A stretch of 11,057 nucleotides of DNA from a virus. The translations under genes were made by a program, and so were the position numbers. This document shows positions 1 through 11,057 of this stretch, piece by piece. Within the stretch, counting starts at the first letter, position 1. Each line of letters opens with the position of its first letter. The notes beneath the pieces are model-generated. The model saw only the letters and a program-made list of their open reading frames with translations. It did not search any database and was not told where the DNA came from. The stretch lies in UHGV virus genome UHGV-0152719. The stretch is one strand, 5' to 3'.

Positions 1-88
1 GCATACATCGCCTTTATGAAAAGACAGGAAAAGATAAAATTTAAAAACAGTACATTACGAATGCTCAGACCTATCGTTTAAAGGAGTC

Positions 89-110
89 GCAATACACACT
101 GCAATACACG
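89..110. repeat. Two tandem copies of GCAATACAC(A/G) motif (left-end partner of the 10865-10918 repeats)
   Basis: gcaatacacac at 89-99 and gcaatacacg at 101-110; same motif and orientation as the three copies at 10865-10918. Confidence 0.5.
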
Positions 111-1019
111 ATTATTTATAAGATGAGCGGCATCCGTCATAAAGCTGGTGGATGCTTTTTCTATGCATATATGCACAGTTTTAGTGGGCGTTAATGTCGA
201 TATAGGGATCCCCATATCGAGATTGGATACCTGGCTTTTTTCCGGTTAACCTTTAATCAGGCTGGTGGGCTTTACCTGTTTTGTATGAGCGGTCATCATG
301 ACCATGCCATAACAAAAACCCCATATTCGTGGGTTTTCTGTGTTGTGGCTATTCTGCCGTTGCCGTGCTGGTGGATATTTCCGGTATGTGGCTCACCATA
401 TCGGCATCAGGCCCACCAGCGTGAAGCGTTTTTCATTTTTCGCGGGTAAGCCCCAAAATCTGGGTGTTACTCTTACTACCCAAACTACGGGTAGTTTCCG
501 TAGTTTCTGGTCGAGTTGCAGATCTGCAACTCACCCACCAGCTAACCCATTTTTGGGCCGTCGGGAATATCAACCAGTTACTGCCAGTGATCTGGATGTT
601 CTGCAGTCTGGCTGGTGGCTGGACGCTGATTTTTTGCGTACCTGTATCGGTTTCGTATCCGGTGGATGTTCTGCGTACTTTTCAGAGGCGGATTTCCGCC
701 CACGCCATTCTGGACCAGTTGAAGGGGCCGAATACATCACCGGATTTAGGGGATGTTCCCGGCCTCCTCAATTTGAGGATTGTGGAAGAATCAATGGGTT
801 AGTCTTACTGTCCCTCATTTCCTGCATTGCAGGTTTTCGAAATAATCAATGGGTTAGGCCATCGTGCAATTTTGCACTTTGCCAGCCAGCGCAATGTTGC
901 GTTATCGGGAATATCAGCACGTTACCGGCTTTCGTCATGTTAAACACTGGCCAGGCATCGCCATTCTTATCAATAAAATCACCAGGCTCAAAATTGAGCT
1001 TTGCTTTAATCTCAGCAAG

Positions 1020-1304
1020 TTACCGCCGTAACCGTTCCGGCTTCTTCCACTGGTAAGTTTTTTTCTCGCTCTCCTGATACATCGCCACACGTCGACGGTA
1101 TGCCAGCAACTCTAATACCCTGGTTCGTATGTCGCGCATATCCACGCCGTTAAGATCGATACCGTCACAGCGCATCACCTCAGCCACCACACGCGCGTAA
1201 TTTTCAGCGGTGACGGTATCAGGCTGCATGGCCTCCTGTGTGCCAGCCTGCTGGCTGATTCCGGTAACGCGGCGGATTAATCCCAGTAGTTCGGCTTCTG
1301 TCAT
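1020..1304 (-). CDS. Hypothetical protein (94 aa), last gene of the packaging operon
   Basis: ORF directly downstream of the Nu1-like gene on the same strand; ATG at 1304; no recognisable family; weak Shine-Dalgarno. Confidence 0.45.
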   Translation of the reverse strand: MTEAELLGLIRRVTGISQQAGTQEAMQPDTVTAENYARVVAEVMRCDGIDLNGVDMRDIRTRVLELLAYRRRVAMYQESEKKTYQWKKPERLRR

Positions 1305-1315
1305 AGTGCGCTACG

Positions 1316-1858
1316 TTACTTGTCTTTATCCGGCTGAAACTTATCAGGCACATTTCCGGTAGTTTCCATCAGATAATCGGACAGTATTCGCGGGATGTTT
1401 TCATCAAGTTTTGTGCATGCGTTACAGGCTCTGACAACTTCCTTTTTAAGTCCATCCAGCATAGCGGGGGTAATCTGTGGGAAGCGCCTTTGCATGGTAA
1501 GCGGCAAACTGTCCATGATTGAAGAAATCTGACTCGCCAGTTTTGAAAGCACATATATACAAAATTCCGTACTAATAACGTCGCCGCGTTCGCGCTCGTT
1601 TTTAAGCTCCTGCGCCTCCGCCTGCGCTGTCAGCAATCTGATCCTGACTCGCAAAAGTTCATCATTATCAATCTCGCCTTTGTCGTCTGTAATCTGGTTA
1701 ATTGCATTGCTAACCCGATTGTCTATTACGCTGGCAACATCATAAAACGCCTCGCGGCCTTTACGTTCAACGGGAGTCACTCCCCACTTGTCGAACGCTG
1801 TCGCACTTACACGGCAGCTTTGCGCCATGTTTTTTTTGTTCATCAGGTACGATTTCAT
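1316..1858 (-). CDS. terS: Terminase small subunit, lambda Nu1-like
   Basis: C-terminal two thirds (LTAQAEAQELKNERERGDVISTEFCIYVLSKLASQISSIMDSLPLTMQRRFP...IPRILSDYL) closely parallels lambda gpNu1 (LTRAQADAQELKNARDSAEVVETAFCTFVLSRIAGEIASILDGLPLSVQRRFP...IPGLLSEYI); N-terminus (MNKK...FDKWGV...EAFYDVASVI) resembles the Nu1 winged-HTH more loosely. Start uncertain: GTG 1870, ATG 1858 (GGGGA SD-like upstream, chosen), ATG 1843 (aligns with Nu1 MEVNKK). Confidence 0.8.
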   Translation of the reverse strand: MKSYLMNKKNMAQSCRVSATAFDKWGVTPVERKGREAFYDVASVIDNRVSNAINQITDDKGEIDNDELLRVRIRLLTAQAEAQELKNERERGDVISTEFCIYVLSKLASQISSIMDSLPLTMQRRFPQITPAMLDGLKKEVVRACNACTKLDENIPRILSDYLMETTGNVPDKFQPDKDK

Positions 1859-1968
1859 CAATATCCCCACTTAAGTAATGTTTCAGGTTGGTGTGTTGGT
1901 GTTATCTTTCCCTTTTTATTCATAGAGATAGAGCGAAAAACAAAACCACCACCAGCACCCGAAAAAGG

Positions 1969-2012
1969 CTCATAAATAGCGAAAACCCGCGCGCCTTCCG
2001 CCCCGTAGCCTG
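1969..2012 (-). other. Lambda-like cos site (cosN-equivalent plus adjacent conserved flank), upstream of terS
   Basis: Minus strand reads caggctacg-gggcggaaggcg-cgcgggttttcgctatttatga; lambda cos as recalled is caggttacg-gggcggcgacct-cgcgggttttcgctatttatga. 22 contiguous nt identical downstream of cosN, left half of the 12-nt cosN identical, right half differs at 6 positions. Position (about 150 bp upstream of terS start) mirrors the lambda cos-Nu1 arrangement. Confidence 0.6.
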
Positions 2013-2059
2013 CCGGATCGCCGGAAAGGACCCGCCAGCCAGAACGGGCCCTAATTTCA

Positions 2060-2443
2060 TCAACCAATCAACTTATAGCGACCATCCCGTGCATTGCGAC
2101 GTACACGCTCAATCTTGAGGCATAGCGCCGCATCTGGCTTTTTTGGGACAGGTACGCGGCAATATTCAGAAGATCGAGGAATATTGTTTATCCAGTCGAT
2201 CACTTCACTTAAATACCAGGCCTTACGCCCTTCCGTAACCTGTACGCGTTCGGGGAACTCTCCGCGAGCCTCAAGGTTTAGCAATGTGCGACGGCTAAGG
2301 GTAGTAAGTTCCATCACCTGATTCATATCAACAAGGCGTTCACTTAAACGCATTTTGTCAGCAATAGCCTTTAATTCCTCTACTGCTGGATCCGGATACA
2401 TCATTTCGGCAATTGGCTTAAGGTCATTGTAATGATTCTGCAT
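2060..2443 (-). CDS. AlpA-family (excisionase-like) helix-turn-helix DNA-binding protein, 127 aa
   Basis: Motif LTTLSRRTLLNLEARGEFPERVQVTEGRKAWYLSEVIDWI matches the AlpA/phage-excisionase HTH pattern (G-FP ... W..SEV..WI); ATG at 2443 preceded by AAGGGGGA Shine-Dalgarno. Confidence 0.6.
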   Translation of the reverse strand: MQNHYNDLKPIAEMMYPDPAVEELKAIADKMRLSERLVDMNQVMELTTLSRRTLLNLEARGEFPERVQVTEGRKAWYLSEVIDWINNIPRSSEYCRVPVPKKPDAALCLKIERVRRNARDGRYKLIG

Positions 2444-2454
2444 TGTATCCCCCT

Positions 2455-2796
2455 TTACACACGAGCCAGCGGCTGAACAGAAATACCTGAGCCAACAAAC
2501 GCGGCAACCTTTGCCGACAGTTCTTTTACAGACTCAGGCCAGTTCAGAGCATCAACATTTAAAACGCCTGTCTTATAAACCTGTGCCTGTGTTTTTTTCG
2601 CTGTGTCGATTTGTACAGCGGAAACATAAACCGCTTTACCTACGCTCGAACCATCCCATACCACCAGTGCACCTGTTGCATCTTCCTGCATCAGTGGCGT
2701 AAATGCAGGAATTACCCCTTTATTAGCTGAAAATATCCCCAGCGTAGTCACCAGTGCTTCAGTGCCAGCCATGAGTTCAGTGTAATGAGTAGCCAT
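2455..2796 (-). CDS. Head decoration protein, lambda gpD-like
   Basis: 113 aa; TPLMQEDATGALVVWDGSSVGKAV and NWPESVKELSAKVAAFVGSGISV parallel lambda gpD [24 protein letters not shown] and [33 protein letters not shown] Shine-Dalgarno before ATG at 2796. Confidence 0.8.
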   Translation of the reverse strand: MATHYTELMAGTEALVTTLGIFSANKGVIPAFTPLMQEDATGALVVWDGSSVGKAVYVSAVQIDTAKKTQAQVYKTGVLNVDALNWPESVKELSAKVAAFVGSGISVQPLARV

Positions 2797-2805
2797 TGCT
2801 CCCCC

Positions 2806-3852
2806 TTAGCCAATGCGAACGGTAACAAAACGATTGATGCGGGCCGGTATTGGCTGTGGTGCTGAATGTGTCTGCACATATTCAATAGCCGGATCACCAG
2901 GCACAATATAGTTTTTCGGTGCAAGTTCGGCTTTAGTCAGCCCCATTCGGATTAGCTCCGGATCCTGAATACCGCCATAGGCGACAATCCCCTGAAGAGC
3001 CGTATTGCCAAGCACCATCAAATCAGGATCAAGGAAATGTTTTTCAGTTCCGTCCTCGTCGGTATAACGCCCGCTGTATACAACAATCGCAACATCGCCC
3101 ATATACCCTTTAAAACTCACCGAATCACCAAGGTCTTTAAGAGCCGTTTCCAGTTCGGAATTAGAACCACGACGGGTATCCAGAGCCTCTTTTATCGCTC
3201 TGAATGAACGGTATTTCTTCCATACATTACCGCCCATAATGATGATATTAGTGACGCCCTCACTAAATTCTGCGTAGCTCTCAATATCATCATTTGGATC
3301 AAAAGTTTCTTTATCCTTACCTGACCACTCAGCACCGCCAGACTGAGTGATGATATTTTGTGGTTTAATATTCCAGTCCAGCTCATAACGTTCAATACCA
3401 TCGCCCTCAATGATATTTTTCCCCGTTGTGATTGCCTGAACGGCAAGCCATTCAATACGTGCACGAATAGCTTTAGCCTGATTTACAATCGCCTGTTTAA
3501 CTTTAATATTACGCGCTCCAAAAGCATTGTATTGCTCAGGTGATACACCAGCAGGGCGCACAGCTAACTTATTTGGATCAATGCTGCTTTTCGGCTTCAT
3601 ATAGCCTGGACGAATTGTTTTTGATTCGTACCCTTCGTCACGTGAAACTTTACTACCCACCATAGGAGAACAAAACGCTGCAATTGGGATATTTGGATCG
3701 TCGATTGTATCAAGAATAATATCGCGCGATTCAAACATTACCGAGCGAGTGAAAAACAAACTGGTAAACAACGCATTTAATTTTTTTTGCACATCTTCAG
3801 CATTAGCCACCTGCACAAGCTGTGTAGGCGAATATAAATCAACCATACTCAT
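2806..3852 (-). CDS. Major capsid protein, lambda gpE family
   Basis: Strong similarity to lambda gpE: NIITQSGGAEWSGKDKETFDPNDDIESYA ... RSFRAIKEALDTRRGSNSELETALKDLGDSVSFKGYMGDVAIVVYSGRY vs lambda NITQSGGTEWSKRDKSTYDPTDDIEAYA ... RSFKAVKEKLDTRRGSNSELETAVKDLGKAVSYKGMYGDVAIVVYSGQY. The ORF extends to 3933, but the MSMVDLY start (3852) matches the gpE N-terminus MSMYTT; the alternative ATG at 3846 has better SD spacing. Confidence 0.85.
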   Translation of the reverse strand: MSMVDLYSPTQLVQVANAEDVQKKLNALFTSLFFTRSVMFESRDIILDTIDDPNIPIAAFCSPMVGSKVSRDEGYESKTIRPGYMKPKSSIDPNKLAVRPAGVSPEQYNAFGARNIKVKQAIVNQAKAIRARIEWLAVQAITTGKNIIEGDGIERYELDWNIKPQNIITQSGGAEWSGKDKETFDPNDDIESYAEFSEGVTNIIIMGGNVWKKYRSFRAIKEALDTRRGSNSELETALKDLGDSVSFKGYMGDVAIVVYSGRYTDEDGTEKHFLDPDLMVLGNTALQGIVAYGGIQDPELIRMGLTKAELAPKNYIVPGDPAIEYVQTHSAPQPIPARINRFVTVRIG

Positions 3853-4017
3853 CCTCTTTACATTCATTACAAATAATTGTGAATATATTCTATTACCGAT
3901 GTCTGCTATGCGAATACATGCAACCAAGTGCAATGTTGTATAAAATATGCCGTAACAACTTCAGTGCTGATAATTCGTGTTAATGTATTTACTTCCTTTG
4001 GTTGGGATTTATGTAGC

Positions 4018-4057
4018 ATGCCGGAAAATCTATTTTTTTCCGGCATCTTTTTGTTTG
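4018..4057 (+). terminator. Hairpin plus T-tract (intrinsic-terminator-like) in the ssb-capsid intergenic region
   Basis: atgccggaaaa / ttttccggcat inverted repeat (4018-4046) followed by ctttttgtttg; the U-tract is on the plus strand, so it would stop antisense or convergent transcription. Function uncertain. Confidence 0.4.
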
Positions 4058-4063
4058 CAGAAT

Positions 4064-4486
4064 TTAAAACGGTATATTATCGCCGTACGGATCATCATTC
4101 CCCGACTGTTGTTTTGCCCTGTTCAGTGCGTCAGTGGCCTGCCCCTGCTGGCCTTTTTTGCCGCCCGGTCGCGCCGTTCGCGCACTGATTACGCTGTCTG
4201 CGATAACCTGCCAGCCCCGCCGCGTTTCGCCGTTCTGGCCTGTCCACTGGCTTACCTGCATGTTACCCGCCACGCTCACCAGTTCGCCTTTGTGGTGTTT
4301 TGCCAGTGCGTCGGCCTGTCTGCCAAACGCCAGGACGGATAACCACATCGTCGCCGTTCCGTCATCTGCCTGGCTGCACGGCAGGGGAACCGCCATACTC
4401 GCCATCGCCATTTGTGTCCCTTTGCTGGTGGTCTTTAACTGCGGGTCAGCCACCAGCCGCCCGTAAGCCGCTATCTGTGCTGTCAT
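4064..4486 (-). CDS. ssb: Single-stranded DNA-binding protein (SSB-like OB fold with acidic C-terminal IPF tip)
   Basis: WLSVLAFGRQADALAKHHKGELVSVAGNMQVSQWTGQNGETRRGWQVIADSV parallels E. coli SSB [52 protein letters not shown]; Gly/Gln-rich linker; C-terminus DDPYGDNIPF resembles the SSB DDDIPF tail. Start ATG overlaps the upstream gene's stop (ATGA). Confidence 0.7.
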   Translation of the reverse strand: MTAQIAAYGRLVADPQLKTTSKGTQMAMASMAVPLPCSQADDGTATMWLSVLAFGRQADALAKHHKGELVSVAGNMQVSQWTGQNGETRRGWQVIADSVISARTARPGGKKGQQGQATDALNRAKQQSGNDDPYGDNIPF

Positions 4487-4740
4487 GCTGTCTGCTCTCC
4501 GGTTTTAACATTGATGGTTGTCACCTGTTCCGCTTCGGCAATCTCCCGTTCTGTCAGCGTGGCAAAGTTTGCAGCCGCCGTTGTCATGAATGCGCTTATC
4601 AGTTCTGGATGTGCTTTCGCGTATCCTTCCCCGGCGTTGCGATCTATTGCCTTAATCGCCACCCTTAGCCAGTGTTCAGCCATATCAAGGGCACGGTAAT
4701 GTGGCTTTATATGTTTGTTCAGTTTTCCTGATGTGTGCAT
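4483..4740 (-). CDS. Hypothetical protein (85 aa)
   Basis: ORF with GAGGGGG SD-like sequence upstream of ATG at 4740; stop overlaps ssb start (translational coupling); no family recognised. Confidence 0.5.
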   Translation of the reverse strand: MHTSGKLNKHIKPHYRALDMAEHWLRVAIKAIDRNAGEGYAKAHPELISAFMTTAAANFATLTEREIAEAEQVTTINVKTGEQTA

Positions 4741-4786
4741 TTTTATTTTTACCCCCTCGTTTAAAAAGTTTTGAAATGTGGTGCAC

Positions 4787-5014
4787 CTCCTCTACCTCTC
4801 TACCTAATCATCTTTCAGGTCAGTAATGGCGCGGCTTTCAGATGGGTAGAGGGCTTTCGGGGCCCTCTACCCATCCTCTACCCGCCCCTCACAAATGACC
4901 TTAATCATGGTGGAGGAGGTAGAGGGCTTTTATTTGCCTTCTACCTGGCCCTCTACCTGCTTATCATATTGAATAATATATATTTATTTTCTTTAGGTAG
5001 AGGAGGTAGAGGGC
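4787..5014. repeat. Iteron array with AT-rich core: putative origin of replication
   Basis: Ten copies of an 8-bp motif in both orientations: CCTCTACC at 4789, 4864, 4875, 4950; variants TCTCTACC 4797 and TTCTACC 4939; GGTAGAGG at 4845, 4918, 4996, 5006; three carry the longer form GGTAGAGGGCTTT. AT-rich stretch 4958-4995. Sits immediately 3' of the primase-helicase gene. Confidence 0.65.
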
Positions 5015-5026
5015 TTTTGTCTAAAA

Positions 5027-6781
5027 TTATAAAAACGCGTCGCAATCCTCTGTTGTTGTCACATTGGTTTGCGTAAGTCCTTTAACCCTGCGCGTTATAT
5101 ATTCACATCCGTAAACTTTCGCCGCTGGCTTCATGGCCTTGCTGAAATCAGCCACGTTTAGCGGCTTGCTTCTGCCTGCGTATGCCATAAACGCCAGATA
5201 GACGCGGTAAAGGCTGTTTCTGGTCGTGTACTTCACGGAATCGCCACCGCCACCCATCATCAGGCCGCGCGCTTCCTCCAGAAAATTCAGAAACTGGCAA
5301 AACTCAATAACCGGATCCGTCTGTTGCTTTATCGCCAGTGCTTCTTCACCGTCGCGCTGTTCAATCAACAAATGTCGCGCCTTTTCTGGATCAGCAAAGT
5401 TTGCCAGCAATCTGCGGATAATCACGGGGATTTCAGCCGCGACCTTCTCCGGTAAATCCTTGTCCTTTTCTGCCTCGCTAACGATATTGTCGAAGCGGAA
5501 AATTACGCGACGACGTGACACACCTCCGGCCCGTTCGGTGAATATCATCGGGTTATTGTTGGTAGCCAGCACCACCGCCCTGATTACCGCCGTAAAACGC
5601 TTTTCATATTTCGGGTTTATTTCCACGGGGTCGCCGCCCGTGATTTTCTTGATGCCCGTGCCTTCGCCTGTATATTTCGGCTGGTCAGCCAGGACGATAA
5701 GACGACTCCCGACAACCTGAGCACGCCCACCAGCATCATCAAGCGAAGTCATTTCAGCGCTTACCGTGTTCTGTTTCCCTGCCAGAAGGCTGGCTATGTG
5801 CGTGAATGTACTCTTTCCGCTCCCGCCGTCTCCGGTGGCCTCAATAAACATCTGCCAGTCGTACCGGTTCGCCATAATCATGTACAGCGCGGCACATATA
5901 CGCATCATCTTGCGTGGGTCTTTTCCGGCTGCGTGATCAAGCCATTTATGAAAGTTTGGCGCGTTGTCGCGGATGTTCTCCCCTGGTGCTGGTGGCGTGT
6001 ACTCAATGCCGTTGTGCGTGGTGATCCAGTTCTCCGGCGAGTGCGGGGAAAATTCCCCCGTTTTCAGATTAAGCACACCATTAGTGAACGGTAGCAAATC
6101 GCCAGACGGCTCGCCCATTGGTTCGGCAATAACTTTTAACGCTTCCACGGCGTTATTGATTGCGCGCTTGCTGAAAGTGGCCCTGTGCTCTGAATAGATC
6201 GCCACCATTTCGCGGCTAAGTTCCATTGTGCTGACCGGACACCATACCCCGCCGCGCCATACGTGAACGATTTCACTTTCAGGATGTACGCAAACGCCAT
6301 CAAAGCGATCGGCAAGCAACTGCGCGCGCTCACTGTCCGCCATCTGCGAAAGTTGCGCCTTTTGCTTTACCGGAAGCTCAATGACCAGACCATCAGAAAG
6401 ATTCTGGCGTTCACGGGCCAGATATTCGCGCCAGTTCTGCACCTCCTGGCCGTGCATACCCTCAGGATAAAAATTTGCATCCTGTACGCCTGCTGCCGCC
6501 AGCTTCTGACCAATCGCCTTTATCATTACAGGCGCAAGATATCCGGCCCTGTATATGCGTGCTGATTTTCGGCCTTCCGGCACAATTTGCAGATTATCCA
6601 GTTCGGATAGCTGCTGCTCCCCAAGCCACACAGGAGGCTCATTATCTCCGGCCATACGCGCATCATGTTCCTGCCATTGTTTCGCGTGTGCCCAGGCATC
6701 ACTACCCGCAAAAATAATGACTTCTGTTCCTTTGTGTTTTATGCCGCGTGACTGCTGTTTTACGTTCGGTGCCAGTTTCAT
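5027..6781 (-). CDS. Primase-helicase, phage/plasmid P4-alpha-like (Walker A GDGGSGKS)
   Basis: 584-aa ORF; Walker A motif TGDGGSGKST followed by helicase-like region; N-terminal primase-like portion; typical P4/PICI pri-rep size and position next to iterons; start ATG overlaps upstream gene stop. Confidence 0.85.
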   Translation of the reverse strand: MKLAPNVKQQSRGIKHKGTEVIIFAGSDAWAHAKQWQEHDARMAGDNEPPVWLGEQQLSELDNLQIVPEGRKSARIYRAGYLAPVMIKAIGQKLAAAGVQDANFYPEGMHGQEVQNWREYLARERQNLSDGLVIELPVKQKAQLSQMADSERAQLLADRFDGVCVHPESEIVHVWRGGVWCPVSTMELSREMVAIYSEHRATFSKRAINNAVEALKVIAEPMGEPSGDLLPFTNGVLNLKTGEFSPHSPENWITTHNGIEYTPPAPGENIRDNAPNFHKWLDHAAGKDPRKMMRICAALYMIMANRYDWQMFIEATGDGGSGKSTFTHIASLLAGKQNTVSAEMTSLDDAGGRAQVVGSRLIVLADQPKYTGEGTGIKKITGGDPVEINPKYEKRFTAVIRAVVLATNNNPMIFTERAGGVSRRRVIFRFDNIVSEAEKDKDLPEKVAAEIPVIIRRLLANFADPEKARHLLIEQRDGEEALAIKQQTDPVIEFCQFLNFLEEARGLMMGGGGDSVKYTTRNSLYRVYLAFMAYAGRSKPLNVADFSKAMKPAAKVYGCEYITRRVKGLTQTNVTTTEDCDAFL

Positions 6782-7077
6782 TTTTTACCTCTGAATCCGT
6801 TAATCATGGTTTTCATTTTCTGGATATTTCCCCACGCTTTTTCCCTGCTGATGGGCTTACTGCGGGGTGCGGCATATACCAGGGAAAAATCACGCCGGAA
6901 CTGATAAACAGGCATCACGCAGTCATAGCTATACCCCTCACGGCGGTAAGTGATGCGCCGTTCTGCCACGCCTTTAATCGTTACCGTGCCGCCGTATTTA
7001 TCGCGGTAAATATCGCCGTTCATAAATTCAGGACGAGCGGGGCCGCTGGCATTAACACCAGTATTTTTCATTCCCAT
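6778..7077 (-). CDS. Hypothetical protein (99 aa), translationally coupled to primase
   Basis: ORF whose stop overlaps the primase ATG (ATGA); no recognised family. Confidence 0.5.
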   Translation of the reverse strand: MGMKNTGVNASGPARPEFMNGDIYRDKYGGTVTIKGVAERRITYRREGYSYDCVMPVYQFRRDFSLVYAAPRSKPISREKAWGNIQKMKTMINGFRGKK

Positions 7078-7081
7078 ATAA

Positions 7082-7324
7082 TTAAATTCCGTTTGTGTGG
7101 TGTTTTAATTCGTGAATTTTTTCTAACGCTCTGTTTATCTTGCTGGTCGAAATATCCAGTAATTCAGAAATGGCAAAGTTCAGTCTTGCCGTTGACTCGT
7201 CACGCTCGCAATTTGTCAGCGATTCAAACCAGACGTTAATAATCTCACTTACGGCATTGTTGTAAGATATTGCGCTTTGTGTGAGTTCATTCAGTTCATG
7301 AATCACGCGCTCATTATTGTTCAT
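7082..7324 (-). CDS. Hypothetical protein (80 aa)
   Basis: ORF with GAGGGAGAG Shine-Dalgarno upstream of ATG at 7324; part of a tightly packed minus-strand operon. Confidence 0.5.
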   Translation of the reverse strand: MNNNERVIHELNELTQSAISYNNAVSEIINVWFESLTNCERDESTARLNFAISELLDISTSKINRALEKIHELKHHTNGI

Positions 7325-7505
7325 TGTATTGCTCTCCCTCCGCTATTAACCATGCCGACACATTGCCGGAAAGACGCGCCAGAAGACTGGAAATCGCGGA
7401 TATATCGGCATCCGTAAGTTTGTCAGGGTATACCTCAAGAAGGCGGCAAATGATTTCAACCTGCTGCGCTCTTTCCGCAATTTCGTTTAATGTAAACTCC
7501 TGCAT
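7314..7505 (-). CDS. Hypothetical protein (63 aa)
   Basis: ORF with AAGGGG SD about 9 nt upstream of ATG at 7505; overlaps the next gene by 11 nt. Confidence 0.45.
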   Translation of the reverse strand: MQEFTLNEIAERAQQVEIICRLLEVYPDKLTDADISAISSLLARLSGNVSAWLIAEGEQYNEQ

Positions 7506-7508
7506 TAA

Positions 7509-7691
7509 TTACACCCCTTTTAATTCATGTACTGCTGCAATAATTACATGTGATAAACCTGCTTTACCGGAATTACTGATTAGTGAATCAATCGCCGCTT
7601 GCATATTAACGGCCTTCACGTTCTGCGTTATTCCGATGGTGTAGCCGCGTTTATTAACTGCACGGGCAAATACGCGGAAGGTTTTAAGCAT
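7509..7691 (-). CDS. Hypothetical protein (60 aa)
   Basis: ATG at 7691 overlaps the stop of the upstream 65-aa gene (ATGCTTAA); operon context. Confidence 0.45.
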   Translation of the reverse strand: MLKTFRVFARAVNKRGYTIGITQNVKAVNMQAAIDSLISNSGKAGLSHVIIAAVHELKGV

Positions 7692-7881
7692 GACTCACTC
7701 CCTGGCGGATTTTTGCAGCGAATACAGCAACACAACCGGACGGGCAACGGCTACGCGCTTCGCGTTCCGTCCAGGCGGTTACGTGGATGATTTGAGATTC
7801 TCCGGCACTCAGTGCCAGAAAACGCCACACAAAGGCCGTTTGTGTGTGTACAAGGTGTGGTATATGATTTACAGCAACCAT
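7684..7881 (-). CDS. Hypothetical protein (65 aa), first gene of the minus-strand replication operon
   Basis: Corresponds to the C-terminal 65 codons of the 356-aa track ORF; internal ATG at 7881 is preceded by a canonical AGGAG SD (ctAGGAGccgttATG); the remaining upstream part of the long ORF is low-complexity and antisense to better-supported plus-strand genes. Confidence 0.5.
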   Translation of the reverse strand: MVAVNHIPHLVHTQTAFVWRFLALSAGESQIIHVTAWTEREARSRCPSGCVAVFAAKIRQGVSHA

Positions 7882-8071
7882 AACGGCTCCTAGTTTACGT
7901 TGTTGGTTAGACGCCCCGTATGTGTTCCCAGCACTGCGGGGCGTTGCTCTTTGTATTTCAACAATCCTTTCGGTGTGTTTCATGTTATGAGCACATGAAA
8001 CACACGTCAAGGCTTTTTGTATTTCTTTTTTTGTGTATACTGAAACACACCGATGATTAGGAGTTTCAGAA
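7882..8071. promoter_or_regulatory. Divergent promoter/operator region between the minus-strand replication operon and the plus-strand regulator genes
   Basis: Perfect 12-bp inverted repeat gtgtgtttcatg-(9 bp)-catgaaacacac at 7973-8005 plus a third half-site tgaaacacac at 8041-8050; minus-strand sigma70-like promoter TTGACG (8005-8010) -17 bp- TAACAT (7982-7987) overlapping the palindrome; plus-strand -10-like TATACT at 8036-8041; 8-bp stem hairpin acgccccg...cggggcgt (7911-7944) in the minus-strand leader. Confidence 0.5.
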
Positions 8072-8377
8072 ATGGCAACGGCTAACAAAAACGCAAAATC
8101 ACAACTGACAACTGTCAGAGTCCCACTAGATGTTATGCAAGGGATGGAATCCGTTAAGCTGGACGGTGAAAGCAATGCCGGATTTATCGTAACCGCCATG
8201 CGCGGAGAAATAGCCCGCCGCCAAGCAGAAGGCAGCGGAGAAAATCCCCTTGTGTCGTCACTGGATGCCCTGGCTAAGGTCGAACAAATCGGCATCAAAG
8301 CAGCCGAGGAGATCGGGCAACTCGTCACCGTCGCGCGTGAAGAACTCCAGCGACGCAAGGTCAAAGAGCATGAATAG
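8072..8377 (+). CDS. Putative ribbon-helix-helix-like DNA-binding protein (101 aa), candidate island regulator
   Basis: AGGAG SD 8 nt upstream of ATG; N-terminal TTVRVPLDVMQGMESVKLDGESNAGFIVTAMRGEIARRQ fits a beta-strand/helix/helix Arc/CopG-like pattern (inference only); divergent from the replication operon. Confidence 0.5.
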   Translation: MATANKNAKSQLTTVRVPLDVMQGMESVKLDGESNAGFIVTAMRGEIARRQAEGSGENPLVSSLDALAKVEQIGIKAAEEIGQLVTVAREELQRRKVKEHE

Positions 8378-8434
8378 CCAATATCAGCGCCATAGTTTGA
8401 GGAACGCAGGCGCATTGCTTTACAGGACAGCACC

Positions 8435-8614
8435 ATGAGCGACACAGAATCAACCAAAACACCATCACCAACTCGTAAGAGACGACGCAAAAATATAGCG
8501 CATGAACATGAATCAGAAAGATTCGCACCTTGTTCGTTTGCTCTTGAGAAATTCCTTAAAGAGCACAGGAAAAAGCTCTCGTTGCAAACCTTGGAACGAA
8601 CCAAATCTGACTGA
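8435..8614 (+). CDS. Hypothetical small basic protein (59 aa)
   Basis: Not in the supplied ORF track (below its apparent length cut-off); ATG at 8435 with AGGA-like SD upstream, in line with the preceding gene and followed by an intrinsic terminator; contains a KRRRK basic stretch. Confidence 0.4.
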   Translation: MSDTESTKTPSPTRKRRRKNIAHEHESERFAPCSFALEKFLKEHRKKLSLQTLERTKSD

Positions 8615-8670
8615 TCACATTGCCCACCAGCCGCAAATGTGGCATTGTTGGTGATGCTTTTGTTTTCCCT

Positions 8671-8700
8671 TGTTCCCACTGGCGACCCTTTTGCGGTCGC
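8671..8700 (+). terminator. Rho-independent terminator of the plus-strand two-gene unit
   Basis: ggcgacc-cttttgc-ggtcgcc stem-loop followed by tttgttttg. Confidence 0.6.
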
Positions 8701-8710
8701 CTTTGTTTTG

Positions 8711-9289
8711 TCACTGAATGCGGTTACCAAAGTAAAACTCAGGCTGATATTCACGTATCAGCCTTTTTTCTTCTTCCTCCAGCTCACGCTTTTTGCGCTT
8801 ACATGCCTGTAGCTCCCTCCCCTTCTCGCTGGCACTTATTTGATATTGCTCTTTACGGCGGGAAAAATCCTGTAATGCACCCCACGGGATACCATAAGCC
8901 CCCGTTTTTCTGATACCTGGTATCACATTTCTGAATACCCAGTTACTGAAACGATGAGCAAATGTGCCCGGCGTCGTTGCTTTGCGGCTGCGGGCTATTA
9001 GTTTGTAGAAACCTGACTCAGAGATAATTCTCATATTCTGATTTCCTCCTGGGGTGTAAGTTAAATTTACTCCCTTTTCATCATCATCAAGCATCTGCAA
9101 CGCCGTACGCGAATTGGTTAGTTCCAGCGCAGCACAAACATCTTTTGCAACAAACCACGGATCGCCGTTCAGATACACCACACGAACGTTCACACTATCA
9201 AAGCGCAGAACGACGAGATCACGAATATCGCAGAATTTTTTCACTGGACGAGCGTACCCCTTGCCCGTCACGGCAATATTTTTATTCAT
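8711..9289 (-). CDS. Bro-N domain protein (phage antirepressor-like), 192 aa
   Basis: N-terminal region VVLRFDSVNVRVVYLNGDPWFVAKDVCAALEL...LQMLDDDEKGV matches the Bro-N/antirepressor N-terminal domain pattern; C-terminal charged coiled-coil-like tail. Confidence 0.75.
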   Translation of the reverse strand: MNKNIAVTGKGYARPVKKFCDIRDLVVLRFDSVNVRVVYLNGDPWFVAKDVCAALELTNSRTALQMLDDDEKGVNLTYTPGGNQNMRIISESGFYKLIARSRKATTPGTFAHRFSNWVFRNVIPGIRKTGAYGIPWGALQDFSRRKEQYQISASEKGRELQACKRKKRELEEEEKRLIREYQPEFYFGNRIQ

Positions 9290-9307
9290 CGCGTTTTTAC
9301 CTTATAG

Positions 9308-9333
9308 ACAAAAAACCCCTCGTGATGAGGGGT
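9308..9333 (-). terminator. Hairpin with flanking A/T tracts (bidirectional terminator-like) between alpA and the Bro-N gene
   Basis: cccctc-gtgat-gagggg stem-loop (9316-9332) with acaaaaaa on one side (a T-tract on the minus strand) and tattattt on the other. Confidence 0.5.
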
Positions 9334-9345
9334 ATTATTTACTGG

Positions 9346-9603
9346 TTATTGCTGTTTTGTTTTTCCAGGTTTCCATCCAGGATGCCACTCACCACGGATC
9401 CATGCCTGAACCTCTGAAAGTCGATACCCTGCAGCACGTTCACCGATCTTGATACGTCGCGGGAATTTACCTGCCTGCTCCATTTTCCAGCGTGTTGAGT
9501 TTGCCAGCGTGGTAAGTGCTATGCACTCTTTTTCACGAATGAACCGATCAATGTCCTTCATTGTGCGCAAATCGTTTTCATCAACAAGAGAATAAATTGC
9601 CAT
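9346..9603 (-). CDS. alpA: AlpA-family transcriptional regulator / excisionase-like protein
   Basis: 85 aa with HTH IALTTLANSTRWKMEQAGKFPRRIKIGERAAGYRLSEVQAWI typical of AlpA (prophage CP4-57 regulatory protein family); AAGAGG SD; immediately downstream of the integrase. Confidence 0.8.
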   Translation of the reverse strand: MAIYSLVDENDLRTMKDIDRFIREKECIALTTLANSTRWKMEQAGKFPRRIKIGERAAGYRLSEVQAWIRGEWHPGWKPGKTKQQ

Positions 9604-9604
9604 A

Positions 9605-10846
9605 TCACACCACCTCTTTATTAAGCTCGATAACGTTGTTGTTAAATCCTGCTATCGTATTAAGGTAATTAACCCACATATTAAGCACCTCAAGTTTTTT
9701 CTTTATATGCCTGCTTTTATTGTAAACACCAGCAACCCCTTTCACTTTATGACCTAAAAGAAGTTCGACAATATAAGGATCCGCCCCCATATCATTAAGC
9801 GTAGTGGAAAATGTGCGCCTGAAATCATGTATGCACCACAAGCCATTAGTATCATGACCAAGACGCCTGCATATTCTGTTTGCAGCCCCTGTTATTGTCG
9901 CCCTTTGCAAAGCACAACCGACAACATAACCGCAATTTTTTGTTTCTGCGTAAAGATTAACGATCCATTGTTTTATTCCGTCAGGAACAGGCCTTACTAT
10001 AGCCTCCTTGTTTTTGCTGTGCTCTTTTGGGACTGTCCATACCCAGTTTTTTAAATCCCATTCGTCCCAGGTGGATAGCCTCGCCTCCTGCTGTCGGCAA
10101 CCAAACACCAGGCAGATAACCATTATTCTTCGGTTATATATTGATGACAGAGTTAGCAAATTATTACCGTAAGCATAAGACCATACATCAGCGGTTTCAT
10201 TGATATTAAGAACGCGATCCCTTATACCGGATGAGCGCCCGACATAACTTACGTTAATATCTCCAAAGGGATCGCACGCGATGTATTGCCTGACGCGACA
10301 AAAACGCAACGCCTGTTTGATATCAAGAAAAATTGCACCAGACATAACAGGCGCATTTTTTTTGATCCTGTCAAAGACGGTAAGCCATGTGTGTAATTTG
10401 CACTGTTCTATAGCCATATCACCGATATAGGGGAAGATATGCTTTTCAAATCGTTTTATTAAATATTCATGCTCTTTTCTGGCTGTTGTGGCGTGATTGT
10501 CGTACCAGTAAAACAGCGCATCCCTTACGGTCACTGGTTGCATAGTTTTTTCGGCAGCAAGTTTTATTTGCCTGCGGGGGTCCAGATTTTCAGCCAGCCA
10601 TTCACGGCACTGATCACGCATGCGCCTGGCCGTTGCAAGAGACATGTCAGGATAGCGACCAAGTGTAAGCCATACCGGAGGGGATTCCCTGCCACCAAGA
10701 CGATAGTAAAAAACAAAGCTGATCCCCCCAACCATGCTTACACGCACAGACAACCCGCGCCCATCCGCTATTGTTTTTTGTTTGTCCTGCCGTTTTCCGA
10801 CAAGACTCTTTAACAGTTTGTCACTGAGTTTGTTTTCAATAGCCAT
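9605..10846 (-). CDS. int: Tyrosine site-specific integrase, P4-type
   Basis: 413 aa; N-terminal P4-integrase-like arm-binding region (MAIENKLSDKLLKSL...GRGLSVRV); catalytic-domain motifs including HDFRRTFST and the GVAGVYNKS tyrosine region; GAGGG SD upstream. Confidence 0.9.
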   Translation of the reverse strand: MAIENKLSDKLLKSLVGKRQDKQKTIADGRGLSVRVSMVGGISFVFYYRLGGRESPPVWLTLGRYPDMSLATARRMRDQCREWLAENLDPRRQIKLAAEKTMQPVTVRDALFYWYDNHATTARKEHEYLIKRFEKHIFPYIGDMAIEQCKLHTWLTVFDRIKKNAPVMSGAIFLDIKQALRFCRVRQYIACDPFGDINVSYVGRSSGIRDRVLNINETADVWSYAYGNNLLTLSSIYNRRIMVICLVFGCRQQEARLSTWDEWDLKNWVWTVPKEHSKNKEAIVRPVPDGIKQWIVNLYAETKNCGYVVGCALQRATITGAANRICRRLGHDTNGLWCIHDFRRTFSTTLNDMGADPYIVELLLGHKVKGVAGVYNKSRHIKKKLEVLNMWVNYLNTIAGFNNNVIELNKEVV

Positions 10847-10864
10847 TAAAAGCCCTCAAGAGAT

Positions 10865-10918
10865 TTGCAATACACACCCACCCCGATCGCCAATTTGCAA
10901 TACACATTGCAATACACA
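10865..10918. repeat. Three direct copies of TTGCAATACACA motif upstream of int (partner of 89-110 repeats)
   Basis: ttgcaatacacac 10865-10877, ttgcaatacaca 10895-10906, ttgcaatacacaaa 10907-10920; same motif and orientation as the two copies at 89-110; candidate att-arm / recombination-directionality or int-promoter operator sites. Confidence 0.5.
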
Positions 10919-11057
10919 AAACCGCGAAAAACTGGAAAGGTGATGAACGGTCATCAAAAGCATGGAAAACGACATTCCAGACGCAGCAAGGGTTTCAGTG
11001 GAGTTGGCGAACGATGCGGGCAACTACGGTGAGATGATAGACATAAATCGCCTTCAC

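Follow-up and report, generated by a model that had tools for sequence, protein, structure and literature searches.

The window, by which we mean the whole 11,057-nucleotide stretch of DNA analysed here, is an entire metagenome scaffold (ENA ERZ28666412, scaffold_1203), and we consider it very probable, at roughly 85%, that it constitutes one complete and apparently functional helper-embedded PICI (HE-PICI) of the site group B:Phage_portal_2:241. It is an E. coli PICI of about 11 kb and a satellite of an already published kind, not a new type: HE-PICIs and their embedding configuration were described in 2023 by Tommasini, Mageeney and Williams (NAR Genom Bioinform lqad036; PMC10111431). A preliminary description of this DNA had proposed a satellite with a P4-type integration and replication core that relies on a lambdoid cos helper, which the gene content supports; it overlooked the main feature, namely that the element sits within a prophage, its presumed helper, whose portal gene it interrupts. 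As a whole, that earlier interpretation is partly supported.

Ends of the element and embedding in the portal gene

The true ends of the element are two 8-bp identity blocks (AAGGCGAT, read on the minus strand), one at 7-14 at the end of the late zone and the other at 11047-11054 at the integrase end; the element is 11,040 bp long with one block counted, and the flank left in the window consists of portal-gene bases 1-6 and 11055-11057. The preliminary description had called for the att boundaries to be defined, and besides locating the blocks we find that both arms agree with the published sites of Eco10269.11.B_Phage_portal_2_241: the right arm is identical to its attL, whilst the block at 7-14 matches its attR, with one base different in the arm over the compared stretch. 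Positions 89 and 10918, first taken as the ends, mark instead the two doubled copies of the integrase-arm motif. The doubled form, GCAATACAC-N3-GCAATACAC, lies on the plus strand at 89-109, about 78 bp from the centre of its identity block, and again among the integrase-side arm motifs (10867-10917, plus strand), where a single GCAATACAC at 10867 is joined by a doubled copy at 10897-10917, about 133 bp from the block centre. All five exact copies of GCAATACAC in the window fall within the two att arms. The motif is published as tgTGTATTGCantgTGTATTGCa, and the published spacing of its doubled form TGTATTGC is 81+/-2 bp and 132+/-2 bp (PMC10111431).

The 8-bp block is the integrase target, at about codon 241 of the lambda-family portal gene B, and the N-terminal portal fragment stops at Pfam profile position 242. 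This integrase occurs with flanking DNA, on one side or both, at twelve loci (L001, L003-L008 and L013-L017); in all twelve the flank is a lambdoid late operon around gene B, and the element splits the portal gene of the prophage. In the seven RefSeq loci, the annotation shows half of a portal pseudogene at either end of the element, together with the prophage's own Nu1, A and W to one side and C, D and E to the opposite side, and in the remaining five, portal fragments or adjacent late genes were found among the gene calls. The orientation of the element is that of the prophage late operon. The window itself is probably embedded in the same way, as suggested by its six and three flanking bases, the identity of its arm and the contigs that encode an identical integrase protein.

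Precise excision would restore gene B. Indeed, when the flanks from GPEC1031 and LR-51 are joined, they align to the uninterrupted portal gene of phage YDC107_1 and overlap by 13 bp, and in silico excision from GPEC1031 yields a 533-aa portal protein that is 99.4% identical, without gaps, to that of YDC107_1 over its 499 annotated residues. The YDC107_1 portal gene carries attB, as does the B gene of phage lambda itself, and the latter appears to go beyond published accounts of PICIs.

Gene content and the origin of the late genes

Profile searches, as the preliminary description had advised, recovered each gene that it had named, all of them on the minus strand; the sole plus-strand gene encodes a YlcI/YnfO-family protein (8072-8377; NCBIfam NF041551, 2e-17), and every other gene described below lies on the minus strand. 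The integration module (9346-10846) comprises a P4-type tyrosine integrase (9605-10846; Pfam Arm-DNA-bind_3 4e-17, Phage_integrase 7e-14) and AlpA (9346-9603; Pfam, 5e-14), and next to it the Bro zone encodes an antirepressor-like Bro-N protein (8711-9289; Pfam Bro-N 5e-20, PHROG 2593 1e-85). An inverted repeat (I1, 7959-8019) occupies the gap between the YlcI/YnfO-family gene and the icd-like gene, and there is a promoter-like site at 8010-7982. Four small early genes (7082-7881) match PHROGs whose function is not known, and among them is that of the Icd-like protein (7684-7881; NCBIfam phage_ICD_like, 1e-17). These are followed by genes for a DUF4222 protein (6778-7077; Pfam) and a P4-family primase-helicase (5027-6781; Pfam D5_N 2e-16, DUF5906 4e-10 and Pox_D5), the latter scoring 111.6 against TIGR01613 ('primase, P4 family'), for which the cutoff is 108.7. 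The predicted replication origin (4789-5012) contains 11 GGTAGAGG iterons in both orientations, with an AT-rich core in the middle; allowing at most one mismatch, the window holds 13 matches to GGTAGAGG, 11 of them within 4789-5012, a total that none of 200 shuffles reached. The ori of the PICI EcCICFT073 also lies beside pri (PMC6092414). A conserved 85-aa protein (4483-4740) and an SSB (4064-4486; Pfam SSB 6e-16), a pair for which PHROG 1231 is cited, come next, and an Rfam search of the window returned no C4/isrK-type immunity RNA, a result that counts against the main reading.

In the late zone, the gpE-like major capsid protein is full length (346 aa; 2806-3846; Pfam Phage_cap_E 5e-41) and 42% identical, end to end, to helper E, and no phage record exceeds 42% identity to it. 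The gpD-like head decoration protein (2455-2796; Pfam HDPD 4e-15) is 38% identical to helper D. Both paralogues are under purifying selection, with dN/dS of 0.025-0.24 for the capsid and at most 0.2 for the decoration protein. Just upstream of cos, a 127-aa AlpA-family winged-HTH protein (2060-2443; Pfam Phage_AlpA 1e-8, PHROG 2790 2e-48, and PDB 8c3t, of the AlpA family, 8e-11) gave no match to RppC. The small terminase subunit, TerS, belongs to the Nu1 family (1316-1858; Pfam Phage_Nu1 1e-23; PHROG 57 2e-50) and is full length, covering positions 9-192 of the 199 of PHROG 57. It is 36% identical to the Nu1 of the embedding prophage, rising to 44% in its C-terminal part (residues 85-166); its best phage match is N15 gp1 at 47%, with no phage record higher, and its dN/dS is 0.16-0.21. 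The last late-zone gene encodes a conserved 94-aa protein (1020-1304; PHROG 1561 2e-49; dN/dS 0.2-0.4). Between this gene and the att arm lies a variable segment without an annotated gene (271-1008), with internal degenerate direct repeats (families D1, D2 and D10), which aligns to relatives as a mosaic; RefSeq relatives have no CDS annotated there, and a 238-aa plus-strand ORF within it has no Pfam or NCBIfam match.

The modules listed in the preliminary description therefore stand: the integrase, AlpA and primase-helicase with adjacent iterons by Pfam, TIGR01613 and the shuffle test, and the gpE-like capsid, gpD-like decoration protein, Nu1-like TerS and lambda-like cos by Pfam and PHROG matches and the cos alignment. 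It was equally right that TerL, portal, protease/scaffold, tail and lysis genes are missing, as Pfam profile searches of the ORFs found no TerL, portal, protease, tail or lysis gene inside the element.

Could the capsid, decoration and terS genes simply have been left behind by the prophage next door, so that the element is what remains of a lambdoid prophage in decay? In the contexts compared, portal fragments, TerL and Nu1 are indeed found directly outside the element, and the preliminary description had named such fragments as the sign of decay. The fragments are there, but their cause is a satellite that splits an otherwise complete late operon: the surrounding prophage has its own complete Nu1, A, W, C, D, E and FI, from which the element's three late proteins are far removed at the identities given above, and the portal halves rejoin exactly at the 8-bp repeat into an intact gene. 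Moreover, the element's paralogues are kept under purifying selection, no phage record exceeds 47% identity to its late proteins, and it has an integrase, AlpA, primase and origin of its own together with att sites that match published ones. We regard decay as refuted by the in silico excision and the paralogue comparison, and its likelihood as close to negligible.

Packaging specificity and a proposed life cycle

The element carries a single cos, in which cosQ and cosN are phage-type and cosB is its own. The cosQ and cosN segment (1970-2035, minus strand), with cosQ GGGTCCT at 2027-2033 and the 12-nt cohesive end GGGCGGAAGGCG at 1992-2003, aligns to lambda-type cos, and the cos regions of phages YDC107_1 and PhiR46_1 match all of its 66 bp (100% identity). 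The satellite-specific cosB (cosB*; 1859-1969, minus strand), in which the conserved blocks TGGTGGTGGTTTTGTT and CAACACACCAACC flank an AT-rich stretch, is unrelated to the lambda-type cosB of the helpers. This private cosB always travels with the satellite's Nu1-family TerS: it is present in all 12 terS-bearing PICIs compared, whereas the two terS-less relatives with the same integrase both have a lambda-type cosB, and the embedding-prophage cos sites are lambda-type in 10 of 10 compared. Among 5426 complete E. coli genomes, 772 contain the terS and cosB module, and this pairing, set against the lambda-type cosB of terS-less relatives, apparently goes beyond published PICI accounts; terS and cosB are not discussed in the HE-PICI paper of 2023 (PMC10111431), and Rpp-dependent recognition of a private cosB is known from EcCICFT073 (PMC6739421).

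This last precedent raises a further possibility, doubtful in our view although it deserves more weight than the other alternatives considered here: TerS might act as Rpp does, pairing with helper Nu1 as a hybrid DNA-binding unit that reads the satellite cosB and blocks the helper cosB. Its gene sits in the slot held by RppA in EcCICFT073, and its C-terminal part shares only 44% identity with helper Nu1. The terminase subunits of lambda and phage 21 are more alike than the satellite and helper pair, yet they are not known to be interchangeable. RppA, RppC and Nu1 also share a winged-HTH DNA-binding domain, and Rpp pairs with the phage TerS (PMC6739421). On the other hand, the protein is a full-length member of the Nu1 family that conserves the C-terminal part which in lambda contacts gpA, it has no sequence similarity to RppA, and it matched neither the solved lambda TerS chains nor those of RppC.

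We favour a TerS that serves as the satellite's own small terminase subunit within a life cycle for which a lambdoid cos helper has to provide TerL, portal, protease/scaffold, tails and lysis. Upon helper induction the composite would replicate, and read-through from the helper late promoter may transcribe the satellite genes. Int and AlpA would then excise the satellite, repairing the portal gene, and the excised satellite would replicate from its own origin. TerS would bind the satellite cosB and recruit helper TerL (gpA), which would cut the shared cosN and package satellite concatemers into heads built on the helper portal, with helper protease/scaffold, connectors and tails. Direct binding of TerS to helper gpA is not assured, given the 44% identity of its C-terminal part to helper Nu1, and packaging may sometimes depend on a helper other than the embedding prophage, since the 12-nt cohesive ends of satellite and embedding prophage differ in 2 of 9 pairs. 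Excision after composite replication is described for the sister HE-PICI 11capE (PMC10111431). In the B:241 group, excision and packaging are predicted from sequence.

What size of head would be filled? Four genome units amount to 44.2 kb, or 95% of the 46.7-kb YDC107_1 genome, which makes the packaging of multimers into full-size heads plausible. Alternatively, and this was the reading of the preliminary description, the element may be a partial capsid-forming satellite. Its gpE-like and gpD-like proteins would then assemble a shell of the satellite's own on helper portal and scaffold, perhaps below T=7 in size. An 11-kb monomer is far too small for a lambda head, both shell genes are full length and under strong purifying selection, and they belong to a lineage confined to satellites, in that no phage record exceeds 42% identity; capsid-protein homologues moreover change capsid size in SaPIbov5 and perhaps PmCI172 (PMC6092414). 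We nevertheless think such a shell unlikely: in EcCICFT073, which is reported in full-size capsids, deletion of c1499 or c1500 changed transfer little and did not relieve interference with lambda (PMC6092414). Genes for portal, protease and scaffold are lacking from the element, and its four units fit a full lambda-type head.

Or could the element now be immobile, locking the prophage by splitting its portal gene, as a regulated gene-integrity switch or an anti-prophage block without transfer? Many helpers look truncated and the 2023 authors recovered no particles, even for their model element (PMC10111431), and the Bro-N gene is frameshifted in two of five additional loci. However, 62 complete E. 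coli genomes, which come from chickens, pigs, humans and food and have differing prophage backgrounds, share the integrase and arm at 99% identity or more, and a portal pseudogene adjoins in 11 of the 11 full-length matches listed; this near-identity across varied hosts argues for recent mobility. All functional modules are intact and under purifying selection, and the 66 bp of identical cos point to recent exchange with phages. Such immobility strikes us as improbable, even more so than a shell of its own, and we retain the reading of a functional, helper-dependent satellite.

Relation to known satellites

The window has the size of the B:Phage_portal_2:241 group, about 11 kb, and its division into four zones (Integration, Bro, Replication and Late), and with Eco10269.11.B_Phage_portal_2_241 it has in common the 8-bp identity block, the target codon and the doubled motif at the published spacing. 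Over 1008-11057 the window is 98% identical to the nearest genome copy (L007), and over 93% of its length it is 95.5% identical to the best complete-genome copy; compared with its relatives, the window has a less common cohesive end and its own version of 271-1008. The 2023 model element, 11capE, sits in gene E and is without terS (PMC10111431).

Likeness to satellite P4 extends to the Arm-DNA-bind_3 P4-family integrase, the AlpA/Vis-type regulator, the C-terminal domain of the P4-family primase and the Icd-like gene, although the window's helper type is lambdoid. The hallmarks of P4 are the Sid, Psu and Delta genes, a P2-type cos and a P2-like helper, and the window's ORFs matched nothing in Pfam outside the families named above. 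Like the capsid-forming PICIs (cf-PICIs), the element encodes a major capsid protein and a small terminase of its own and would take its tails from a helper, but cf-PICIs as published encode the complete set of proteins for forming and packaging capsids, with portal, head-tail connector and adaptor among them, whereas the window has capsid, decoration protein and TerS only.

The preliminary description saw in this mixture an intermediate between PICIs and cf-PICIs, a class that does not hold, as the same late module is already found in classical E. coli PICIs, namely EcCICFT073 and an O157 island. EcCICFT073, the model Gram-negative PICI (Fillol-Salom 2018 ISME J; 2019 Mol Cell), carries capsid c1499 and decoration c1500 (PMC6092414), which are 55% and 54% identical to those of the window. 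It shares the window's gene order and likewise has a lambda-type cosQ/cosN with a private cosB; identities reach 95% for the primase, 84% for the 85-aa protein, 74% for the last gene, 72% for the DUF4222 protein and 69% for SSB. It differs in an integrase only 40% identical, a chromosomal site at roxA/phoQ, the lack of a Bro-N gene, RppA (c1503) in the terS position, and two cos against one. The O157 PICI at roxA/phoQ (FDAARGOS_293, L012) has the order capsid, decoration, small protein, cos, terS and 93-aa last gene in common with the window, together with the same private cosB and a terS of 85% nucleotide identity, and differs in being chromosomal, in its EcCICFT073-type integrase, in a RepA-type helicase that replaces the P4-family primase, in a PerC gene and in a second cos. 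With a primase 95% identical to that of EcCICFT073, the same gene order, and terS in the RppA slot, the element belongs to the PICI lineage.

Insertion of the element in the portal gene

Helper-embedded PICIs (HE-PICIs) were described by Tommasini, Mageeney and Williams in 2023 (PMC10111431); the integrase clade of these elements has 14 targets within lambda-type late genes, of which the portal gene accounts for three. The window is an HE-PICI of the group B:Phage_portal_2:241, a class already published, and represents one more metagenomic copy of it: the insertion site and orientation, the identity block, the att arms and the doubled motif are all as in that group. The identity block, AAGGCGAT (aaggcgat), lies at 7-14 and 11047-11054 and is the one published for the group, and the two arms agree with the attL and attR published for the member Eco10269.11. 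The doubled motif tgTGTATTGCantgTGTATTGCa has copies at 89-109 and 10897-10917, its nearest edges lying 78.5 and 133.5 bp from the block centres. The published distances of the doubled HE-PICI motif TGTATTGC from the attP centre are 81+/-2 bp on the upstream side and 132+/-2 bp on the downstream side (PMC10111431), and the small offset from this spacing varies with the definition of the motif edge.

The flanks of relatives tell the same story. In all 12 loci that hold the window's integrase with flanking DNA, portal halves or adjacent late genes stand on the flanks, and among these are five contigs (L004-L008) with an identical integrase protein, flanked by portal fragments or neighbouring late genes. 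In the E. coli strains GPEC1031 and LR-51, portal pseudogene halves lie on both sides, and the lambdoid late operon around them is equipped with Nu1, A, W, C, D, E and FI genes of its own; five further complete genomes show the same embedding in the portal gene of a lambdoid late operon. The element is co-oriented with the prophage late gene B and sits at about profile position 241, the N-terminal portal fragment terminating at position 242 of the Pfam Phage_portal_2 profile. Aligned to phage YDC107_1, whose portal gene is intact, the two portal flanks meet with 13 bp of overlap, and in-silico excision at the 8-bp repeat yields an intact portal of 533 aa, 99.4% identical to the YDC107_1 portal with zero gaps over the latter's 499 annotated residues. 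The true ends are therefore 7-14 and 11047-11054, for an element of 11,040 bp; the limits proposed in the preliminary description, 89 and 10918, coincide with the two copies of the doubled GCAATACAC motif and fall inside them. That description also missed the key feature, the embedding in the helper's portal gene, which is already published (PMC10111431) and visible from the flanks of relatives. More broadly, the integrase together with its arm occurs in 65 of 5426 complete E. coli genomes, and adjoins a portal pseudogene in 11 of the 11 full-length rows among the matches listed.

The window is an entire metagenome scaffold of 11,057 bp, ending 6 and 3 bases beyond the att identity blocks, and positions 1-6 and 11055-11057 are portal-type bases. 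We reject a circular (attP) assembly, since the bases at either end are specific to the portal gene; the assembly probably stopped at the junction of the unique satellite with a prophage gene that has several copies or alleles. A tRNA scan found no tRNA gene in the window, which rules out a tRNA-site island.

The target itself is widespread among phages. The 141-bp attB region is found at 99.3% identity in gene B of phage lambda (J02459 3594-3734, hit H96), and also in 434, HK630, DE3 and Stx1a phages, with 80 phage records covering at least 80% of it. Given this conservation, laboratory lambda should, as judged from sequence, be a target for the window's integrase, and an ordinary lambda lysogen should be usable experimentally as both target and helper.

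Gene content, replication module and capsid paralogues

HE-PICIs are organised in four zones: Integration, Bro, Replication and Late (PMC10111431). Coding in the window is nearly all on the minus strand, where profile searches, with unambiguous family assignments, identified a tyrosine integrase with a P4-type arm-binding domain (9605-10846), AlpA (9346-9603), a Bro-N antirepressor-like protein (8711-9289), an icd-like gene with three small ORFs (7082-7881), DUF4222 (6778-7077), a P4-family primase-helicase (5027-6781), an SSB with an 85-aa protein (4064-4740), a full-length gpE-like capsid protein (2806-3846), a gpD-like decoration protein (2455-2796), a second AlpA-type HTH protein of 127 aa (2060-2443), a Nu1-family small terminase, TerS (1316-1858), and a conserved 94-aa protein (1020-1304); a YlcI/YnfO-like gene (8072-8377) is divergent, on the plus strand. 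Every gene named in the preliminary description was thus confirmed, and its inventory was correct. TerL, portal, protease, tail and lysis genes are absent among the window's ORFs in the same searches. Directly downstream of the primase gene, 11 GGTAGAGG iterons (4789-5012) flank an AT-rich core, a count reached by no shuffle of the window.

Several features of the remaining sequence deserve a mention. The Bro-N gene is bracketed by two-way terminator-like hairpins (8741-8764 and 9315-9333), and the annotation of two of five additional genomes gives it as frameshifted (L013 11108-11685; L017 11111-11687). Rfam searches at E up to 1 found no C4/isrK (P4-type) immunity RNA in the window, the Bro-N zone included, their sole matches being two chance ones to microRNA models at the origin hairpins. 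The gap between the icd-like and YlcI/YnfO-like genes (7882-8071) holds an inverted repeat with 27-nt arms at 7959-7985 and 7993-8019, which overlaps a promoter-like site (8010-7982); together these could be an early promoter and operator. A promoter scan gave nine sigma-70-like sites in the window against a mean of 17 in shuffled sequence, a scarcity compatible with read-through or activator-dependent expression, though it proves nothing. At the other end, a variable mosaic without annotated gene (271-1008) separates the last gene from the att arm; it includes degenerate direct repeats (538-581 with 882-925, and 765-802 with 820-857), and a 49-bp stretch (759-807) has about 90-94% identity to roi/antirepressor genes of Stx phages. 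A plus-strand ORF of 238 aa (340-1056) has no Pfam or NCBIfam match and is unannotated in RefSeq relatives, and we treat it as non-coding.

The element's late proteins are far from those of the prophage around it, with identities to the embedding prophage's own copies of 42% for capsid, 38% for decoration and 36% for TerS. In 50,697 phage records the capsid is matched best by lambda E (42%) and TerS by N15 gp1 (47%). With dN/dS values of 0.025-0.24 for the capsid, at most 0.2 for decoration and 0.16-0.21 for terS, these paralogues are under purifying selection. A defective or decayed lambdoid prophage is ruled out by this selection, by the discrete insertion between att repeats, and by the presence of divergent paralogues of genes that the prophage already has.

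A phage-like cos with a private cosB

The cos site lies on the minus strand at 1970-2035, with a lambda-like cosQ (GGGTCCT) and a cosN whose cohesive end is GGGCGGAAGGCG. Phages YDC107_1 and PhiR46_1 match these 66 bp of cosQ and cosN at 100% identity, and this points to a recent exchange of cos with phages. The identity ends about 22 bases beyond cosN, and the following stretch of about 110 bp, up to the terS start codon (1859-1969), is unlike the lambda-type cosB of both phages. Conserved blocks of this private cosB, TGGTGGTGGTTTTGTT and CAACACACCAACC, are present in 12 of the 12 terS-bearing PICIs read; L004 (18732) and L008 (11992), which encode the identical integrase protein and are without terS, have a lambda-type cosB with an R3-like TTCCGTTCTTCTTC, and the cos sites of embedding prophages are lambda-type in all ten read. 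On this sequence comparison, the private cosB is linked to terS. The cosB of EcCICFT073 cos1 contains CCACCACCAC, the reverse complement of the private cosB core GGTGGTGG.

The 12-nt cohesive end (1992-2003) varies among the near-identical satellites of the window, L001, L003-L008 and L013-L017, being GGGCGGAAGGCG in the window and L008, GGGCGTCAGGCG in L004 and GGGCGGCGACCT in most of the others, and it equals that of the embedding prophage in seven of nine pairs, too small a sample to support a conclusion. The window has a single cos, no second site having been found in it, because terS and the 94-aa gene are only 11 bp apart. In both the EcCICFT073 island (L011 32529, 33339) and the O157 island (L012 11696, 10758) there is a pair of oppositely oriented cos-like sites, in agreement with the published cos1 and cos2.

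Proposed cycle and comparison with known satellites

The analysis establishes the target site, the recovery of an intact portal on in-silico excision, the PICI replication module, the cosQ/cosN shared with phages and the private cosB, and around them a cycle can be drawn by analogy with EcCICFT073 and with 11capE, the HE-PICI in gene E and the sister element for which alone there is experimental evidence of excision (PMC10111431). On induction of the helper, the composite of prophage and satellite would replicate; Int and AlpA would excise the satellite, and so repair B, and the satellite would replicate from its own origin. Its TerS, at the private cosB, would recruit helper gpA to cut the shared cosN, and the satellite DNA would be packaged in heads that depend on the helper for portal, protease/scaffold, connectors and tails. 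A length of four genome units is 44.2 kb, or 95% of the 46.7-kb YDC107_1 genome.

Could TerS instead pair with helper Nu1, in the fashion of Rpp (PMC6739421)? The C-terminal part of TerS has only 44% identity to helper Nu1, which speaks for such pairing, and by sequence TerS has no meaningful match to solved structures. An Rpp protein that redirects the helper TerS was not found, no window ORF being similar to RppA. The 127-aa HTH protein was rejected as an Rpp, since it matches the AlpA-family structure PDB 8c3t and not RppC, and is without BLAST similarity to RppA. Beyond recruitment of gpA by the satellite's own TerS, we could speculate that the element is a cos-type counterpart of the SaPI TerS strategy, in which the predicted TerS would fully replace Nu1 and, with helper TerL, package private-cosB DNA only, and a satellite-specific, possibly smaller head would be built from the gpE and gpD paralogues on the excision-repaired portal; we consider this full scheme unlikely, at roughly one chance in eight.

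Among known satellites, those of the P4 type are marked by Sid, Psu, Delta and a P2-type cos. The window's cos is lambda-type in contrast, and in profile searches none of its ORFs matched families beyond those identified, Sid, Psu and Delta included. Capsid-forming PICIs (cf-PICIs) differ in having their own portal, head-tail connector, adaptor and full capsid-forming and packaging set, none of which is among the window's ORFs, and the overlap is limited to capsid, decoration and TerS.

The likeness to Gram-negative PICIs of the EcCICFT073 type is much closer: an int-alpA-pri/ori backbone, genes in one direction, a size of about 10-15 kb, a cos, and no lysis or tail genes. EcCICFT073 and the window share their gene order, with identities of 95% for the primase, 55% for the capsid, 54% for decoration and 74% for the last gene, and RppA (c1503) holds in EcCICFT073 the slot of the window's Nu1-family terS. 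Its capsid (c1499) and decoration (c1500) homologues were reported in 2018, and their deletion had little effect on transfer and left interference in place (PMC6092414); both paralogues are strongly conserved despite this little effect in the single model tested. The O157 island at the roxA/phoQ site carries capsid, decoration, cos, terS and a 93-aa gene in the order of the window, and the module of terS with private cosB occurs in 772 of 5426 complete genomes. The preliminary description had read the window as a satellite dependent on a lambdoid helper, which holds, and as a new type intermediate between PICIs and cf-PICIs, which does not: the class is already published, the cf-PICI hallmarks are absent, and the same late module is present in EcCICFT073 and the O157 island. 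Packaging specificity in these satellites looks modular, with terS and private cosB, a lambda-type cosB without terS, and RppA with its own cosB sharing one slot.

Follow-up and report, generated by a model that had tools for sequence, protein, structure and literature searches.

The window analysed here, a stretch of 11,057 nucleotides of viral DNA, is a complete helper-embedded PICI (HE-PICI) satellite, which occupies approximately positions 10-11048 and is inserted in the portal gene of a lambdoid prophage. Relatives of 95% identity have a portal gene split by the island into its N- and C-terminal parts, after which terminase and head genes follow on the same strand; L003 and L004 are two relatives in which the island is framed in this way by phage portal gene halves. 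Both ends of the window align to the portal junctions of the relatives, and the att core ATCGCCTT is present at 6-14 and again at 11044-11052.

The doubled TGTATTGC motif was found at 89-109 and 10897-10917. Its distances to the att centre agree with those published for HE-PICIs, about 81 and about 132 bp (PMC10111431), and the doubled motif (tgTGTATTGCantgTGTATTGCa) is thus shared with these elements. The order of zones is likewise common to both, with a tyrosine integrase and AlpA end followed by Bro, replication (primase and SSB) and late zones, as judged from PHROG assignments and the RefSeq annotation of relatives. The published elements are inserted in a lambdoid prophage late gene, in the orientation of that gene (Tommasini, Mageeney & Williams 2023, PMC10111431), and the same was observed here for the portal gene; the element itself showed no difference from this class. 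It carries two AlpA-like wHTH genes. A scan for tRNA and tmRNA genes found none. A scan of genome contigs with the TerS protein yielded no confirmed relative, and a 16-mer scan of such contigs gave only chance matches in unrelated phyla, the pattern being too short for 596 Gb.

Positions 120-1019 are the integrase-distal non-coding tail of this HE-PICI, adjoining the attL arm with its doubled TGTATTGC. The features of the tail and of the neighbouring late zone are collected in Table 1. The 94-aa product of the last gene was considered as an Rpp and ruled out by its size (94 versus 144-153 aa) and family (phrog_1561); an Rpp-like protein was not recognised anywhere in the island.

Table 1. Features at the integrase-distal end of the island, in window coordinates.
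Feature	Position	Strand	Remarks
attL left junction: end of the C-terminal helper portal fragment, with att core (approximately ATCGCCTT) at 6-14	1-17	-	L003/L004 flanks
Doubled TGTATTGC motif, candidate arm-type site of the HE-PICI attP	84-109	-	repeat families D9, D15; partner copies 10862-10917
Chi site 1, in hairpin plus T-run 129-156	144-151	+	
First copy of the tail palindrome (TP), with a single mismatch to the consensus CGATATGGGGATCCCCATATCG	197-220	.	in 26 of 32 tails
Chi site 2; its module (179-305) also occurs in non-HE PICIs	261-268	+	
Bidirectional intrinsic-terminator-like hairpin: A-run, stem, T-run	315-337	.	
Inverted Chi pair (367-374 plus; 413-420 minus) around TP copy 2 (380-408)	367-420	.	
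M4 module conserved core: hairpin CCCCAAAATCTGGG, AAACTAC-GG-GTAGTTT with 9-bp tandem duplication, 20-bp palindrome GAGTTGCAGATCTGCAACTC	458-532	.	
Chi (535-542, minus), hairpin H1, duplicated 3' end of the 94-aa gene	535-585	-	repeat family D1
Chi in rare module 586-751	611-618	+	
Two tandem units of ~55 nt: variable hairpin plus conserved ..AATCAATGGGTTAG; first unit: 49-nt fragment of phage roi/antirepressor	751-857	+	repeat family D2
Second duplicated gene-end plus hairpin-H1 unit	882-927	-	
Last island gene, 94-aa protein, phrog_1561 (function not assigned)	1020-1304	-	last before tail in relatives of three PICI types
Nu1-like small terminase (TerS) gene	1316-1858	-	37% identity to lambda Nu1, E 4e-36; phrog_57
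Lambda-like cosQ/cosN packaging site	1959-2034	-	84% identical to its lambda counterpart across 76 nt

The packaging site of the island lies outside the tail. The cosQ/cosN homolog (2034-1959, minus strand) is located 1 kb away, directly upstream of the Nu1-like terS as in lambda, with the cosN equivalent GGGCGGAAGGCG at approximately 2003-1992 (minus strand) and a further Chi at 1949-1956, just downstream of the site, in the position of lambda cosB. In having a cos whose cosB is divergent, the island resembles the E. coli PICIs described by Fillol-Salom et al. (2019, PMC6739421); it differs in carrying its own Nu1-like TerS.

The initial annotation had listed packaging sites among the possible roles of the tail and had compared a tandem gtagtttc-c-gtagtttc with the lambda cosB R sites. 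This GTTTCC-like tandem is indeed present at 491-507, the tail comes after the terminase small-subunit gene, and in some other PICIs cos lies near the island end (PMC10111431). However, no cosN-like sequence was found in 120-1019 at up to three mismatches, the tandem proved to be a 9-bp duplication missing in some relatives, and identical modules occur in PICIs with unrelated terminases (P27 and DUF1441 types). Together with the position of the cosQ/cosN homolog, these results largely refute a packaging signal in the tail, whether as a cos/pac accessory or as cosB-like R sites, and leave it highly improbable. A P4 crr-like second replication site was also rejected, as the ori iteron CCTCTACC/GGTAGAGG (4780-5020) is not among the frequent octamers of the tail.

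No minus-strand ORF of at least 60 aa exists in 120-1019, in agreement with the initial annotation. The sole long plus-strand ORF (340-1056, 238 aa), already doubted there, is no credible gene: it has no Pfam or phage tblastn match, its best match in PHROGs is at chance level (E 0.26), and it crosses sequence modules that relatives reorder or lack. Comparison of every ORF in the tail with Pfam, PHROGs and phage sequences (tblastn) returned nothing meaningful.

A short segment at 751-807 encodes GCSRPPQFEDCGRINGLVL, corresponding to residues 39-57 of Roi, and roi genes match 49 nt here at about 92% identity; among 50,697 phage records, this 49-mer was the only part of the tail with a nucleotide homolog. 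An origin of the tail from Chi-rich right ends of helper phages was rejected, there being no phage homolog. Of the decayed cargo gene suggested earlier, a 49-nt (19-aa) roi/antirepressor piece was thus the only trace, and the tail is not an ordinary frameshifted pseudogene; Pfam, PHROGs and phage tblastn showed no other meaningful protein-level similarity.

Chi is the sequence by which RecBCD, a nuclease of the host, is brought under control. A cluster of such sites is the outstanding feature of the tail and was overlooked in the initial annotation. The exact octamer (GCTGGTGG) occurs 12 times in the 11 kb, versus 0.38 expected from shuffles, and six of the sites lie within 144-618 in unrelated flanking contexts. 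The presence of half of the sites in 475 bp corresponds to a clustering P of about 6e-4, and to about 7e-8 when the density in E. coli is taken as reference; Chi is thus over-represented relative to both composition and host genome. It is the most frequent octamer of the tail, with six copies versus three for the next, and also ranks first across the whole window.

The excess is restricted to the exact octamer: over the 11 kb, 12 Chi stand against 11 occurrences of all 24 one-mismatch variants together, and in the tail six stand against none. At Chi site 2, TTAATCAGGCTGGTGGG was unchanged in eight variants, though the bases just upstream vary. Homologous Chi-TP-Chi modules were found in eight distinct tails, with Chi-to-Chi spacers of 38-47 nt; a conserved 22-bp palindrome sits between one inverted Chi pair. 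Across the island the orientation is mixed, with six sites each way, and the simple lambda rule of one active orientation and a right-end cluster therefore does not apply.

The enrichment extends to the relatives. In 32 non-redundant tails, 78 Chi were counted, or 2.5 per kb compared to 0.22 per kb in E. coli; the family counts are inflated by the shared ancestry of modules, albeit with 15 distinct contexts of independent origin (nine for the next best octamer). Chi is the top octamer of these tails and is present in 31 of the 32. In the meta-profile of 41 contexts, the tail forms a peak of 4.25 Chi per kb, flanking bins mostly showing 0-0.7 per kb, and the sampled flanking helper DNA contained no Chi in a summed length of about 92 kb. 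One clade of 12 loci (the L041 group) has a 1.5-kb tail without Chi beyond the last gene.

Polarity within the tails is ordered, gene-proximal sites facing one way and distal sites the opposite way, with 42 ordered pairs versus 4. A two-replichore model, with the polarity switching at the ori and in the tail, had a promising first profile, for which gene strand did not account, and was not supported on the 32 full islands, since these run T, B and then T again before att; neither this model nor the right-end rule of lambda fits the whole island. Many homology breakpoints end at Chi or a few bases past it (370, 420, 537-542 and 275-280).

These data bear on two readings in which the sites would have no benefit for the satellite. 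According to the first, the tail is a graveyard of decayed cargo or late genes, its repeats and Chi being functionless leftovers. The roi match, the copies of the 94-aa gene 3' end scattered through the tail and the known dynamics of PICI late zones (PMC10111431) are consistent with it. Decay, however, cannot make six exact Chi in 475 bp or 15 independent contexts; the M4 core is obviously constrained, and the remainder of the 900 bp showed no protein-level similarity in the searches above and no nucleotide homolog in the phage records. Such an origin is considered improbable.

According to the second, Chi would be a passive by-product: it stimulates nearby exchange and survives, and Chi-bearing modules spread among PICIs without benefit. 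The breakpoints at Chi, the high mosaicism of the tail and the occurrence of module duplications at one point would fit this explanation, which nevertheless would still require the action of RecBCD at the sites and accounts neither for the ordered polarity, nor for the restriction to the exact octamer, nor for the contrast with Chi-free helper DNA in the same cell. It is regarded as unlikely, if somewhat less so than decay.

The reading preferred here is that the tail is probably a bidirectional element of RecBCD control and recombination, mixed with terminators and hairpins, in which the two-way Chi cluster is the dominant selected feature. We infer that RecBCD acts on the tail Chi and that the satellite benefits from it. 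Linear satellite DNA would arise as molecules just injected into a new cell that has no Gam, as rolling-circle tails and as cos-cut molecules. RecBCD entering from either side would meet several correctly oriented Chi within a few hundred bases, where its degradation would stop and RecA would be loaded. Two outcomes may be expected: protection of the 11-kb element, and RecA-dependent recombination through which monomer circles become multimers, the form that packaging at cos requires. Module borders at Chi and the mosaic tail would be explained by the same hotspot activity. If the helper makes Gam, Chi would be irrelevant in the helper-driven lytic phase. Among the satellite genes, no Gam, Red, Abc or annealase PHROG was found and only SSB was recognised, several small proteins having no function call. 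The initial interpretation is supported in part: of the three roles suggested, that of recombination sites is supported, by the six-site Chi cluster and the adjoining attL arm with its doubled TGTATTGC, and not through the features that had been named.

Chi function does not account for the palindromes, which therefore require a second explanation. The description of the 900-bp stretch as dense in palindromes was borne out, perfect hairpins being about five times more numerous than in shuffled sequence. With stems of at least 6 and loops of at most 8, 17 matches (about 10 distinct) were obtained. The 300 dinucleotide shuffles averaged 2.07 (sd 1.67) and gave at most 8, so that the observed count was never reached; other 900-bp segments of the same sequence gave 0-7. 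The individual elements reported before were recovered as well: the perfect 20-bp palindrome (513-532), the 12-bp palindrome TGCATATATGCA (164-175), GGTCAT-C-ATGACC (291-303), the near-palindrome around GGATCC (197-220) and the hairpin AAAACCC..GGGTTTT (315-337). Both direct repeats are real, with positions differing by 1-2 nt from those given earlier: atcaatgggttag was found at 790-802 and 845-857, and tggatgttctgc at 593-604 and 663-674. Several palindromes have a TTGCA..TGCAA core in common. The M4 core is nearly invariant in 43 distinct copies. Of 5426 complete E. coli genomes, 718 contain it, and in the two contexts inspected it was next to the last gene, that of the 94-aa protein.

One possible explanation, to which we give a minor share of the probability, is that the tail is mainly a transcribed structured RNA, with Chi incidental or secondary. 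If read from the minus strand, it would form the 3' UTR of the late operon; if read from the plus strand, it would be a small antisense RNA. Serial hairpins would then end or protect the transcript or have a regulatory role. Good folding was obtained for the near-invariant M4 core in either orientation, the z-scores being -4.7 (plus) and -2.9 (minus). Hairpin H1 lies right after the stop codon, and its pairing is kept with different sequences (83% of cells paired); three of its six pairs change on both sides, and its covariation score was reached by 4 of 500 shuffles. Compensatory change was also seen in the tandem hairpins at 765-833. Four intrinsic terminators are predicted versus 1.5 expected, three on the plus strand (129-156, 320-333 and 606-624) and one on the minus strand (864-847). 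The 49-nt roi segment on the minus strand would be antisense to helper roi mRNA. A rather unlikely further possibility is that the tandem units (765-857), transcribed from the sense strand of the island, provide an antisense RNA to the roi/antirepressor mRNA of the helper.

The RNA explanation meets several difficulties. The search of the whole window against Rfam 15 gave no match at gathering score, and nothing credible was obtained for positions 1-1400 at E up to 10, where the best scores were 11-16 bits versus thresholds of 40-100; as regards the structured RNA suggested initially, hairpins are conserved with some compensatory change and no known family matched. Only one weak promoter-like site was found, directed outward at 140-111, which is fewer than expected from shuffles, and G-U wobble points to different strands for different hairpins. 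The six exact Chi, against no one-mismatch variant, are left unexplained. Sites for protein dimers predict symmetric changes in palindromes equally well, and hairpin conservation does not discriminate in favour of RNA, because palindromic protein sites would look identical.

The palindromes could, with a similar modest chance, be putative operator-like sites for dimeric satellite or helper proteins, the tail being a regulatory or attP-accessory region. Candidate binders are the two AlpA-like regulators, integrase accessory factors and a replication-termination protein; candidate sites are TP (197-220 and 380-408), AAACTAC-GG-GTAGTTT, the 20-bp palindrome and TGCATATATGCA. TP is conserved, 26 of the 32 tails having it, and one of its variants, GGTGATCACC, is fully symmetric; the common TTGCA..TGCAA core, the adjoining att arm sites and the two wHTH genes of the island point in the same direction. 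On the other hand, the palindromes are located 190-520 bp from the att core, past typical arm lengths, and the TP and M4 modules also occur in PICIs with other integrases and insertion sites (near phoQ, near thiM and inside gpA) and are therefore not integrase-specific.

Considering the modules as a whole, we favour, with the same moderate confidence as the RecBCD reading, a description of the tail as a mosaic of short conserved modules reshuffled among PICIs, comprising hairpins that resemble terminators, palindromes that resemble protein sites, and duplicates of the last gene's 3' end.

A more specific proposal, which we consider rather unlikely, is that the Chi-palindrome-Chi module at 367-420, of which 179-268 is a paralogous remnant, is a dedicated break-and-recombine or fork-arrest site. 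After a break or a stalled fork at the conserved 22-bp palindrome, RecBCD moving outward on either side would meet a correctly oriented Chi within 10-20 bp, with back-up Chi further out, and RecA on both sides would allow satellite circles to recombine into multimers for cos packaging. Engineered E. coli chromosomes of the Leach laboratory reportedly carry Chi arrays flanking a palindrome-induced break. The likeness lies in a palindrome flanked on either side by inward-facing Chi, the layout that would best serve a break at the palindrome; the palindrome here, however, is 22-29 bp long, far below lengths known to be cut by SbcCD, and the break is hypothetical. If true, the module would be a self-contained, host-powered multimerisation device, while the helper keeps itself Chi-free.

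When compared with known systems, the Chi content agrees with a rule described for phages: lambdoid phages are rich in Chi if they lack a Rec module and poor in it if they have anti-RecBCD functions (PMC12315714, and Bobay et al. 2013, PMC3784561, as cited there). The satellite, with no recognisable recombination or anti-RecBCD gene, with Chi as top octamer and with clustered sites, fits this rule. Chi density is 1.09 per kb here, versus 0.54 in LLS, a phage of the Chi-rich lambdoid class without a Rec module (Zheng et al. 2025, PMC12315714), and 0.22 in E. coli. In contrast to the LLS class, the element is a satellite and not a phage, half of its Chi lie in about 0.5 kb of non-coding DNA, both orientations occur with a polarity switch instead of one "active" orientation at the right end, a palindrome lies inside an inverted Chi pair, and the surrounding helper DNA is Chi-free.

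The text of PMC10111431 has no relevant mention of Chi, noncoding or intergenic, and the tail, the Chi cluster and the palindromes are not described there. Enterobacterial satellites also have small structured immunity RNAs of the P4 type (Rfam families C4 and isrK), which in some PICIs are reported from the Bro zones (PMC10111431), their known location, and not from the tail; neither family had a match in the 11,057 nt at gathering score, or in 1-1400 at E up to 10.

The survival of satellites in the face of host nucleases has barely been studied, and the same applies to multimer formation without recombination genes of their own. As the two-way Chi cluster is kept across several PICI types and the sampled helper DNA is Chi-free, the results suggest that satellites put RecBCD to use, an enzyme that their helpers avoid or inhibit. 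The rule of high Chi content in the absence of a Rec module would thereby be extended from phages to their parasites, and a possible mechanism for the extreme mosaicism of PICI ends is offered. For genome annotation, PICI ends could be recognised by Chi density combined with the modules M4 and TP. The co-option of RecBCD is directly testable by point mutations and in recBCD or Gam backgrounds.

Region 120-1019 is the integrase-distal non-coding tail of a complete helper-embedded PICI (HE-PICI), a phage satellite sitting inside a prophage gene of its helper and an element type that is already known. In E. coli genomes the same element was found at ~95% identity, splitting a lambdoid prophage portal gene in two; terminase and head genes come next. 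A shared core, ATCGCCTT, was present at both window ends (6-14 and 11044-11052), and a doubled motif, GCAATACACA.TGCAATACAC, occurred at 89-109 and 10897-10917; PMC10111431 gives this motif, at distances of ~81 and ~132 bp from the centre of att, as the HE-PICI signature. The window was identified as one complete HE-PICI from the portal-gene placement of its relatives, the att core and the doubled motif. All genes but one are carried on the minus strand. The phrog_2790 gene, additional to alpA beside the integrase, sits between the head-decoration gene and cos. A likely replication origin was located at 4780-5020, just downstream of the primase gene: the iteron CCTCTACC/GGTAGAGG is repeated there at least 10 times, facing both ways, and an AT-rich stretch lies at ~4965-4995.

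Features of the satellite and its tail (window positions; TP, tail palindrome)
Feature	Position	Strand	Remark
Integrase	9605-10846	minus	
AlpA-like gene	9346-9603		
BRO-N antirepressor	8711-9289		small genes come next, before primase
Primase	5027-6781		
SSB	4064-4486		
Major capsid protein	2806-3846		
Head decoration	2455-2796		
Second AlpA-like regulator	2060-2443		phrog_2790, 'excisionase and transcriptional regulator'
Small terminase (TerS)	1316-1858		
94-aa protein	1020-1304		function unknown
Tail Chi sites	144, 261, 367, 611	plus	
Tail Chi sites	413, 535	minus	
TP copy	380-408		intact Chi pair at 367/413
TP copy	197-220		one flank decayed
Tail modules	1-180, 179-305, 289-448, 440-585, 586-751, 752-906, 882-927		586-751 rare
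Terminator-like hairpins	129-156, 320-333, 606-624		

The initial annotation had described the region as dense in palindromes and short repeats. Its 20-bp perfect palindrome (513-532), the palindrome TGCATATATGCA (164-175), GGTCAT-C-ATGACC (291-303), a near-palindrome centred on GGATCC (197-220) and a terminator-like hairpin, placed at 315-337, were all recovered by reading positions 1-1500 and by string search. Both direct-repeat pairs exist as well, at 790-802/845-857 and 593-604/663-674, 1-2 nt away from the positions originally assigned. With a stem of at least 6 and a loop of at most 8, 17 perfect hairpin matches (~10 distinct) were counted, versus a mean of 2.07 and a maximum of 8 in 300 dinucleotide shuffles, none of which reached 17; other 900-bp stretches of the window held 0-7 each. 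The observation was thereby confirmed as real, not chance, and its interpretation was partly supported.

As had been claimed, no minus-strand ORF of at least 60 aa was present, and 340-1056 was the sole long plus-strand ORF. ORFs in the region gave no Pfam match, no meaningful PHROG match and no phage tblastn match, which ruled out a gene. A known RNA was ruled out by the empty Rfam result; the suggested structured RNA may nevertheless be present. The tail module M4 (core ~458-532) folds well on both strands. A decayed cargo gene, also suggested, was reduced to a 49-nt scrap with ~92% identity to roi genes, including roi's own internal palindrome CCTCAAATTGAGG. This sole coding relic (751-807, frame +1, GCSRPPQFEDCGRINGLVL) matches residues 39-57 of phage Roi/antirepressor, and an ordinary pseudogene was ruled out.

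Tandem 55-nt units at 765-857, shared with codons ~41-57 inside phage roi/antirepressor genes, form different, equally good hairpins (CCTCAAtTTGAGG, CCTGCAtTGCAGG; CCCCCAAtGGGGG in relatives). The tandem-unit module was found at 80% or greater query coverage in 245 E. coli genomes, the matches listed falling at unannotated sites. These units, if transcribed with the island operon, would be antisense to roi mRNA.

Recombination or packaging sites had likewise been proposed; the former agrees with the Chi cluster, and the latter was ruled out. A stretch with 84% identity to lambda cosQ/cosN over 76 nt was located outside the region, at 2034-1959 (minus strand), directly upstream of TerS, itself 37% identical to lambda Nu1, and no cosN-like sequence was found within 120-1019. 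The cosN equivalent, GGGCGGAAGGCG, differs from the lambda cohesive end, GGGCGGCGACCT, at 6 of 12 positions. The tandem gtagtttc-c-gtagtttc (491-507) is present, and its likening to a lambda cosB R site was not upheld: it is a 9-bp duplication, missing in some relatives. An exact Chi at 1949-1956 lies immediately downstream of cosQ/cosN, where lambda has cosB, and is kept in many relatives, ~97 nt upstream of terS.

Chi (GCTGGTGG), the octamer signal acting on the host RecBCD nuclease, was the commonest octamer in both the region and the window, with unrelated flanks. Twelve copies were counted in the window, versus 0.38 expected from shuffles, six of them inside 475 bp (P ~6e-4); six in 0.9 kb corresponds to P ~7e-8 when set against 0.217 Chi per kb in E. 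coli. All 24 one-mismatch variants summed to 11 in the window and 0 in the region. Many homology breakpoints fell at or a few bases past Chi (370, 420, 537-542, 275-280). The tail palindrome TP, consensus CGATATGGGGATCCCCATATCG, was present in 26 of 32 tails and is enclosed by two Chi in inverted orientation, of which the top-strand one starts 16 nt before it and the bottom-strand one lies a few bases after; one relative carries a fully symmetric variant.

Comparable results were obtained for the family. Chi was the top octamer of 32 non-redundant tails totalling 31 kb (78 copies, 2.5 per kb), present in 31 of them and found in 15 distinct flanking contexts, versus 9 for the runner-up. Over 41 non-redundant contexts, a tail peak of 4.25 per kb was observed, with flanking bins mostly at 0-0.7 per kb. 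Along the direction of TerS, the proximal Chi were top-strand and the distal ones bottom-strand (42 concordant pairs versus 4). In the 3 kb adjoining the tail, 39 Chi ran along the genes and 5 against. Since most coding-region Chi run with genes, the non-coding tail may be a place where the opposite orientation can be put freely.

An upstream polarity switch also exists and is not explained by gene strand. At 4.5-6 kb upstream of terS (L006-L082, 41 clusters), Chi were almost all opposite to the genes (52 versus 5); this zone covers the N-terminal part of primase, DUF4222 and icd-like genes, and about half of its Chi sites lie inside co-oriented ORFs. A model in which Chi polarity follows two replichores that end in the tail was not supported, as polarity reverses again toward the integrase in full islands.

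Comparison with four E. coli and 80 IMG/VR loci showed that tail modules vary in presence and order among islands. The M4 core was the most conserved, almost invariant in 43 distinct copies and present in 718 of 5426 complete E. coli genomes; in both contexts read in detail its neighbour is the 94-aa last gene, although the terminases and insertion sites of those PICIs differ. Some islands (L216, L235, L256, L287, IMG/VR) carry two cores 434-436 bp apart, so a tail module can be tandemly duplicated. At 508-509, inside the 238-aa ORF 340-1056, one base present in all other 40-odd M4 copies is missing (tttc-tgg versus tttcatgg) from the window and from an IMG/VR twin that is 100% identical to it (L005/L219).

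Three copies of the 3' end of the 94-aa gene, with H1 (the hairpin beside its stop codon) and a Chi-like GCTGG.GG, are present (1037-990, 927-882, 585-535), and therefore DNA was inserted repeatedly at one point just past the stop codon. Directly after this codon lies an 81-nt insertion that most relatives lack (928-1007). It contains its own hairpin, GCTCAAAATTGAGC (986-999), and has on either side a copy of the gene end, duplicated imperfectly over 18 nt (910-927, 1008-1025). H1 pairing was kept although the sequences differ: 83% of cells were paired, 3 of 6 pairs changed on both sides, and the covariation score was reached by 4 of 500 shuffles. G-U wobble evidence on M4 was contradictory as to strand. 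The palindromes need an explanation separate from Chi; they may be transcript-end hairpins, terminators or protein-binding sites.

Helper prophage DNA flanking HE-PICIs contained 0 Chi in 5.5-7.9 kb at each of three E. coli loci (L001, L003, L004) and 0 in ~92 kb of late-gene flanks summed over IMG/VR loci L020-L054, many of them redundant, whereas embedded satellites carry ~1 per kb. The satellite genes matched no anti-RecBCD PHROG, Gam and Red included; only SSB was found. According to PMC12315714 (see also PMC3784561), Chi is absent from lambdoid phages with anti-RecBCD functions and accumulates in those that have no Rec module. This dichotomy is mirrored here by Chi-free helper DNA and a Chi-rich satellite without a recognised anti-RecBCD gene.

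A RecBCD-related function of the tail Chi cluster seems moderately probable. Linear satellite DNA, such as molecules just injected into a cell making no Gam, rolling-circle tails or cos-cut molecules, would be open to RecBCD at both ends. With several Chi of each orientation packed closely together, recognition would be likely whichever way the enzyme travels, upon which degradation would stop, RecA would be loaded and RecA-dependent exchange could yield the multimers required for cos packaging. Such exchange is also proposed as the reason for mosaic module borders at Chi. Searches on Chi with PICIs or satellites returned general reviews only, and the HE-PICI paper (PMC10111431) does not mention Chi; a dense, two-way, palindrome-associated Chi cluster in an HE-PICI non-coding tail appears to be undescribed in the searchable literature. 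The cluster is a variant of the known 'Chi-rich, Rec-less' strategy, common to several PICI types, in contrast to the Chi-free helper DNA.

Follow-up and report, generated by a model that had tools for sequence, protein, structure and literature searches.

Cos-type phages such as lambda, N15 and 21 encode small terminase subunits (TerS: lambda gpNu1, N15 gp1 and phage 21 gp1) of one family and similar length, with a common three-part layout of a winged helix-turn-helix (HTH), central helices and a C-terminal domain; their genes stand just downstream of cosQ-cosN-cosB, and the gene for the large subunit (TerL) overlaps downstream. Engineered hybrids (lambda-N15hy4 and a lambda-21 hybrid TerS) have demonstrated that the DNA-binding half, which addresses cosB, and the C-terminal half, which addresses TerL, are separable modules (PMC4669245; PMC9026076); the N15-lambda hybrid functions with lambda TerL on cosB-N15 (PMC4669245). 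Among satellites, the only packaging mechanism of E. coli PICIs worked out to date is that of Rpp. In EcCICFT073-type PICIs, Rpp is encoded after a lambda-like cosN and a private cosB and ahead of a c1504-like gene; the proteins have 144-153 aa, lack the TerL-binding half, and act only when complexed with helper TerS, with the presumed outcome that the helper terminase is redirected to the satellite cos (PMC6739421). The TerS of SaPIs, according to the summary given in PMC6739421, is satellite-encoded, comes without a TerL and redirects the helper TerL; it serves headful (pac) packaging, in combination with the separate inhibitor Ppi. The cf-PICIs (for example EcCIEDL933) have packaging and capsid genes of their own, and these include TerL, portal, protease and connectors. 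Some Gram-negative PICIs carry a terS homologue (PMC6092414), and terS is listed as a PICI core component (PMC10085698); a TerS without TerL, which the initial annotation of the locus described here had singled out as notable, is therefore the stated norm for PICIs. The concept of a satellite terS that redirects packaging is already known, and this role is assumed for such genes; a literature search for functional studies of Nu1-type TerS in Gram-negative PICIs found none.

The window, meaning the entire stretch of 11,057 nt that was analysed, comprises a whole satellite of 11 kb, which is a helper-embedded PICI inside a lambda-like prophage (Table 1). The 14 nt at its start and the 11 nt at its end match nt ~820-836 of an uninterrupted lambda-type portal gene; relatives at 95.5-95.7% identity interrupt the portal gene of lambda-type prophages, and one related locus (L001) shows the same portal-gene junctions as the window. 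The PICI gene set of int, alpA, Bro-N, primase, SSB, MCP and HDPD is present, all on the minus strand, and the late-module order MCP-HDPD-HTH-cos-terS-94aa is found again in related loci. Like the cf-PICIs, the satellite thus has packaging and capsid genes of its own; unlike them, it has only the capsid-like, decoration-like and terS genes. The product of the AlpA-like HTH gene of the late module had zero matches to NCBIfam models. Of 80 related loci, 45 have this gene and 28 have a c1502-like gene in its place. The 94-aa protein encoded after terS is 74% identical to EcCICFT073 c1504, the product of the gene after rppA, and its AF2 model consists of three helices; Pfam, NCBIfam and fold searches with it returned zero matches, and a comparison with the gpA N-terminus, judged by eye only, revealed no likeness. 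A role for this protein as a TerL-like or otherwise known packaging factor was considered and rejected (no Pfam match; Foldseek against the PDB uninformative). Scans of the window for tRNAs and Rfam families were empty, and a promoter scan of positions 900-2600 gave nothing close to terS, so that terS is probably read from upstream within the late operon.

Table 1. Features of the satellite, by position in the window (minus-strand features read from the higher to the lower coordinate).
Feature	Position	Strand	Basis or remark
att core and portal-gene bases, one island end	1..14	.	ATCGCCTT repeated at both ends
Conserved 94-aa gene directly downstream of terS (phrog_1561, function unknown)	1020..1304	-	PHROG match
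terS, 180-aa Nu1-family small terminase	1316..1858	-	ORF; ATG at 1858; stop codon 1316-1318
Satellite-specific C-terminal domain, terS aa 131-180	1319..1468	-	corresponds to TerL-specificity region of Nu1
Central helical region, Nu1 self-association equivalent, terS aa 72-130	1469..1645	-	best conserved part
Winged helix-turn-helix DNA-binding domain, N15 type, terS aa 1-55	1694..1858	-	identities, AF2, Foldseek
Second conserved cosB block ACACCAACCTGAA	1882..1894	-	candidate inverted second site
Candidate TerS binding site, R3 equivalent, TGGTGGTGGTTTTGTT	1939..1954	-	bp 50-65 from cosN
Satellite cosB elements			GGTGGT at bp 54-59; ACACCAACC block
22 bp right of cosN (lambda bp 13-34)	1970..1991	-	exact match to lambda CGCGGGTTTTCGCTATTTATGA
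cosN 12-mer GGGCGGAAGGCG	1992..2003	-	variant of lambda GGGCGGCGACCT, differing only at bp 7-12
cosQ-side flank of cosN	2004..2035	-	GCGGGTCCTTTCCGGCGATCCGGCAGGCTACG; 2 positions off helper/lambda sequence
AlpA-like HTH gene directly upstream of cos, conserved late module	2060..2443	-	Pfam Phage_AlpA E=1.3e-08
gpD-like head-decoration gene	2455-2796	-	Pfam HDPD; late module
gpE-like major capsid gene	2806-3933 (as ORF)	-	Pfam Phage_cap_E; late module; homologues annotated 346 aa
primase	5027-6781	-	satellite gene
alpA	9346-9603	-	satellite gene
int	9605-10846	-	satellite gene
att core and portal-gene bases, other island end	11047..11057	.	

The assignment of terS to the Nu1 family, proposed in the initial annotation, is borne out by profile and pairwise searches: the protein matches Pfam PF07471 (Phage_Nu1) with 84.4 bits (E=8.8e-24; curated cutoff 30 bits), in a match confined to aa 64-147 (profile positions 78-161 of 164); it matches PHROG 57, "terminase small subunit", over aa 2-173 (E=1.7e-50), and it is 37% identical to lambda Nu1 by BLASTP (E=4e-36). 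NCBIfam models gave zero matches, and a PDB search with the single sequence had no meaningful match; 1j9i and 6hn7_B, which are lambda TerS entries, were found only with the TerS family profile. The gene has a GGGGA ribosome-binding site at 1864-1868, and it is under purifying selection, with dN/dS of 0.13-0.21 in every domain against three satellite homologues (0.13-0.17 for the C-terminal domain). The observation that a full TerS homologue occurs without TerL in the same element also holds, since tblastn of the window detected neither TerL nor Rpp; in addition, a TerL gene adjoins terS in 0 of 80 related IMG/VR loci, and in P0135, a true phage relative, the TerL gene does sit beside terS.

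The three parts of the protein differ in their similarity to phage TerS. The alignment with lambda Nu1 is gapped only within the first ~71 residues and continues gap-free from aa 72 to 167, so that the collinearity of the C-terminal part, as initially described, stands; conservation, however, is a property of the central region, and the claim does not extend to the TerL-interaction region. The central helices are 54-59% identical to lambda, N15 and 21-type TerS without gaps (56% to Nu1), and this region starts at the conserved AQAEAQELKN, the point at which natural chimeras switch parents. In the terminal segment (aa 131-167, the last 37 aligned residues) identity is 35% to lambda and N15 and 43% to the 21-type; the same segment is 78% identical between lambda and N15 and 41% between lambda and the 21-type. 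The satellite specificity segment is accordingly a class separate from lambda, N15 and 21, and it continues into a 13-aa tail, TGNVPDKFQPDKDK, that phage TerS do not have. The family-invariant positions A144, P156 and Y162 and the nearly invariant N146 and L137/K138 are kept; the PDB holds no solved structure over the TerS C-terminal region or the TerS-TerL interface. The N-terminal 55 aa had been regarded as diverged and merely loosely similar to Nu1, which is correct with respect to lambda (35-37% identity; 29% to the 21-type) but overlooks that the domain can be recognised as N15-type, being 56% identical to N15 gp1. In the AF2 model (pLDDT 73), this domain has a strand-helix-helix-hairpin-helix order, and in Foldseek it comes closest to 7lwr_A, the DNA-binding domain of lambda TerS (TM 0.72, rmsd 2.0 A, at a weak E of 0.057), with MerR/BldC/RacA next.

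The satellite has a cos of its own, as the initial annotation supposed: a lambda-like cosN lies 145 nt upstream of the ATG of terS, a spacing fixed in 73 of 75 loci, and the order is lambda-like cosQ-cosN, then a private cosB unlike the helper's, then terS, which corresponds to the arrangement in lambda, N15 and 21 except that no TerL gene overlaps downstream. The cosN of the window differs from that of lambda at 6 of 12 positions; of 75 related loci, 4 have this variant and 60 the lambda sequence. Changes at cosN bp 7-12 are reported as tolerated (PMC4669245); those in the window may reduce cutting. The 22 bp to the right of cosN that match lambda exactly occur once in the window, where chance would predict 0 copies. 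The cosB measures 133 bp; that of lambda has 178 bp and that of N15 has 76 bp. The recognition region is N15-like. The R3 site of N15 occupies bp 48-59 (GAGGTTGTTGTT) with the lambda R3 at a like position (PMC4669245), and the candidate R3 equivalent of the satellite stands at the same place, with GGTGGT where N15 has GTTGTT. Over 80 related loci this candidate site is near-invariant and the preceding 14 bp are variable. The second conserved cosB block is kept in E. coli satellites with an N15-type domain, and may be a second TerS site in inverted orientation.

Relatives of the protein above 55% identity, where their context was examined, are all found in PICIs or helper-embedded PICIs, at no fewer than five integration sites and never beside TerL. 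Among 50,697 phage records, the best match is N15 gp1 with 47% identity over the whole protein, and the best match for the C-terminal 66 aa reaches 49%; recent capture of terS from a sequenced phage was rejected on the basis of these values. The DNA-binding domains of some satellite TerS are nevertheless 91-96% identical to phage TerS, and natural chimeras combine a phage-type DNA-binding domain and the matching cosB with a satellite-type C-terminal half. In P0103, whose TerS shares 96% identity with the CFT073 prophage TerS in its N-part, a 21-type domain is accompanied by a 21-type cosB; satellites with N15-type domains carry the GGT-repeat cosB. The chimeras P0103 and P0122 follow the same logic as the laboratory hybrids, with a similar joint; yet in the hybrids both halves come from phages and match a known TerL, whereas the back half of the satellite protein has no cognate TerL gene and is found beside no TerL gene. 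There are at least two C-terminal alleles among satellites, and each is paired with different DNA-binding domains. Since the DNA-binding domain and cosB of some satellites are nearly phage-identical, a cos specificity of their own cannot be the whole point of these proteins. The initial annotation had expected a helper-matching C-terminus and a satellite-specific N-terminus; the pattern is nearly the reverse, with a DNA-binding domain that swaps together with cosB and a C-terminal half that stays satellite-specific.

A full Nu1-family TerS without TerL, the adjacent cos, purifying selection and a position in the slot of rppA make packaging hijack the best reading of this gene; the initial annotation had reached the same reading, by way of the domain argument that is not upheld here. 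Most likely, terS steers the helper packaging motor onto satellite DNA, and it is probable that it does so as the satellite's own cos-type TerS, which binds its own cosB and uses the lambda-type TerL of the helper. Upon helper induction, the island would be excised and replicated; the N15-type winged HTH would bind the satellite cosB at its GGT-repeat element (bp 50-65), the central helices would oligomerise, and the resulting complex would place the helper TerL (gpA) on the satellite cosN, which TerL would nick before packaging satellite concatemers into helper-built heads. The process would be of the cos type, with cosN nicking and cosQ termination, and would differ in this respect from SaPI packaging; a Ppi-like gene was not identified. 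TerL would at the same time be diverted from the Nu1 and cos of the helper itself; terS would thus both promote satellite transfer and interfere with the helper.

The engagement of TerL is the least secure step of this mechanism, given that the C-terminal segment is collinear with Nu1 and yet belongs to a satellite-specific class. In those cases in which a helper can be seen, it has essentially the lambda Nu1/gpA terminase; in three composites, its TerL shares 99.5-99.8% identity with lambda gpA, and the first 60 aa are identical. In the TerL-specificity segment, the satellite TerS shares only 35% identity with the Nu1 of these actual lambda-type helpers, and is thus no closer to it there than lambda is to the 21-type. 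The subunits of the lambda and 21 terminases are reportedly not interchangeable, from hybrid work of the Feiss laboratory. Likewise, lambda- and 21-specific terminases cannot package each other's DNA (PMC4669245). That the C-terminal alleles might follow the TerL type of the helper was considered and rejected: the three composites, a small sample, have different alleles and lambda-identical TerL N-termini throughout, so that the alleles do not track helper TerL. The satellite C-terminal half is also a natural probe of the TerS-TerL interface; either it binds lambda gpA at 35% identity to the Nu1 segment, or it functions without binding gpA. On a more tentative reading, this half, and not the DNA-binding domain, could be the adaptive core of the protein, providing a non-Nu1 capture of lambda-type TerL or an insulation from mixing with helper TerS, with any helper-type DNA-binding domain and its matching cosB grafted on through recombination at the AQA(D/E)AQELKN joint; the result would be a plug-and-play cassette, interchangeable with cosB plus rpp. 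Up to cosN the islands of EcCICFT073 and O55:H7 share 95.6% identity, and beyond the gene 89.6%; they differ only in cosB plus rppA as opposed to cosB plus terS. If the cassette is indeed plug-and-play, its occurrence in both orientations would flip the direction of packaging.

The occupation of the rppA slot also suggests a different mode of action, in which satellite TerS and helper Nu1 form mixed oligomers through their central helices, the satellite domain giving cosB specificity and the helper C-termini giving TerL, as has been demonstrated for Rpp-TerS. This would agree with the better conservation of the central region relative to the TerL-specificity segment in comparison with lambda, with C-terminal alleles that do not follow helper TerL, and with the Rpp precedent, which requires helper TerS (PMC6739421; PMC9026076). 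This mode of action is nonetheless doubtful, as the satellite TerS is full-length and keeps an entire C-terminal domain under purifying selection with its family-invariant residues, the very region that Rpp lacks; Rpp, moreover, touches the DNA-binding domain of TerS and not its central helices. Similarity of TerS to RppA or RppC is not detectable; BLASTP of RppA against the satellite TerS gave no match, and RppC reached only E=0.16 against the TerS family profile.

Less probable still is an interference decoy, a TerS that lowers helper yield, either by titrating helper TerL or by poisoning the assembly of terminase, while the satellite is packaged through its lambda-like cosN by the helper terminase alone. 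Plasmids with only the EcCICFT073 cos, and thus a foreign cosB, are still moved by lambda, at reduced efficiency (PMC6092414), and the satellite-specific C-terminus could conceivably have been shaped to bind tightly but unproductively. A constant 145 nt between cosN and the ATG, a near-invariant motif where R3 would lie, and a cosB type that goes with the type of DNA-binding domain all argue instead that TerS reads the adjacent site, and lambda or 21 terminase does not use an N15-type cosB, with packaging at <=5e-4 of cognate (PMC4669245). Passive capture of a helper late gene, as a spare copy without a satellite-specific role, has precedent in the late-gene capture from prophages known for helper-embedded PICIs (PMC10111431) and could account for the phage-like DNA-binding halves of some satellite TerS, but is very improbable for a gene under purifying selection whose phage-record counterparts are never >47% identical overall, whose C-terminal half is seen in satellites only, and whose module is kept at five or more integration sites and occurs in 14% of the complete E. 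coli genomes.

The terS cassette was found in 762 of 5,426 complete E. coli genomes and the rppA cassette in 97, RppC-type cassettes not being counted, a ratio of ~8; the commoner route is thus the uncharacterised one. If the favoured reading of terS as the satellite's own TerS is true, this gene would decide which DNA is packaged by lambda-type terminases in a large proportion of E. coli strains, including O55:H7 and O157:H7 strains, with consequences for how satellites spread defence and virulence genes. The window does not contain a second, inverted cos of the kind known from islands at the roxA/phoQ sites. In some islands, the terS cassette is located between inverted copies of cos, and it is found there in both orientations.

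The minus-strand gene terS, preceded by the ribosome-binding site GGGGA 5 bases upstream of its ATG, encodes a small terminase of the lambda Nu1 family. Its product matches Pfam Phage_Nu1 (E=8.8e-24; 84.4 bits against a cutoff of 30) within aa 64-147, corresponding to profile positions 78-161 of 164, and PHROG 57 ("terminase small subunit") over aa 2-173 (E=1.7e-50); in the BLASTP alignment with lambda gpNu1 (37% identity, E=4e-36), gaps are confined to the first ~71 residues, leaving aa 72-167 gap-free. The window gave no tblastn match to three TerL types or to RppA. The initial annotation, a full TerS homolog collinear with gpNu1 in its C-terminal part and without a TerL in the same element, was correct in these respects. 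The AlphaFold2 model (mean pLDDT 73) consists of strand-helix-helix-hairpin-helix followed by long helices; its top Foldseek PDB match is the lambda TerS DNA-binding domain 7lwr_A (TM 0.72, rmsd 2.0 A, 52 columns, E=0.057), followed by winged-HTH domains of MerR, BldC, RacA and excisionase. A family profile of 42 TerS members strongly matches the lambda TerS entries 6hn7_B and 1j9i, and RppC with just E=0.16.

Identities to lambda Nu1, N15 gp1 and the 21-type TerS of PhiR5_1 are, respectively, 35-37, 56 and 29% in the DNA-binding domain (aa 1-55, window TerS numbering), 56, 54 and 59% in the central part (aa 72-130), and 35, 35 and 43% in the C-terminal part (aa 131-167); the satellite protein ends in a 13-residue tail that is absent from phage TerS. 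The winged-HTH portion, initially described as loosely similar, is indeed so relative to lambda, but rather than being merely diverged it is a recognizable N15-type domain, given its identity to N15 gp1. In the segment matching aa 131-167, lambda and N15 are 78% identical, and lambda and the 21-type 41%; lambda and 21 terminase subunits are reportedly not interchangeable in the lambda-21 hybrids of the Feiss lab. TerL-binding specificity has been placed in TerS's C-terminal half, with the last 30-40 residues being important (PMC9026076), and neither of the terminases specific for lambda and for 21 packages the other's DNA (PMC4669245). By alignment, the counterpart of this specificity region is the least conserved stretch of the satellite TerS, not the best conserved; at 35% identity to lambda Nu1, it does not bear out the conserved TerL-interaction region proposed initially. 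This corrected domain picture is new, and raises the question of how a satellite C-terminus so unlike that of Nu1 handles lambda gpA.

Features of the satellite genome UHGV-0152719
Feature	Position	Strand	Remark
Integrase	9605-10846	minus	
AlpA	9346-9603	minus	
Bro-N	8711-9289	minus	
D5-type primase	5027-6781	minus	
SSB	4064-4486	minus	
gpE-like capsid protein	2806-3933	minus	
gpD-like decoration protein	2455-2796	minus	
Second AlpA-like HTH	2060-2443	minus	
cosQ-side flank	2004-2035	minus	two mismatches vs. helper and lambda cos
cosN 12-mer	1992-2003	minus	GGGCGGAAGGCG
Equivalent of lambda bp 13-34	1970-1991	minus	22 bases, identical to lambda
Candidate R3-position element	1939-1954	minus	TGGTGGTGGTTTTGTT
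terS	1316-1858	minus	180-aa ORF; ATG 1858, stop 1316-1318
94-aa gene	1020-1304	minus	phrog_1561

The main genes all lie on the minus strand. Relatives in E. coli (95.5-95.7% identity) split the portal gene of the lambda-type prophages in which they are lodged, and portal-gene sequence forms the first 14 and last 11 bases of the window, surrounding a ATCGCCTT core that is repeated. As a whole, the window thus represents a complete helper-embedded PICI such as Tommasini, Mageeney and Williams have described (PMC10111431). Its capsid and decoration genes (2455-3933) are unaccompanied by a portal, protease or scaffold gene; deletion of their EcCICFT073 homologs gave no relief of lambda interference (PMC6092414). 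Three composites, of which two involve the portal gene and one capsid gene E, show the helper's terminase: the prophage around the satellite has a TerS 98-99% identical to lambda Nu1 and a TerL 99.5-99.8% identical to gpA, the first 60 TerL residues being those of lambda. The embedded satellites carry differing TerS C-terminal alleles, so that, in this small sample, the alleles do not track helper TerL type.

The window has one cos copy; past 1970, its cosB is unrelated in sequence to lambda cosB. Among 80 related IMG/VR loci (TerS 82-100% identical), cos was parsed in 75, and cosN lies 145 nt from the terS ATG in 73 of these. The element TGGTGGTGGTTTTGTT, at bp 50-65 from cosN, is near-invariant in these loci, the preceding 14 bp being variable, and coincides with the R3 position of both lambda and N15; R3 is the critical TerS binding site, located in N15 at bp 48-59 (GAGGTTGTTGTT), with bp 54-59 the most important (PMC4669245). 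Two weaker matches to the motif, inverted to each other, occur in the Bro-zone intergenic region (8452-8467, minus, 3 mismatches; 8649-8664, plus, 2 mismatches); three matches in total were never reached by any shuffle. The lambda cosN 12-mer GGGCGGCGACCT is found in 60 of the 75 parsed loci and GGGCGGAAGGCG in four; non-lambda variants (16/75; besides the window, loci L011, L102 and L059-L068) differ only in bp 6-12. Changes are tolerated at cosN bp 7-12 and not in the left half or cosQ (Feiss and colleagues, PMC4669245). One variant-cosN satellite is embedded in a helper with lambda-type terminase; annealing between GGGCGGAAGGCG-type satellite ends and GGGCGGCGACCT helper ends would be predicted to fail.

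The best match to the window TerS in 50,697 phage records is N15 gp1 (47%); for the C-terminal 66 aa of the window TerS by themselves, identity does not exceed 49%. In a large collection of proteins, all relatives with more than 55% identity and examined context lie in a satellite late module, ordered MCP, HDPD, a gene of HTH or c1502-like type, cos and terS, with the 94-aa gene usually following. These satellites are integrated at sites such as the portal gene (L001, L021), capsid gene E (in E. coli, L102; in contigs of the Enterobacter group, L008-L010), tRNA-Pro close to yejM (L011), roxA/phoQ (L005-7, L012, L017-18) and cspD/clpS (L103). No TerL adjoins terS in any of the 80 IMG/VR loci; in true phage relatives, e.g., P0135, a gpA-type TerL follows TerS. 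One locus, L039, holds a fragment of 280 aa (3-842) that shares 99% identity with lambda gpA and lies ~1 kb upstream of a MCP-HDPD-AlpA-cos-terS satellite module; this could be a composite that was rearranged or truncated. L102 (E. coli ST69, NZ_CP102488.1) is a helper-embedded PICI carrying terS, whose cargo includes a TIR-domain gene and a gene for abortive infection; the founding element 11capE, also in capsid gene E, is said to be without terS.

Natural chimeras occur as two groups of 194-aa TerS, both in satellites. P0103 shares 96% identity with the TerS of the CFT073 prophage, named TerS-21 (PMC9026076), over its N-terminal ~85 aa, and 90% with the window TerS in its C-terminal part; P0122 combines ~85 N-terminal aa 91% identical to PhiR5_1 TerS with a C-terminal part 72% identical to that of the window TerS, its satellite C-terminal allele being another one. 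Upstream of P0103 lies a 21-type cosB, nearly identical to that of PhiR5_1, and among 157 cluster representatives N15-like and 21-like DNA-binding types occur in free combination with at least two C-terminal alleles of satellites. It follows that the DNA-binding domain moves together with its cosB, a modularity that this analysis adds, and that the C-terminal half defines the satellite protein. Across four satellite terS genes, dN/dS (Nei-Gojobori) is 0.13-0.21 overall and similar across domains, including a C-terminal allele pair at dS ~1.3; terS is not decaying.

We consider it reasonably probable that the protein acts as the satellite's own cos-type TerS: the N15-type domain would read the GGT-repeat R3-position element, the protein would oligomerize and bring the helper's gpA-type TerL to the lambda-like cosN, and satellite concatemers would be cut and packaged, at a cost to the helper. 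Family membership, position relative to cos, the satellite-only clade, selection, the slot in common with Rpp and the identity of the helper's TerL are shown; DNA binding, recruitment of TerL and interference are inferred. The main alternative, in our view unlikely, is Rpp-like: the protein would join helper Nu1 in a mixed oligomer by way of the conserved central helices, and helper TerS C-termini would hold TerL. A role as pure decoy is less probable still. Passive capture of the gene is highly improbable, given the satellite-only C-terminal half and the selection on terS.

That a satellite TerS redirects packaging is not a new idea: a terS homolog was noted in some Gram-negative PICIs (Fillol-Salom et al., 2018, PMC6092414), de Sousa et al. 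(2023, PMC10085698) place the small terminase, "responsible for redirecting the packaging", among the core components of PICIs, and RefSeq already names such genes terminase small subunit; a functional study of a Nu1-type satellite TerS was not found in the literature. New is the equivalence of the terS and Rpp cassettes. EcCICFT073 and the O55:H7 CB9615 island, both at the roxA/phoQ site, share 95.6% identity between the capsid gene and cosN and, again, 89.6% from the c1504-like gene onward; the intervening stretch holds cosB and rppA (144 aa) in EcCICFT073 vs. cosB and terS (180 aa) in O55:H7 CB9615. RppA and the window TerS lack BLASTP similarity. Among 5,426 complete genomes of E. coli, megablast finds the terS cassette (coverage >=80%) in 762 and the rppA cassette in 97, the latter a count excluding RppC-type genes, which are too divergent for this method. 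In the Rpp-type cosB of EcCICFT073 (L016, ~14624-14632), bp 55-63 from cosN read ACCACCACC, whose reverse complement is the GGTGGTGGT core at bp ~50-58 of the terS-type cosB.

In roxA/phoQ-site PICIs, two inverted cosQ-cosN copies flank the cosB+terS or cosB+rppA cassette (also L012 15976-16912 and L016 14530-15338), and the otherwise collinear islands L017 (4779-5802) and L018 (4784-5807) have exactly this 1,026-bp cassette inverted. Inversion could flip packaging direction, and the arrangement is relevant to a question raised in the literature, namely why two cos sites occur in some PICIs. The 94-aa gene directly follows terS- and rppA-type cassettes alike (74-88% identity to EcCICFT073 c1504); its product, predicted to consist of three helices, matches neither a family nor a fold and may act as a partner in packaging or interference. 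The ~1 kb at the island end (1-1019), where neither a credible ORF nor any tRNA or Rfam match is present, is built of 100-150-bp modules that recur, differently combined, in other satellites, and contains the internal duplications 538-581/882-925 and 765-802/820-857.

Follow-up and report, generated by a model that had tools for sequence, protein, structure and literature searches.

A mosaic cos site with a lambda-type cosN and a predicted private cosB beside a Nu1-family small terminase gene in a helper-embedded PICI

Introduction

That a PICI can combine phage-like packaging sequences with a recognition site of its own has been established since 2018-2019. In EcCICFT073 the cos site contains a phage-like cosQ and cosN together with a different cosB, and this site, the equivalent of the one analysed here, is experimentally required for transfer (PMC6092414, PMC6739421). 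The Rpp mechanism has been established by experiment in related islands (PMC6739421), and the current picture of Gram-negative cos-type PICIs is this 'one-shot' Rpp mechanism. The Rpps are proteins of 135-153 aa that are proposed not to have the TerL-binding domain, which in TerS corresponds to the C-terminal 40 residues, and the absence of this domain would be the reason why they need the helper TerS (Murialdo and Feiss, PMC9026076). Homologues of terS were already noted in some Gram-negative PICIs in 2018 (PMC6092414), and the paper on helper-embedded PICIs describes a satellite without terS in which a cos-like segment of 258 bp is common to satellite and helper (PMC10111431).

Variation in the right half of cosN, in turn, has been established since 2015. 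Counting from the first base of the cohesive end, differences at bp 7-12 are common in lambda-like phages, and this half is not needed for nicking (Feiss et al. 2015, PMC4669245). N15 and phiD326 vary at bp 9 and 12 and Gifsy-1 at bp 8, 9 and 11; the lambda TerL nicks right-half variants efficiently, the lambda and N15 terminases have no cosN specificity, and selection acts on cosQ, on the left half and on the CG pairs beside the nicks (PMC4669245). The function of cosQ is known from lambda genetics (PMC4669245, PMC6739421), and the TerL endonuclease, which is not highly sequence-specific, depends on the anchoring of TerS at cosB (Murialdo and Feiss, PMC9026076).

Here we analysed a stretch of viral DNA of 11,057 bp, referred to below as the window, which is a complete metagenome scaffold (ENA ERZ28666412, scaffold_1203). 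A first-pass annotation had reported in it a lambda-like cos site with an altered right half of cosN, located just upstream of a Nu1-like terS gene.

Results

Gene content and insertion site of the element

The main genes of the window all lie on the minus strand. The first five of those listed below were assigned by their Pfam domain set.

9605-10846, minus strand: tyrosine integrase
9346-9603, minus strand: AlpA
8711-9289, minus strand: Bro-N protein
5027-6781, minus strand: D5-type primase
4064-4486, minus strand: SSB
2806-3849, minus strand: lambda E-type major capsid gene, satellite copy, upstream of cos (PF03864, E = 5e-41)
2455-2796, minus strand: lambda D-type head decoration gene, satellite copy, upstream of cos (PF02924, E = 4.1e-15)
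2060-2443, minus strand: second AlpA-type helix-turn-helix gene, the upstream bound of the intergenic region that holds cos (PF05930, E = 1.3e-08)
1316-1858, minus strand: Nu1-family TerS of 180 aa, start codon at bp 146 (PF07471, E = 8.8e-24)
1020-1304, minus strand: ORF of 94 aa with conserved homologues, function unassigned, directly 3' of the TerS gene

The window thus has the set of features that characterises helper-embedded PICIs, namely an int gene, AlpA, Bro, primase and replication genes, a late zone, a length of about 11 kb, within the 10-15 kb or so of such islands, and att cores at its ends, the latter being imperfect copies (CATACATCGCCTT and CATAAATCGCCTT). Its closest relative in a complete genome, that of E. 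coli GPEC1031, is 95.5% identical across 93% of the window and splits a lambdoid portal gene, beside W, A and Nu1. In several assemblies, elements with a 100% identical integrase were found inside lambdoid portal genes, where they have the orientation of the helper's late operon and cos. Because of these portal-gene insertions and the att-core ends, we take the window to be one whole helper-embedded PICI of about 11 kb, like those that Tommasini et al. described. Of 5426 complete E. coli genomes, 284 contain the cos region of this satellite family.

Homologues of the 94-aa ORF, 70-81% identical, follow the cos region in satellites with TerS, in satellites with Rpp and in satellites without TerS; the ORF itself matched no Pfam and no PADLOC family, and the same two scans gave no matches for the unannotated ORFs at the right end of the satellite. 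An Rfam scan of the whole window returned no relevant RNA family (two sub-threshold matches to microRNA models, one hairpin).

The cos site aligns with that of lambda as far as bp 34

Between the second AlpA-type gene and the Nu1-family gene there is a 190-bp intergenic region, in which cosQ begins 27 bp from the stop codon of the former. We compared this region with lambda (NC_001416, genome ends joined), setting bp 1 at the first overhang base, which is window position 2003. The minus strand of window 2033-1970 aligns to the lambda cos junction without gaps: left flank, overhang and right flank read GGGTCCTTTCCGGCGATCCGGCAGGCTACG, GGGCGGAAGGCG and CGCGGGTTTTCGCTATTTATGA in the window, and GGGTCCTTTCCGGTGATCCGACAGGTTACG, GGGCGGCGACCT and CGCGGGTTTTCGCTATTTATGA in lambda. 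Ungapped identity is 9/30 over bp -60 to -31, 27/30 over bp -30 to -1, 7/12 in the overhang (bp 1 to 12), 22/22 over bp 13 to 34 and 49/111 over bp 35 to 145, phage and satellite sequences parting company at bp 35. When the cos sequence was searched by BLAST against 50,697 phage records, lambda-type cos sites were returned at E = 3e-14 and two altered-allele phages at E = 1e-25, and the match is therefore well past chance. The elements of this lambda-like part are as follows.

2027-2033, minus strand: cosQ (GGGTCCT), predicted packaging-termination signal, bp -30 to -24; identical to lambda and at an equal distance from cosN
1990-2005, minus strand: cosN, with a predicted 12-nt 5' overhang GGGCGGAAGGCG at 2003-1992 plus CG on each side, assigned by homology to lambda
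1970-1991, minus strand: conserved spacer CGCGGGTTTTCGCTATTTATGA, bp 13-34, the last segment common to phages and satellite

The GGGTCCT of cosQ is invariant in 18 distinct satellite relatives. In cosN the left half, GGGCGG, is that of lambda, the right half differs at bp 7, 8, 9, 10 and 12, and CG dinucleotides flank both predicted nicks (CG-GGGCGGAAGGCG-CG). Such an arrangement agrees with how PMC4669245 defines lambda-like cohesive ends, and from the homology we infer the nick positions. A promoter and terminator scan gave nothing informative in the cos region.

The lambda sequence used by the first-pass annotation proved correct against the real record, as did its gap-free alignment on the minus strand, the 22 contiguous identical bases on the cosB-proximal side and the shared left half of cosN. 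The six consecutive differences that it had counted in the right half are five, C11 being common to both sequences. Its interval, 1969-2012, covers a real match and was too short, the similarity extending to cosQ at 2033-2027.

The overhang allele is carried by phages as well as satellites

Over bp -30 to +34 the window is identical (64/64) to the phages YDC107_1 and PhiR46_1, both of which continue after this 64-bp block with a lambda-type cosB and a lambda-like Nu1. The emphasis previously put on the altered right half as a feature of the island's cos was misplaced for this reason, as the allele is not specific to satellites and also occurs in ordinary lambda-like phages. Among the IMG/VR pattern-scan matches listed, the right half was CGACCT in at least 101 cases, AAGGCG (that of the window) in at least 13, CAGCGG in at least 4 and CAGGCG in at least one; the full IMG/VR scan placed AAGGCG at 67 phage-type loci, and the overhang allele is present in 155 of the 5426 complete E. 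coli genomes. At satellite-type IMG/VR loci, defined by satellite-type sequence after bp 34, CGACCT again prevailed (78 of 91), followed by AGACCT (5), AAGGCG (4), CAGACG (3) and CTGACG (1). The right halves found overall were CGACCT, AGACCT, AAGGCG, CAGGCG, CAGACG, CTGACG, CAGCGG and CGTCCG. Judging from these loci, the combination of AAGGCG with a satellite cosB is uncommon, yet not unique.

The nearest satellite relative (L068) is identical to the window at 60/60 positions upstream and 104/111 downstream, and between bp -60 and +34 it shows 7 differences, all of them in bp 7-18 (5 in the overhang and 2 in bp 13-18). This clustering indicates that a short patch came in from an allele-bearing phage, probably one of no more than 64 bp. 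No GenBank phage record in the collection searched begins at the AAGGCG overhang, so that for the phages, too, this allele's nick sites are predicted from homology. In the searchable literature the string GGGCGGAAGGCG gave no relevant match, the sole one being an unrelated plant paper, and a literature search on the PhiR phages turned up no paper that describes them.

The allele does not co-vary with TerL or with the helper

The altered right half could have been an adaptation to helpers with a TerL that cuts, or ends that anneal with, GGGCGGAAGGCG, in which case the satellite cosN would have to match that of its helper. Contact with such phages is suggested by the 64/64 identity to YDC107_1 and PhiR46_1, and the concentration of five changes within 6 bp, between flanks that are otherwise identical, points the same way. 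The large subunit argues against it. Within the lambda-type clade, at the loci that reach far enough for TerL to be compared (7 beside AAGGCG and 19 beside CGACCT), the TerL proteins of AAGGCG phages and lambda-allele phages share 98.6-99.8% identity. They vary at 32 columns, not one of which follows the allele, and this led us to reject co-variation.

A required match between satellite and helper was likewise rejected on the composites. Equal alleles occur in three of them, GPEC1031, L130 and the IMG/VR contig 3300029613_000327, and unequal ones in at least three: CGTCCG in the helper against CGACCT in the satellite of L129 and, with the helper again named first, CGACCT against GGGCGTCAGGCG in L128 and AAGGCG against CGACCT in the IMG/VR contig 2923302340_000009. 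In the large contigs L145 and L180, which contain AAGGCG satellites, our scan found no AAGGCG phage-type cos site. Embedded satellites and their resident helper prophages therefore often differ in allele. Moreover, published work found no effect of changes at bp 7-12 on cleavage (PMC4669245), and the two ends of a packaged molecule derive from one concatemer, which makes a match with the helper unnecessary for circularisation. The lack of TerL co-variation, the mismatched composites and the published lambda and N15 genetics largely refute an allele-matched hijack, to which we give very little credence. On the literature genetics and the TerL comparison, we read the unusual right half as having no functional effect on nicking, and as incidental.

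A satellite-specific cosB is predicted beyond bp 34

The segment from bp 35 to the TerS start codon was examined in an alignment of 18 distinct relatives. Its conservation is block-wise, with neighbouring positions varying, and two blocks are invariant.

1859-1969, minus strand: predicted satellite-specific cosB, bp 35-145
1954-1939, minus strand: invariant block 1, TGGTGGTGGTTTTGTT, bp 50-65
1894-1882, minus strand: invariant block 2, ACACCAACCTGAA, bp 110-122

The two satellite blocks lie in the places that R3 (bp 50-65) and the inverted R2 (bp 109-124) have in lambda; the places of the two principal TerS sites thus appear to have been kept and their sequences replaced. Taken as an inverted pair, the blocks resemble each other only loosely. 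The lambda R consensus is absent from bp 35-145 of the window, and there is no room for R1 because the start codon lies at bp 146, against bp 191 in lambda. A scan for the IHF consensus gave no site in 1859-1969, the total for the whole window being below chance expectation. It had been claimed that the region of the lambda R sites differs here and carries its own repeats. The first part holds, as the low identity past bp 34 indicates. With regard to the second, the 3' part of 'caccaacacaccaacc' is conserved in the 18 distinct relatives and the rest is not, and a repeat finder run on 1840-2060 returned short repeats at chance level, none of them significant and no inverted pair.

This pattern of conservation also bears on whether the locus is a relic, that is, a cos-like sequence and a TerS gene left over from a prophage late region and without a role in transfer. 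Helper-embedded PICIs are indeed known to capture helper late genes (PMC10111431). However, the 18 distinct relatives show no variation in cosQ, in the nick flanks and left half of cosN, in the spacer or in the two cosB blocks, the TerS ORF is unbroken and its conservation extends over 178 homologues, the module recurs in the 284 E. coli genomes counted above, and the equivalent site of EcCICFT073 was required for transfer when this was put to experiment (PMC6092414, PMC6739421). We consider it highly improbable that the locus is such a remnant.

The adjacent gene encodes a full-length homologue of Nu1

The product of the gene just downstream of cos scored 84.4 bits against the PF07471 profile (cut-off 30), and by BLASTP it is 37% identical to lambda Nu1 (E = 4e-36, residues 6-166 against 3-180), in agreement with its earlier description as Nu1-like. 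The 178 homologues are called terminase or terminase small subunit wherever the source gives a name, and the first ATG is backed by homologues from Enterobacter and Citrobacter in which the N-terminus is conserved. The N-terminal 60 residues or so are diverged and shortened relative to Nu1, the central region is closely similar (RLLTAQAEAQELKN... against RLTRAQADAQELKN...), and the C-terminus, of the DELIPGLLSEYIEQS type, aligns with that of Nu1 (LDENIPRILSDYLMET against LDELIPGLLSEYIEQS) within the full-length alignment. By this alignment the C-terminal segment of the satellite TerS resembles the gpA-binding part of Nu1.

A structure model of TerS reached moderate confidence (mean pLDDT 66, pTM 0.31). 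Residues 5-56 were modelled as strand-helix-helix-hairpin-helix with a pLDDT of 70-83 for the block, and an N-terminal winged helix-turn-helix is predicted on this model. A Foldseek search of the model against the PDB gave nothing at E <= 0.001; the top matches were MerR-type winged HTH proteins at E of about 0.1-1, which is not significant. A sequence search of the PDB with TerS gave chance matches only, and the Nu1 DNA-binding domain, Rpp and RppC were not among them.

The central oligomerisation region of TerS is very similar to that of Nu1, and mixed oligomers with the helper TerS are possible, perhaps even required. The main rival to our preferred reading, set out below, takes up this point. 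As in the Rpp mechanism, the satellite TerS would hetero-oligomerise with the helper Nu1, the mixture would read the satellite cosB and not the phage cosB, one protein would both redirect packaging and interfere with the helper, and the helper TerS would be essential. Co-assembly is plausible given how close the central region is to lambda Nu1, and natural chimeras that join a phage-type N-terminal domain to a satellite-type C-terminal half show that the modules are compatible. The TerS gene also sits in the slot that rpp occupies (fourth in the order capsid E, D, cos, X, orf94), and for related islands the mechanism itself rests on experiment (PMC6739421). Against these points stand the protein and its position. 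BLASTP between TerS and a 144-aa RppA-like protein, from the Rpp-type PICI L065, detected no similarity (no match at E <= 10); with 180 aa TerS is longer than the 135-153 aa Rpps and keeps a segment like the C-terminal TerL-binding one (PMC9026076); and its start codon lies at bp 146, that of Rpp at bp 102, the position found in L065 in agreement with the literature. We regard a requirement for mixed oligomers as unlikely, although it is a more serious contender than either an allele-matched hijack or a relic.

Discussion

A proposed route to packaging

The reading that we favour, and hold to be probable, is that window 2033-1859 (minus strand) constitutes a working mosaic cos of a helper-embedded PICI, in which the satellite contributes its own TerS and a private cosB, the helper contributes TerL, and the overhang carries a neutral allele. 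The part that would face TerL, comprising cosQ, cosN and the spacer (bp -30 to +34), is of the type used by lambda-like helpers, and the part that would face the small subunit, cosB (bp 35-145), appears to be satellite-specific. The satellite TerS would bind this private cosB through its diverged N-terminal winged helix-turn-helix, with block 1 (bp 50-65) and block 2 (bp 110-122) as the likely contacts, and its lambda-like C-terminal region would recruit the gpA-type TerL of the helper, probably directly. TerL would then nick at the conserved CG-flanked positions and leave the overhang GGGCGGAAGGCG, whose right half, bp 7-12, is one of several natural alleles circulating in lambda-like phages and satellites. 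A cosN cut by the helper TerL, next to a private cosB read by the island's own TerS, had been proposed from the sequence before; the comparison with relatives bears out that architecture, and does not bear out the altered right half as an adaptation.

Meaning of the locus

The presence of a full-length TerS of the Nu1 type, with a predicted cosB of its own, in the slot of Rpp suggests a second strategy by which Gram-negative cos-type PICIs could hijack lambda-like terminase, nearer to TerS replacement as seen in SaPIs. The searchable literature gave no description of a cos-type satellite family in which a full-length Nu1 homologue with sites at the R3 and R2 positions replaces Rpp, of the allele altered at five of six positions, or of how widely phages and satellites with one TerL share their alleles. 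As phages and satellites combine several alleles with one TerL, the locus is a natural test of whether TerL ignores the right half of cosN. It does not overturn existing models. It defines the cos and the expected ends for a widespread class of E. coli satellites, which should be of practical use in satellite annotation, in helper prediction and in the design of cos-based delivery vehicles.

In these sequences at least eight alleles occur among lambda-like phages and satellites that share an essentially identical TerL. The alleles appear to move as patches of no more than 64 bp, and the window is a satellite-phage-satellite mosaic precisely at cosN. A more speculative idea, which we think improbable, is that bp 7-12 act as a 'sticky-end barcode', exchanged horizontally among phages and satellites independently of TerS and TerL. 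If selected, such a barcode could block annealing between the ends of a co-replicating phage and satellite, or between those of competing phages; alternatively, it could allow the ends to escape recognition by a host or satellite factor. If true, it would add a new layer of packaging and compatibility specificity.

Comparison with known systems

Compared with lambda, the window has cosQ at bp -30, a CG-flanked 12-nt overhang, the GGGCGG left half, the spacer at bp 13-34 and a TerS gene immediately downstream, together with conserved blocks at the R3 and R2 positions; it differs in having no lambda R sequences, no recognisable IHF site and no R1, and in the position of the TerS start (146 against 191). 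As in N15, phiD326 and Gifsy-1, variation is confined to bp 7-12 and has no matching change in TerL, although the published right-half variants have fewer changes than the allele of the window, which is altered at five of six positions.

The likeness to cos1 and Rpp of EcCICFT073 lies in a lambda-like cosQ and cosN at the correct spacing, a cosB unrelated to that of the helper, and a cos located directly upstream of the specificity gene, here the predicted reader of cosB. The order E-type capsid, D-type decoration, cos, Rpp or TerS, and orf94 is the same in Rpp-type PICIs, the genes c1499 and c1500 of EcCICFT073 corresponding to the capsid and decoration order of the window (PMC6092414). Both types also have a trinucleotide-repeat core where R3 would lie, in opposite orientations; it reads ACCACCACC in an Rpp-type locus (bp 55-63) and GGTGGTGGT in the window (bp 51-59). 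Unlike Rpp, the protein of the window has 180 aa, belongs to PF07471, includes a region like the C-terminal TerL-binding one and starts at bp 146. In addition, the cosN sequences of EcCICFT073 were described as identical to those of phage 4, which induces it, and as similar to the lambda and phi80 ones, whereas the allele of the window differs from that of lambda.

With the helper-embedded PICIs of Tommasini, Mageeney and Williams 2023 the element shares the four zones for integration, Bro, replication and late functions; that paper touches on cos in passing, and does not discuss a private cosB, a Nu1-type TerS or cosN alleles. Finally, as in the pac-type SaPIs, a satellite TerS homologue would act with the TerL of the helper on a recognition site of its own, which for the window is a proposal. 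The SaPI TerS is unrelated to Nu1 and serves headful (pac) packaging, whereas the window is of the cos type, with cosN and cosQ shared with phages and predicted cohesive ends.

Evidence for exchange between satellites and phages at cos

Two of the satellites compared carry no TerS gene, and their cos regions lie at:

L128:18690-19000, cos region of a TerS-less satellite
L132:11950-12300, cos region of a TerS-less satellite

The integrase, capsid, decoration and AlpA genes of both elements are the same as those of the window, and both have a phage-type cosB, comprising lambda R3 and the sequence that follows it, beside overhangs of GGGCGTCAGGCG (L128) and GGGCGGAAGGCG (L132). These loci provide evidence for recombination between satellites and phages at cos. 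The L128 satellite also differs in the left half of its overhang (cos at about 18760), which reads GGGCGT instead of the GGGCGG that was invariant elsewhere, a change in that half of cosN on which selection is believed to act.

Natural chimeric small terminases were found outside the window as well. Three TerS homologues of 194 aa each (P0101, P0103 and P0105, P0103 being present in 107 contigs) have an N-terminal DNA-binding half of phage type (MKVNKKRLAEIF...) and a C-terminal half almost identical to that of the satellite TerS, the junction lying at a conserved AQA(D/E)AQELKN motif. The chimeras suggest that DNA-specificity and TerL-binding modules are exchanged between phages and satellites.

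The gene that follows the cos-specificity gene is conserved:

Window 1020-1304, minus strand, 94-aa ORF directly 3' of the cos-specificity gene

Homologues with 70-81% identity occupy the same place in TerS-type, Rpp-type and TerS-less satellites, and one is still found downstream in both the L128 and L132 elements. No family match to this ORF was found in Pfam or PADLOC.

Diversity of cosB

In the TerS-type cosB the position of lambda R3 is occupied by (GGT)3 (window 1945-1953, bp 51-59 counted from the first overhang base), while the Rpp-type PICI L065 carries (ACC)3, which is the reverse complement, at bp 55-63, a shift of four bp; no sequence similarity was detectable between the two putative cosB-binding proteins. 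A third satellite cosB type, seen in L127, L093 and L046, carries GGTTGTTGTTT and is accompanied by a TerS-like protein (47% identical). The helper prophages included a further type:

L129:6060-6330, helper prophage cos with overhang GGGCGGCGTCCG, then CGCAGATTCTCGC and a different cosB

This helper hosts a satellite bearing the lambda allele of the overhang.

Candidate replication and integration sites

Two further features of the window lie away from cos:

Window 4934-5016, plus strand, long hairpin immediately 3' of the primase gene
Window 388-1056, plus strand, 222-aa ORF oriented against the main genes, at the far end of the satellite

The hairpin was detected only through sub-threshold matches to microRNA models; PICI replication origins have been reported at such a position. 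The 222-aa ORF, which matched neither Pfam nor PADLOC, occupies the part of the window least conserved in E. coli GPEC1031, the closest complete-genome relative. Two pairs of imperfect direct repeats of 38-44 nt are present there (538-581 with 882-925, and 765-802 with 820-857), one pair being made up of a short hairpin and, after it, AATCAATGGGTTAG, a match to the IHF consensus. This stretch may represent either an accessory gene or an arm region of attP.

Imperfect att cores mark the scaffold start (window 1-20, GCATACATCGCCTT...) and end (11040-11057, ...GACATAAATCGCCTTCAC), and the portal gene contributes only about 15-17 nt at either end. The probable cause of the break in the assembly is that the sample contained the occupied form together with an empty (or excised) one. 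Near the att core, just upstream of the integrase gene, ATTTGCAATACACA occurs three times (two copies exact, one 86% identical) at 10863-10918. The copies may serve as arm-type sites for integrase binding, or may correspond to the doubled attP motif that Tommasini et al. (2023) mention.

Follow-up and report, generated by a model that had tools for sequence, protein, structure and literature searches.

The DNA analysed, referred to as the window, is the whole stretch of 11,057 nucleotides from the virus genome UHGV-0152719 and is a helper-embedded PICI, a type of phage satellite published in 2023 by Tommasini, Mageeney and Williams (PMC10111431). On the minus strand the order is int, AlpA85, Bro-N, small ORFs, D5_N primase, SSB, capsid, decoration, HTH127, a 189-bp gap, TerS, and a 94-aa ORF (Table 1). 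The co-orientation of int, alpA, Bro, primase, and late zone, the insertion in a portal gene, and the motif TGTATTGC are shared with the published elements (PMC10111431). In particular, the portal gene of a lambdoid prophage in E. coli GPEC1031 (L001 4001-14843) is interrupted by a 95.5% identical element, which has the orientation of the prophage late operon; in the relatives L002, L005, L006-L009, and L012 the interrupted gene is the major capsid gene of a prophage, and all helper-embedded relatives are inserted in the orientation of the helper late operon. The attP arm motif TGTATTGC is located at both ends of the window (89-108 and 10867-10916). AlpA85 is presumed to be the excisionase and an early activator, a role taken from PMC10111431 and PMC6092414.

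Table 1. Coordinates of the genes and sites of the window, with the basis of each assignment.
Feature	Position	Strand	Basis or remarks
Conserved 94-aa protein	1020..1304	-	phrog_1561
Nu1-like small terminase TerS	1316..1870	-	Pfam Phage_Nu1 E 1e-23, residues 68-151; phrog_57
Satellite-type cosB	1871..1968	-	Inverted GGTGGTGG-type repeats 1946-1956, 1886-1903; one holds a Chi octamer
cosQ-cosN block, lambda-homologous	1969..2036	-	Alignment with lambda, helper prophage, and EcCICFT073 cos1; kept after HTH127 in related loci
HTH127, AlpA/excisionase-family winged-helix protein, 127 aa	2060..2443	-	Pfam, PHROG, and PDB matches, ortholog alignment, AF2, Foldseek
Head decoration, lambda gpD-like	2455..2796	-	Pfam HDPD E 4e-15, phrog_49
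Major capsid, lambda gpE-like, 346 aa from ATG at 3846	2806..3846	-	Pfam Phage_cap_E E 5e-41, PGAP start, ortholog lengths
Putative core promoter and 5' leader, capsid operon	3847..3907	-	Consensus scans, alignment
Candidate HTH127 operator	3908..3943	-	Four hexamers, exact 10-bp period
GC-rich hairpin between ssb/replication zone and late zone	4018..4046	.
D5_N primase	5027-6781	-
Canonical 85-aa AlpA (AlpA85) beside int	9346..9603	-	Pfam Phage_AlpA E 5.4e-14
Tyrosine integrase, helper-embedded PICI clade	9605..10846	-

The 189-bp gap (1871-2059) contains cos and aligns with lambda cosQ-cosN, its sequence in the window being GGGTCCTTTCCGG..ACGGGGCGG..CGCGGGTTTTCGCTATTTATGA. The equivalent of the 12-nt overhang is GGGCGGAAGGCG at 1992-2003; this satellite cohesive-end equivalent differs from the sequence in lambda and the helper (GGGCGGCGACCT). 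The cosB of the window also differs from lambda and helper cosB. The lambda R3, R2, and R1 are replaced by the GGTGGTGG-type repeats, which probably serve as sites of the satellite-encoded TerS and not of HTH127. The TerS has a Nu1-like C-terminal part and a diverged N-terminal DNA-binding part, and the 94-aa protein is 74% identical to the 93-aa protein that follows rppA in EcCICFT073.

Family, fold, and distribution of HTH127

The ORF of HTH127 is confirmed, is preceded by an AGGGGGA ribosome-binding site, and follows the stop of the decoration gene by 11 nt. HTH127 is a real, conserved gene: its homologs form 99 protein clusters across Enterobacteriaceae, from Escherichia to Buttiauxella, nearly all of them of 127 aa, and an identical protein in E. 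coli is annotated by PGAP. Phage_AlpA (PF05930) is the sole Pfam family that exceeds its curated threshold in HTH127 (35 bits, threshold 21; E 1.3e-8 over residues 36-85); phrog_2790 matches the protein over its full length (E 2.4e-48), and a phmmer search of PDB sequences matched the GIsul2 excisionase, 8c3t (E 8e-11). The preliminary description had recognised an AlpA gene beside int and a second, larger AlpA-like HTH protein between the decoration gene and cos/terS; both assignments are borne out by the Pfam, PHROG, and PDB matches, and the position by the Pfam and PHROG matches of the neighbours and the alignment with lambda cosQ-cosN. No NCBIfam family matched HTH127, a tblastn search of 50,697 phage records found nothing, and no relevant paper on PDB 8C3T was found in the literature.

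According to the ortholog alignment and the AF2 model, HTH127 consists of two N-terminal helices (~8-33), a winged-helix core (35-89), a linker, and a basic C-terminal helix (~105-119). Residues 35-89 are nearly invariant among orthologs and the C-terminal tail is conserved. The AF2 run with 19 close orthologs only gave a pLDDT of 52 and was unusable; once distant AlpA sequences were added, the mean pLDDT was 76, with the core above 90, and the core elements (helices 40-47 and 51-60, strands 67-70 and 73-77, helix 78-86) correspond to a winged helix-turn-helix fold. The best Foldseek match of the model is again 8c3t (rmsd 0.9, TM 0.86 on the target), followed by RdfS, GlnR/TnrA, BldC, Pukovnik Xis, and TorI.

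The AlpA/Xis recombination directionality factors (RDFs), including CP4-57 AlpA, P4 Vis, KplE1 TorI, the GIsul2 excisionase, and RdfS, share Pfam family and fold with HTH127 and are small winged-helix proteins expected to form oligomers on direct repeats with a spacing of one helical turn. Unlike these proteins, HTH127 has no integrase neighbour (it sits ~7 kb from int, with no adjoining tyrosine integrase) and is unlinked to one integrase type, its candidate target is a promoter and not att, and it possesses extra N-terminal helices and the conserved basic C-terminal helix; its identity to AlpA85 is 33% across 57 residues. The minimal MerR/Xis-like winged-helix regulators BldC of Streptomyces, 186 Apl, and P2 Cox act on variable numbers of head-to-tail repeats and differ from HTH127 in organisms and targets, with 18-24% identity in the structural alignment. 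In particular, Apl is an RDF-type winged-helix protein that regulates transcription through direct repeats spaced by one helical turn (PMC7498355), and BldC is a winged-helix regulator that binds direct repeats (PMC5859096).

Two other resemblances were discarded. The Rpp proteins (RppA/B/C) of EcCICFT073-type PICIs are, like HTH127, small PICI winged-helix proteins encoded near cos; however, Rpp takes the TerS slot on the downstream side of cos, and HTH127 is upstream, the downstream slot of the window being occupied by the Nu1-like TerS. HTH127 and Rpp have no sequence or profile similarity, homology being ruled out by an hhalign probability of 0.2%, and no Rpp chain was present among the PDB phmmer matches. 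The P. aeruginosa 'AlpA' is an unrelated 21Q-like antiterminator whose name is shared by coincidence: it has an eight-helix fold with a C-terminal HTH (contact residues 128-142, PMC9371919) and an N-terminal part that forms a ring in the RNA exit channel, in contrast to the 127 aa of HTH127 with its HTH at 40-60.

Ortholog loci were examined in Kosakonia, Kluyvera, Superficieibacter, Cedecea, E. coli variants, Scandinavium, Buttiauxella, Salmonella, Serratia, and IMG/VR contigs; the search of IMG/VR for related loci returned E. coli copies only, 94-100% identical, which increased the numbers and added little diversity. Orthologs with at least 50% identity always follow the capsid and decoration genes, and cos is next in nearly all relatives. 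The capsid-decoration-HTH127-cos module is present in 394 of 5426 complete E. coli genomes (~7%). The capsid-decoration-HTH127 part accompanies differing integrases and attachment sites, with insertions in a prophage portal gene, in a prophage capsid gene, in the Salmonella chromosome, and, in Serratia, in the chromosome beside fis. The regulator next to int also differs among HTH127 elements, being Phage_AlpA, HTH_17, or none detected; the Salmonella chromosomal element, for instance, encodes a 473-aa Int and an HTH_17 regulator. Downstream of HTH127 the scored loci carry their own Nu1-like TerS (65), an RppA homolog (2), or neither (42). The two IMG/VR loci L122 and L123 have both an HTH127 ortholog (75-76% identity) and a downstream RppA homolog; HTH127 and Rpp are therefore not mutually alternative.

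The TTGCAY array and the capsid promoter region

The candidate operator is formed by the hexamers TTATAC (3938-3943), TTGCAC (3928-3933), TTGCAT (3918-3923), and TCGCAT (3908-3913), which occupy the positions 62-97 nt upstream of the capsid gene, the end of the array being 62 nt from the capsid ATG. The window contains two overlapping matches to the array, with 0.03 expected by chance. In the alignment, three or four TTGCAY hexamers with an exact 10-bp period, the first unit often being TTATAC, are the most conserved intergenic block across genera. The triple array was found nowhere but upstream of the capsid gene in ~0.4 Mb of loci (both strands), and 159 kb of controls (the cognate helper prophage, the CFT073 prophage, and EcCICFT073) gave no match. 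Allowing up to two mismatches, the array is present in 109 of the 114 scorable HTH127 loci, mostly near-identical E. coli elements, at 79-120 bp before the capsid start.

EcCICFT073 (L011 39960-43655) has capsid and decoration genes and lacks both HTH127 and the array; it is the only negative-control PICI because the other candidate without HTH127, H35, is an ordinary lambdoid prophage. The co-occurrence of array and HTH127 is partly due to shared descent since the module is inherited as a block. The hexamers are kept and the spacers vary (mean information of 1.75 vs 0.57 bits per position), a contrast that is partly built in because the arrays were chosen by motif match. An exact triple-array scan of IMG/VR was unspecific: 20 of the first 120 matches lie upstream of this capsid gene and the others belong to unrelated contigs and tandem repeats. 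In EcCICFT073 an unrelated 137-aa protein takes the place of HTH127 after the decoration gene and before cos1, and a PerC-family regulator, which may be a different solution for the control of the late zone, is encoded upstream of the capsid genes.

The array appears to co-vary with the HTH127 recognition helix in a single lineage. In Serratia the recognition helix reads SRQT and not SRRT, the wing GRYGW and not GRKAW, and the hexamers are of TTGTGC type instead of TTGCAC (ATTGGG/ATTGTG/CTTGTG), with place and period unchanged. The weakest point of the argument that links HTH127 to the array is the degenerate array of Scandinavium and Buttiauxella, whose HTH127 is 57-58% identical with an unchanged recognition helix; here, a degenerate TTATAC-type array is accompanied by an inverted CTGCAC-TTACAC-CTGCAC triple.

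Two further motifs were considered and set aside. An antisense triplet, GTGCAC-N3-TTGCAT-N4-CTGCAT, lies inside the decoration gene (~2667-2700, plus strand) in E. coli elements only; as an operator it was rejected, being attributed to coding conservation and not kept in other genera, and it is probably due to chance. A sigma-54 promoter (-24 TGGCAC N5 TTGCW -12) was also rejected, given that TTGCAY has no GG and the hexamers are 4 nt apart, not 5. The arm motif TGTATTGC(A), on the minus strand, occurs in tandem copies with a 12-bp period; its form TGTATTGCA has an ATTGCA core in common with the capsid-upstream hexamers of 10-bp period, and HTH127 and AlpA85 may recognise half-sites of related sequence.

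Downstream of the array, a consensus scan of the window found the promoter match TTCGCA-16 nt-TAGAAT (3914-3887), the best in the window, in which the last hexamer falls on the -35 (TTCGCA, 3909-3914). Most relatives have an extended -10-like TGnTAnCAT downstream of the array and no recognisable -35. The GC-rich hairpin that separates the replication zone from the late zone has an equivalent in relatives (GCGGGC..GCCCGC); its terminator score is on the antisense strand, and the U-tract on the sense strand is weak.

Candidate roles of HTH127

The comparison of sequences suggests that HTH127 switches the satellite capsid genes on or off rather than aiding the recognition of the packaging site. 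HTH127 is probably a Xis/BldC-like regulator of the capsid-packaging operon and its auto-activator, and we favour, with moderate confidence, its being the dedicated transcription factor of the late capsid-decoration-HTH127-cos-TerS operon, which it would control through the TTGCAY array; the capsid gene is proposed to be the first gene of this operon. The preliminary description had offered two roles, a late-operon regulator and a cos factor: the former fits the array, which co-occurs with HTH127 and seems to co-vary with it, and the latter is not supported.

In the proposed mechanism, HTH127 monomers would bind head to tail on the three or four hexamers, one helical turn apart, immediately upstream of a core promoter whose -35 is weak or missing. 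Of the DNA-binding proteins of the array-bearing elements, HTH127 alone is present in every one, and its oligomerisation on the array is the most economical reading. The location of the array in relatives, roughly at -40 to -70, together with the missing -35, favours activation; since the HTH127 gene is within the operon that it would control, its circuit would work as a latch with positive feedback. Read-through would supply the first transcripts, due either to the Q-modified helper RNA polymerase in embedded elements or to the AlpA-driven upstream operon, and HTH127 would maintain the expression of capsid and TerS after excision of the satellite. We infer the binding of HTH127 to the array, activation rather than repression, and read-through as the trigger. 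The helper-embedded configuration itself adds a passive, helper-driven component to late transcription (PMC10111431).

The closest functional parallel is the satellite P4, in which the gene of a regulator is likewise among capsid genes and int, an AlpA-like protein (Vis), and primase are encoded in the element. The P4 layout comprises int, Vis, primase, and a late operon with its own activator, delta; this late activator is encoded inside the sid-delta-psu operon and exerts positive feedback on its own late promoter. In addition, P2 Cox activates the P4 late promoter PLL. However, delta is an Ogr-type zinc finger of unrelated fold, HTH127 has no Cys4 Ogr_Delta domain, and the resemblance to Ogr/Delta is functional only.

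Among the alternatives, an auto-repressor or timer, in which HTH127 bound to the same array shuts the capsid promoter and limits or delays the production of capsid and TerS, is unlikely. Cox represses promoters via arrays of a similar kind, and the layout in the window fits repression too, the fourth hexamer overlapping the only consensus-like -35. Repression through similar arrays is also described for the RDF-type Apl (PMC7498355). Nevertheless, the array of most relatives precedes an extended -10-like element and a -35 is missing, as is typical of activator-dependent promoters, and a late structural operon without a good promoter would need an activator, which argues against a repressor. 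A broader version of auto-activation is also unlikely: HTH127 would be the master switch of late expression in a large class of capsid-encoding enterobacterial PICIs, and its conserved basic C-terminal helix and N-terminal helices would contact a second partner, which may be RNA polymerase, terminase, or the complex formed on the attP arm sites (TGTATTGCA). If this dual function were true, capsid production would be coupled to packaging at the adjoining cos or to the timing of satellite excision from the helper late operon.

It is very improbable that HTH127 acts, as the preliminary description had suggested, as a cos-specificity or IHF-like architectural packaging factor that bends or marks cos so that terminase prefers the satellite. 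The idea is tempting since the end of the HTH127 gene is 56 nt from the cosN overhang equivalent, with cos next in nearly all relatives, no sequence within one mismatch of the IHF consensus occurs in the satellite cosB, and the DNA-binding domains of small terminases (7lwr, 6hn7) are distant Foldseek matches of the same fold. However, HTH127 at least 94% identical is found beside two unrelated types of cosB, namely the satellite type with its own TerS in 41 loci and the lambda type (R3, R2, R1) without TerS in at least 16 loci, and other ortholog loci carry an Rpp homolog or lack both TerS and Rpp; one HTH127 type combined with differing cosB, TerS, and Rpp therefore does not support a role in cos specificity. 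In the same way, the winged-helix core is nearly invariant and cosB is variable, the DNA from the HTH127 stop to cosQ is not conserved among relatives, no conserved non-lambda candidate site was found at cos across the compared loci, and the TTGCAY repeats that track HTH127 are absent from cos. The cos-recognition idea, being unsupported, is now removed.

A trans-acting regulator of the helper or the host, interfering with helper late functions or transactivating them as P4 delta does, is a poorer candidate still. Satellites often interfere with their helpers, and P4 delta, which transactivates the helper by activating its late promoters, offers an analogy; but the array scan gave no sign of this for HTH127, with zero TTGCAY triple arrays in ~64 kb of the cognate helper prophage and zero in that of CFT073, and lambdoid late genes are under Q antitermination with no upstream activator. 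The least likely role is that of a second recombination directionality factor (excisionase) at attP, which agrees with excisionases being the nearest solved relatives of HTH127 and with the ATTGCA core common to the arm motif TGTATTGCA (89-108, 10867-10916) and the capsid-upstream hexamers, but is disfavoured by the occurrence of the module with unrelated integrases, attachment sites, and insertion sites and by the arm motif being reported only in helper-embedded PICIs, which already have a tightly conserved AlpA beside int.

If HTH127 is the activator of the late operon, this would explain how the late genes stay on after a helper-embedded satellite leaves the Q-driven transcription unit. A defined regulator-operator pair would be an experimental handle on late gene control in satellites, and PICI-based delivery vehicles could profit from a promoter and an activator that form a compact, orthogonal pair. 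The element type, the capsid and decoration genes, the cos sites of PICIs, and Rpp are already published (PMC6092414, PMC6739421, PMC9026076, PMC10111431), and Phage_AlpA and HTH_17 proteins are grouped as 'Integration' in PMC10111431. A late-zone AlpA paralog and its repeat array were found described neither in the available part of PMC10111431 nor in the wider literature, and no account was found of the timing of capsid and terminase expression in Gram-negative PICIs. What is new here is a plausible late-regulator role for an AlpA protein of known family, moderately interesting and not surprising in kind.

Repeats, cargo, and Chi octamers of the element

Directly after the alpA85 stop and ahead of Bro-N, a GC hairpin with a downstream T-run (CCCCTCATCACGAGGGGTTTTTTGT, ~9312-9335, minus strand) looks like an intrinsic terminator that would require read-through or antitermination. 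At the other end of the element, the region 1-1020 is ~1 kb without a credible gene and with several direct or inverted repeats of 20-44 nt; AATCAATGGGTTA occurs twice (789-801 and 844-856). Rfam and tRNA scans of the window gave nothing. At the corresponding position, relatives carry cargo of defence type, such as Abi_C (L006) and a TIR protein (L005); in L012, putAbiC adjoins alpA instead.

Chi octamers (GCTGGTGG) are present twelve times in the 11 kb of the window in comparison to 0.38 expected from shuffles. They are located at 144-618, 1949-1956, 4424-4457, 5727-5995, and 8624-8631, with six in the gene-free 144-618 and one inside cosB. Related PICIs are also rich in Chi, and in several loci (e.g. 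L012-L014) most of the octamers share the orientation of the genes and point to the right end of cos; the lambdoid helper prophages L010, L017, and L018 have zero Chi inside the prophage DNA; the enrichment in the satellite suggests protection of concatemers from RecBCD.

Follow-up and report, generated by a model that had tools for sequence, protein, structure and literature searches.

The adjacent minus-strand genes at 2806-3852 and 2455-2796 are, with little room for doubt, the capsid (E) and decoration (D) genes of the late zone of a helper-embedded Gram-negative PICI, an element apparently lying in, and co-oriented with, a lambda-like portal gene. They belong to an old E-D lineage, so far seen in satellites only, which moves as a module between PICIs differing in integrase and packaging device. 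The window, meaning the whole 11,057-nt stretch of DNA analysed, is an 11-kb E. coli phage satellite (PICI), apparently residing in the portal gene of a lambda-like prophage. Its features are collected in Table 1.

Table 1. Predicted features of the window, with the evidence on which each was called.
Feature	Position	Strand	Evidence
att core repeat CATACATCGCCTT	2-14		Ends compared with locus L001; partner CATAAATCGCCTT at 11042-11054
Conserved 94-aa ORF, function unassigned, closes the late zone	1020-1304	-	PHROG 1561, 1.8e-49
Nu1-like small terminase (TerS) gene	1316-1870	-	Pfam Phage_Nu1, 9.6e-24; PHROG 57, 1.3e-50
cos site: cosQ plus cosN-like core (1979-2004)	1959-2035	-	Alignment to the host prophage of L001
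Second AlpA-like helix-turn-helix gene, directly downstream of D	2060-2443	-	Pfam Phage_AlpA, 1.3e-8; PHROG 2790, 2.4e-48
Lambda gpD / phage 21 SHP-family head decoration (cement) gene, 113 aa	2455-2796	-	Pfam, PHROG, PDB, AlphaFold
Lambda gpE-family (HK97-fold) major capsid protein gene	2806-3852	-	Pfam, PHROG, PDB, AlphaFold model
SSB gene, replication zone, upstream neighbour of E	4064-4486	-	Pfam SSB, 5.5e-16
Primase/helicase gene (D5_N, DUF5906), PICI replication gene	5027-6781	-	Pfam
Integration zone: integrase (9605-10846) and AlpA (9346-9603)	9346-10846	-	Pfam

The E-like ORF encodes 348 aa when read from the ATG at 3852. In near-identical copies the RefSeq start lies two codons later, at 3846 (346 aa), and because this position is preceded by a ribosome binding site (AAGAGG, 6 nt upstream), whereas the start at 3852 yields an N-terminus (MSM) as in lambda, the start remains ambiguous by two codons. 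The product matched Pfam PF03864 (Phage_cap_E) with an E-value of 5e-41 and 141 bits (cut-off 22.9) over profile positions 4-327 of 329, and PHROG 29 ("major head protein") at 1.5e-88, while phmmer searches of the PDB returned 3BQW at 1e-121 and lambda gpE (7VI9) at 4e-77. Its AlphaFold model (pLDDT 79) gave TM scores of 0.90 to 3BQW and 0.83-0.88 to lambda gpE, with low confidence at residues 56-74, which we read as the E-loop. The full-length profile match, together with a modelled HK97-type fold that superimposes on gpE, places the product in the gpE family.

For the D-like product, matches were found to Pfam PF02924 (HDPD; 4e-15, 56 bits, cut-off 29), to PHROG 49 ("head decoration"; 6e-26), and in the PDB to phage 21 SHP (1TD0, 4e-16) and lambda gpD (8e-12), and the AlphaFold model (pLDDT 80) had TM scores of 0.82-0.91 to SHP and gpD. 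The above-threshold profile match and the predicted gpD fold thus point to the gpD/SHP family. The initial annotation of this DNA had assigned both minus-strand ORFs to the lambda E and D families, and this is borne out by match scores that are far beyond chance for both, by the structure predictions, and by homology searches in which neither ORF fell in an unrelated family.

The two genes are closely spaced, the D ORF starting 9 nt past the E stop codon, with its ribosome binding site (GGGGGA) directly after that codon. Both ORFs are intact and a Shine-Dalgarno-like sequence lies ahead of each. Compared with the copy in another satellite locus (L003), dN/dS was 0.086 for E (at dS 1.29) and 0.084 for D (at dS 0.24), purifying selection which shows that the proteins matter and says nothing on what they matter for. 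A search for a separate E-D promoter or terminator returned one weak sigma-70-like site (3914-3887), and the counts were not above shuffled expectation.

The element measures approximately 11.04 kb between imperfect 13-bp att repeats. The window itself comprises the island and the att cores only, so its prophage setting is read from relatives: in L001, a lambdoid prophage with a near-identical island, the same junctions split the portal gene into two annotated pseudogene halves. The genes int, alpA, Bro-N, pri and SSB and the late zone all lie on the minus strand, with an AT-rich gap of about 210 nt between SSB and E, and every related E. coli locus has its primase annotated as "DNA primase family protein". 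Integrase identity is 88% with an Edwardsiella satellite that likewise interrupts a portal gene, 54% with the PICI Eco567.11capE (hereafter 11capE), and 25% with a PICI beside tRNA-Pro; by these pairwise identities the integrase belongs to the HE-PICI clade. Judged by gene content, gene direction, size and att sites, the element qualifies as a Gram-negative PICI (Fillol-Salom 2018).

No tail or lysis families were found among the window ORFs scanned with Pfam and PHROGs, and no portal, maturation protease, scaffold, head-tail connectors or TerL among the ORFs scanned with Pfam, ten of them also with PHROGs; by gene content, the element does not appear to be a cf-PICI. The earlier statement that the pair stands without portal, protease or scaffold genes agrees with these scans. 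The window gave no match in Rfam (gathering thresholds) or in a tRNA scan, and in particular none to the C4/isrK-type immunity RNA reported in some PICIs. In positions 1-1020 there was no convincing gene, the two longest ORFs (340-1056 and 464-802) had no Pfam match, and only patchy matches to E. coli genomes were obtained.

Downstream of D, the AlpA-like gene forms part of the conserved late zone, and the same slot holds a helix-turn-helix/AlpA-family gene in L001, L002, L003, L005 and L013. The TerS-like protein is 36% identical over its full length to Nu1/NohD of the host prophage, and the 94-aa product is 74% identical to its equivalent in the PICI EcCICFT073. Neither of these two proteins had a significant match in the PDB, Rpp structures included, and the TerS-like protein showed no similarity to the Rpp of EcCICFT073, so that the island of the window uses TerS and not Rpp.

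The cos site lies immediately upstream of terS, and the placement of E-D upstream of a cos-terS unit, as originally described, is therefore upheld. Over 77 bp, the cos region is 86% identical to that of the host prophage in L001, whereas the cosB region downstream is satellite-specific. A degenerate cos core pattern had one match in the window, with 0 expected by chance; exact and near-exact searches of the window with the lambda cosN 12-mer gave a single chance match, within the primase gene. The cosN 12-mer reads GGGCGGAAGGCG in the window and GGGCGGCGACCT in lambda, and in an alignment of PICI cos sites it departs at 5 of 12 positions from the lambda type, which the closest relative retains. 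With this variant cosN, this particular copy might be poorly packaged.

To place the pair among its relatives, we compared it with phage genomes, proteins and complete bacterial genomes. Among 50,697 records, no phage encoded an E above 41.8% or a D above 41.1% amino acid identity. Within a set of 5.8 billion proteins, the relatives of E formed two groups, one at 50-99% identity, from Escherichia, Cedecea, Scandinavium, Serratia, Edwardsiella, Salmonella and Lelliottia, and the other, of lambda type, at no more than 44%. Twelve contexts besides the window were inspected (L001-L005, L007, L009-L013 and the Logan contig L006), and all 12 proved to be int/alpA/primase-type satellites in which E is directly followed by D, with both ORFs intact in every one, as in the window; a full phage head module was present in none (0/12). 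Islands carrying the E-D module measured 10.3-11.6 kb in the loci examined, and host prophages in the same loci have D and then E. The non-lambda order reported at the outset is thus a constant of these satellites, and the accompanying view that the pair is not simply a prophage fragment fits the identities of 42% (E) and 38% (D) to the lambdoid prophage carrying the near-identical island, no sequenced phage being closer.

Of 5,426 complete E. coli genomes, 395 (~7%) carry the window type of E-D and 598 (~11%) the CFT073 type. Among the E. coli copies examined, the closest (95.5% identity) splits a lambdoid portal gene and has the same orientation as that gene. Other members of the lineage sit at chromosomal sites: beside tRNA-Pro/yejM, beside fis, and between roxA and phoQ. 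Two satellites (L009 and L012) have a gpC-like protease in addition to E-D, and that of L013 resides in a P2-like prophage with an unrelated capsid system; if this prophage is its helper, a lambda-type spare part would be useless to it. Mobility of the module is indicated by comparison with 11capE, which matches the window at 98.7% nucleotide identity in the E-D segment but at only 54% in the integrase. Taken together, the comparisons suggest that the pair is an old clade, seen only in satellites and fixed in a non-phage order.

Divergence from phage homologues is uneven along E. Residues 1-160 are 15-40% identical to lambda-type E, whereas residues 160-280 reach 60-85%, and between satellite and helper E the N-terminal third is the most divergent part. 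Residues ~210-260 resemble lambda more closely than they do the CFT073 type; a recent exchange of this segment with a helper by recombination was considered and rejected because its nucleotide identity is only 73.5%.

The E-D pair is already known from such satellites. The initial annotation presented it as a distinctive feature, but it is published and recurrent, a capsid gene occurring in 21 of the 29 Gram-negative PICIs taken as reference (PMC10111431). Among phage late genes, the capsid gene is the commonest in Gram-negative PICIs. EcCICFT073 (PMC6092414) resembles the window in overall layout and size and carries the same pair in the same place, after SSB and before the packaging genes and a 93-94 aa ORF; its c1499 (capsid) and c1500 (decoration) products are 55% and 54% identical to E and D, and its capsid protein is the crystal chain of PDB 3BQW (6e-241). 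It represents another sub-lineage (~66% nucleotide identity to the window type), with Rpp (6HLK family, 5e-31) in the slot filled in the window by a full Nu1-like TerS, a lambda-type instead of a variant cosN, and a location between the chromosomal genes roxA and phoQ; islands near-identical to that of the window are found in a prophage portal gene instead. All DNA packaged by EcCICFT073 was phage-sized, and transfer and interference with lambda were both unaltered after deletion of c1499 or c1500 (PMC6092414). We found no functional follow-up on PICI capsid or decoration genes in the literature beyond PMC6092414 and PMC10111431.

Closer to the window is 11capE, of strain NRG 857C (PMC10111431), which shares its four-zone layout and, like near-identical copies of the window's island, sits inside a lambdoid late gene and points the same way. 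It splits the helper capsid gene E, whereas the island type of the window splits the portal gene B, and it has a helper-like cosB and no terS, whereas the window has its own TerS and its own cosB. Because B-gene insertion sites are listed among HE-PICIs (PMC10111431), the window can be regarded as a described HE-PICI variant.

More distant systems share some of these traits. Lambda gpE/gpD and phage 21 SHP have the same Pfam families and folds, but identities to the window are only 42% (E) and 38-39% (D), the order in lambda is D-E, and the adjacent portal, protease/scaffold and FI genes of lambda are missing beside the pair. SaPIbov5 is likewise a cos-packaging satellite encoding a homologue of the helper capsid protein (Ccm) without the rest of the head module; Ccm belongs to another capsid family and another host and lacks a partner decoration gene, and it has demonstrated size redirection and interference, whereas none was seen for the E. 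coli PICI homologues. The cf-PICIs (EcCIEDL933) combine a PICI backbone (int, alpA, pri) with their own capsid gene, as does the window, but they add protease, portal, head-tail connectors, HNH and TerL, all absent from the window, and build their own small heads.

As to function, we tentatively favor, at somewhat less than even confidence, a mechanism in which the pair supplies working capsid and cement subunits for helper-built, lambda-sized heads; for identity and mechanism taken together, we consider the explanation as apt to be right as wrong. E and D would be expressed late, yielding an HK97-fold shell subunit and a matched trimeric cement protein that would enter heads nucleated and matured by the portal, scaffold and protease of the helper. 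These lambda-sized heads would be filled by the helper TerL, directed to the satellite cos by the satellite TerS, each receiving some four satellite genomes as a concatemer (4 x 11.04 kb = 44 kb, 91% of lambda). For lambda itself the packaging range is 78-105% of genome length, and its heads need gpD once the DNA exceeds ~82% of full length. The N-terminal third, where the satellite shell subunit is most diverged, contains the modelled E-loop, and this may be why the island brings a cement protein of its own; in lambda, the E-loop is the docking place of gpD.

The pair would provide the satellite with spare or additional shell parts, lessening dependence on the E/D alleles of the helper or on their expression, and such a role would explain why, in laboratory tests with lambda, phi80 and the native CFT073 helper, the pair is dispensable. 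It would not be a size-redirection device. The only knock-outs reported are of the EcCICFT073 homologues, 55% and 54% identical, and they had no phenotype. Multimeric genomes in a lambda-sized head, initially posed as a problem for an element of this length, are exactly what EcCICFT073 showed.

Several other roles have to be weighed against this supply of subunits to helper heads. With natural lambdoid helpers, the satellite-only E and D might instead be a working shell kit, assembling on the portal and scaffold of the helper into heads that are chimeric or satellite-specific and perhaps have a lower T number, which we hold to be unlikely; the null phenotypes of EcCICFT073 would then reflect redundancy with the helper E/D and the choice of laboratory helper.

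A back-up function, in which late genes captured close to the site of integration replace or buffer helper functions interrupted or delayed by embedding until the island excises, was proposed by the authors who described HE-PICIs, elements that interrupt the head genes A, B, C and E (PMC10111431). It is in keeping with the near-identical pair in 11capE, where the E gene of the helper is interrupted, and with the further head gene of L009 and L012. Yet the same E-D lineage occupies ordinary chromosomal sites where no helper gene is interrupted, and in the window type the interrupted gene is the portal, which E and D cannot replace. Moreover, its identity to phage copies does not go beyond 42%, so that the pair was not recently captured from a helper, all of which leaves the back-up idea rather improbable as the role of this pair.

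The initial annotation had suggested smaller shells. In a Ccm-like scheme, some helper subunits (e.g., pentamers) would give way to the satellite capsid protein, or this protein would form the whole shell on the helper portal; the resulting small heads would have room for one or two 11-kb genomes but not for the 45-50 kb genome of the helper. Precedents exist in SaPIbov5 Ccm, which turns prolate helper heads into small isometric T=4 ones (PMC6893505, PMC8569155), and in PmCI172, with small heads and a capsid homologue. The island size of 10.3-11.6 kb would suit it as well, one copy fitting T=3 and two copies T=4 (T^1.5 scaling of lambda capacity), but four copies in a normal T=7 head fit the same range equally well, so that island size does not discriminate. 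The homologous EcCICFT073 pair speaks against smaller shells, its particle DNA being phage-sized throughout and its deletions without effect on transfer or interference (PMC6092414), and no size-determining scaffold, external or internal, was found among the ORFs scanned. We judge size redirection to have a poor chance of applying here.

An equally poor prospect is offered by interference with the helper, in which satellite E, D or both would poison helper capsid assembly by entering or capping it, or would sequester the helper scaffold or portal, cutting phage yield. Helper interference as such is a general PICI trait, and the N-terminal third in which satellite and helper E differ most would be in line with it. 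Lambda plaques were not restored when c1499 or c1500 was deleted singly, but this test is not decisive because Rpp by itself suffices to block lambda packaging, and a second mechanism would be hidden behind it. On the other hand, a pure poison would need neither a matched D under equally strong purifying selection nor preservation of the whole fold (TM 0.83-0.88 to gpE). That the pair is what is left of a captured prophage head module, in decay or without function, as the EcCICFT073 deletions without phenotype might suggest, is highly improbable and already contradicted by the selection analysis (dN/dS ~0.08, with synonymous sites near saturation), by intact ORFs in the window and 12/12 other loci, by conservation at 50-99% identity over several enterobacterial genera, and by the 395 (window type) and 598 (CFT073 type) carriers among 5,426 complete E. 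coli genomes.

The presence of the pair is known to specialists, and the value of the present analysis lies in a confirmed annotation and in the recognition of an old, satellite-only lineage with a non-phage gene order: a clade seen only in satellites, with E followed by D in 12/12 contexts and strong purifying selection (~0.08). Of some interest for satellite biology is that satellites keep shell and cement genes under strong purifying selection despite null knock-outs. If the pair does form satellite-specific or chimeric heads with natural helpers, these islands would represent an evolutionary half-way stage from classical PICIs to capsid-forming PICIs.

An ORF survey placed all of the convincing genes of the window on the minus strand, in the four zones (Integration, Bro, Replication and Late) that have been described for Gram-negative PICIs (PMC10111431).

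Genes of the satellite, listed in order of transcription
Feature	Coordinates	Strand	Position
Integrase	9605-10846	-	first in transcription order
AlpA	9346-9603	-	after integrase
Bro-N protein	8711-9289	-	after AlpA
Several small ORFs		-	between Bro-N and primase
D5_N/DUF5906 primase	5027-6781	-	
85-aa ORF		-	between primase and SSB
SSB	4064-4486	-	followed by E and D
Capsid gene E	2806-3852	-	
Decoration gene D	2455-2796	-	
Second AlpA-like gene	2060-2443	-	after D
Nu1-like small terminase (TerS)	1316-1870	-	
94-aa ORF	1020-1304	-	last gene

No convincing ORF was found in the ~1 kb at the downstream end (1-1020), where Pfam gave no match for the two longest ORFs (340-1056 and 464-802), Rfam and tRNA scans returned nothing, and the sequence was patchily matched in E. 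coli genomes, with 80% coverage in none of them. In near-identical copies of the element, the sole plus-strand gene, 8072-8377 (+), carries the annotation YlcI/YnfO family protein, and 7509-7691 (-), a small ORF, that of an Icd-like cell-division inhibitor; neither was matched by Pfam.

The best E. coli match of the window (L001, 95.5% identity over 93%) is an island inserted in a lambdoid prophage (the host prophage), whose portal gene it divides into two annotated pseudogene halves (L001 3235-4017 and 14829-15662); the island is co-oriented with the prophage late operon. Together the halves correspond to ~539 aa, the portal protein gpB of lambda having 533 aa. The ends of the window (1-17 and 11042-11057) are the same junction sequences as those of this island, and each contains one copy of an imperfect 13-bp repeat (2-14, CATACATCGCCTT; 11042-11054, CATAAATCGCCTT). 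The integrase shares 88% identity with its counterpart in an Edwardsiella tarda satellite, likewise inserted in a portal gene, and 54% with that of 11capE, the PICI of strain NRG 857C embedded in the helper capsid gene, but only 25% with that of a PICI adjoining tRNA-Pro. Because the junctions of near-identical copies split a portal gene, and because of these integrase relationships, the element is probably a portal-site helper-embedded PICI, the host gene being read from those copies. Among the lambda genes, A, B, C and E are known as sites of helper-embedded PICIs (PMC10111431).

The initial annotation had assigned the capsid and decoration genes to the lambda E/D family, and both assignments hold. 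The E product matched Pfam Phage_cap_E (5e-41, nearly the full profile), PHROG 29 (1.5e-88) and the solved structures 3BQW (1e-121) and lambda gpE (4e-77), and its AlphaFold model (57 homologues, pLDDT 79) gave TM values of 0.90 to 3BQW and 0.83-0.88 to lambda gpE. For D, matches were obtained to Pfam HDPD (4e-15), PHROG 49 (6e-26), phage 21 SHP (4e-16) and lambda gpD (8e-12), with a model (pLDDT 80) of TM 0.82-0.91 to SHP and gpD. The two genes are separated by 9 nt, the RBS of D lying directly 3' of the E stop codon. E has two candidate ATG starts, two codons apart: that at 3852 yields a lambda-like 'MSM' N-terminus, and that at 3846 is the RefSeq start in near-identical copies and has the better RBS spacing. 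No match to portal, protease or scaffold families was found among the ORFs scanned in the window, in agreement with the initial annotation. Two database proteins, P0005 (463 aa) and P0077 (470 aa), carry Phage_cap_E and HDPD in one chain; one is 84% and the other 42% identical to the window E, both come from short contigs, and the fusions may be real, arising by read-through, or artefacts of assembly or frameshifting.

Identity to lambda-type E is 15-40% over residues 1-160 and 60-85% over residues 160-280. By homology to the HK97 fold, the divergent first 160 residues should include the N-arm and E-loop, the region at which gpD docks in lambda; residues 56-74 form a low-confidence stretch of the model. 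Tyr313 (codon ~2908-2910) aligns with W308 of lambda gpE, the residue changed in PDB 7SJ5 (lambda gpE W308A); this position is Tyr in 9/9 members of the window's sub-clade and Trp in 21/21 lambda-type and 18/27 mid-distance PICI sequences.

The window E and D are 42% and 38% identical to those of the host prophage, and identity across 50,697 phage records was at most 41.8% for E and 41.1% for D, which argues that the pair was not captured recently. These values, and an E-D order set against the D-E order of the prophage, also uphold the earlier view that the pair is not a prophage fragment. E and D appear from sequence to constitute a separate clade: in a set of 5.8 billion proteins, relatives of E fell into two groups, one of 50-99% identity from Escherichia, Cedecea, Scandinavium, Serratia, Edwardsiella, Salmonella and Lelliottia, and a lambda-type one of at most 44%, and relatives of D grouped likewise. 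All 12 genomic contexts examined from the clade, spanning five named genera plus metagenome contigs, were satellites of the int/alpA/primase type in which D came directly after E; in any surrounding prophage the order was D then E. Both genes are under strong purifying selection, with dN/dS of 0.086 for E (dS 1.29) and 0.084 for D (dS 0.24) against an 82%-identical copy, and of ~0.2 against a CFT073-type copy, for which dS was saturated. Of 5,426 complete E. coli genomes, 395 carried the window type and 598 the CFT073 type.

In two relatives of the clade a third head gene directly follows D: L009 (11409-12752), a Lelliottia island beside fis, and L012 (6252-7544), a metagenome contig in which the satellite adjoins a truncated terminase gene A. 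The L009 gene product is a gpC-like S49 protease that aligns with prophage gpC at 50% identity along almost the whole of its length; the alignment takes in the C-terminal part, which in lambda gpC contains the Nu3 scaffold. Its order, E-D-C, is the reverse of the C-D-E of lambda, in the same orientation.

The order E then D upstream of cos-terS, proposed in the initial annotation, was confirmed by a 77-bp segment between the AlpA-like gene and terS (1959-2035, -) that shares 86% identity with the cosQ/cosN region of a lambdoid prophage; its core (1979-2004, -) occurs once in the window, none being expected by chance. Its cosN 12-mer, GGGCGGAAGGCG, differs at 5/12 positions from the lambda-type GGGCGGCGACCT kept in the host prophage, EcCICFT073, the ATCC 25922 PICI and the 95%-identical L001 island; 11capE has a third variant, GGGCGTCAGGCG. 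Weak cutting of such variants might lead to cos-site skipping and favour the packaging of multimers. A full-length comparison of TerS with Nu1 of the host prophage gave 36% identity. Downstream of cosN, in the position of lambda cosB, the satellite shares its sequence with other TerS-bearing PICIs, and this sequence is unrelated to that of the helper. We infer that the cosB of the satellite is recognised by its own TerS, which would recruit the helper large terminase. Three packaging-specificity devices thus accompany one E-D module: the window, L001 and another relative (L004) have their own TerS and cosB; EcCICFT073 has, in place of the full-length Nu1-like TerS and cosB-like DNA of the window, Rpp (6HLK family, 5e-31; L010 7978-8412) in the equivalent slot; and 11capE has neither TerS nor Rpp, and a helper-like cosB.

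The gene pair is already known from published work. The E-D segment of 11capE, the founding example of helper-embedded PICIs (PMC10111431), is 98.7% identical in nucleotides to that of the window, and the EcCICFT073 pair (c1499 and c1500) is 55% (E) and 54% (D) identical. The CFT073 capsid protein is the crystallised chain of 3BQW (6e-241, 351/351 residues), entitled 'putative capsid protein of prophage (E. coli CFT073)'. Of 29 reference Gram-negative PICIs, 21 have a capsid gene, and transfer does not require it (PMC10111431). Deletion of either c1499 or c1500 left interference with lambda and transfer by resident prophages unchanged, and the DNA of EcCICFT073 particles was all phage-sized (PMC6092414). 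A literature search found no functional work on PICI capsid or decoration genes after the 2018 and 2023 papers.

As a tentative reading, somewhat short of an even chance, we propose that E and D supply functional shell and cement subunits, supplementing or substituting those of the helper, and do not redirect head size. Purifying selection shows that the proteins are in use, and their folds identify them as shell and cement proteins. They would enter helper-nucleated heads of lambda size containing four satellite copies (4 x 11.04 kb = 44.2 kb, 91% of the lambda length), and the divergent N-terminal region of E would be the reason to carry a matched cement protein. Lambda packages 78-105% of its genome length and its heads need gpD above ~82% fill, so the arithmetic fits. 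In published work, EcCICFT073-type islands form phage-length concatemers in full-sized heads, and their E/D pair is not required when lambda, phi80 or the native phage is the helper (PMC6092414).

A back-up for interrupted helper genes would suit 11capE, but fits neither the portal-site island of the window nor the pair's frequent occurrence in chromosomal PICIs, and we consider it unlikely. Small capsids, as initially suggested, have a good precedent in SaPIbov5, whose capsid homologue Ccm redirects head size; such redirection by the satellite E is nevertheless improbable, being contradicted by the phage-sized DNA and ineffective deletions of EcCICFT073, the closest studied homologue (PMC6092414). 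Island size does not discriminate, as 10.3-11.6 kb corresponds by T^1.5 scaling to one copy at T=3, two at T=4 or four at T=7. Poisoning of phage assembly by E and D is about equally doubtful: the published single deletions are not decisive because Rpp alone blocks lambda, but positive support was not found and the conserved cement partner would be left unexplained. That the pair is a functionless remnant is scarcely credible in view of the selection analysis.

A Salmonella satellite with lambda-type E-D (L013 4292-11812) is inserted in a P2-like prophage, whose tail fibre and tail tube genes flank it within the tail gene cluster. The capsid system of this prophage type is unrelated to that of lambda: either this phage does not serve as the helper, or the satellite E and D have a role that does not need a lambda-type head.

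What is new here is the placement of E and D in a clade of their own, seen in satellites only, with a fixed E-then-D order and under purifying selection. Since the same pair occurs with three packaging devices and with unrelated integrases, it appears to be a mobile module.

Follow-up and report, generated by a model that had tools for sequence, protein, structure and literature searches.

The gene on the minus strand of an 11,057-bp window (the whole stretch of DNA analysed) at 4064..4486 encodes a genuine OB-fold protein of the SSB (single-stranded DNA-binding protein) family, confirmed far beyond chance by comparisons of sequence, profile and structure. We consider, with a probability of roughly 70%, that its product works as an accessory SSB and that it closes the replication module (pri, origin, orf85 and ssb; Table 1) of a Gram-negative PICI. 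Family membership, fold, three retained aromatic residues out of the four that stack on ssDNA, a conserved C-terminal tip, purifying selection and a constant position after the primase gene all support the accessory role. For the protein itself we infer ssDNA binding, oligomeric state, host partners and a supplementing role.

Table 1 Coordinates of the features of the island in the analysed window
Feature	Position	Strand	Description
Integrase (tyrosine)	9605-10846	-	
AlpA	9346-9603	-	
Bro-N protein	8711-9289	-	
Small ORFs	about 7082-7900		Icd-like gene annotated in relatives
DUF4222 protein	6778-7077		
pri	5027..6781	-	584-aa primase family protein, P4-family primase C-terminal domain
Replication origin	4785..5017	.	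GGTAGAGG-type iterons, both orientations
orf85	4483..4740	-	85 aa, small helical protein, PHROG 1231 (function not known)
ssb	4064..4486	-	OB fold 1-103, basic linker 104-130, acidic tip DDPYGDNIPF 131-140
Hairpin	4018..4046	.	11-bp stem, 17 nt past the ssb stop, between replication and late (capsid) modules
Major capsid gene, lambda-E type	2806..3933	-	PF03864, E=5e-41
Head decoration gene, lambda-D type	2455..2796	-	PF02924, E=4e-15
Second AlpA-like gene	2060-2443		Between decoration and Nu1-like genes
Nu1-like small terminase homologue	1316..1870	-	PF07471, E=1e-23; relatives named 'terminase small subunit'
94-aa ORF	1020-1304		

The element is a Gram-negative PICI, a familiar kind of Escherichia coli phage satellite; this bears out an earlier interpretation, made from the sequence alone, that the gene is satellite-encoded. 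Measured against the published definition (Fillol-Salom et al. 2018; taken from PMC6092414 and PMC10111431), the integrase, alpA and pri genes all lie on the minus strand of an 11,057-bp island (expected size, 10-20 kb), and the origin lies directly 3' of pri, with two iteron sets around an AT-rich region (iterons of the type GGTAGAGG at 4785-4960 and 4993-5017, flanking a stretch at about 4962-4995). This gene order and origin type match the published architecture of Gram-negative PICIs (PMC6092414, PMC10111431). Both ends of the window (3-14 and 11043-11054) share the sequence CATA[C/A]ATCGCCTT, probably the att core, which suggests that the window spans the entire island. The PICI is probably of the helper-embedded type (HE-PICI). 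A doubled motif, GCAATACACAyTGCAATACAC, lies ~90-150 nt inside each end (at 89-109 and 10897-10917) and may be the integrase arm-site motif reported to be unique to HE-PICIs (PMC10111431). Positions 10866-10877 were noted together with these. The closest relatives are 95.5% identical across 93% of the window (99.5% for the integrase), and in Escherichia coli GPEC1031 and CFSAN018748 a near-identical island, co-oriented with a lambdoid prophage, splits the prophage portal gene (parts at 2235-3017 and 13829-14662 of locus L001, and at 4371-5144 and 15990-16871 of locus L015). Such a portal-splitting insertion into a lambdoid prophage is the HE-PICI configuration (PMC10111431), and would leave the helper without portal protein until the satellite excises.

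The main genes of the island are all on the minus strand. Its replication initiator is pri, the product of which carries D5_N (PF08706) and DUF5906 (PF19263) domains and scores 111.6 bits against TIGR01613 (cut-off 108.7). On the late side, RefSeq relatives of the capsid protein begin at the ATG equivalent to position 3846, and the match of the Nu1-like protein to the Nu1 profile is confined to the profile's C-terminal half; this protein has no similarity to the 435-nt ORF at the equivalent position of EcCICFT073. Portal, protease, large terminase and tail genes were not found among the ORFs scanned, and a set of capsid, decoration and Nu1-like genes lacking these functions fits dependence on a lambdoid helper. 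A recombinase or annealase gene was likewise not found in the island. The first part of the window (1-1020) may hold the cos site of the island or be a variable accessory region. This stretch of ~1 kb has no convincing gene, its positions 1-785 are absent from many otherwise close relatives, and imperfect internal repeats occur at 538-581/882-925 and 765-802/820-857. Rfam and tRNA scans of the window found nothing, and a search of the window for lambda cosN gave one match with one mismatch, inside pri and no better than chance.

As had been read from the sequence, ssb lies between the origin, upstream, and the capsid gene, downstream, with orf85 between the origin and ssb. The 140-aa ORF has an ATG start, a TAA stop (4066-4064) and the protein end QQSGNDDPYGDNIPF, and a ribosome-binding site (GGAGAG) lies 8 nt 5' of the ATG. 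This ATG (4486-4484) overlaps the TGA of orf85 (4485-4483) in a shared ATGA (4486-4483), and the two genes are therefore probably translationally coupled; the overlap is present in all E. coli islands examined, and the annotations of CFT073, Nissle 1917 and CFSAN018748 give the two genes the same 4 nt in common. We pursued orf85 as a hint to function and dropped it: profile searches assigned it to no Pfam or NCBIfam family, its PHROG has no known function, and its AlphaFold2 model, a helical hairpin with a pLDDT of 66, was too weak for a fold search. Homologues of orf85 (n=167) come, wherever the organism is named, only from Escherichia, Shigella or Citrobacter. The hairpin past the ssb stop is a putative terminator of the ssb transcript; its terminator-like score is on the plus strand, and on the minus strand no T run follows the stem.

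Membership of the SSB family is supported by several profile collections. The Pfam SSB profile search that the sequence-only reading had suggested gave 58.9 bits against PF00436 (cut-off 26; E=5.5e-16), and the product also scored 59.8 bits against NCBIfam TIGR00621 (cut-off 53.95) and matched PHROG 44 (single strand DNA binding protein) with E=1.1e-39; against the SSB subfamily model NF006533 it reached 25 bits, far under the cut-off of 260. Sequence matches in the PDB were all SSBs (including those of Thermus, Thermotoga, Staphylococcus, Bacillus and E. coli), except for one marginal match (E=0.008). A monomeric AlphaFold2 model built on 37 family members has a beta-barrel (strands 2-11, 16-19, 25-36, 44-54, 69-82 and 88-101) and one helix (55-62) within residues 1-103, with block pLDDT values of 79-92, followed by a disordered stretch at 104-140 (pLDDT <50). 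Among the 50 Foldseek matches listed for this model against the PDB, all are bacterial SSB OB domains, with target-normalised TM scores of up to 0.81 and E values down to 1e-9; the OB-fold assignment proposed at the outset thus holds at the level of profile, model and structural match.

BLASTP aligned the product to E. coli SSB at 26% identity across the OB domain, and three of the four aromatic residues that stack on ssDNA are kept in this alignment: W48, F54 and W81 take the places of W54, F60 and W88 of E. coli SSB (mature numbering) and are invariant in the 37 family members. The equivalent of W40 is Q39, within a shorter loop, and the tetramer-interface residue H55 is replaced by L49. Because of these two substitutions, the binding mode and oligomeric state may differ from those of E. 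coli SSB. The two proteins have in common the Pfam/TIGRFAM family, the OB fold and a disordered IPF tail, and they differ in the linker (~55 Gly/Gln/Pro-rich residues in the 178-aa chromosomal protein, which ends in DDDIPF, versus ~30 basic residues here) and in the number of acidic residues at the tip (four in the last nine versus three in the last ten).

The acidic IPF tail that had been noticed in the sequence is present as DDPYGDNIPF. Set against the host MDFDDDIPF from the C terminus backwards, it shares an aromatic residue at -7, Asp at -5 and the terminal I-P-F, and it is changed relative to the chromosomal DDDIPF at -6 (Gly) and -4 (Asn). The description of this tip as a variant was correct as to these two differences but overstated their weight, as they fall within the normal variation of the family. 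Among 120 close homologues, the commonest last-six strings were GDNIPF (54), GDGIPF (19), GDDIPF (14), EDEIPF (8) and SDDIPF (5), and 105 full-length close homologues end in one or other of these five. The family alignment shows no change at D136 or F140 and at least 90% conservation of I138 and P139, with N137 the majority residue in only about half of the sequences. The tail consensus of the wider clade, from representatives of clusters at 50% identity, is P-F-[D/N]-D-x-[I/L]-P-F, with E, D, P, A, S, G or N at -4. Since position -4 is free both in the family and in the wider clade, its Asn is ordinary allelic variation and no special adaptation. Hydrophobic contacts and hydrogen bonds, rather than charge, are reported to govern how DnaG binds the SSB tip (PMC3632105), which suggests that an Asp-to-Asn change at -4 costs little.

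The gene has the same place in EcCICFT073, the experimentally studied model of Gram-negative PICIs. The SSB of EcCICFT073 (WP_000126698.1; CFT073 1384538-1384948; 136 aa) is 69% identical to the window SSB and shares its OB-fold residues and the ...DDPYGD-x-IPF tip, and the two islands share the order of pri, origin, small ORF (with the 4-nt overlap) and ssb, upstream of the capsid and decoration genes. They differ in that the EcCICFT073 protein has a shorter linker without the ATDALNRAK segment and ends in GDDIPF rather than GDNIPF, and that a perC gene follows its ssb. A paper of 2023 assigns Primase, SSB and DUF5906 genes of PICIs to a 'Replication' category, alongside mapped origins (PMC10111431). 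When the rep gene and ori of EcCICFT073 were cloned, the resulting plasmid replicated in DH5alpha (PMC6092414); as pri and ori alone replicate there, the basic replicon does without the SSB, which is probably not essential, and an essential replication role for ssb is unlikely. Literature searches on SSBs of PICIs and other satellites, and the PICI papers checked for the term, yielded no functional study of a PICI SSB.

Outside E. coli, ssb genes of this kind were found in loci of E. albertii, Klebsiella (L003, L005 and L011), Leclercia (L004, L006, L007 and L009) and Pectobacterium (L008 and L010), at about 8001-8450 in each of the other-genus loci. The gene again follows an island primase gene, which encodes D5_N/DUF5906 domains in E. 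coli islands including EcCICFT073, a DUF927 primase in E. albertii, and Zn-ribbon, Toprim and DUF927 domains in Klebsiella, Leclercia and Pectobacterium. Most loci of E. albertii and these three genera have an integrase-like gene a few kilobases upstream. The primase with Zn ribbon, Toprim and DUF927 is P4-alpha-like. A gene of the ProQ/FinO family directly follows ssb in some of the other-genus islands. Tips vary by genus (...PLYDDDF in Klebsiella; ...YDDQIPF and ...YDDLPPF in Leclercia; ...FSDDAPF in Pectobacterium), one Pectobacterium copy (L010) ending before the tail, and what stays constant is the terminal Phe with the acidic residues before it. The tip ...YADHESF also occurs among the satellite SSBs of the Klebsiella, Leclercia and Pectobacterium loci.

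The basic segment of ~30 residues that follows the barrel (ARTARPGGKKGQQGQATDALNRAKQQSGN) includes a part, residues 104-127 (RPGGKKGQQGQATDALNRAKQQ; codons 4106-4177), that is recognisable across four genera, from Escherichia to Pectobacterium. Nei-Gojobori dN/dS values of 0.13-0.21 for ssb, in comparisons with the copies of E. coli Nissle 1917, E. albertii, Leclercia and Pectobacterium, indicate that the gene is kept by purifying selection. For the OB fold the same comparisons gave 0.15-0.23, whereas for segment 104-127, with only 24 codons, four comparisons gave 0.05-0.12 and that with the Pectobacterium copy 0.19; to the extent that 24 codons allow an estimate, a ratio this low is unusual for an SSB linker. 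EcCICFT073-type alleles have a shorter, unrelated linker in place of this segment, which is therefore dispensable in natural alleles.

The gene is widespread. Its DNA is 100% identical to the RefSeq gene for WP_000126640.1, annotated as single-stranded DNA-binding protein, in E. coli CFSAN018748, and homologues detectable by megablast occur in 1523 of the 5426 complete E. coli genomes (~28%). A protein search returned 760 relatives, those with a named source being called SSB and coming from Escherichia, Shigella, Salmonella and Citrobacter; some database entries of these relatives are partial. A close homologue was not found in 50,697 phage records, where the best matches had ~30% identity and were mostly to phages of Gram-positive bacteria, and the clade thus appears specific to satellites and similar islands. 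We rejected a phage origin of ssb on the same result. Matches in plasmid records were few: the nearest relatives had ~50-70% identity and lay in records of 10 to 380 kb, and a 98% match sits in a 4.9-Mb record that resembles a chromosome. These few matches do not support a conjugative-plasmid SSB, and no link to a plasmid leading region was seen. The GC content of the island peaks in ssb, at 59.6% (66.7% at third codon positions, GC3) compared with 47.4% in the window overall, which suggests an evolutionary origin unlike that of its neighbours. Recent capture of a host ssb was rejected on the 26% identity to E. coli SSB and on the same GC values.

How such a protein might act can be outlined from its parts. 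After induction, the primase family protein would start replication of the island at the iteron origin, and the OB fold of the SSB would coat the single strands exposed at the origin and at forks. The disordered tail, with its D-x-I-P-F end, could then dock into the pockets that receive the host SSB tip (on Pol III chi, DnaG, PriA and others), coupling the satellite replisome to the host polymerase, and the protein would provide extra SSB capacity while helper and satellite replicate together. Docking to host proteins is challenged by the other-genus tips (DDDF, PPF and APF), which differ although the hosts are all enterobacteria; this divergence is explained as well by drift or a non-host partner as by host docking.

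Some mobile elements carry accessory SSBs whose acidic tail has Phe as its last residue, among them those of the F-type ssb genes of conjugative plasmids and gp2.5 of phage T7, which belongs to another sequence family than the window SSB and whose tail offers a precedent for recruitment of a dedicated partner; the ...YDDDF end of the Klebsiella relatives resembles the gp2.5 type. By analogy, the tail, the basic segment 104-127 or both could bind a protein of the island (Pri or the orf85 product) rather than host proteins, a possibility that we hold to be rather improbable, though better placed than the other alternatives. The nearest precedent is the SSB of HK620, likewise an enterobacterial mobile-element SSB, whose non-canonical tip (NDYPPF) is functionally required and loads the cognate Sak4 (PMC5928155). 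The ATGA overlap of orf85 and ssb in all E. coli islands examined, the conservation of segment 104-127 in four genera with dN/dS values below those of the OB fold (0.05-0.12 versus 0.15-0.23, the former from only 24 codons), and the divergence of tips by genus with retention of the terminal Phe and the acidic residues all hint at such a partner. However, orf85 was not detected by tblastn beside ssb in the other-genus loci, and tip type does not follow primase type, as Klebsiella islands with DDDF and Leclercia islands with QIPF share the Zn-ribbon, Toprim and DUF927 primase. Moreover, EcCICFT073-type alleles replace the segment with a shorter unrelated linker, and the HK620 tip acts on an annealase encoded by a neighbouring phage gene, whereas no such gene, and no recombinase, was found in the window island. 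It is thus doubtful that an enterobacterial clade of satellite SSBs, not seen in deposited phage genomes, recruits satellite Pri or orf85 in place of host partners; in that case the ssb product would be dedicated to organising the satellite replisome rather than being a spare host SSB.

The satellite SSB might instead act against the helper, the second idea of the sequence-only reading, by competing for host replication and repair proteins or by displacing host SSB from helper DNA, so that replication of the lambdoid helper would slow. To our knowledge, lambda has no SSB of its own. Competition is physically possible because the tip keeps the docking residues, and the gene belongs to a satellite-type clade with no close homologue in the 50,697 phage records; even so, we judge this reading improbable and found no support for interference mediated by the tail. 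Rpp, which acts on TerS and packaging, was found to account for interference by EcCICFT073, and phage replication was unaffected when RppA was expressed (PMC6739421); no SSB effect is reported. The variable -4 position also speaks against a competitor tuned for the task. Satellite and helper in the helper-embedded form begin replication as a single molecule (PMC10111431), so that poisoning the helper would harm the satellite too.

Some defence systems respond to phage SSBs, and the protein could conceivably act on host anti-phage systems that detect phage SSBs or ssDNA, whether as decoy, trigger or inhibitor. This is highly improbable: PADLOC matched neither the SSB nor any of nine other island proteins submitted to it, and the position of the gene is tied to the replication module and not to the accessory-gene end. 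Least probable of all, a decaying passenger gene with no present function would account for the Pectobacterium copy (L010) that ends before the tail and for the partial database entries, but the dN/dS of 0.13-0.21, the intact ORF with its ribosome-binding site and the detection of megablast homologues in 1523 complete E. coli genomes out of 5426 speak against decay.

The accessory SSB reading therefore describes a feature in which nothing is new, as ssb is already annotated and SSBs are already named in the PICI literature: it belongs to the usual equipment of Gram-negative PICI replication modules, that of EcCICFT073 included, and matters little beyond its correct annotation.

Follow-up and report, generated by a model that had tools for sequence, protein, structure and literature searches.

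Positions 4741-5026 of UHGV-0152719, an iteron array 3' of the initiator gene, as the probable replication origin of an EcCICFT073-family phage satellite

We analysed an 11,057-bp stretch of DNA, the viral genome UHGV-0152719 (here called the window), and found that positions 4741-5026 very probably serve as the vegetative replication origin of a Gram-negative PICI of the EcCICFT073 family, a reading to which we assign a probability of about 0.9. The case is built on the repeats in this region, on their clustering and selective conservation, on the homology of the region to the tested EcCICFT073 ori, and on the domain homology of the adjacent initiator. This agrees with the preliminary description of this DNA, which had proposed a replication origin like those of P4 and the PICIs. 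The kind of origin is already known (Fillol-Salom 2018, PMC6092414) and its homologue has already been tested; our comparative results extend the existing descriptions of PICI, P4 and SaPI origins. The only new details are an 11-slot map of the repeats, a hexamer as the conserved unit, a GG-flanked iteron subtype and an invariant 21-bp spacer at 4821-4841.

Judged by its sequence, the window is itself such an island, that is, a phage satellite. All of its real genes lie in one direction on the minus strand; int, AlpA and initiator genes are present, together with a helper-type cos and terS, tail and lysis genes are absent, and the size is that of an island of about 8-12 kb. The gene set and order agree with those of the annotated CFT073, IHE3034 and AVS0542 islands, and relatives sit at the known PICI att sites cspD-clpS and ycfD-phoQ (ycfD being the gene also called roxA). 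Matches to some portion of the window were present in about 2,400 of the 5,426 complete E. coli genomes, and the best match in a complete E. coli RefSeq genome shows 95.5% identity over 93% of it. The origin region alone is 99.3% identical to that of strain AVS0542, and some E. coli genomes carry up to four copies of this region. Table S1 of Fillol-Salom et al. 2018 (PMC6092414) likewise gives a gene set and order for the EcCICFT073 family that agree with those of the window.

The repeats occupy the 286 bp that separate the 584-aa gene from the 85-aa gene (Table 1). The array extends from 14 nt past the stop codon of gene 5027-6781(-) to 48 nt before gene 4483-4740(-), which bears out the earlier placement of the array 3' of the initiator gene. 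The octamer GGTAGAGG/CCTCTACC is present in eight exact copies in the window, every one of them inside 4789-5012; the expected number is 0.13, and eight copies were reached in none of 200 shuffles. Three more octamers inside the array differ from it by one mismatch (GGTAGAGA at 4797-4804 on the minus strand, GGTGGAGG at 4909-4916 on the plus strand and GGTAGAAG at 4938-4945 on the minus strand), while just two such octamers are found in the remainder of the window. Together, the eight exact and three one-mismatch copies give 11 slots, which occur in both orientations, mostly as doublets 8-12 bp apart, and are spread over 224 bp. The preliminary description was thus right that the repeats are clustered and face both ways, but its count of ten has to be raised. 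It had also noted three copies of an extended form, and the 13-mer GGTAGAGGGCTTT is indeed found in triplicate, at 4845, 4918 and 5005. The hexamer GGTAGA behaves in the same manner: all 10 of its copies in the window fall at 4791-5010, against an expectation of 2.5.

Within the array, the 38 bp at 4958-4995 are 87% A+T and overlap 4962-4999, which has the least stable duplex of all 38-mers in the window (nearest-neighbour dG -35.8 kcal/mol; window mean -51.6, sd 4.1). The A+T-rich core had been described as bracketed by the repeats; its composition is confirmed, but it lies off-centre, near the initiator end of the array, with two slots toward the initiator gene and nine beyond. A consensus scan of 4400-5400 detected neither a sigma-70-like promoter nor an intrinsic terminator. 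At the origin there was no consensus match to a DnaA box, with two one-mismatch DnaA-like 9-mers at the edges only, and no consensus match to an IHF site, which fits an origin that is independent of the host initiator. Known RNA families and tRNAs were absent from the window. When the origin region was folded as single-stranded DNA (initiator-sense strand) we obtained z = -7.75; we do not count this as a structured element, since it is the by-product expected from inverted iterons.

Table 1. Features of the origin region and genes of the island (window coordinates)
Feature	Position	Strand	Remark
Intergenic origin region (ori)	4741-5026	-	Homologue of the region deleted in EcCICFT073 pri-delta-ori
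Slot 1, GGTAGAGG plus extension GCTTT, closest to initiator stop	5005-5017	+	Hexamer intact in 59/61 distinct relatives
Slot 2, GGTAGAGG	4996-5003	+	Intact in 59/61 relatives
A+T-rich stretch, presumed DNA-unwinding element	4958-4995	.	87% A+T; overlaps least stable 38-mer
Slot 3, GGTAGAGG	4950-4957	-	Exact copy
Slot 4, GGTAGAAG, hexamer core intact	4938-4945	-	One mismatch
Slot 5, GGTAGAGGGCTTT	4918-4930	+	Exact octamer plus extended form
Slot 6, GGTGGAGG, degenerate in UHGV-0152719	4909-4916	+	TCTACC intact in 56/61 relatives
Slot 7, GGTAGAGG	4875-4882	-	Intact in 60/61 relatives
Slot 8, GGTAGAGG	4864-4871	-	Intact in 59/61 relatives
Slot 9, GGTAGAGGGCTTT	4845-4857	+	Exact octamer plus extended form
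21-bp spacer CTGAAAGCCGCGCCATTACTG, between slots 9 and 10	4821-4841	-	Near-zero entropy in 61 distinct relatives
Slot 10, GGTAGAGA	4797-4804	-	One mismatch; hexamer present
Slot 11, GGTAGAGG	4789-4796	-	Intact in 60/61 relatives
Tyrosine integrase (int)	9605-10846	-	
AlpA-type excisionase/regulator	9346-9603	-	
Bro-N protein	8711-9289	-	
Icd-like gene	inside 7684-8754	-	
DUF4222	6778-7077	-	
Initiator (584 aa), the Pri-Rep of the PICI literature; annotation 'DNA primase family protein'	5027-6781	-	Domain matches
85-aa protein, phrog_1231, first gene past ori, overlaps ssb start	4483-4740	-	
Single-stranded-DNA-binding protein (ssb), replication module	4064-4486	-	Pfam SSB 5.5e-16
Lambda-E-like capsid protein	2806-3933	-	
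Head-decoration protein	2455-2796	-	
Nu1-like small terminase (terS)	1316-1870	-	

The closest tested counterpart of this region is the EcCICFT073 origin. Window positions 4741-5026 align end to end with L003 9997-10284 (EcCICFT073), and also with the corresponding intergenic region of EcCIIHE3034. In both islands DUF4222 is followed by pri-rep, ori, the 85-aa gene and ssb. Their intergenic regions measure 286 bp (UHGV-0152719) and 288 bp (EcCICFT073) and agree in their flanks and in the invariant spacer; each has 11 GGTAGA/TCTACC slots, the offsets of which correspond. Their sequences have nevertheless diverged: the origins are only 62% identical, compared with 94% for the initiator gene and 84% for the downstream gene, and the central 220 bp are only about 50-60% identical. 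The hexamers persist in this most divergent piece of the neighbourhood, with 51 of 66 hexamer-core columns matching against 78 of 159 other columns. Homogenisation has given most iterons of UHGV-0152719 the form GGTAGAGG, extended to GGTAGAGGGCTTT in three of them, whereas those of EcCICFT073 and EcCIIHE3034 are the hexamer followed by CA or TA; in addition, EcCICFT073 has slot 4 in the opposite orientation and UHGV-0152719 has a degenerate slot 6.

According to published descriptions, a PICI origin lies immediately 3' of rep and has sets of iterons on either side of an A+T-rich region (PMC6092414, PMC9371898, PMC10111431). The region that we describe lies 3' of its initiator gene and in the same transcriptional direction, has iterons on both sides of an A+T-rich stretch and is homologous to a tested ori, as in origins of the EcCICFT073 type. 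In the published experiments, a temperature-sensitive plasmid persisted at 44 C with the intact EcCICFT073 replicon but not with the rep mutant (delta-pri); pri-delta-ori gave significantly fewer colonies at the restrictive temperature, a reduction and not an abolition (PMC6092414). The check suggested in the preliminary description has in this way been carried out on a close relative. We mapped the construct primers from the supplementary table of that paper (PMC6092414) onto CFT073, which places pri-ori at L003 8196-10307 and pri-delta-ori at 8196-10000. The reverse primer of pri-delta-ori ends 4 nt beyond the primase stop codon, and with this end at 10000 the published deletion is exactly the homologue of window 4741-5026. 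A point against the origin reading is that the relative in which the ori was tested has iteron flanks unlike those of UHGV-0152719 (GGTAGA followed by CA/TA, not by GG).

Conservation was assessed in loci recovered by an IMG/VR search with the initiator (80 loci); a separate genome-contig search gave 3 loci. The comparative set consisted of the IMG/VR loci plus CFT073, AVS0542, a Shigella locus and the window; with one too-short locus dropped it comprised 83 related loci, which represent 61 distinct origin sequences. Across these 61 distinct origins, from the first slot to the last, mean column entropy was 0.25 in the hexamer cores and 0.74 in the remaining columns, or 0.84 in the spacers once the invariant spacer was excluded. 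The difference between core and spacer was significant by the Mann-Whitney test (p 5e-10, and 7e-13 without the invariant spacer). Most slots are intact in 56-60 of the 61 distinct origins, and the apparent exceptions are one-base alignment shifts. The two bases that follow the hexamer vary: they are GG in UHGV-0152719, CA/TA in CFT073 and mixed within single origins elsewhere. Since these bases are not conserved, we conclude that the selected unit is the hexamer, and not the octamer that the preliminary description had given as the repeat, positions 7-8 of which vary both between and within related origins. We take the octamer and the 13-mer of UHGV-0152719 to be a lineage-specific homogenisation; the GG-flanked iteron type is present in only 13 of the 83 sampled relatives.

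Two other parts of the region are maintained among the relatives. The A+T-rich gap occupies the same slot in all of them, with a mean of 76% A+T. The spacer at 4821-4841 shows its near-zero entropy next to neighbouring spacers that vary, and the motif CTGAAA occurs at the equivalent position both in the two P4 crr repeat units and in vB_KppS-Ant. Conceivably the spacer is a second cis element, one shared with P4 crr.

The gene next to the array encodes a protein that combines helicase and origin-binding parts. We found Pfam matches to D5_N (2.4e-16), to DUF5906, the SF3 helicase P-loop family (4.4e-10), and, weakly, to Pox_D5 (1e-3), together with an NCBIfam match to TIGR01613, the P4-family 'primase_Cterm' model. 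The Walker-A motif GDGGSGKS falls at about residues 317-324. In a comparison of sequence against solved structures, residues 220-432 matched SaPI5 PriRep 7OLA (E 6e-15) and residues 488-579 matched 1KA8 (E 2.8e-7), a 100-residue chain deposited as 'putative P4-specific DNA primase', which we take to be the origin-binding winged-helix domain of P4 alpha. The initiator is 95% identical at the protein level to EcCICFT073 Pri-Rep and, in residues 141-579, shares 40.5% identity with P4 alpha, the homology to alpha beginning only at residue 141. Residues 1-140 (window 6362-6781) gave no Pfam, NCBIfam or PDB-sequence match at E values up to 10, and a structure model of the initiator from its single sequence (pLDDT 36) was too poor for fold comparison. 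With the N-terminal 140 aa lacking any match, the primase part of the name is not demonstrated. Of the earlier label 'primase-helicase', then, the SF3 helicase stands, and origin-binding parts are detected as well, but no primase domain was. SaPI5 PriRep is described as a self-loading replicative helicase (PMC9371898).

The C-terminal 45 aa of the initiator (encoded by 5027-5160) come in variants, with NVADFS in UHGV-0152719 and NVNDFG in EcCICFT073 in the segment that aligns with 1KA8. All 38 loci with NVNDFG have hexamers flanked by CA/TA. Nearly all of the remaining 45 combine NVA(D/E)FS with an origin that is GG-flanked or mixed, the exceptions being one NVAEFS locus of the CA/TA type and one locus with a frameshifted C-terminus. 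We do not accept this association as functional co-variation, because the two sites are less than 150 bp apart and the 'mixed' origins vary at positions 7-8; it is possibly just physical linkage.

We extended the comparison to a distant set of elements whose initiators are 40-52% identical, namely those of Serratia aquatilis, Morganella morganii, the induced element vB_KppS-Ant and P4. In Serratia and vB_KppS-Ant, and more loosely in Morganella, the stop codon is followed by two repeats, an A+T-rich gap of about 38 bp and then alternating doublets, and in Serratia and vB_KppS-Ant the offsets of the repeats from the stop codon agree to within a few bases. The repeat itself is TGTTCAC in Serratia, TGTTCAT in Morganella and TGTTCACC in vB_KppS-Ant and P4 crr. 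A fixed layout with a repeat that changes with the initiator lineage is as expected of initiator-binding sites. In the Pasteurella satellite Pmp7, there were no clear iterons downstream of the primase. A third type of repeat, AAAAGTGCAA/TTGCACTTTT, forms an array immediately past the 3' end of the P4-alpha-like primase gene in a full-size temperate phage, Serratia phage Scapp (L090 2932-3429).

P4 offers both likeness and contrast. According to its GenBank annotation, P4 crr lies immediately 3' of alpha and consists of doublets of 'ori type 1 repeats', and it resembles the array of UHGV-0152719 in having octamer-scale repeats that end in ACC, doublets in both orientations and CTGAAA in a spacer. 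The initiator in turn resembles P4 alpha in its helicase and its C-terminal, winged-helix origin-binding parts, but the N-terminal primase region of P4 alpha has no counterpart in its first 140 aa. The iterons differ (TGTTCACC in P4, GGTAGA(GG)/(CC)TCTACC in UHGV-0152719), and those of P4 form two separate clusters, ori and crr, both needed in cis, and a terminator separates crr from alpha, whereas UHGV-0152719 has a single cluster that holds the A+T-rich element and no terminator. The origin would work like P4 ori/crr and the SaPI origins but, given its different iteron and single cluster, is not of the P4 type in the strict sense.

Clustered repeats, a winged-helix initiator and an adjoining A+T-rich unwinding element are also features of iteron plasmids such as pSC101, R6K, F and P1. 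The initiators of these plasmids, however, are not helicases and need DnaA boxes, IHF and the loading of DnaB/DnaC from the host; the initiator of UHGV-0152719 differs from them in having its own SF3 helicase. The SaPIs provide a closer match of design: 6-12 short iterons immediately downstream of rep with an A+T-rich region among them, at least two iterons per side in opposite directions, and recognition through a C-terminal winged helix with no loader (PMC9371898). The origin of UHGV-0152719 shares this design, and its helicase domain is homologous to SaPI5 PriRep 7OLA. It differs from the SaPIs in host phylum and iteron sequences, with no detectable origin-to-origin sequence similarity, and in the placement of the A+T region, approximately central in SaPIs but near one end here.

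A mechanism can be proposed on the model of P4 alpha, as reportedly set out by Ziegelin et al. in 1993 and 1995 and by Yeo et al. in 2002. Upon induction by a helper phage, the island operon would be transcribed and the 584-aa initiator, encoded just upstream of ori, would be made. Its C-terminal winged-helix domain (residues ~488-579) would bind the GGTAGA/TCTACC hexamers in the 11 slots, and its SF3 helicase domain would assemble on the DNA without a separate loader and open the 38-bp, 87% A+T stretch between slots 2 and 3. The island SSB, encoded two genes downstream, would then coat the opened strands, and host polymerase would copy the excised circle. In this scheme we infer direct binding, the melting site, self-loading and the source of the primer from what is described for P4 alpha and for the SaPI Rep proteins (PMC9371898).

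Position alone does not prove that synthesis starts at the array, since P4 has crr at this place and its ori at a distance. In P4, crr is a cis-acting region required for replication, with initiation at the distant ori. The array could by analogy be a crr-like cis-acting enhancer that is bound by the initiator, with synthesis beginning elsewhere in the island. It occupies the crr position, immediately 3' of an alpha homologue, the doublet layout of crr and the CTGAAA motif are common to both, and the annotated P4 ori lies some 4.5 kb away from crr. The ori of P4, however, bears the same iterons as its crr, whereas the window is without GGTAGA outside 4791-5010, and the array, unlike crr, holds the least stable A+T segment of the window. 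In addition, the EcCICFT073 pri-ori fragment, which contains only this region, was enough for plasmid maintenance (PMC6092414). We consider an enhancer of this kind unlikely, although the positional match to P4 crr makes it the only alternative that carries some weight. Less likely still is that the repeats are operators through which a regulator (AlpA, the 85-aa protein or the initiator) controls the ssb and capsid genes, and are not an origin. The array is directly upstream of the next gene, with its last doublet 48-63 nt from the start codon, and initiators that bind iterons, as in the iteron plasmids, often autoregulate. This explanation has to contend with the lack of promoter-like and terminator sequences noted above, with a layout of 11 sites over 224 bp around an unwinding-prone core that is that of an origin, and with a repeat sequence that follows the lineage of the adjacent initiator in distant relatives. 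Gram-negative PICIs are moreover described as unidirectionally transcribed, and the delta-ori phenotype is a replication phenotype (PMC6092414). The repeats may still have a secondary regulatory role beside that of an origin.

Two further explanations we regard as very improbable, and we rejected both. cosB and att arms typically contain repeated protein-binding sites, and the island encodes a Nu1-like small terminase, so that the array might be imagined as a packaging (cos/pac) site for that protein or as a set of arm-type sites for the integrase. A lambdoid cosQ-cosN is nevertheless present away from the array, at 1970-2035(-) and a short way upstream of the terS-like gene 1316-1870; it consists of a cosQ-like GGCGGGTCCTTTCCGG and a cosN-like variant, GGGGCGGAAGGCGCGCGGG. 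A different repeat, TGCAATACAC, is present at both window ends, beside int, and there is no GGTAGA either at cos or in the window-end repeats. The plus-strand ORF at 4771-5076 (101 aa), if it were coding, would make the repeats a coding repeat, and an open frame is indeed present in the window. It starts with TTG, however, runs antisense to the operon and overlaps the 3' end of the initiator gene, and its translation is of low complexity and driven by the repeats. The frame is not conserved: in none of 63 distinct relatives do at least 90 antisense codons stay open, most being cut to 50-66 codons, and the RefSeq relatives, the closest genome included, have no gene annotated there. This supports the preliminary description, which had dismissed the long ORF as an artefact, and the ORF should not be called as a gene.

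For annotation, our reading of 4741-5026 marks the origin and its cognate initiator in a family of phage satellites that is very common in E. coli. The comparison among relatives illustrates how initiator and origin specificity co-diverge, with the fixed 11-slot layout carrying GGTAGA in the EcCICFT073 family and TGTTCAC in P4-like relatives. A more specific, joint reading would be that the GG-flanked iterons and the matching C-terminal variant of the initiator define a separate specificity group and that the spacer at 4821-4841 acts as a second cis element; we regard this combination as doubtful. If it were true, related PICIs in one cell could avoid competing for each other's initiator.

Several observations concern the rest of the island. 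The 66 bp of the cos are 100% identical to those of two candidate helpers, the Escherichia phages YDC107_1 and PhiR46_1. The TGCAATACAC repeats lie at 91-113 and 10868-10918, the integrase gene adjoining the right end; in the att region they would probably serve as arm-type sites to which the integrase binds. The 130-bp interval between ssb and the capsid gene (3934-4063) is without the perC regulator gene and the small ORF of EcCICFT073 and AVS0542. Finally, the 356-aa ORF with a GTG start at 7684-8754 is probably over-called: it overlaps the Bro-N gene, its family match (Icd-like cell-division inhibitor) is limited to the last ~50 residues, and relatives annotate a gene of about 65-105 aa at this locus.

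Follow-up and report, generated by a model that had tools for sequence, protein, structure and literature searches.

The five small genes that lead into the primase on the minus strand of the analysed stretch of DNA (UHGV virus genome UHGV-0152719; 11,057 nt, hereafter the window) are an ordinary member of a known gene module, with which the replication operon of Escherichia coli phage satellites (PICIs) usually begins and whose first gene encodes a relative of the P1/P4 cell-division inhibitor. On balance, they are best read as the promoter-proximal genes of the PICI early (replication) operon and not as cargo. The original prediction had placed five coupled ORFs at 6778–7881, with overlapping start and stop codons at 7684–7691, an 11-nt overlap at 7314–7324 and ATGA at 6778–6781. 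The array was confirmed at these positions, and all three junctions are exactly present.

The array consists of ORF5 (7684–7881; 65 aa), the putative first gene of the operon, ORF4 (7509–7691; 183 nt, 60 aa), ORF3 (7314–7505; 63 aa), ORF2 (7082–7324; 80 aa), and ORF1 (6778–7077; 99 aa), all on the minus strand. The replicase gene (5027–6781, minus strand) forms the downstream end of the coupled chain. The stop codon of ORF5 and the start codon of ORF4 lie in an 8-nt overlap (ATGCTTAA), ORF4 and ORF3 are separated by 3 nt, ORF3 overlaps ORF2 by the 11 nt named above, ORF2 and ORF1 are separated by 4 nt, and the ATGA contains both the stop codon of ORF1 and the start codon of the primase gene. 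All five genes start with ATG and are preceded by a purine-rich Shine–Dalgarno-like motif, which is weak in the case of ORF1. The ATG of ORF5 (position 7881) has AGGAG located 5 nt upstream, and PGAP uses the same start for homologues of this gene. Longest-frame ORF calling stretches ORF5 to a GTG-started ORF of 356 aa. The interpretation of this frame as an Eta-like extension was rejected, with family matches confined to the last 60 residues; since two conserved genes run through this region on the plus strand, we treat the 356-codon frame as an antisense shadow.

All five genes are under purifying selection. The dN/dS values obtained in comparison with the EDL933 homologues were 0.12 (ORF5), 0.20 (ORF4), 0.30 (ORF3), 0.22 (ORF2), and 0.26 (ORF1), at dS of 0.2–1.5. 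Given these values and the recurrence of the same array in many genomes, the five-ORF array is beyond chance. Part of the module is present in 1377 of 5426 complete E. coli genomes.

According to the original prediction, no gene of the cluster matched a recognised family. This does not hold for ORF5 and ORF1. ORF5 matches the Icd-like NCBIfam model NF033153 with 63.7 bits (E 1.2e-17, residues 17–60; curated cut-off 25 bits). Comparison with P1 Icd by hhalign gave a probability of 95.6% (E 1.1e-8, 38% identity over 45 columns), and P1 Icd itself matches NF033153 (E 3.4e-14). ORF5 also aligns with the 65-aa Kil segment of P4, which matches the same model (7.8e-21). These alignments indicate homology of ORF5 to P1 Icd and to the C-terminal part of P4 Kil/Eta. 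Inhibition of host cell division, or toxicity on expression, is given for P1 Icd in its record annotation and for P4 Kil in the part of PMC10111431 that deals with this protein; by analogy with these two, a cell-division target may be assumed for ORF5. A profile search of genome contigs with the Icd alignment led to a single locus, and the ORF5 match among GenBank phages was limited to one 16.5-kb "induced prophage". ORF1 is a DUF4222 protein (PF13973, residues 16–67; phrog_285), with 83.2 bits and E 9.3e-24 against a Pfam gathering threshold of 27 bits; neither an ORF1 match nor a DNA match was obtained from GenBank phages. The replicase is a P4-family primase/SF3 helicase with D5_N, DUF5906, and Pox_D5 domains (TIGR01613, 3e-32), and its N-terminal part of approximately 125 aa is common to the DUF927-type and RepA-type replicases of sister islands.

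The description of the cluster as unassigned is correct for ORF2–4 as far as function is concerned, but all five proteins have PHROG families. Those of ORF4 (phrog_3672), ORF3 (phrog_1478), and ORF2 (phrog_5796, related to phrog_2196) are families of unknown function confined to Escherichia/Shigella. The fold searches made for ORF4 and ORF2 were uninformative. The beta-beta-alpha-beta structure of the orphan protein ORF4 is predicted with confidence (pLDDT 94); its fold is similar to eL20/LX and to that of numerous very small phage proteins that are uncharacterised. ORF4 was also considered as a diverged paralogue of the Icd-like protein, which displays the same pattern of secondary structure, but BLASTP and hhalign gave nothing and the idea was dropped. 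The orphan protein ORF3 looks helical from its sequence. The AF2 model of ORF2 consists of two long helices (pLDDT 78), and its Foldseek matches were non-specific, namely generic helical hairpins. The ORF2 family is divergent and carries a conserved W..L..NE(R)D motif; most variants encode a member immediately before DUF4222. Among 1.84 billion representatives, a single 50%-identity cluster was found for ORF2. Searches of PDB sequences with all five proteins or their profiles returned no match.

These data bear on the idea that the small ORFs serve only as translated spacers, which would prevent Rho-dependent polarity before the primase and encode functionless peptides. Translation of kil/eta prevents termination in P4, as described in the relevant portion of PMC10111431, and P1 icd, which overlaps ant1 by ATGA, is annotated in the P1 record as required for ant expression; the conserved overlapping junctions of the array would suit this idea as well. 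It is opposed by the selection acting on the amino acid sequences of all five genes, by the confidently predicted fold of ORF4, and by the conservation of the protein families across islands, and we regard it as highly improbable.

The gene layout and the coupled junctions are conserved among related loci. In a DUF4222-seeded, redundant survey of 89 loci, which relied on heuristic ORF chaining, the Icd-like gene was first wherever the array was complete. The arrangement Icd–O4–O3–O2–DUF4222 occurred in 44 of the 89 loci, minimal Icd–O2–DUF4222 forms were also present, and the ATGA overlap between DUF4222 and the replicase was found in 87. The junction gaps in this survey were mostly −8, −1, 0, +5, +17, and −11. 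Sister islands that differ in integrase, att site, and replicase type have the same array. The window and locus L004 share 100% identity outside the region of about 7050–7700 but only 38–90% inside it; dS within this block is about 1–1.6, with the backbone otherwise identical. This pattern indicates that ORF4-ORF3-ORF2 is swapped as a cassette of ~650 bp between otherwise identical elements and represents their sole variable part. The array as a whole is a conserved core module of E. coli PICIs, including the prototypes EcCICFT073 and EcCIEDL933, and not the variable accessory cargo originally suggested; only the ORF4-ORF3-ORF2 block behaves as exchangeable.

Cassette exchange on an otherwise identical backbone would also be in line with an alternative reading, namely that the main role of the module, or of the Icd-like gene together with ORF4 and ORF3, is that of an abortive-infection or superinfection-exclusion switch. 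An incoming-phage protein would then trigger Icd-linked growth arrest or cell death, and the cassette would diversify in an arms race with such triggers. A prophage locus of strain ECOR61 provides indirect evidence of phage-triggered toxicity (Silas et al., bioRxiv 10.1101/2023.04.06.535777). There, toxicity triggered by the phage accessory gene orf24 was suppressed by Tn5 insertions in two hypothetical genes of 192 nt and 186 nt and in an overlapping Icd-like gene. Reconstitution of the effect required all six linked genes, the last of which encodes a primase, and failed when the Icd-like gene was removed. The Icd-like gene of ECOR61 overlaps the 186-nt gene by 8 nt, which in turn overlaps the 192-nt gene by 1 nt. 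Compared by geometry alone, these lengths and overlaps are exactly those of the EDL933-type Icd-like gene, ORF4, and ORF3, whereas in the window ORF4 has 183 nt and a 3-nt gap lies between it and ORF3. Because of this match in length and junctions, the abortive-infection role is a live minority reading and, if the link to ECOR61 is true, the operon would be a widespread phage-triggered defence. However, the Tn5 insertions may just be polar on downstream genes, and the reconstituted effect was described as muted (bioRxiv 10.1101/2023.04.06.535777). None of the five proteins matched any component model of PADLOC-DB 2.0 at E up to 1, and the known defence hotspot of P4, gop-beta-cII, is located elsewhere, adjoining int. 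Moreover, all PICIs examined, minimal Icd–O2–DUF4222 forms among them, carry the module as a constant component of their replication operon. This fits a role in the life cycle, where toxicity would be a side effect of mis-induction. A primary role in defence therefore appears rather unlikely to us.

The gene content of the window is that of Gram-negative PICIs, which are recognised by int, alpA, and pri genes in the same orientation, an ori located after pri, a size of ~10–15 kb, and the absence of tail and lysis genes. The integrase gene (9605–10846) and the AlpA gene (9346–9603; PF05930) are co-oriented with the primase gene, GGTAGAGG iterons at 4785–5017 place the ori downstream of pri, and the only late genes present are those for capsid, decoration, and terS, with no genes for tail or lysis. 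The part of PMC10111431 that defines HE-PICIs names integration inside a prophage late gene as the criterion. In loci L003, L004, and L093, a lambdoid portal gene is interrupted by near-identical elements. The window is a metagenomic scaffold whose ends lie near the borders of the island, and from comparison with these loci its element belongs to the portal-embedded HE-PICI group.

Location in a presumed helper would be compatible with yet another reading, by which one or more of ORF2–4 act on the helper phage, either by derepression or induction, as P4 epsilon does, or by interference. The original prediction assumed that genes in this position of satellites typically have such functions. This is true of P4, where the Icd-like kil/eta leads directly into epsilon (helper derepression, PF25738), likewise through an overlap of 8 nt, but ORF2–4 display no homology to epsilon or to Ash proteins. 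EcCICFT073 interferes with lambda and, as stated in the relevant part of the literature, the genes responsible were still unidentified in 2018. A more conventional candidate for an antirepressor is the Bro-N protein encoded upstream of the array (8711–9289). Known PICI interference genes are located in the late region. We consider an action of ORF2–4 on the helper improbable.

Upstream of ORF5, a consensus scan predicted a sigma-70-like promoter on the minus strand (TTGACG-17-TAACAT, 7982–8010), whose position is conserved in loci L004, L002, and L007. Candidate operators at 7973–8050 comprise three exact copies of GTGTGTTTCA, at 7973–7982 (plus strand), 7996–8005 (minus strand), and 8041–8050 (minus strand). 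The first two copies form a palindrome with 13-nt arms over the −10 and −35 elements, and the third is located at a divergent promoter. The divergent gene (8072–8377, plus strand) encodes a 101-aa protein of the YlcI/YnfO family (NF041551, E 1.6e-17; phrog_6522, E 1.5e-64) and occupies the same position in EcCICFT073 and other loci. The N-terminus of this protein looks ribbon-helix-helix-like by eye, and the operator motif changes together with the YlcI/YnfO allele, to GTGCGATTCA in L002 and GTGTAAGACA in L007. Consensus and comparison thus point to the YlcI/YnfO protein as a candidate repressor of the operon. The section of PMC6092414 on regulation presents AlpA, not a repressor, as the master regulator of Gram-negative PICIs, which counts against such a role. 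The leader (7882–7944, minus strand) contains a hairpin at 7911–7944 followed by 29 nt (7882–7910) up to the start codon. In all five aligned loci, the 30 nt that directly precede ORF5 (7882–7911, including the final base of the hairpin) are identical. Alignment and RNAalifold analysis of five sequences, a small sample, gave 11 pairs with one compensatory change (C-G to A-U) in two of the five, which tentatively suggests a conserved leader hairpin. A bolder proposal is that the Icd-like protein and ORF4-ORF3(-ORF2) make up a phage-sensing kill switch within the early operon, in which the cassette alleles set the phage proteins (e.g., the product of T7-group orf24) that trigger Icd-dependent growth arrest, and that the YlcI/YnfO protein and its three operators represent the missing repressor of Gram-negative PICIs; we judge this combination doubtful.

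In the preferred model, that of an early replication operon, transcription would most likely start from the promoter at 8010–7982 under control of the palindromic pair of GTGTGTTTCA operators, while the third copy lies where the divergent YlcI/YnfO-type gene, which encodes the candidate repressor, has its promoter. Upon induction of the island, ribosomes would load at the strong Shine–Dalgarno sequence of ORF5 and be passed down the chain of stop/start junctions into the primase, so that primase synthesis would be tied to translation of the small genes. The coupling logic assumed here is the one documented for P1 icd-ant1 and for kil/eta of the P4 left operon. ORF5 would be an Icd/Kil-type inhibitor of growth or cell division serving host takeover, and ORF4 and ORF3 would be exchangeable small proteins by which Icd-linked toxicity is modulated or on which it depends. 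ORF1 (DUF4222) and probably ORF2 would be fixed partners of the replicase, always preceding its conserved N-terminal domain; the idea that replicases of three different types have DUF4222 as their fixed partner is now testable. The experiments with EcCICFT073 reported in part of PMC6092414, where over-expression of AlpA led to pri-dependent runaway replication and loss of viability, are consistent with this model. The module is located at the switch of the satellite from silence to replication, and it is very common in E. coli.

The common gene order of E. coli PICIs is int, alpA, Bro or the divergent YlcI/YnfO gene, Icd-like, small ORFs, DUF4222, replicase, SSB, and capsid genes. EcCIEDL933 has a five-gene architecture identical to that of the window, with 57–97% protein identity per gene. 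The array of EcCICFT073 consists of Icd-like, an ORF3 homologue (52% identity) directly after it, a split 154-aa family, the ORF2 family, and DUF4222. In comparison with both islands, the window carries a different ORF4-ORF3-ORF2 allele and belongs to the portal-embedded HE-PICI group. The passages on gene content in Fillol-Salom 2018 (PMC6092414), in the cf-PICI work, and in PMC10111431 describe the small genes just as hypothetical proteins.

The left operon of P4 is composed of vis, eta/kil (Icd-like), epsilon, orf151, cnr, and alpha, with two 8-nt overlaps. Like P4, the window has an Icd-like frame in first position, chaining by an 8-nt overlap, and a protein of ~100 aa encoded just before a P4-family primase; both ORF5 and P4 Kil are 65 aa long and match NF033153. 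Unlike in P4, ORF5 is devoid of an Ash/Eta N-terminal extension. ORF2, ORF3, ORF4, and DUF4222 could not be linked by homology to epsilon, orf151, or cnr (DUF5375) of P4: ORF1–4 were assessed as relatives of these proteins, with a weak BLAST match between the N-terminus of orf151 and DUF4222 (E 0.09; hhalign probability 2%) and nothing for the others. The parallel with P4 is therefore positional except for the Icd-like protein and the primase. The features that characterise P4-like satellites (CI/C4 RNA, epsilon, cnr, and sid/delta/psu) were not found in the window. Its called genes do not include sid, delta, or psu, and no Rfam C4 or isrK match to a CI/C4 immunity RNA was obtained at E up to 1, with Rfam matches limited to miRNA-family artefacts on ori palindromes. 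A divergent protein regulator with its operators appears to replace the RNA immunity of P4.

The immI operon of P1 (c4, icd, ant1/ant2) likewise has a small Icd ORF in first position. It differs from the window, where no C4 RNA was found, in that its downstream genes encode the antirepressor, not orphan proteins and a replicase. An "Icd-first, translationally coupled" design may be common to PICIs, P4, and P1, a proposal that can now be tested.

The five small genes preceding the primase are encoded on the minus strand and comprise, in transcription order, ORF5 (positions 7684-7881; 65 aa), ORF4 (7509-7691; 60 aa), ORF3 (7314-7505; 63 aa), ORF2 (7082-7324; 80 aa), and ORF1 (6778-7077; 99 aa). 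The P4-family primase gene (5027-6781, minus strand) follows directly after ORF1. Three of the junctions are overlaps: ATGCTTAA at 7684-7691 (ORF5/ORF4), 11 nt at 7314-7324 (ORF3/ORF2), and ATGA at 6778-6781 (ORF1/primase). ORF4 and ORF3 are separated by 3 nt, and ORF2 and ORF1 by 4 nt. These coordinates and overlaps match the original prediction exactly, and the coupled gene chain it described does run, via overlapping or near-abutting junctions, into the primase. All five ORFs start with ATG and possess a purine-rich Shine-Dalgarno-like motif upstream. The dN/dS values calculated against the homologs from E. coli EDL933 were 0.12, 0.20, 0.30, 0.22, and 0.26 from ORF5 to ORF1 (dS 0.2-1.5), so all five are genuine protein-coding genes under purifying selection. 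This contradicts the notion that the small ORFs are pure translated spacers, which is hardly credible.

The profile of ORF5 homologs matched Icd of phage P1 (probability 95.6%, E 1.1e-8), and the old "cI ORF" of satellite phage P4, which corresponds to the eta/kil frame, contains an Icd-like domain at its C-terminus (E 7.8e-21). The last 65 residues of this frame, which we take to be Kil, can be aligned with ORF5 (65 aa) over their full length. The frame of ORF5 is open for 291 codons 5' of its ATG (7684-8754, minus strand), and family matches in the extended frame were confined to the last 60 residues. An Eta-like N-terminal extension is disfavoured; the open stretch is antisense to two plus-strand genes and therefore looks like an antisense shadow. 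In some PGAP records, stretches of this kind are labelled Icd-like or Ash pseudogenes.

ORF1 belongs to the DUF4222 family (PF13973, E 9e-24). The earlier view that none of the genes belongs to a recognizable family thus fails for ORF5 and ORF1 but stands, as regards function, for the other three. ORF2, ORF3, and ORF4 gave zero matches in Pfam, NCBIfam, PADLOC, and PDB, and each was assigned to a PHROG family with no annotated function. Their homologs among 5.8 billion proteins were solely "hypothetical proteins" of Escherichia/Shigella, and a profile of the ORF2 allele matched one 50%-identity cluster among 1.84 billion representatives. ORF2 is predicted to fold into a hairpin of two helices (pLDDT 78), for which only generic matches were found; no function was assignable from the predicted folds of ORF2 and ORF4. 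The five ORFs were absent from GenBank phages as DNA or protein, save one match to ORF5 in a 16.5-kb "induced prophage"; tblastn of ORF1 against these phages gave no match. The lambdoid helper-type prophage of CFT073 has its own short DUF4222 gene adjoining xis (locus L009, 15192-15431), so DUF4222 is not confined to satellites.

Of 5426 complete E. coli genomes, 1377 carry part of the 1.25-kb region. The same five-gene array, with equal gene lengths, occurs in the prototype PICI EcCIEDL933 and also in a tRNA-Pro island, both of which have another integrase, attachment site, and replicase type than the window. The prototype EcCICFT073 carries the Icd-like gene, an ORF3 homolog (52% identity), a 154-aa family in two halves, an ORF2-family gene, DUF4222, and primase. 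In a survey of 89 loci (9 annotated and 80 from IMG/VR, the latter recovered by the DUF4222 profile), a redundant set with heuristic ORF chaining, the Icd-like gene came first in every complete array, and 44 loci displayed the arrangement Icd/ORF4/ORF3/ORF2/DUF4222. Other loci use few families, such as Icd/ORF2/DUF4222, Icd/70-aa/DUF4222, or Icd/ORF3/154-aa/ORF2/DUF4222. Junction distances clustered at -8, -1, 0, +5, +17, and -11 nt, and ATGA joined the DUF4222 stop to the replicase ATG in 87 loci. Three kinds of replicase were found: D5_N/DUF5906 primase, DUF927, and AAA_25 RepA-like helicase. All share an N-terminal domain of ~125 aa without Pfam match (MKLAPNVK…EVIIFAGSDAWAHAKQW…; window 6400-6781, minus strand; locus L001, 8603-9082; locus L005, 3094-3573), always preceded by DUF4222 and the ATGA overlap.

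Compared with the sister element L004, the window shows only 38-90% identity at ~7050-7700 and 100% identity to the left and right of this tract. The diverged tract coincides precisely with ORF2, ORF3, ORF4, and the opening codons of ORF1, with dS of ~1-1.6 inside. This implies that the module ends are fixed and the middle cassette is exchangeable, and that the module is no cargo slot. The label "accessory" is inappropriate for an array that recurs across PICIs; in the window, alleles of a known, widespread, little-studied module occur in a new combination.

The window, which is ENA metagenome scaffold WENC17-2_SAMN06111978_METAG-scaffold_1203 (11,057 bp) in reverse complement, has the Integration/Bro/Replication/Late layout of Gram-negative PICIs outlined in PMC10111431 and PMC6092414. 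It contains int (9605-10846), an AlpA-family gene (9346-9603), a Bro-N gene (8711-9289), and, divergently on the plus strand, a YlcI/YnfO-family gene (8072-8377), after which come the five ORFs and the primase. Directly 3' of the primase stop, ~13 copies of GGTAGAGG iterons in both orientations (4785-5017) flank an AT-rich stretch (4965-4995) and presumably form the replication origin of the island. The sole Rfam matches in the window, to two miRNA families, are spurious and stem from these iteron palindromes. Beyond them are genes for SSB, a lambda-E-type capsid, decoration, a second AlpA-like protein, and the small terminase subunit. The second AlpA-family gene (127 aa, PF05930; 2060-2443, minus strand) lies in this late region between the decoration and small terminase genes. 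Near-identical elements of sequenced genomes interrupt the portal gene of lambdoid prophages (L003, 3001-13843; L004; L093, 2527-14879) in the order Nu1, gpA, gpW, portal N-part, island, portal C-part, S49 peptidase, which places the window among the helper-embedded PICIs described in PMC10111431. A conserved basic ORF of 57-59 aa (…KRRRKNIAHEHESERFAPCSFALEKFLKEHRKK…) is located 3' of the YlcI/YnfO gene (window 8435-8614, plus strand; L010 7243-7416; L001 ~10400-10580, plus strand). It is annotated in CFT073 and unannotated in EDL933, where PGAP calls an opposite-strand 247-aa ORF without family match.

The only correct-strand sigma-70-like site upstream of the operon is TTGACG-17-TAACAT (8010-7982), and a perfect palindrome, each arm 13 nt long, spans it. 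The window has three exact copies of the palindrome core, GTGTGTTTCA, none of them outside 7973-8050; the third lies where the divergent YlcI/YnfO gene probably has its promoter. In other islands the repeat motif is GTGCGATTCA or GTGTAAGACA, changing with the YlcI/YnfO allele. From sequence, we infer that this co-variation is the behaviour expected of a repressor and its operators; it points to the YlcI/YnfO protein, whose N-terminus by eye looks like a ribbon-helix-helix, as a candidate repressor for Gram-negative PICIs. PMC6092414 names AlpA as their activator and calls a global repressor unclear. In the leader (7882-7944, minus strand), a hairpin at 7911-7944 is conserved and shows one compensatory change, and the 30 nt preceding the ORF5 ATG are invariant in five aligned loci with diverged flanks, which hints at a regulatory element acting at the RNA level. 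C4/CI-type RNA was not detected in the window. The ORF5 coding sequence itself includes, at 7826-7846 (minus strand), a terminator-like hairpin with a T-rich tract behind it, which recalls the termination site within P4 kil.

The five ORFs probably make up the portion of the PICI early operon nearest its promoter; we are less confident of their activities. Upon induction, an Icd/Kil-type protein would be made first and would arrest host division or growth. Ribosomes would be handed on across the overlapping junctions, so that primase synthesis would hinge on translation of the leader genes. DUF4222, and probably ORF2, would work with the conserved replicase N-terminal domain, and the ORF4-ORF3 cassette would modulate or enable Icd-linked toxicity. 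A primary role in abortive infection is unlikely; its main support comes from cassette exchange and from E. coli ECOR61, where cell death is reported to be set off by orf24, an accessory gene of a phage (Silas et al., bioRxiv 10.1101/2023.04.06.535777). Suppressor transposon insertions in that study hit three genes: two hypothetical ones (192 and 186 nt) and one for an Icd-like protein, which overlaps the 186-nt gene by 8 nt. Rebuilding in a lab strain needed all six linked genes, including primase; the effect was muted and was abolished by deletion of the Icd-like gene. Gene lengths and overlaps are identical to those of EDL933-type ORF3, ORF4, and Icd-like, and from this geometry and annotation the ECOR61 genes may be the same. 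Transposon polarity is a possible alternative cause of the ORF3/ORF4 insertion phenotype.

The left operon of P4 has the order vis, eta/kil (Icd-like), epsilon, orf151, cnr, alpha, with two 8-nt overlaps and a ~100-aa protein immediately before the primase. The P4 precedent for the gene position holds, as small genes including epsilon precede alpha. A helper-directed role like that of epsilon is nevertheless very unlikely: apart from the Icd-like gene and primase, no homology to P4 epsilon, orf151, or cnr was found. According to PMC10111431, kil/eta translation blocks premature termination in P4. In P1, icd and ant1 overlap by ATGA, and icd is annotated as needed for ant expression. The PICI array is of the same design as these P4 and P1 operons. 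Only AlpA, Pri-Rep, and Int are listed as common to PICIs and P4 by Fillol-Salom et al. (PMC6092414); the Icd-like gene is a fourth such component.

Follow-up and report, generated by a model that had tools for sequence, protein, structure and literature searches.

The window analyzed here is the whole stretch of 11,057 nucleotides of the UHGV virus genome UHGV-0152719. Comparison with Pfam and NCBIfam showed that it carries genes for an integrase, AlpA, a Bro-N protein, an Icd-like protein, a DUF4222 protein and a P4-type primase (Table 1). The combination of an integrase and AlpA with a Bro zone, a P4-type primase, a short late zone and a length of ~11 kb, along with the island junctions, identifies the window as a Gram-negative phage-inducible chromosomal island (PICI) of the helper-embedded type. 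It fits the helper-embedded class delineated by Tommasini, Mageeney and Williams (PMC10111431), who recognize four zones in Gram-negative PICIs (Integration, Bro, Replication and Late) and assign the immunity functions to the Bro zone. An island 98% identical to the window is found in E. coli CFSAN018748 (CP028192), where, according to the annotation of CP028192, it splits the portal gene, a helper-type late gene, of a lambdoid prophage. Both ends of the window align to the portal-gene junctions, and the island in CFSAN018748 continues with genes for the major capsid, decoration, HTH and TerS proteins.

The replication operon is encoded on the minus strand and consists, in this order, of the Icd-like gene, three small ORFs, the DUF4222 gene, the primase gene and the SSB gene. 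Repeats predicted to represent an origin are located at 4841-4958, downstream of the primase gene. The product of the first gene scores 63.7 bits against NF033153 (cut-off 25), in agreement with the RefSeq annotation of its relatives, and is a putative inhibitor of cell division; its single match in the phage collection is in an induced 16.5-kb satellite. The product of the divergent gene at 8072-8377 scores 63.3 bits against NF041551 (YlcI/YnfO, cut-off 30) over residues 9-50, and no function is described for the YlcI/YnfO family in the literature searched. A part of the control region between these two genes is present in ~1200 of the 5426 complete E. coli genomes.

Table 1. Genes, predicted promoters, operator sites and RNA elements in and around the control region of the window
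Feature	Position	Strand	Remarks
Integrase gene	9605-10846	-	
AlpA gene	9346-9603	-	
Bro-N protein gene	8711-9289	-	
Canonical intrinsic terminator of the ylcI-orf59 operon	8681-8710	+	GGCGACCCTTTTGCGGTCGCC, then TTTGTTTTGT
orf59, second gene of the regulator operon	8435-8614	+	Kept downstream of ylcI-like genes in other islands
YlcI/YnfO-family gene	8072-8377	+	101 aa; converges on the Bro-N, AlpA and integrase genes, diverges from the Icd-like gene
O3, predicted operator site	8040-8050		CTGAAACACAC; starts within, or immediately behind, the regulator's TATACT -10; 45 bp from O2
TATACT, -10 of the regulator promoter	8036-8041	+	After a T-rich tract; no good -35
O2, predicted operator site	7995-8005		ATGAAACACAC; inverted relative to O1; fills the P(icd) spacer and abuts its -35; 22 bp from O1, centre to centre
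P(icd), predicted promoter of the operon of the icd-like gene, small genes, DUF4222 gene and primase gene	7982-8010	-	All related loci, irrespective of operator class, have a TTGAnn -35 immediately after O2
O1, predicted operator site	7973-7983		GTGTGTTTCAT; overlaps the P(icd) -10 (7982-7987) and predicted start (~7975)
U-rich tail	7946-7960	+	GCTCTTTGTATTTCA; probable 3' end of the candidate RNA
SL2, 13-pair hairpin	7910-7945	+	Selected on the plus strand
SL1	7876-7908	+	5' arm complementary to the icd start codon; loop is an anti-Shine-Dalgarno sequence (CUCC)
Candidate antisense promoter	7840-7868	+	TTGTGT (7840-7845), 17 nt, TATGAT (7863-7868); in the first icd codons
Icd-like gene	7684-7881	-	65 aa; host cell division inhibitor family; first gene of the replication operon; ATG at 7881
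P4-type primase gene	5027-6781	-	

The Icd-like gene, with its minus-strand ATG at 7881, and the plus-strand YlcI/YnfO-family gene (8072-8377) are separated by a gap of 190 bp (7882-8071). An earlier note on this DNA had described a perfect inverted repeat in the gap, and the repeat is indeed present, with GTGTGTTTCATG (7973-7984) and CATGAAACACAC (7994-8005) on the two sides of nine nucleotides; each arm is in fact one base longer than noted, giving 13 nt (7973-7985 and 7993-8005) around a spacer of 7 nt. The third copy that had been noted, TGAAACACAC at 8041-8050 with TATACT (8036-8041) directly before it, was found as well, and the segment 8041-8053 is the reverse complement of TCGGTGTGTTTCA at 7970-7982 at 13 of 13 positions. 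The 10-mer TGAAACACAC and its complement together occur three times in the 11-kb window, always in this intergenic region, and only one of 5000 dinucleotide-preserving shuffles of 7882-8071 contained arms of at least 12 nt with a spacer of at most 30 nt (P ~0.0002). The repeat is beyond chance, which confirms it as a sequence observation.

The minus-strand promoter proposed in the same note, TTGACG (8010-8005) followed after 17 nt by TAACAT (7987-7982), is present and is the only sigma-70-like match found by a promoter scan of 7400-8700. The idea of an operator overlapping the promoter of the replication operon was retained. This operon is on the minus strand, and the plus-strand TATACT belongs to the promoter of the regulator gene, not to that of the operon. 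Relatives carry TATACT, TATAAT, TATATT, TATGAT or CATACT at the same position upstream of the regulator gene.

Related loci were drawn from E. coli genomes and supplemented by look-ups of individual proteins (Serratia, E. coli), and loci from other species were collected with the YlcI-like protein as the query, using one genome per bacterial species. Three sites of the form GTG-N5-CA(C) are located at fixed places in ~30 related islands from 10 genera, and this layout, which is kept in E. coli, Xenorhabdus, Photorhabdus, Enterobacter, Pectobacterium, Dickeya, Citrobacter, Morganella, Phytobacter and Serratia, is present in every collected locus with a YlcI-like gene. The outer bases of the sites are constant and pseudo-symmetric, and the centre is variable. 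Across the classes of sites, the distance between O2 and O3 is always 45 bp, and that between O1 and O2 is 22, 25 or 35 bp; O1 covers the -10 and start of the icd promoter or follows just downstream of them, and the O1 core of the window recurs at the equivalent place in the relatives of its class (loci L006-L011 and L039).

In three classes, which we denote by residues 11-17 of the respective YlcI-like protein (QQLNARF, KRFDVRV and LQVSVRL), O1 and O2 are direct rather than inverted repeats, so that all three sites have the same orientation. Therefore, the palindrome of the window is best regarded as two separate dimer sites. Within the window's own class, found in Xenorhabdus, Photorhabdus and Serratia, only ~9-11 bp of each arm are kept (GTGTGTTTC / GAAACACAC), and neither the inner CATG(T) nor the spacer of the inverted repeat is conserved. 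The palindrome had been described as the operator of a dimeric repressor; the operator reading holds up, but not that of a single palindromic site, each arm being a complete, pseudo-symmetric GTG-N5-CA(C) site. The direct repeat GCTCTTTGTATTTC / GCTTTTTGTATTTC (at 7946 and 8012) was considered as an additional site and rejected, as it is not conserved outside the closest class.

The same comparison bears on the possibility that the palindrome is not a DNA site but functions as an RNA hairpin, either as a plus-strand terminator or attenuator or as a structured 5' end of the operon mRNA. A stem of 13 bp with a 7-nt loop and a T-rich plus-strand run beginning 8 nt beyond it would be compatible with such a role, and weak, chance-level matches to hairpin RNA families, including Phe_leader, are drawn to the palindrome. 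However, the direct repeats of the QQLNARF, KRFDVRV and LQVSVRL classes cannot pair with each other, the O1-O2 spacing is not constant, the inner bases of the stem vary even within a class, the T-run does not adjoin the stem, and the third copy is 45 bp away, at the second promoter. We consider the hairpin explanation extremely improbable and treat the three copies as DNA sites.

The AlphaFold2 model of the YlcI-like protein encoded next to these sites consists of an N-terminal strand, a helix at residues 19-28 and a helix at residues 35-55, that is, a predicted strand and two helices within ~45 residues, the arrangement of the ribbon-helix-helix (RHH; Arc/MetJ/CopG) fold. According to this model, residues ~10-55 would form an RHH domain with the beta-strand at 11-17 (QLTTVRV), and residues 59-100 a long C-terminal helix. 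The best structural neighbours of the model are the RHH antitoxins TacA, Rv0298 and MazE7, and other RHH matches include CopA(SO), the RHH domain of PutA, NikR, StnY and AmrZ; a Foldseek search with the YlcI-like protein returned no matches. At the sequence level, the protein is below the threshold for every Pfam RHH family, a sub-threshold match to PSK_trans_fac was detected in 18 of 27 YlcI-like members (best E 0.0011), and hhalign aligned the strand and helix A of Arc in register, a weak match with a probability of only 10%. Some UniRef homologues are named ‘Arc-like DNA binding domain’. A sequence profile search of the PDB yielded only a weak, helix-hairpin-helix-like match of residues 45-86 to Hef. 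Thus, the structural model favours membership in the RHH superfamily, whereas the curated sequence models stay below threshold and the sequence-level evidence is suggestive.

YlcI-like proteins are ~70% identical overall, and the most variable stretch in the family is formed by residues 11-17, which are hypervariable and immediately precede an invariant R-x-P and the first helix. This is the position of the DNA-reading beta-strand in RHH proteins. There are also short forms of the protein, of 59-64 aa, that lack the C-terminal helix, and the respective loci keep all three sites.

The resemblance to TacA, Rv0298 and MazE7, the organization of ylcI and orf59 as a two-gene operon with the RHH gene first, and the weak Pfam match to PSK_trans_fac could suggest that ylcI-orf59 is an addiction or toxin-antitoxin-like module that autoregulates its own expression, with any effect on the promoter of the icd-primase operon being incidental. 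However, in every class, O1 and O2 are upstream of the regulator promoter and overlap the -10, the start and the spacer of P(icd), the three sites are retained in the loci with the short form, and orf59 has no similarity to any toxin family in Pfam or NCBIfam. An addiction module of this kind appears to us very unlikely, and we return to the YlcI-like protein as the candidate regulator of the icd operon.

Evidence on the identity of the binding protein comes from the variable parts of the sites and of the protein. Changes in the central bases are concerted across the three sites and track the beta-strand of the YlcI-like protein encoded in the same island. The strand of the window, QLTTVRV, goes with the site core GTGTGTTTCA, QMTTVRI with GTGTATTTCAC, QQLNARF with GTGAATCGCAC, QSLTARI with GTGTAAG, KRFDVRV with GTGTCGGACAC, LQVSVRL with GTGAACACCAC, QMKNIRF with GTGTATATACA and AKKNIRF with TGTGCGCACA. 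Within a strand class, the core is identical across genera, and in a cross-matrix, the 9-mers of the site at the regulator promoter recur in the icd-promoter region mainly within their own class. Three classes that were fetched afterwards served as a forward test, and all three fitted the expectation: the KQISIRI class has a new core, TGAATCACA, at all expected positions, the QIKNVRV class has a new core, GTGTG(C/T)ATT, and QLFTVRV, a strand one residue away from that of the window, carries the window's core. The exception is locus L029, which combines a QQLNARF strand with the core GTGAATACCA and has no clear O3, implying that the strand alone does not fix the specificity and that other residues contribute. 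Part of the covariation could reflect shared descent of the physically linked regulator and sites. That three separate sites have changed in concert speaks against mere shared descent, and it makes the YlcI-like protein a probable rather than a proven binder.

Could the three sites be operators for another protein, such as AlpA, the Bro-N protein, the orf59 product or a helper or host factor, with the YlcI-like protein playing a different role? AlpA is the sole regulator of Gram-negative PICIs with experimental support (PMC6092414), and orf59 is conserved and co-transcribed with the YlcI-like gene. As the specific binder, however, AlpA has to be rejected because it is identical in L004 and L028 (the latter from E. 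coli O157:H7), and 98% identical in L002, yet the cores in these islands, GGTAATTACC, AGGTGACCAC and GTGAATCGCAC, respectively, are unrelated. Furthermore, in L004, the icd gene and its leader are identical to those of the window, but the divergent regulator and the sites are different, and across genera, the cores follow the strand class of the YlcI-like protein. We regard binding by one of these other proteins as quite unlikely, the comparison with the site cores having covered AlpA and the YlcI-like protein. Several of the alternative regulators in islands of the L004 type themselves resemble small RHH proteins (PxFxxRLxxxL, then ...SLAxWIKRxLRKEL).

The RHH-like product of 8072-8377 had been named in the earlier note as a possible ligand of the palindrome, and with the layout conserved in ~30 islands, the covariation of cores and strands, the RHH-like structural model and the exclusion of AlpA, it stands as the predicted binder. 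Overall, it is likely that the YlcI-like protein acts as an RHH repressor on O1-O3. That the outcome would be repression, not activation, we infer from the positions of the sites: a promoter with 17-bp spacing whose start, -10 and spacer are covered by O1 and O2 is expected to be repressed.

The repressor sites are, however, only one part of the interval. The earlier note captured these but overlooked a second layer, a plus-strand structured RNA predicted at 7876-7945, between P(icd) and the icd gene. DNA searches showed that the segment 7860-7954 is conserved well outside the YlcI class: hundreds of E. coli genomes carry it, and so do islands that have other regulators. Among 28 distinct sequences of this segment, the 13 pairs of SL2 are kept in 99.4% of the cells, and 5 of these pairs show compensatory changes; the observed score was not reached by any of 500 shuffles, and shifts of the register also fall far below it. 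The conservation of pairing is strand-specific. Read as the plus strand, SL2 comprises 311 Watson-Crick, 50 G-U and 2 unpaired cells, compared to 311 Watson-Crick cells, no G-U and 52 non-pairs on the minus (mRNA) strand, and the hairpin is on average more stable as the plus strand (-23.4 kcal/mol) than as the minus strand (-17.2 kcal/mol). The two-hairpin fold was recovered in all 28 loci (-30 to -40 kcal/mol for the plus strand vs -17 to -29 kcal/mol for the minus strand), and the 86-nt plus-strand stretch has a z-score of -3.8, compared to -0.8 for the mRNA leader. A structure in the mRNA leader was considered as the reason for the conservation of the hairpin and rejected, given that 52 cells are C-A or other mismatches when read as the minus strand.

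The promoter from which such an RNA could be transcribed is less clear-cut in sequence. It lies within the coding sequence, matches the consensus at 8 of 12 positions, which is below the threshold of the promoter scan, and has a weak -35. Its -10 box is located ~36 nt upstream of the conserved hairpin structure, and in ~20 loci, a TAnnnT hexamer is found exactly 10 nt from the icd start codon, as TATGAT in the window and as TATGCT, TAGACT, TACACT or TAAACT elsewhere. In those ~20 loci, icd codon 6 encodes His, Ser, Cys or Phe, but with T as the invariant third base, where C would be synonymous. One class has the hexamer just 4 nt away from the start codon and a leader with 7 additional nt, so that the distance between the hexamer and the hairpins is kept. 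At the other end, the 12 nt after SL2 contain, on average, 5.8 T, with at least 5 T in 28 of 33 loci; the U-tract begins 3-4 nt after the stem and is poor in the remaining 5 of the 33.

Searches for known relatives of this candidate RNA were negative. The whole window contains no C4, isrK or other sRNA family at the Rfam gathering threshold, and searches of 7650-8150 on both strands with E up to 10 gave only chance-level hairpin matches; homology to C4, P4-CI or isrK (RF01695, RF01394) was dropped for lack of a covariance model match. The leader and hairpin region has no match in the phage collection, and the literature searched, which covered YlcI/YnfO, RHH proteins in PICIs, Icd-like genes in satellites and antisense RNA with icd, contains no report of this RNA or of a switch of this kind.

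The plus-strand hairpins might also be the 5' part of a longer transcript that runs into the regulator gene, in the manner of lambda PRE, or a single-stranded DNA structure involved in replication or packaging. The imperfect U-tail, weak in 5 of the 33 loci, fits the former, and the latter is compatible with the tolerance of G-T pairs in DNA hairpins and with the presence of primase and SSB genes in the island. Against these possibilities, the -10 box is at a fixed distance, the loop exposes an anti-Shine-Dalgarno sequence, the tail contains 5-8 T in most loci, and the predicted origin repeats are elsewhere, at 4841-4958; we consider either possibility unlikely. We favour, with reservation, a candidate cis-antisense RNA of ~80 nt that would cover the icd leader, the Shine-Dalgarno sequence and the start codon, as suggested by the conserved sequence features of the segment.

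Combining the two layers, we propose that the segment 7840-8071 is probably an immunity switch of a Gram-negative PICI, a reading that draws on comparative sequence analysis and structural modeling. In the first layer, dimers of the YlcI-like RHH protein would bind the three 11-bp GTG-N5-CA(C) sites. Occupancy of O1 and O2 would exclude RNA polymerase from P(icd), the predicted promoter of the icd-like gene, four small genes and the P4-type primase gene, so that replication and late functions stay off, and binding at O3, over the -10 and start of its own promoter, would result in negative autoregulation of the YlcI-like protein. At least nine specificity classes can be distinguished, in which the five central base pairs of the sites and the beta-strand residues 11-17 have diversified jointly.

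In the second layer, the promoter in the first icd codons would produce the ~80-nt plus-strand RNA with two hairpins and a U-rich tail, which would be fully complementary to the 5' leader of the operon, the Shine-Dalgarno sequence and the start codon. On the model of P22 sar and P1 c4, pairing of this RNA with the mRNA may block icd translation, and, by the same analogy, the untranslated, C/A-rich leader might then undergo premature, probably Rho-dependent, termination, silencing the primase and late genes. Candidates for the relief of this silencing by a helper phage are an anti-repressor encoded in the alpA-bro operon and AlpA-driven read-through from that operon.

Several features of the proposed switch have counterparts in immunity systems of phages and their satellites. 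A close parallel is immI of P22, where small RHH repressors, Mnt and Arc, act on operators overlapping divergent promoters (Pant/Pmnt), as predicted here, and where a single protein represses a lytic-type operon and controls its own synthesis, as proposed here for the YlcI-like protein. The P22 sar RNA, like the candidate RNA of the window, is a short cis-antisense RNA made from a promoter that faces the main promoter and extends over the ribosome-binding site, and Mnt, like the long YlcI-like form, has a C-terminal helix after the RHH domain. However, there is no detectable sequence homology, and the comparison with Arc is weak; the window contains three dispersed single-dimer sites instead of one operator of 17-21 bp, and its operon, in an element that is a satellite, codes for an Icd-like protein and a primase instead of an antirepressor. 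With the immI region of P1/P7 (c4, icd, ant), the window shares an Icd-family gene in the first position of the operon, the translation start of which would be the target of the RNA. According to what was reportedly found by Biere, Citron and Schuster in 1992, a block of P1 icd translation leads to Rho-dependent termination upstream of the downstream genes. The C4 RNA differs from the candidate RNA in being encoded on the same strand and acting in trans, whereas the latter would come from the opposite strand; the Rfam C4 and isrK models have no match in the window, and P1 immI lacks the layer of an RHH protein and its operators.

In P4, the immunity region (PLE inside eta, CI RNA with seqA/seqC, kil) follows alpA/vis and a Bro-type gene and precedes a Kil/Icd-like gene and the primase gene, the same placement as that of the control region here, and silences the replication operon in the integrated state (PMC10111431), which is what we propose for the window. 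Unlike the window, P4 relies on a processed sense-strand RNA, premature termination and a constitutive promoter, with no protein repressor; the window contains an inserted divergent two-gene module with a predicted protein repressor, its candidate RNA is antisense, and Rfam searches of the window found no homologues of CI or seqA. The Stl/Rpr repressors of SaPIs are similarly encoded divergently from an excision/replication operon and keep the satellite silent until a helper phage acts (PMC6092414), but Stl repressors are large HTH proteins, with release brought about by binding to helper proteins, in contrast to the predicted RHH protein of the window, from a family of 59-104 aa.

The design is thus a classical one, similar to that of P22 and P1 immI, and its presence and modular diversification in Gram-negative PICIs appear to be new. 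Gram-negative PICIs have been modelled as activated by AlpA, with no global repressor identified (PMC6092414). We tentatively extend the proposal, at somewhat less than an even chance, to many Gram-negative PICIs, which would have a small RHH master repressor diversified into heteroimmune classes, atop a universal antisense RNA that gates the Icd-like/primase operon. If this is the case, a model with activation by AlpA alone would be incomplete, and the immunity groups of PICIs would be predictable from sequence, which matters given that Gram-negative PICIs are widespread and move virulence and defence genes. If the present reading of the window is right, the YlcI-like proteins and their sites would constitute a concrete repressor-operator pair and a natural specificity series for the recognition of DNA by RHH proteins, and an RNA brake on an annotated cell-division inhibitor would explain how the toxic first gene of the operon is tolerated while the island is integrated. 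For the uncharacterized YlcI/YnfO family, this would be the first functional hypothesis.

The second gene of the regulator operon, orf59, encodes a basic protein that matches no family. Homologues with 25-58% identity and the shared P.xF.L..FL motif lie immediately 3' of the YlcI-like gene in further E. coli islands, which makes orf59 a conserved second member of this operon. In the long form of the regulator itself (YlcI/YnfO family), the C-terminal part, comprising residues about 54-86, contains a helix-hairpin-helix-like motif (L..VE.IG.KAAEEI) and weakly matches the HhH domain of Hef (E 0.003), and the AlphaFold2 model presents it as a single continuous helix. The short regulator forms lack this part altogether.

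The pair of predicted operator sites at the icd-primase promoter, O1 and O2, is flanked by a direct repeat. Within the window's class, TTTGTAT also occurs in the members from Xenorhabdus and Photorhabdus, and it is absent from other classes. The icd gene, located on the minus strand, contains a hairpin that was observed only in the window's Icd class, lies 35 nt into the coding sequence and overlaps the -35 element of the proposed antisense promoter; this hairpin could act as a transcription terminator while icd is untranslated.

Several related islands (last row of the table) retain the same icd leader and carry another small RHH-like divergent gene with no YlcI gene present. The start codon of this alternative gene overlaps the -35 of the icd promoter (TTGACA-T), which suggests that its mRNA is leaderless. 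Every one of these islands carries repeated palindromes of its own, such as two copies of GGTAATTACC or of AGGTGACCAC.

Features of the island and of related loci (L-numbers), with their positions
Feature	Location	Strand or context
72-nt stretch	window 1970-2041; L001 16073-16144	between TerS and HTH genes
Perfect 14-nt inverted repeat GATGGGTAGAGGGC (spacer 7 nt) and second, 11-nt inverted repeat	window 4841-4875 and 4917-4958	
Hairpin of 8 pairs, CACACAAACGGCCTTTGTGTG, then GCGTTTTCTG on the sense strand	window 7826-7846	minus
Direct repeat GCTCTTTGTATTTC / GCTTTTTGTATTTC	window 7946-7959 and 8012-8025	either side of O1-O2
C-terminal part of regulator	window 8231-8330	
orf59	window 8435-8614	
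Alternative small RHH-like divergent gene	L004 about 2590-2620; L027, L030, L032 (second island), L005, L028	

Both inverted repeats adjoin the primase gene on its downstream side, share the motif GGTAGAGGG and, as in other PICIs, probably represent the replication origin. The 72-nt stretch is 100% identical to the sequence immediately upstream of the Nu1-like DNA-packaging gene of the helper prophage in CP028192 and is probably a copy of the cos site, giving the island access to the helper packaging machinery.

On the minus strand, no terminator-like site was detected from the end of the bro gene (8711-9289) to position 8072, so that alpA-bro transcripts could extend further, running antisense through orf59 and ylcI to reach the icd promoter region. 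Such read-through is a possible path of helper- or AlpA-driven induction. Locus L034 (LR881103, 'Escherichia phage vB_KppS-Ant', 16.5 kb) is a satellite from an induced particle, in which a larger ORF ends in a fused Icd-like domain and a TTGACG promoter has its own palindrome, GTGTACCCCCAC...GTGGGGGTGCAC. Its leader hairpins are the same as those of the window; therefore, an element carrying a leader of this type has been recovered as an induced particle.

Follow-up and report, generated by a model that had tools for sequence, protein, structure and literature searches.

Organization of the locus

The window (the whole stretch of 11,057 nucleotides that was analysed; UHGV virus genome UHGV-0152719) has the gene content of a phage-satellite-type island. 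Its genes, and the control elements predicted between them, are arranged as follows:

10846-9605, minus strand: integrase (annotation)
9603-9346, minus strand: AlpA (annotation)
9289-8711, minus strand: Bro-N protein (annotation)
8072-8377, plus strand: divergent gene of the YlcI/YnfO family (NF041551, E = 1.6e-17)
7970-7982 (inverted), 7996-8005 and 8041-8053: three copies of the operator-like repeat TGAAACACAC(CGA) (repeat search)
7982-8010, minus strand: predicted sigma-70 promoter of the icd operon (TTGACG 8010-8005, 17-nt spacer, TAACAT 7987-7982; consensus scan)
7881-7684, minus strand: Icd-like gene (icd), 65 aa, first in the replication operon (NF033153, E = 1.2e-17; same ORF in RefSeq)
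after icd, minus strand: three small ORFs, then DUF4222 (operon order)
6781-5027, minus strand: P4-type primase, same operon
beyond the primase, per RefSeq: a hypothetical gene and an SSB gene, then capsid, decoration, HTH and small-terminase genes

The divergent region that separates icd from the YlcI/YnfO-family gene is 190 nt long and contains the hairpin that is the subject of this analysis. The icd ATG occupies 7881-7879 on the minus strand, and the complement of its AGGAG is the CTCCT at 7887-7891, one base away from 7886-7890, where the first-pass annotation had put the ribosome-binding site. The stop codon of icd overlaps the ATG of the next ORF (7691) by 8 nt (ATGCTTAA). The minus-strand promoter was the sole sigma-70-like site in the scan of the region; transcription of the operon would start near 7975, which gives a leader of about 94 nt. 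The leader of roughly 95 nt in the first-pass annotation agrees with this value, and the hairpin does lie, as placed there, between the predicted promoter and the ribosome-binding site of icd.

The operator-like repeats overlap the predicted promoter of icd and also the region where the YlcI/YnfO-family gene starts, and the copies at 7970-7982 and 8041-8053 form a 13-bp inverted pair. Their position suggests that they may function as operators, with the YlcI/YnfO-family product as the probable repressor acting on them. A sequence search of the PDB with the YlcI/YnfO-like protein returned nothing significant.

Several further features of the island were recorded. An iteron of 8-10 nt (CCTCTACC / GGTAGAGG) is present in at least 11 copies, in both orientations, at 4785-5017 of the window; the copies surround an AT-rich stretch (4965-4992). 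This region immediately follows the P4-type primase gene and is probably the replication origin of the island. The iteron hairpins are the most stable folds in the window and attract spurious miRNA matches in Rfam. In E. coli CFSAN018748 (L001), the island lies between two phage portal-protein CDSs (1-545 and 11391-12272) of a prophage, and past the int side there are packaging and lysis genes of lambdoid type; the arrangement is read as a satellite inserted in a prophage portal gene, the two CDSs being candidate halves of that gene.

Two open reading frames through the hairpin were considered and rejected. A 356-aa minus-strand frame (8754 to 7684) is regarded as a shadow ORF, as its upstream 291 aa have no Pfam or NCBIfam match and RefSeq uses the same icd ATG as here. 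This frame spans the whole divergent region and runs antisense to the YlcI/YnfO-family gene; its length is unusual, and an IMG/VR contig (L122) has a 323-codon counterpart. A plus-strand peptide ORF at 7920-8060 begins with an ATG in the variable apical region of the hairpin, and this ATG is not conserved.

A stem-loop that favors the plus strand

7910-7945, plus strand: SL2, the hairpin, proposed as the terminator stem of an antisense RNA (fold, covariation, strand asymmetry)

The core of the hairpin is an inverted repeat, ACGCCCCG at 7911-7918 and CGGGGCGT at 7937-7944, whose arms pair over 8 bp, 7 of them G-C, across an 18-nt gap. The first-pass annotation had described precisely this GC-rich stem, with both arms correctly located, and had assigned it an 18-nt loop. 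The spacing is right, but the loop is not open: in plus-strand RNA the stem is 16 bp long (7910-7920 with 7935-7945, a bulge at U7921, and 7922-7926 with 7930-7934), includes three G.U pairs and closes on a CCC triloop at 7927-7929. The plus-strand 46-mer folds with -25.4 kcal/mol (z = -4.7), a value matched by none of 200 shuffles, whereas the minus-strand 46-mer reaches -18.4 kcal/mol (z = -2.5) and its helix stays at about 8+3 bp. Among the plus-strand local folds of the whole window, SL2 ranks second in stability.

Perfect 8-bp stems with loops of 3-20 nt occur 3.5 +/- 2.1 times per dinucleotide-shuffled window, so the bare stem is not beyond chance. What raises SL2 above that level is its G-C content, its plus-strand fold and, above all, its conservation with compensatory changes, which are kept across 91 distinct homologous sequences.

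The first-pass annotation had suggested that the hairpin could be an attenuator or processing site in the operon leader, on the mRNA strand. The sequence that follows it on this strand is CUAACCAACAACG, and the variants have a mean of 1.2 T in 10 nt; with no U-tract there, the hairpin is not an intrinsic attenuator. Folding of the leader, one of the checks suggested for that proposal, gave no support to it, as mRNA-strand stretches of 111 and 85 nt fold no better than their shuffles (z = -1.3).

Conservation and strand-specific covariation

Matches to a 236-nt region around the hairpin are found in about 1200 complete E. coli genomes. Their extent varies: they cover the full length, the hairpin and right flank, icd and the hairpin to about 7954, or only some 50 nt at the hairpin itself. 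Each of the loci inspected is an island of the type int-alpA-...-DUF4222-primase/helicase with the hairpin immediately ahead of an Icd-like gene, and the hairpin is therefore a mobile module tied to icd. The module moves as a unit among islands with differing flanks.

A pattern scan of IMG/VR with the conserved left flank yielded about 120 loci, among which the hairpin takes 54 distinct forms. Each of these is more stable as plus-strand RNA (mean -24.0 kcal/mol, range -21 to -30) than as minus-strand RNA (mean -17.3 kcal/mol). Two alignments were used to examine pairing, A1 with 84 sequences (MAFFT) and A4 with 94 covariance-model matches; most of the sequences were gathered by a pattern that fixes 17 nt of the module, and related enterobacterial islands dominate. 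RNAalifold recovered the hairpin from A1, with compensatory changes present. For the specified structure, 98.6% of the cells in A1 are paired on the plus strand vs 69.4% on the mirrored minus strand, with 563 G.U cells vs 1, counts that do not represent independent events because the sequences are related. None of 500 shuffles reached the observed pairing, and registers slid along the alignment are 35-57% paired.

The same asymmetry is seen for SL2 in A4, with 98.9% of cells paired on the plus strand vs 84.9% on the minus strand and 166 G.U cells vs 1. In 8 of the 13 pairs both sides have changed, and a single position may show as many as six pair types; one pair of columns contains AU 44, CG 32, GU 11, GC 3 and UA 1, another CG 30, UG 30 and GC 22. 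G.U pairs are found at at least nine positions and in different lineages, and A.C combinations are essentially absent on the plus strand. Neither a minus-strand RNA nor a duplex-DNA palindrome nor neutral drift would be expected to give such a pattern, which argues that the hairpin structure is selected on the plus strand, antisense to the operon.

The trimmed module was turned into a covariance model, which matches the window on the plus strand at 7871-7958 with 69.2 bits (E = 8e-17) and on the minus strand with 14.3 bits. Protein similarity alone was used to collect 24 further Icd-like loci; the model matches every one of them (50-87 bits), and in all of these the element lies at the same position, antisense to icd and abutting the start codon. 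P4 gave no match to the model. An alignment of divergent Icd proteins revealed no conserved stretch, and a protein-based scan of species genomes returned a single locus.

Components of the proposed antisense module

The conserved element comprises more than the hairpin, and its parts are located as follows:

7863-7868, plus strand: -10-like hexamer TATGAT, candidate antisense promoter (inside icd codons 5-7)
7876-7908, plus strand: SL1, a second stem-loop (MFE structure, covariation)
7946-7958, plus strand: T-rich tail GCTCTTTGTATTT, proposed 3' end of the antisense RNA (tail composition, homology breakpoint)
about 7873-7957, plus strand: predicted cis-antisense RNA of about 80-85 nt, consisting of SL1, SL2 and tail (fold, covariance model)

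SL1 pairs 7876-7885 with 7898-7908, leaving U7903 unpaired, and its 12-nt loop (7886-7897) displays the anti-Shine-Dalgarno sequence CUCCU at 7887-7891; CUCC(U) is likewise displayed in several divergent variants. The 3' half of SL1 is the near-invariant CGUUGKUGGUUAGA (CGTTGKTGGTTAGA), and the 5' half complements the translation-initiation region of icd. SL1 is paired in 92.2% of cells on the plus strand vs 76.2% on the minus strand, with 211 G.U cells vs 24, and its inner stem shows compensatory exchanges among AU, UA and CG.

The 14-nt CGTTGKTGGTTAGA segment (7898-7911), at which SL1 joins SL2, is nearly invariant in alignments A1, A2 and A4. On the mRNA strand, this stretch is CA-rich and unstructured and lies just upstream of the Shine-Dalgarno sequence. 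Because one icd class can occur with different SL2 tops, and one SL2 top with different icd classes, the segment may be a recombination joint between icd-side and regulator-side modules.

Downstream of SL2, among 54 distinct tails, T frequency is 0.91, 0.85 and 0.80 at positions +5 to +7 past the stem and falls to 0.2-0.3 by +10. The T-rich tail is present on the plus strand only and persists though the sequence beyond it differs. Islands of the O157 type diverge from the window past about 7954, and homology among many islands ends just after the tail. The tract is interrupted, following UU(Y)GYNNUUU (UUGCUCUUUGUAUUU in the window), with a mean of 5.2 T in the first 10 nt and in a few variants 3, so that termination efficiency is uncertain. 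SL2 has the G+C-rich stem and short loop of a Rho-independent terminator; a generic terminator scan did not call it.

Of 76 distinct segments upstream of SL1, 75 have a hexamer of the form TAnnnT, placed 4-10 nt ahead of the bases that complement the icd ATG, and this holds for differing Icd N-termini; part of this conservation could be protein constraint, as the hexamer overlaps coding sequence. In the commonest variant, and in most relatives, the hexamer belongs to an extended -10 element (TGgTATGAT or TGgTATAAT), and TAGAAT, TACGAT, TATGCT, TACTAT or TACACT occurs in variants with unrelated N-terminal codons. The extended TGn occurs in 49 of the 76 segments, and in 48 of the 61 that are not of the window type. 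Changes seen in the hexamer are non-synonymous and keep or better it, as in a His to Tyr change that yields TATAAT; no synonymous change that breaks it was seen among the variants. The candidate promoter has no recognizable -35 element, the window variant is without TGn, and the consensus scan did not call it. The position of the hexamer implies a start at about 7873-7876, where the covariance model also begins.

Taken as a whole, the 85 nt from 7873 to 7957 fold with -33.6 kcal/mol (z = -4.5) on the plus strand, compared to -24.2 kcal/mol (z = -1.3) for the complement. Every base of the predicted RNA would have its complement in the icd mRNA, over the 5' UTR, the Shine-Dalgarno sequence, the ATG and the first two or three codons. 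What the sequences present at this site is a plus-strand structure with conservation and covariation, a fixed place over the icd start, a -10-like hexamer and a T-rich tail.

Interpretation and alternative explanations

Based on these data, the hairpin is probably the stem-loop (SL2) of a Rho-independent-type terminator that ends a cis-antisense RNA of about 80 nt, which would mask the Shine-Dalgarno sequence and ATG of icd. We infer from sequence and conservation that this RNA is made, where its ends lie and how it acts. RNA-level control of the icd operon appears to be the most likely function. In this respect the idea of RNA control in the first-pass annotation is partly supported; the strand differs, as the structure is selected on the one opposite to the leader.

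The mRNA-leader reading, in which a minus-strand hairpin of P4 type would act as attenuator, processing site or stabilizer, now appears improbable. The hairpin does fall within the predicted leader of about 94 nt, its mostly Watson-Crick stem retains -18.4 kcal/mol in the mRNA, and an Icd-like gene heads the operon, as it does in P4. However, each plus-strand G.U pair becomes an A.C mismatch on the minus strand, lowering the paired fraction from 98.9% to 84.9%, and every variant is weaker there. The minus strand also offers no U-tract (1.2 T in 10 nt) and a leader fold at shuffle level (z = -1.3), and the C4 and isrK models, which detect P4, are silent here. There is very little likelihood that the element works at the DNA level, as a protein-binding palindrome or as a single-stranded-DNA hairpin with a role in priming or packaging. 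A G+C-rich inverted repeat near operator-like repeats might be taken for such an element, and single-stranded DNA hairpins tolerate G.T pairs. Yet the strand asymmetry rules out a duplex-DNA palindrome, and the arms vary freely as far as pairing allows, one position showing AU, CG, GU and UA, unlike a protein site. The probable origin, moreover, is elsewhere, at the iterons (4785-5017), and the fixed link to the -10 hexamer, the icd start and the T-tail fits transcription.

It is also unlikely, if less so, that the plus-strand structure is the leader or terminator-attenuator of the divergent repressor gene (YlcI/YnfO or RHH-like), or a terminator that insulates against antisense transcription leaving the operon, with no dedicated antisense RNA. 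A small plus-strand repressor-like ORF lies within about 65-130 nt downstream of the module in every context examined (8072-8377 in the window, and 2673-2846 and 2677-2868 in two O157 islands, L004 and L005), and the scan found no strong separate plus-strand promoter for the gene in the window. Against such a leader stands the break in inter-island homology right past the tail, which indicates that the module ends there. The icd promoter and operators, furthermore, are interposed between SL2 and the repressor gene, and SL1 with its anti-Shine-Dalgarno sequence and the -10 hexamer at the icd start are conserved jointly with SL2. Any plus-strand transcript through this site would in any case still be antisense to the icd translation start.

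A simple model for the antisense RNA would be as follows. Transcription would start at about 7873-7876 from the TATGAT inside the first icd codons, and the RNA would fold into SL1, with the anti-Shine-Dalgarno sequence in its loop, and SL2, ending in the T-rich tail at about 7950-7958. This RNA, probably constitutive, would pair with the operon mRNA, the first contact probably being made loop to loop with the complementary mRNA hairpin. Ribosome binding to icd would be blocked, and the duplex would probably be a substrate for cleavage by RNase III. Loss of icd translation would lower expression of the replication genes by uncoupling and polarity, a downstream drop that is expected because icd is translationally coupled through the 8-nt stop/start overlap. 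Leaky transcription would thus be held silent until the operon promoter is strongly derepressed, and the protein repressor at the operator-like repeats and the antisense RNA would together form a two-layer lock.

Relationship to known RNA regulators

Cis-antisense RNAs over ribosome-binding sites are regulators of a classical kind. The sar RNA of phage P22, a cis-antisense RNA of about 70 nt, is transcribed from a promoter at the beginning of its target gene, backwards across the ribosome-binding site of that gene; the immI region of P22 is controlled in addition by small ribbon-helix-helix repressors, including one read divergently. A similar layout is seen here, with icd reading leftward, the predicted antisense RNA reading rightward from its start, then the operator-like repeats and a probable small repressor gene reading rightward. 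It differs in that there is no sequence or Rfam relationship to sar, in that the target is the icd gene of a satellite replication operon rather than an antirepressor, and in the two-hairpin form and variable SL2 apex, which are specific to the icd antisense module. The sar RNA of immI (mnt / arc / ant) was reportedly the subject of work by Liao, Wu, Susskind and McClure in 1987.

The c4 RNA of P1 and P7 and the CI RNA of P4 (RF01695) are small RNAs that control operons in which icd or an Icd-like gene is the first to be translated, as is proposed for the module. In P1, the block of icd translation by c4 RNA silences the downstream gene by polarity. P4 has C4 at 8507-8420, upstream of its Icd-like domain (NF033153, E = 7.8e-21). 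C4/CI RNAs are in sense orientation in the leader, are processed from the transcript and use short target sites, whereas the module described here is on the opposite strand with its own candidate promoter and terminator. Neither C4/CI (RF01695) nor isrK-like (RF01394) RNAs were found in the window (E <= 1) or in the 300 nt at 7780-8080 (E <= 10), and the same search detected both in P4 as a positive control, with 74.9 and 60.8 bits. The window and P4 share the Icd-like gene; of the likeness to P4 drawn in the first-pass annotation, the functional analogy, RNA control of an icd-led operon, survives, and membership in the P4/C4 group does not.

Tandem Icd-like genes were observed in the IMG/VR contig L122 (403-1149). 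The first carries the antisense module (1065-1149), and the second ORF (870 to 403) is preceded by an RF01695 RNA (715 to 628, 72 bits), as in P4. With one RNA type at each gene, both systems co-occur in a single element.

Type I toxin-antitoxin systems such as Sok/hok and SymR/symE offer another parallel, a structured, constitutive cis-antisense RNA over the start of a small, potentially growth-inhibiting protein. The Icd-like protein differs from such toxins in that it is not a hydrophobic membrane peptide, and the target here is the first cistron of a long operon, not a toxin gene standing alone; no hok-type fold-back or leader-peptide features were seen at this locus. It is the family name (host cell division inhibitor Icd-like), the one basis for the comparison on this point, that suggests toxicity.

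Distribution and implications

The module is present in 1181 of 5426 complete E. coli genomes (about 22%), in up to 5 copies, and is never annotated as an RNA in RefSeq. It is absent from 50,697 phage records. Rfam 15 has no family at the module site, in the window (300-nt region, E <= 10) or at 12 diverse related loci, and the Rfam matches in the window are only miRNA-like false positives on the iteron/origin hairpins. A tRNA origin was considered for the conserved GGTGGTTAGA, a 10-mer also found in the D-arm of tRNA-Ile, and was rejected as coincidence; ARAGORN found no tRNA, and the fold is not tRNA-like. A literature search that included the text of the EcCIEDL933 cf-PICI preprint and the EcCIMP1 paper retrieved no icd antisense RNA, and these two sources mention neither an RNA layer nor a role for the Icd-like first gene.

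The current view is that phage-inducible chromosomal islands are induced by way of AlpA and signals from the helper phage. As a tentative proposal, for which the chances are somewhat below even, the module may define an undescribed family of cis-antisense 'immunity' RNAs of PICI and capsid-forming PICI satellites, the EDL933 island included. Such RNAs would take the place of the C4/CI-type RNA at the icd start and add an RNA threshold to an induction that is at present explained by AlpA alone, and the variable, covarying SL2 apex between invariant flanks would form specificity groups that spare up to five co-resident islands cross-talk.

If the proposal is correct, replication of the satellite, and a putative cell-division inhibitor, would be under a second, post-transcriptional lock, and the P1/P4 C4/CI RNAs would have a natural counterpart that is invisible in current annotation. 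The EDL933 island (L005), which carries the module at NZ_CP008957.1 1682866-1682979, appears to be the prototype EcCIEDL933; EcCIEDL933 is an established experimental system, in which the antisense RNA is directly testable.

Other islands show variations on the arrangement. In one contig (L016), two copies of the module lie about 790 bp apart, at 9683-9767 and 10469-10553, the second being divergent (59.8 bits), which suggests tandem icd/antisense units. Islands of the O157 type are without an annotated divergent gene, and their unannotated plus-strand ORFs (L005 2677-2868 and L004 2673-2846) have weak similarity to Arc, HicB-RHH and YlcI/YnfO. These small ORFs are probably real genes encoding divergent repressors; with them, the layout looks general and recalls P22 immI (Mnt/Arc and sar RNA). 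RefSeq instead has long minus-strand ORFs in these islands (L005 2568-3311 and L004 2345-3289), called 'hypothetical protein', 'ash family protein' or an Icd-like pseudogene and having no Pfam or NCBIfam match. The consequence for annotation is that these minus-strand calls overlie the predicted antisense RNA and a probable small plus-strand repressor gene.
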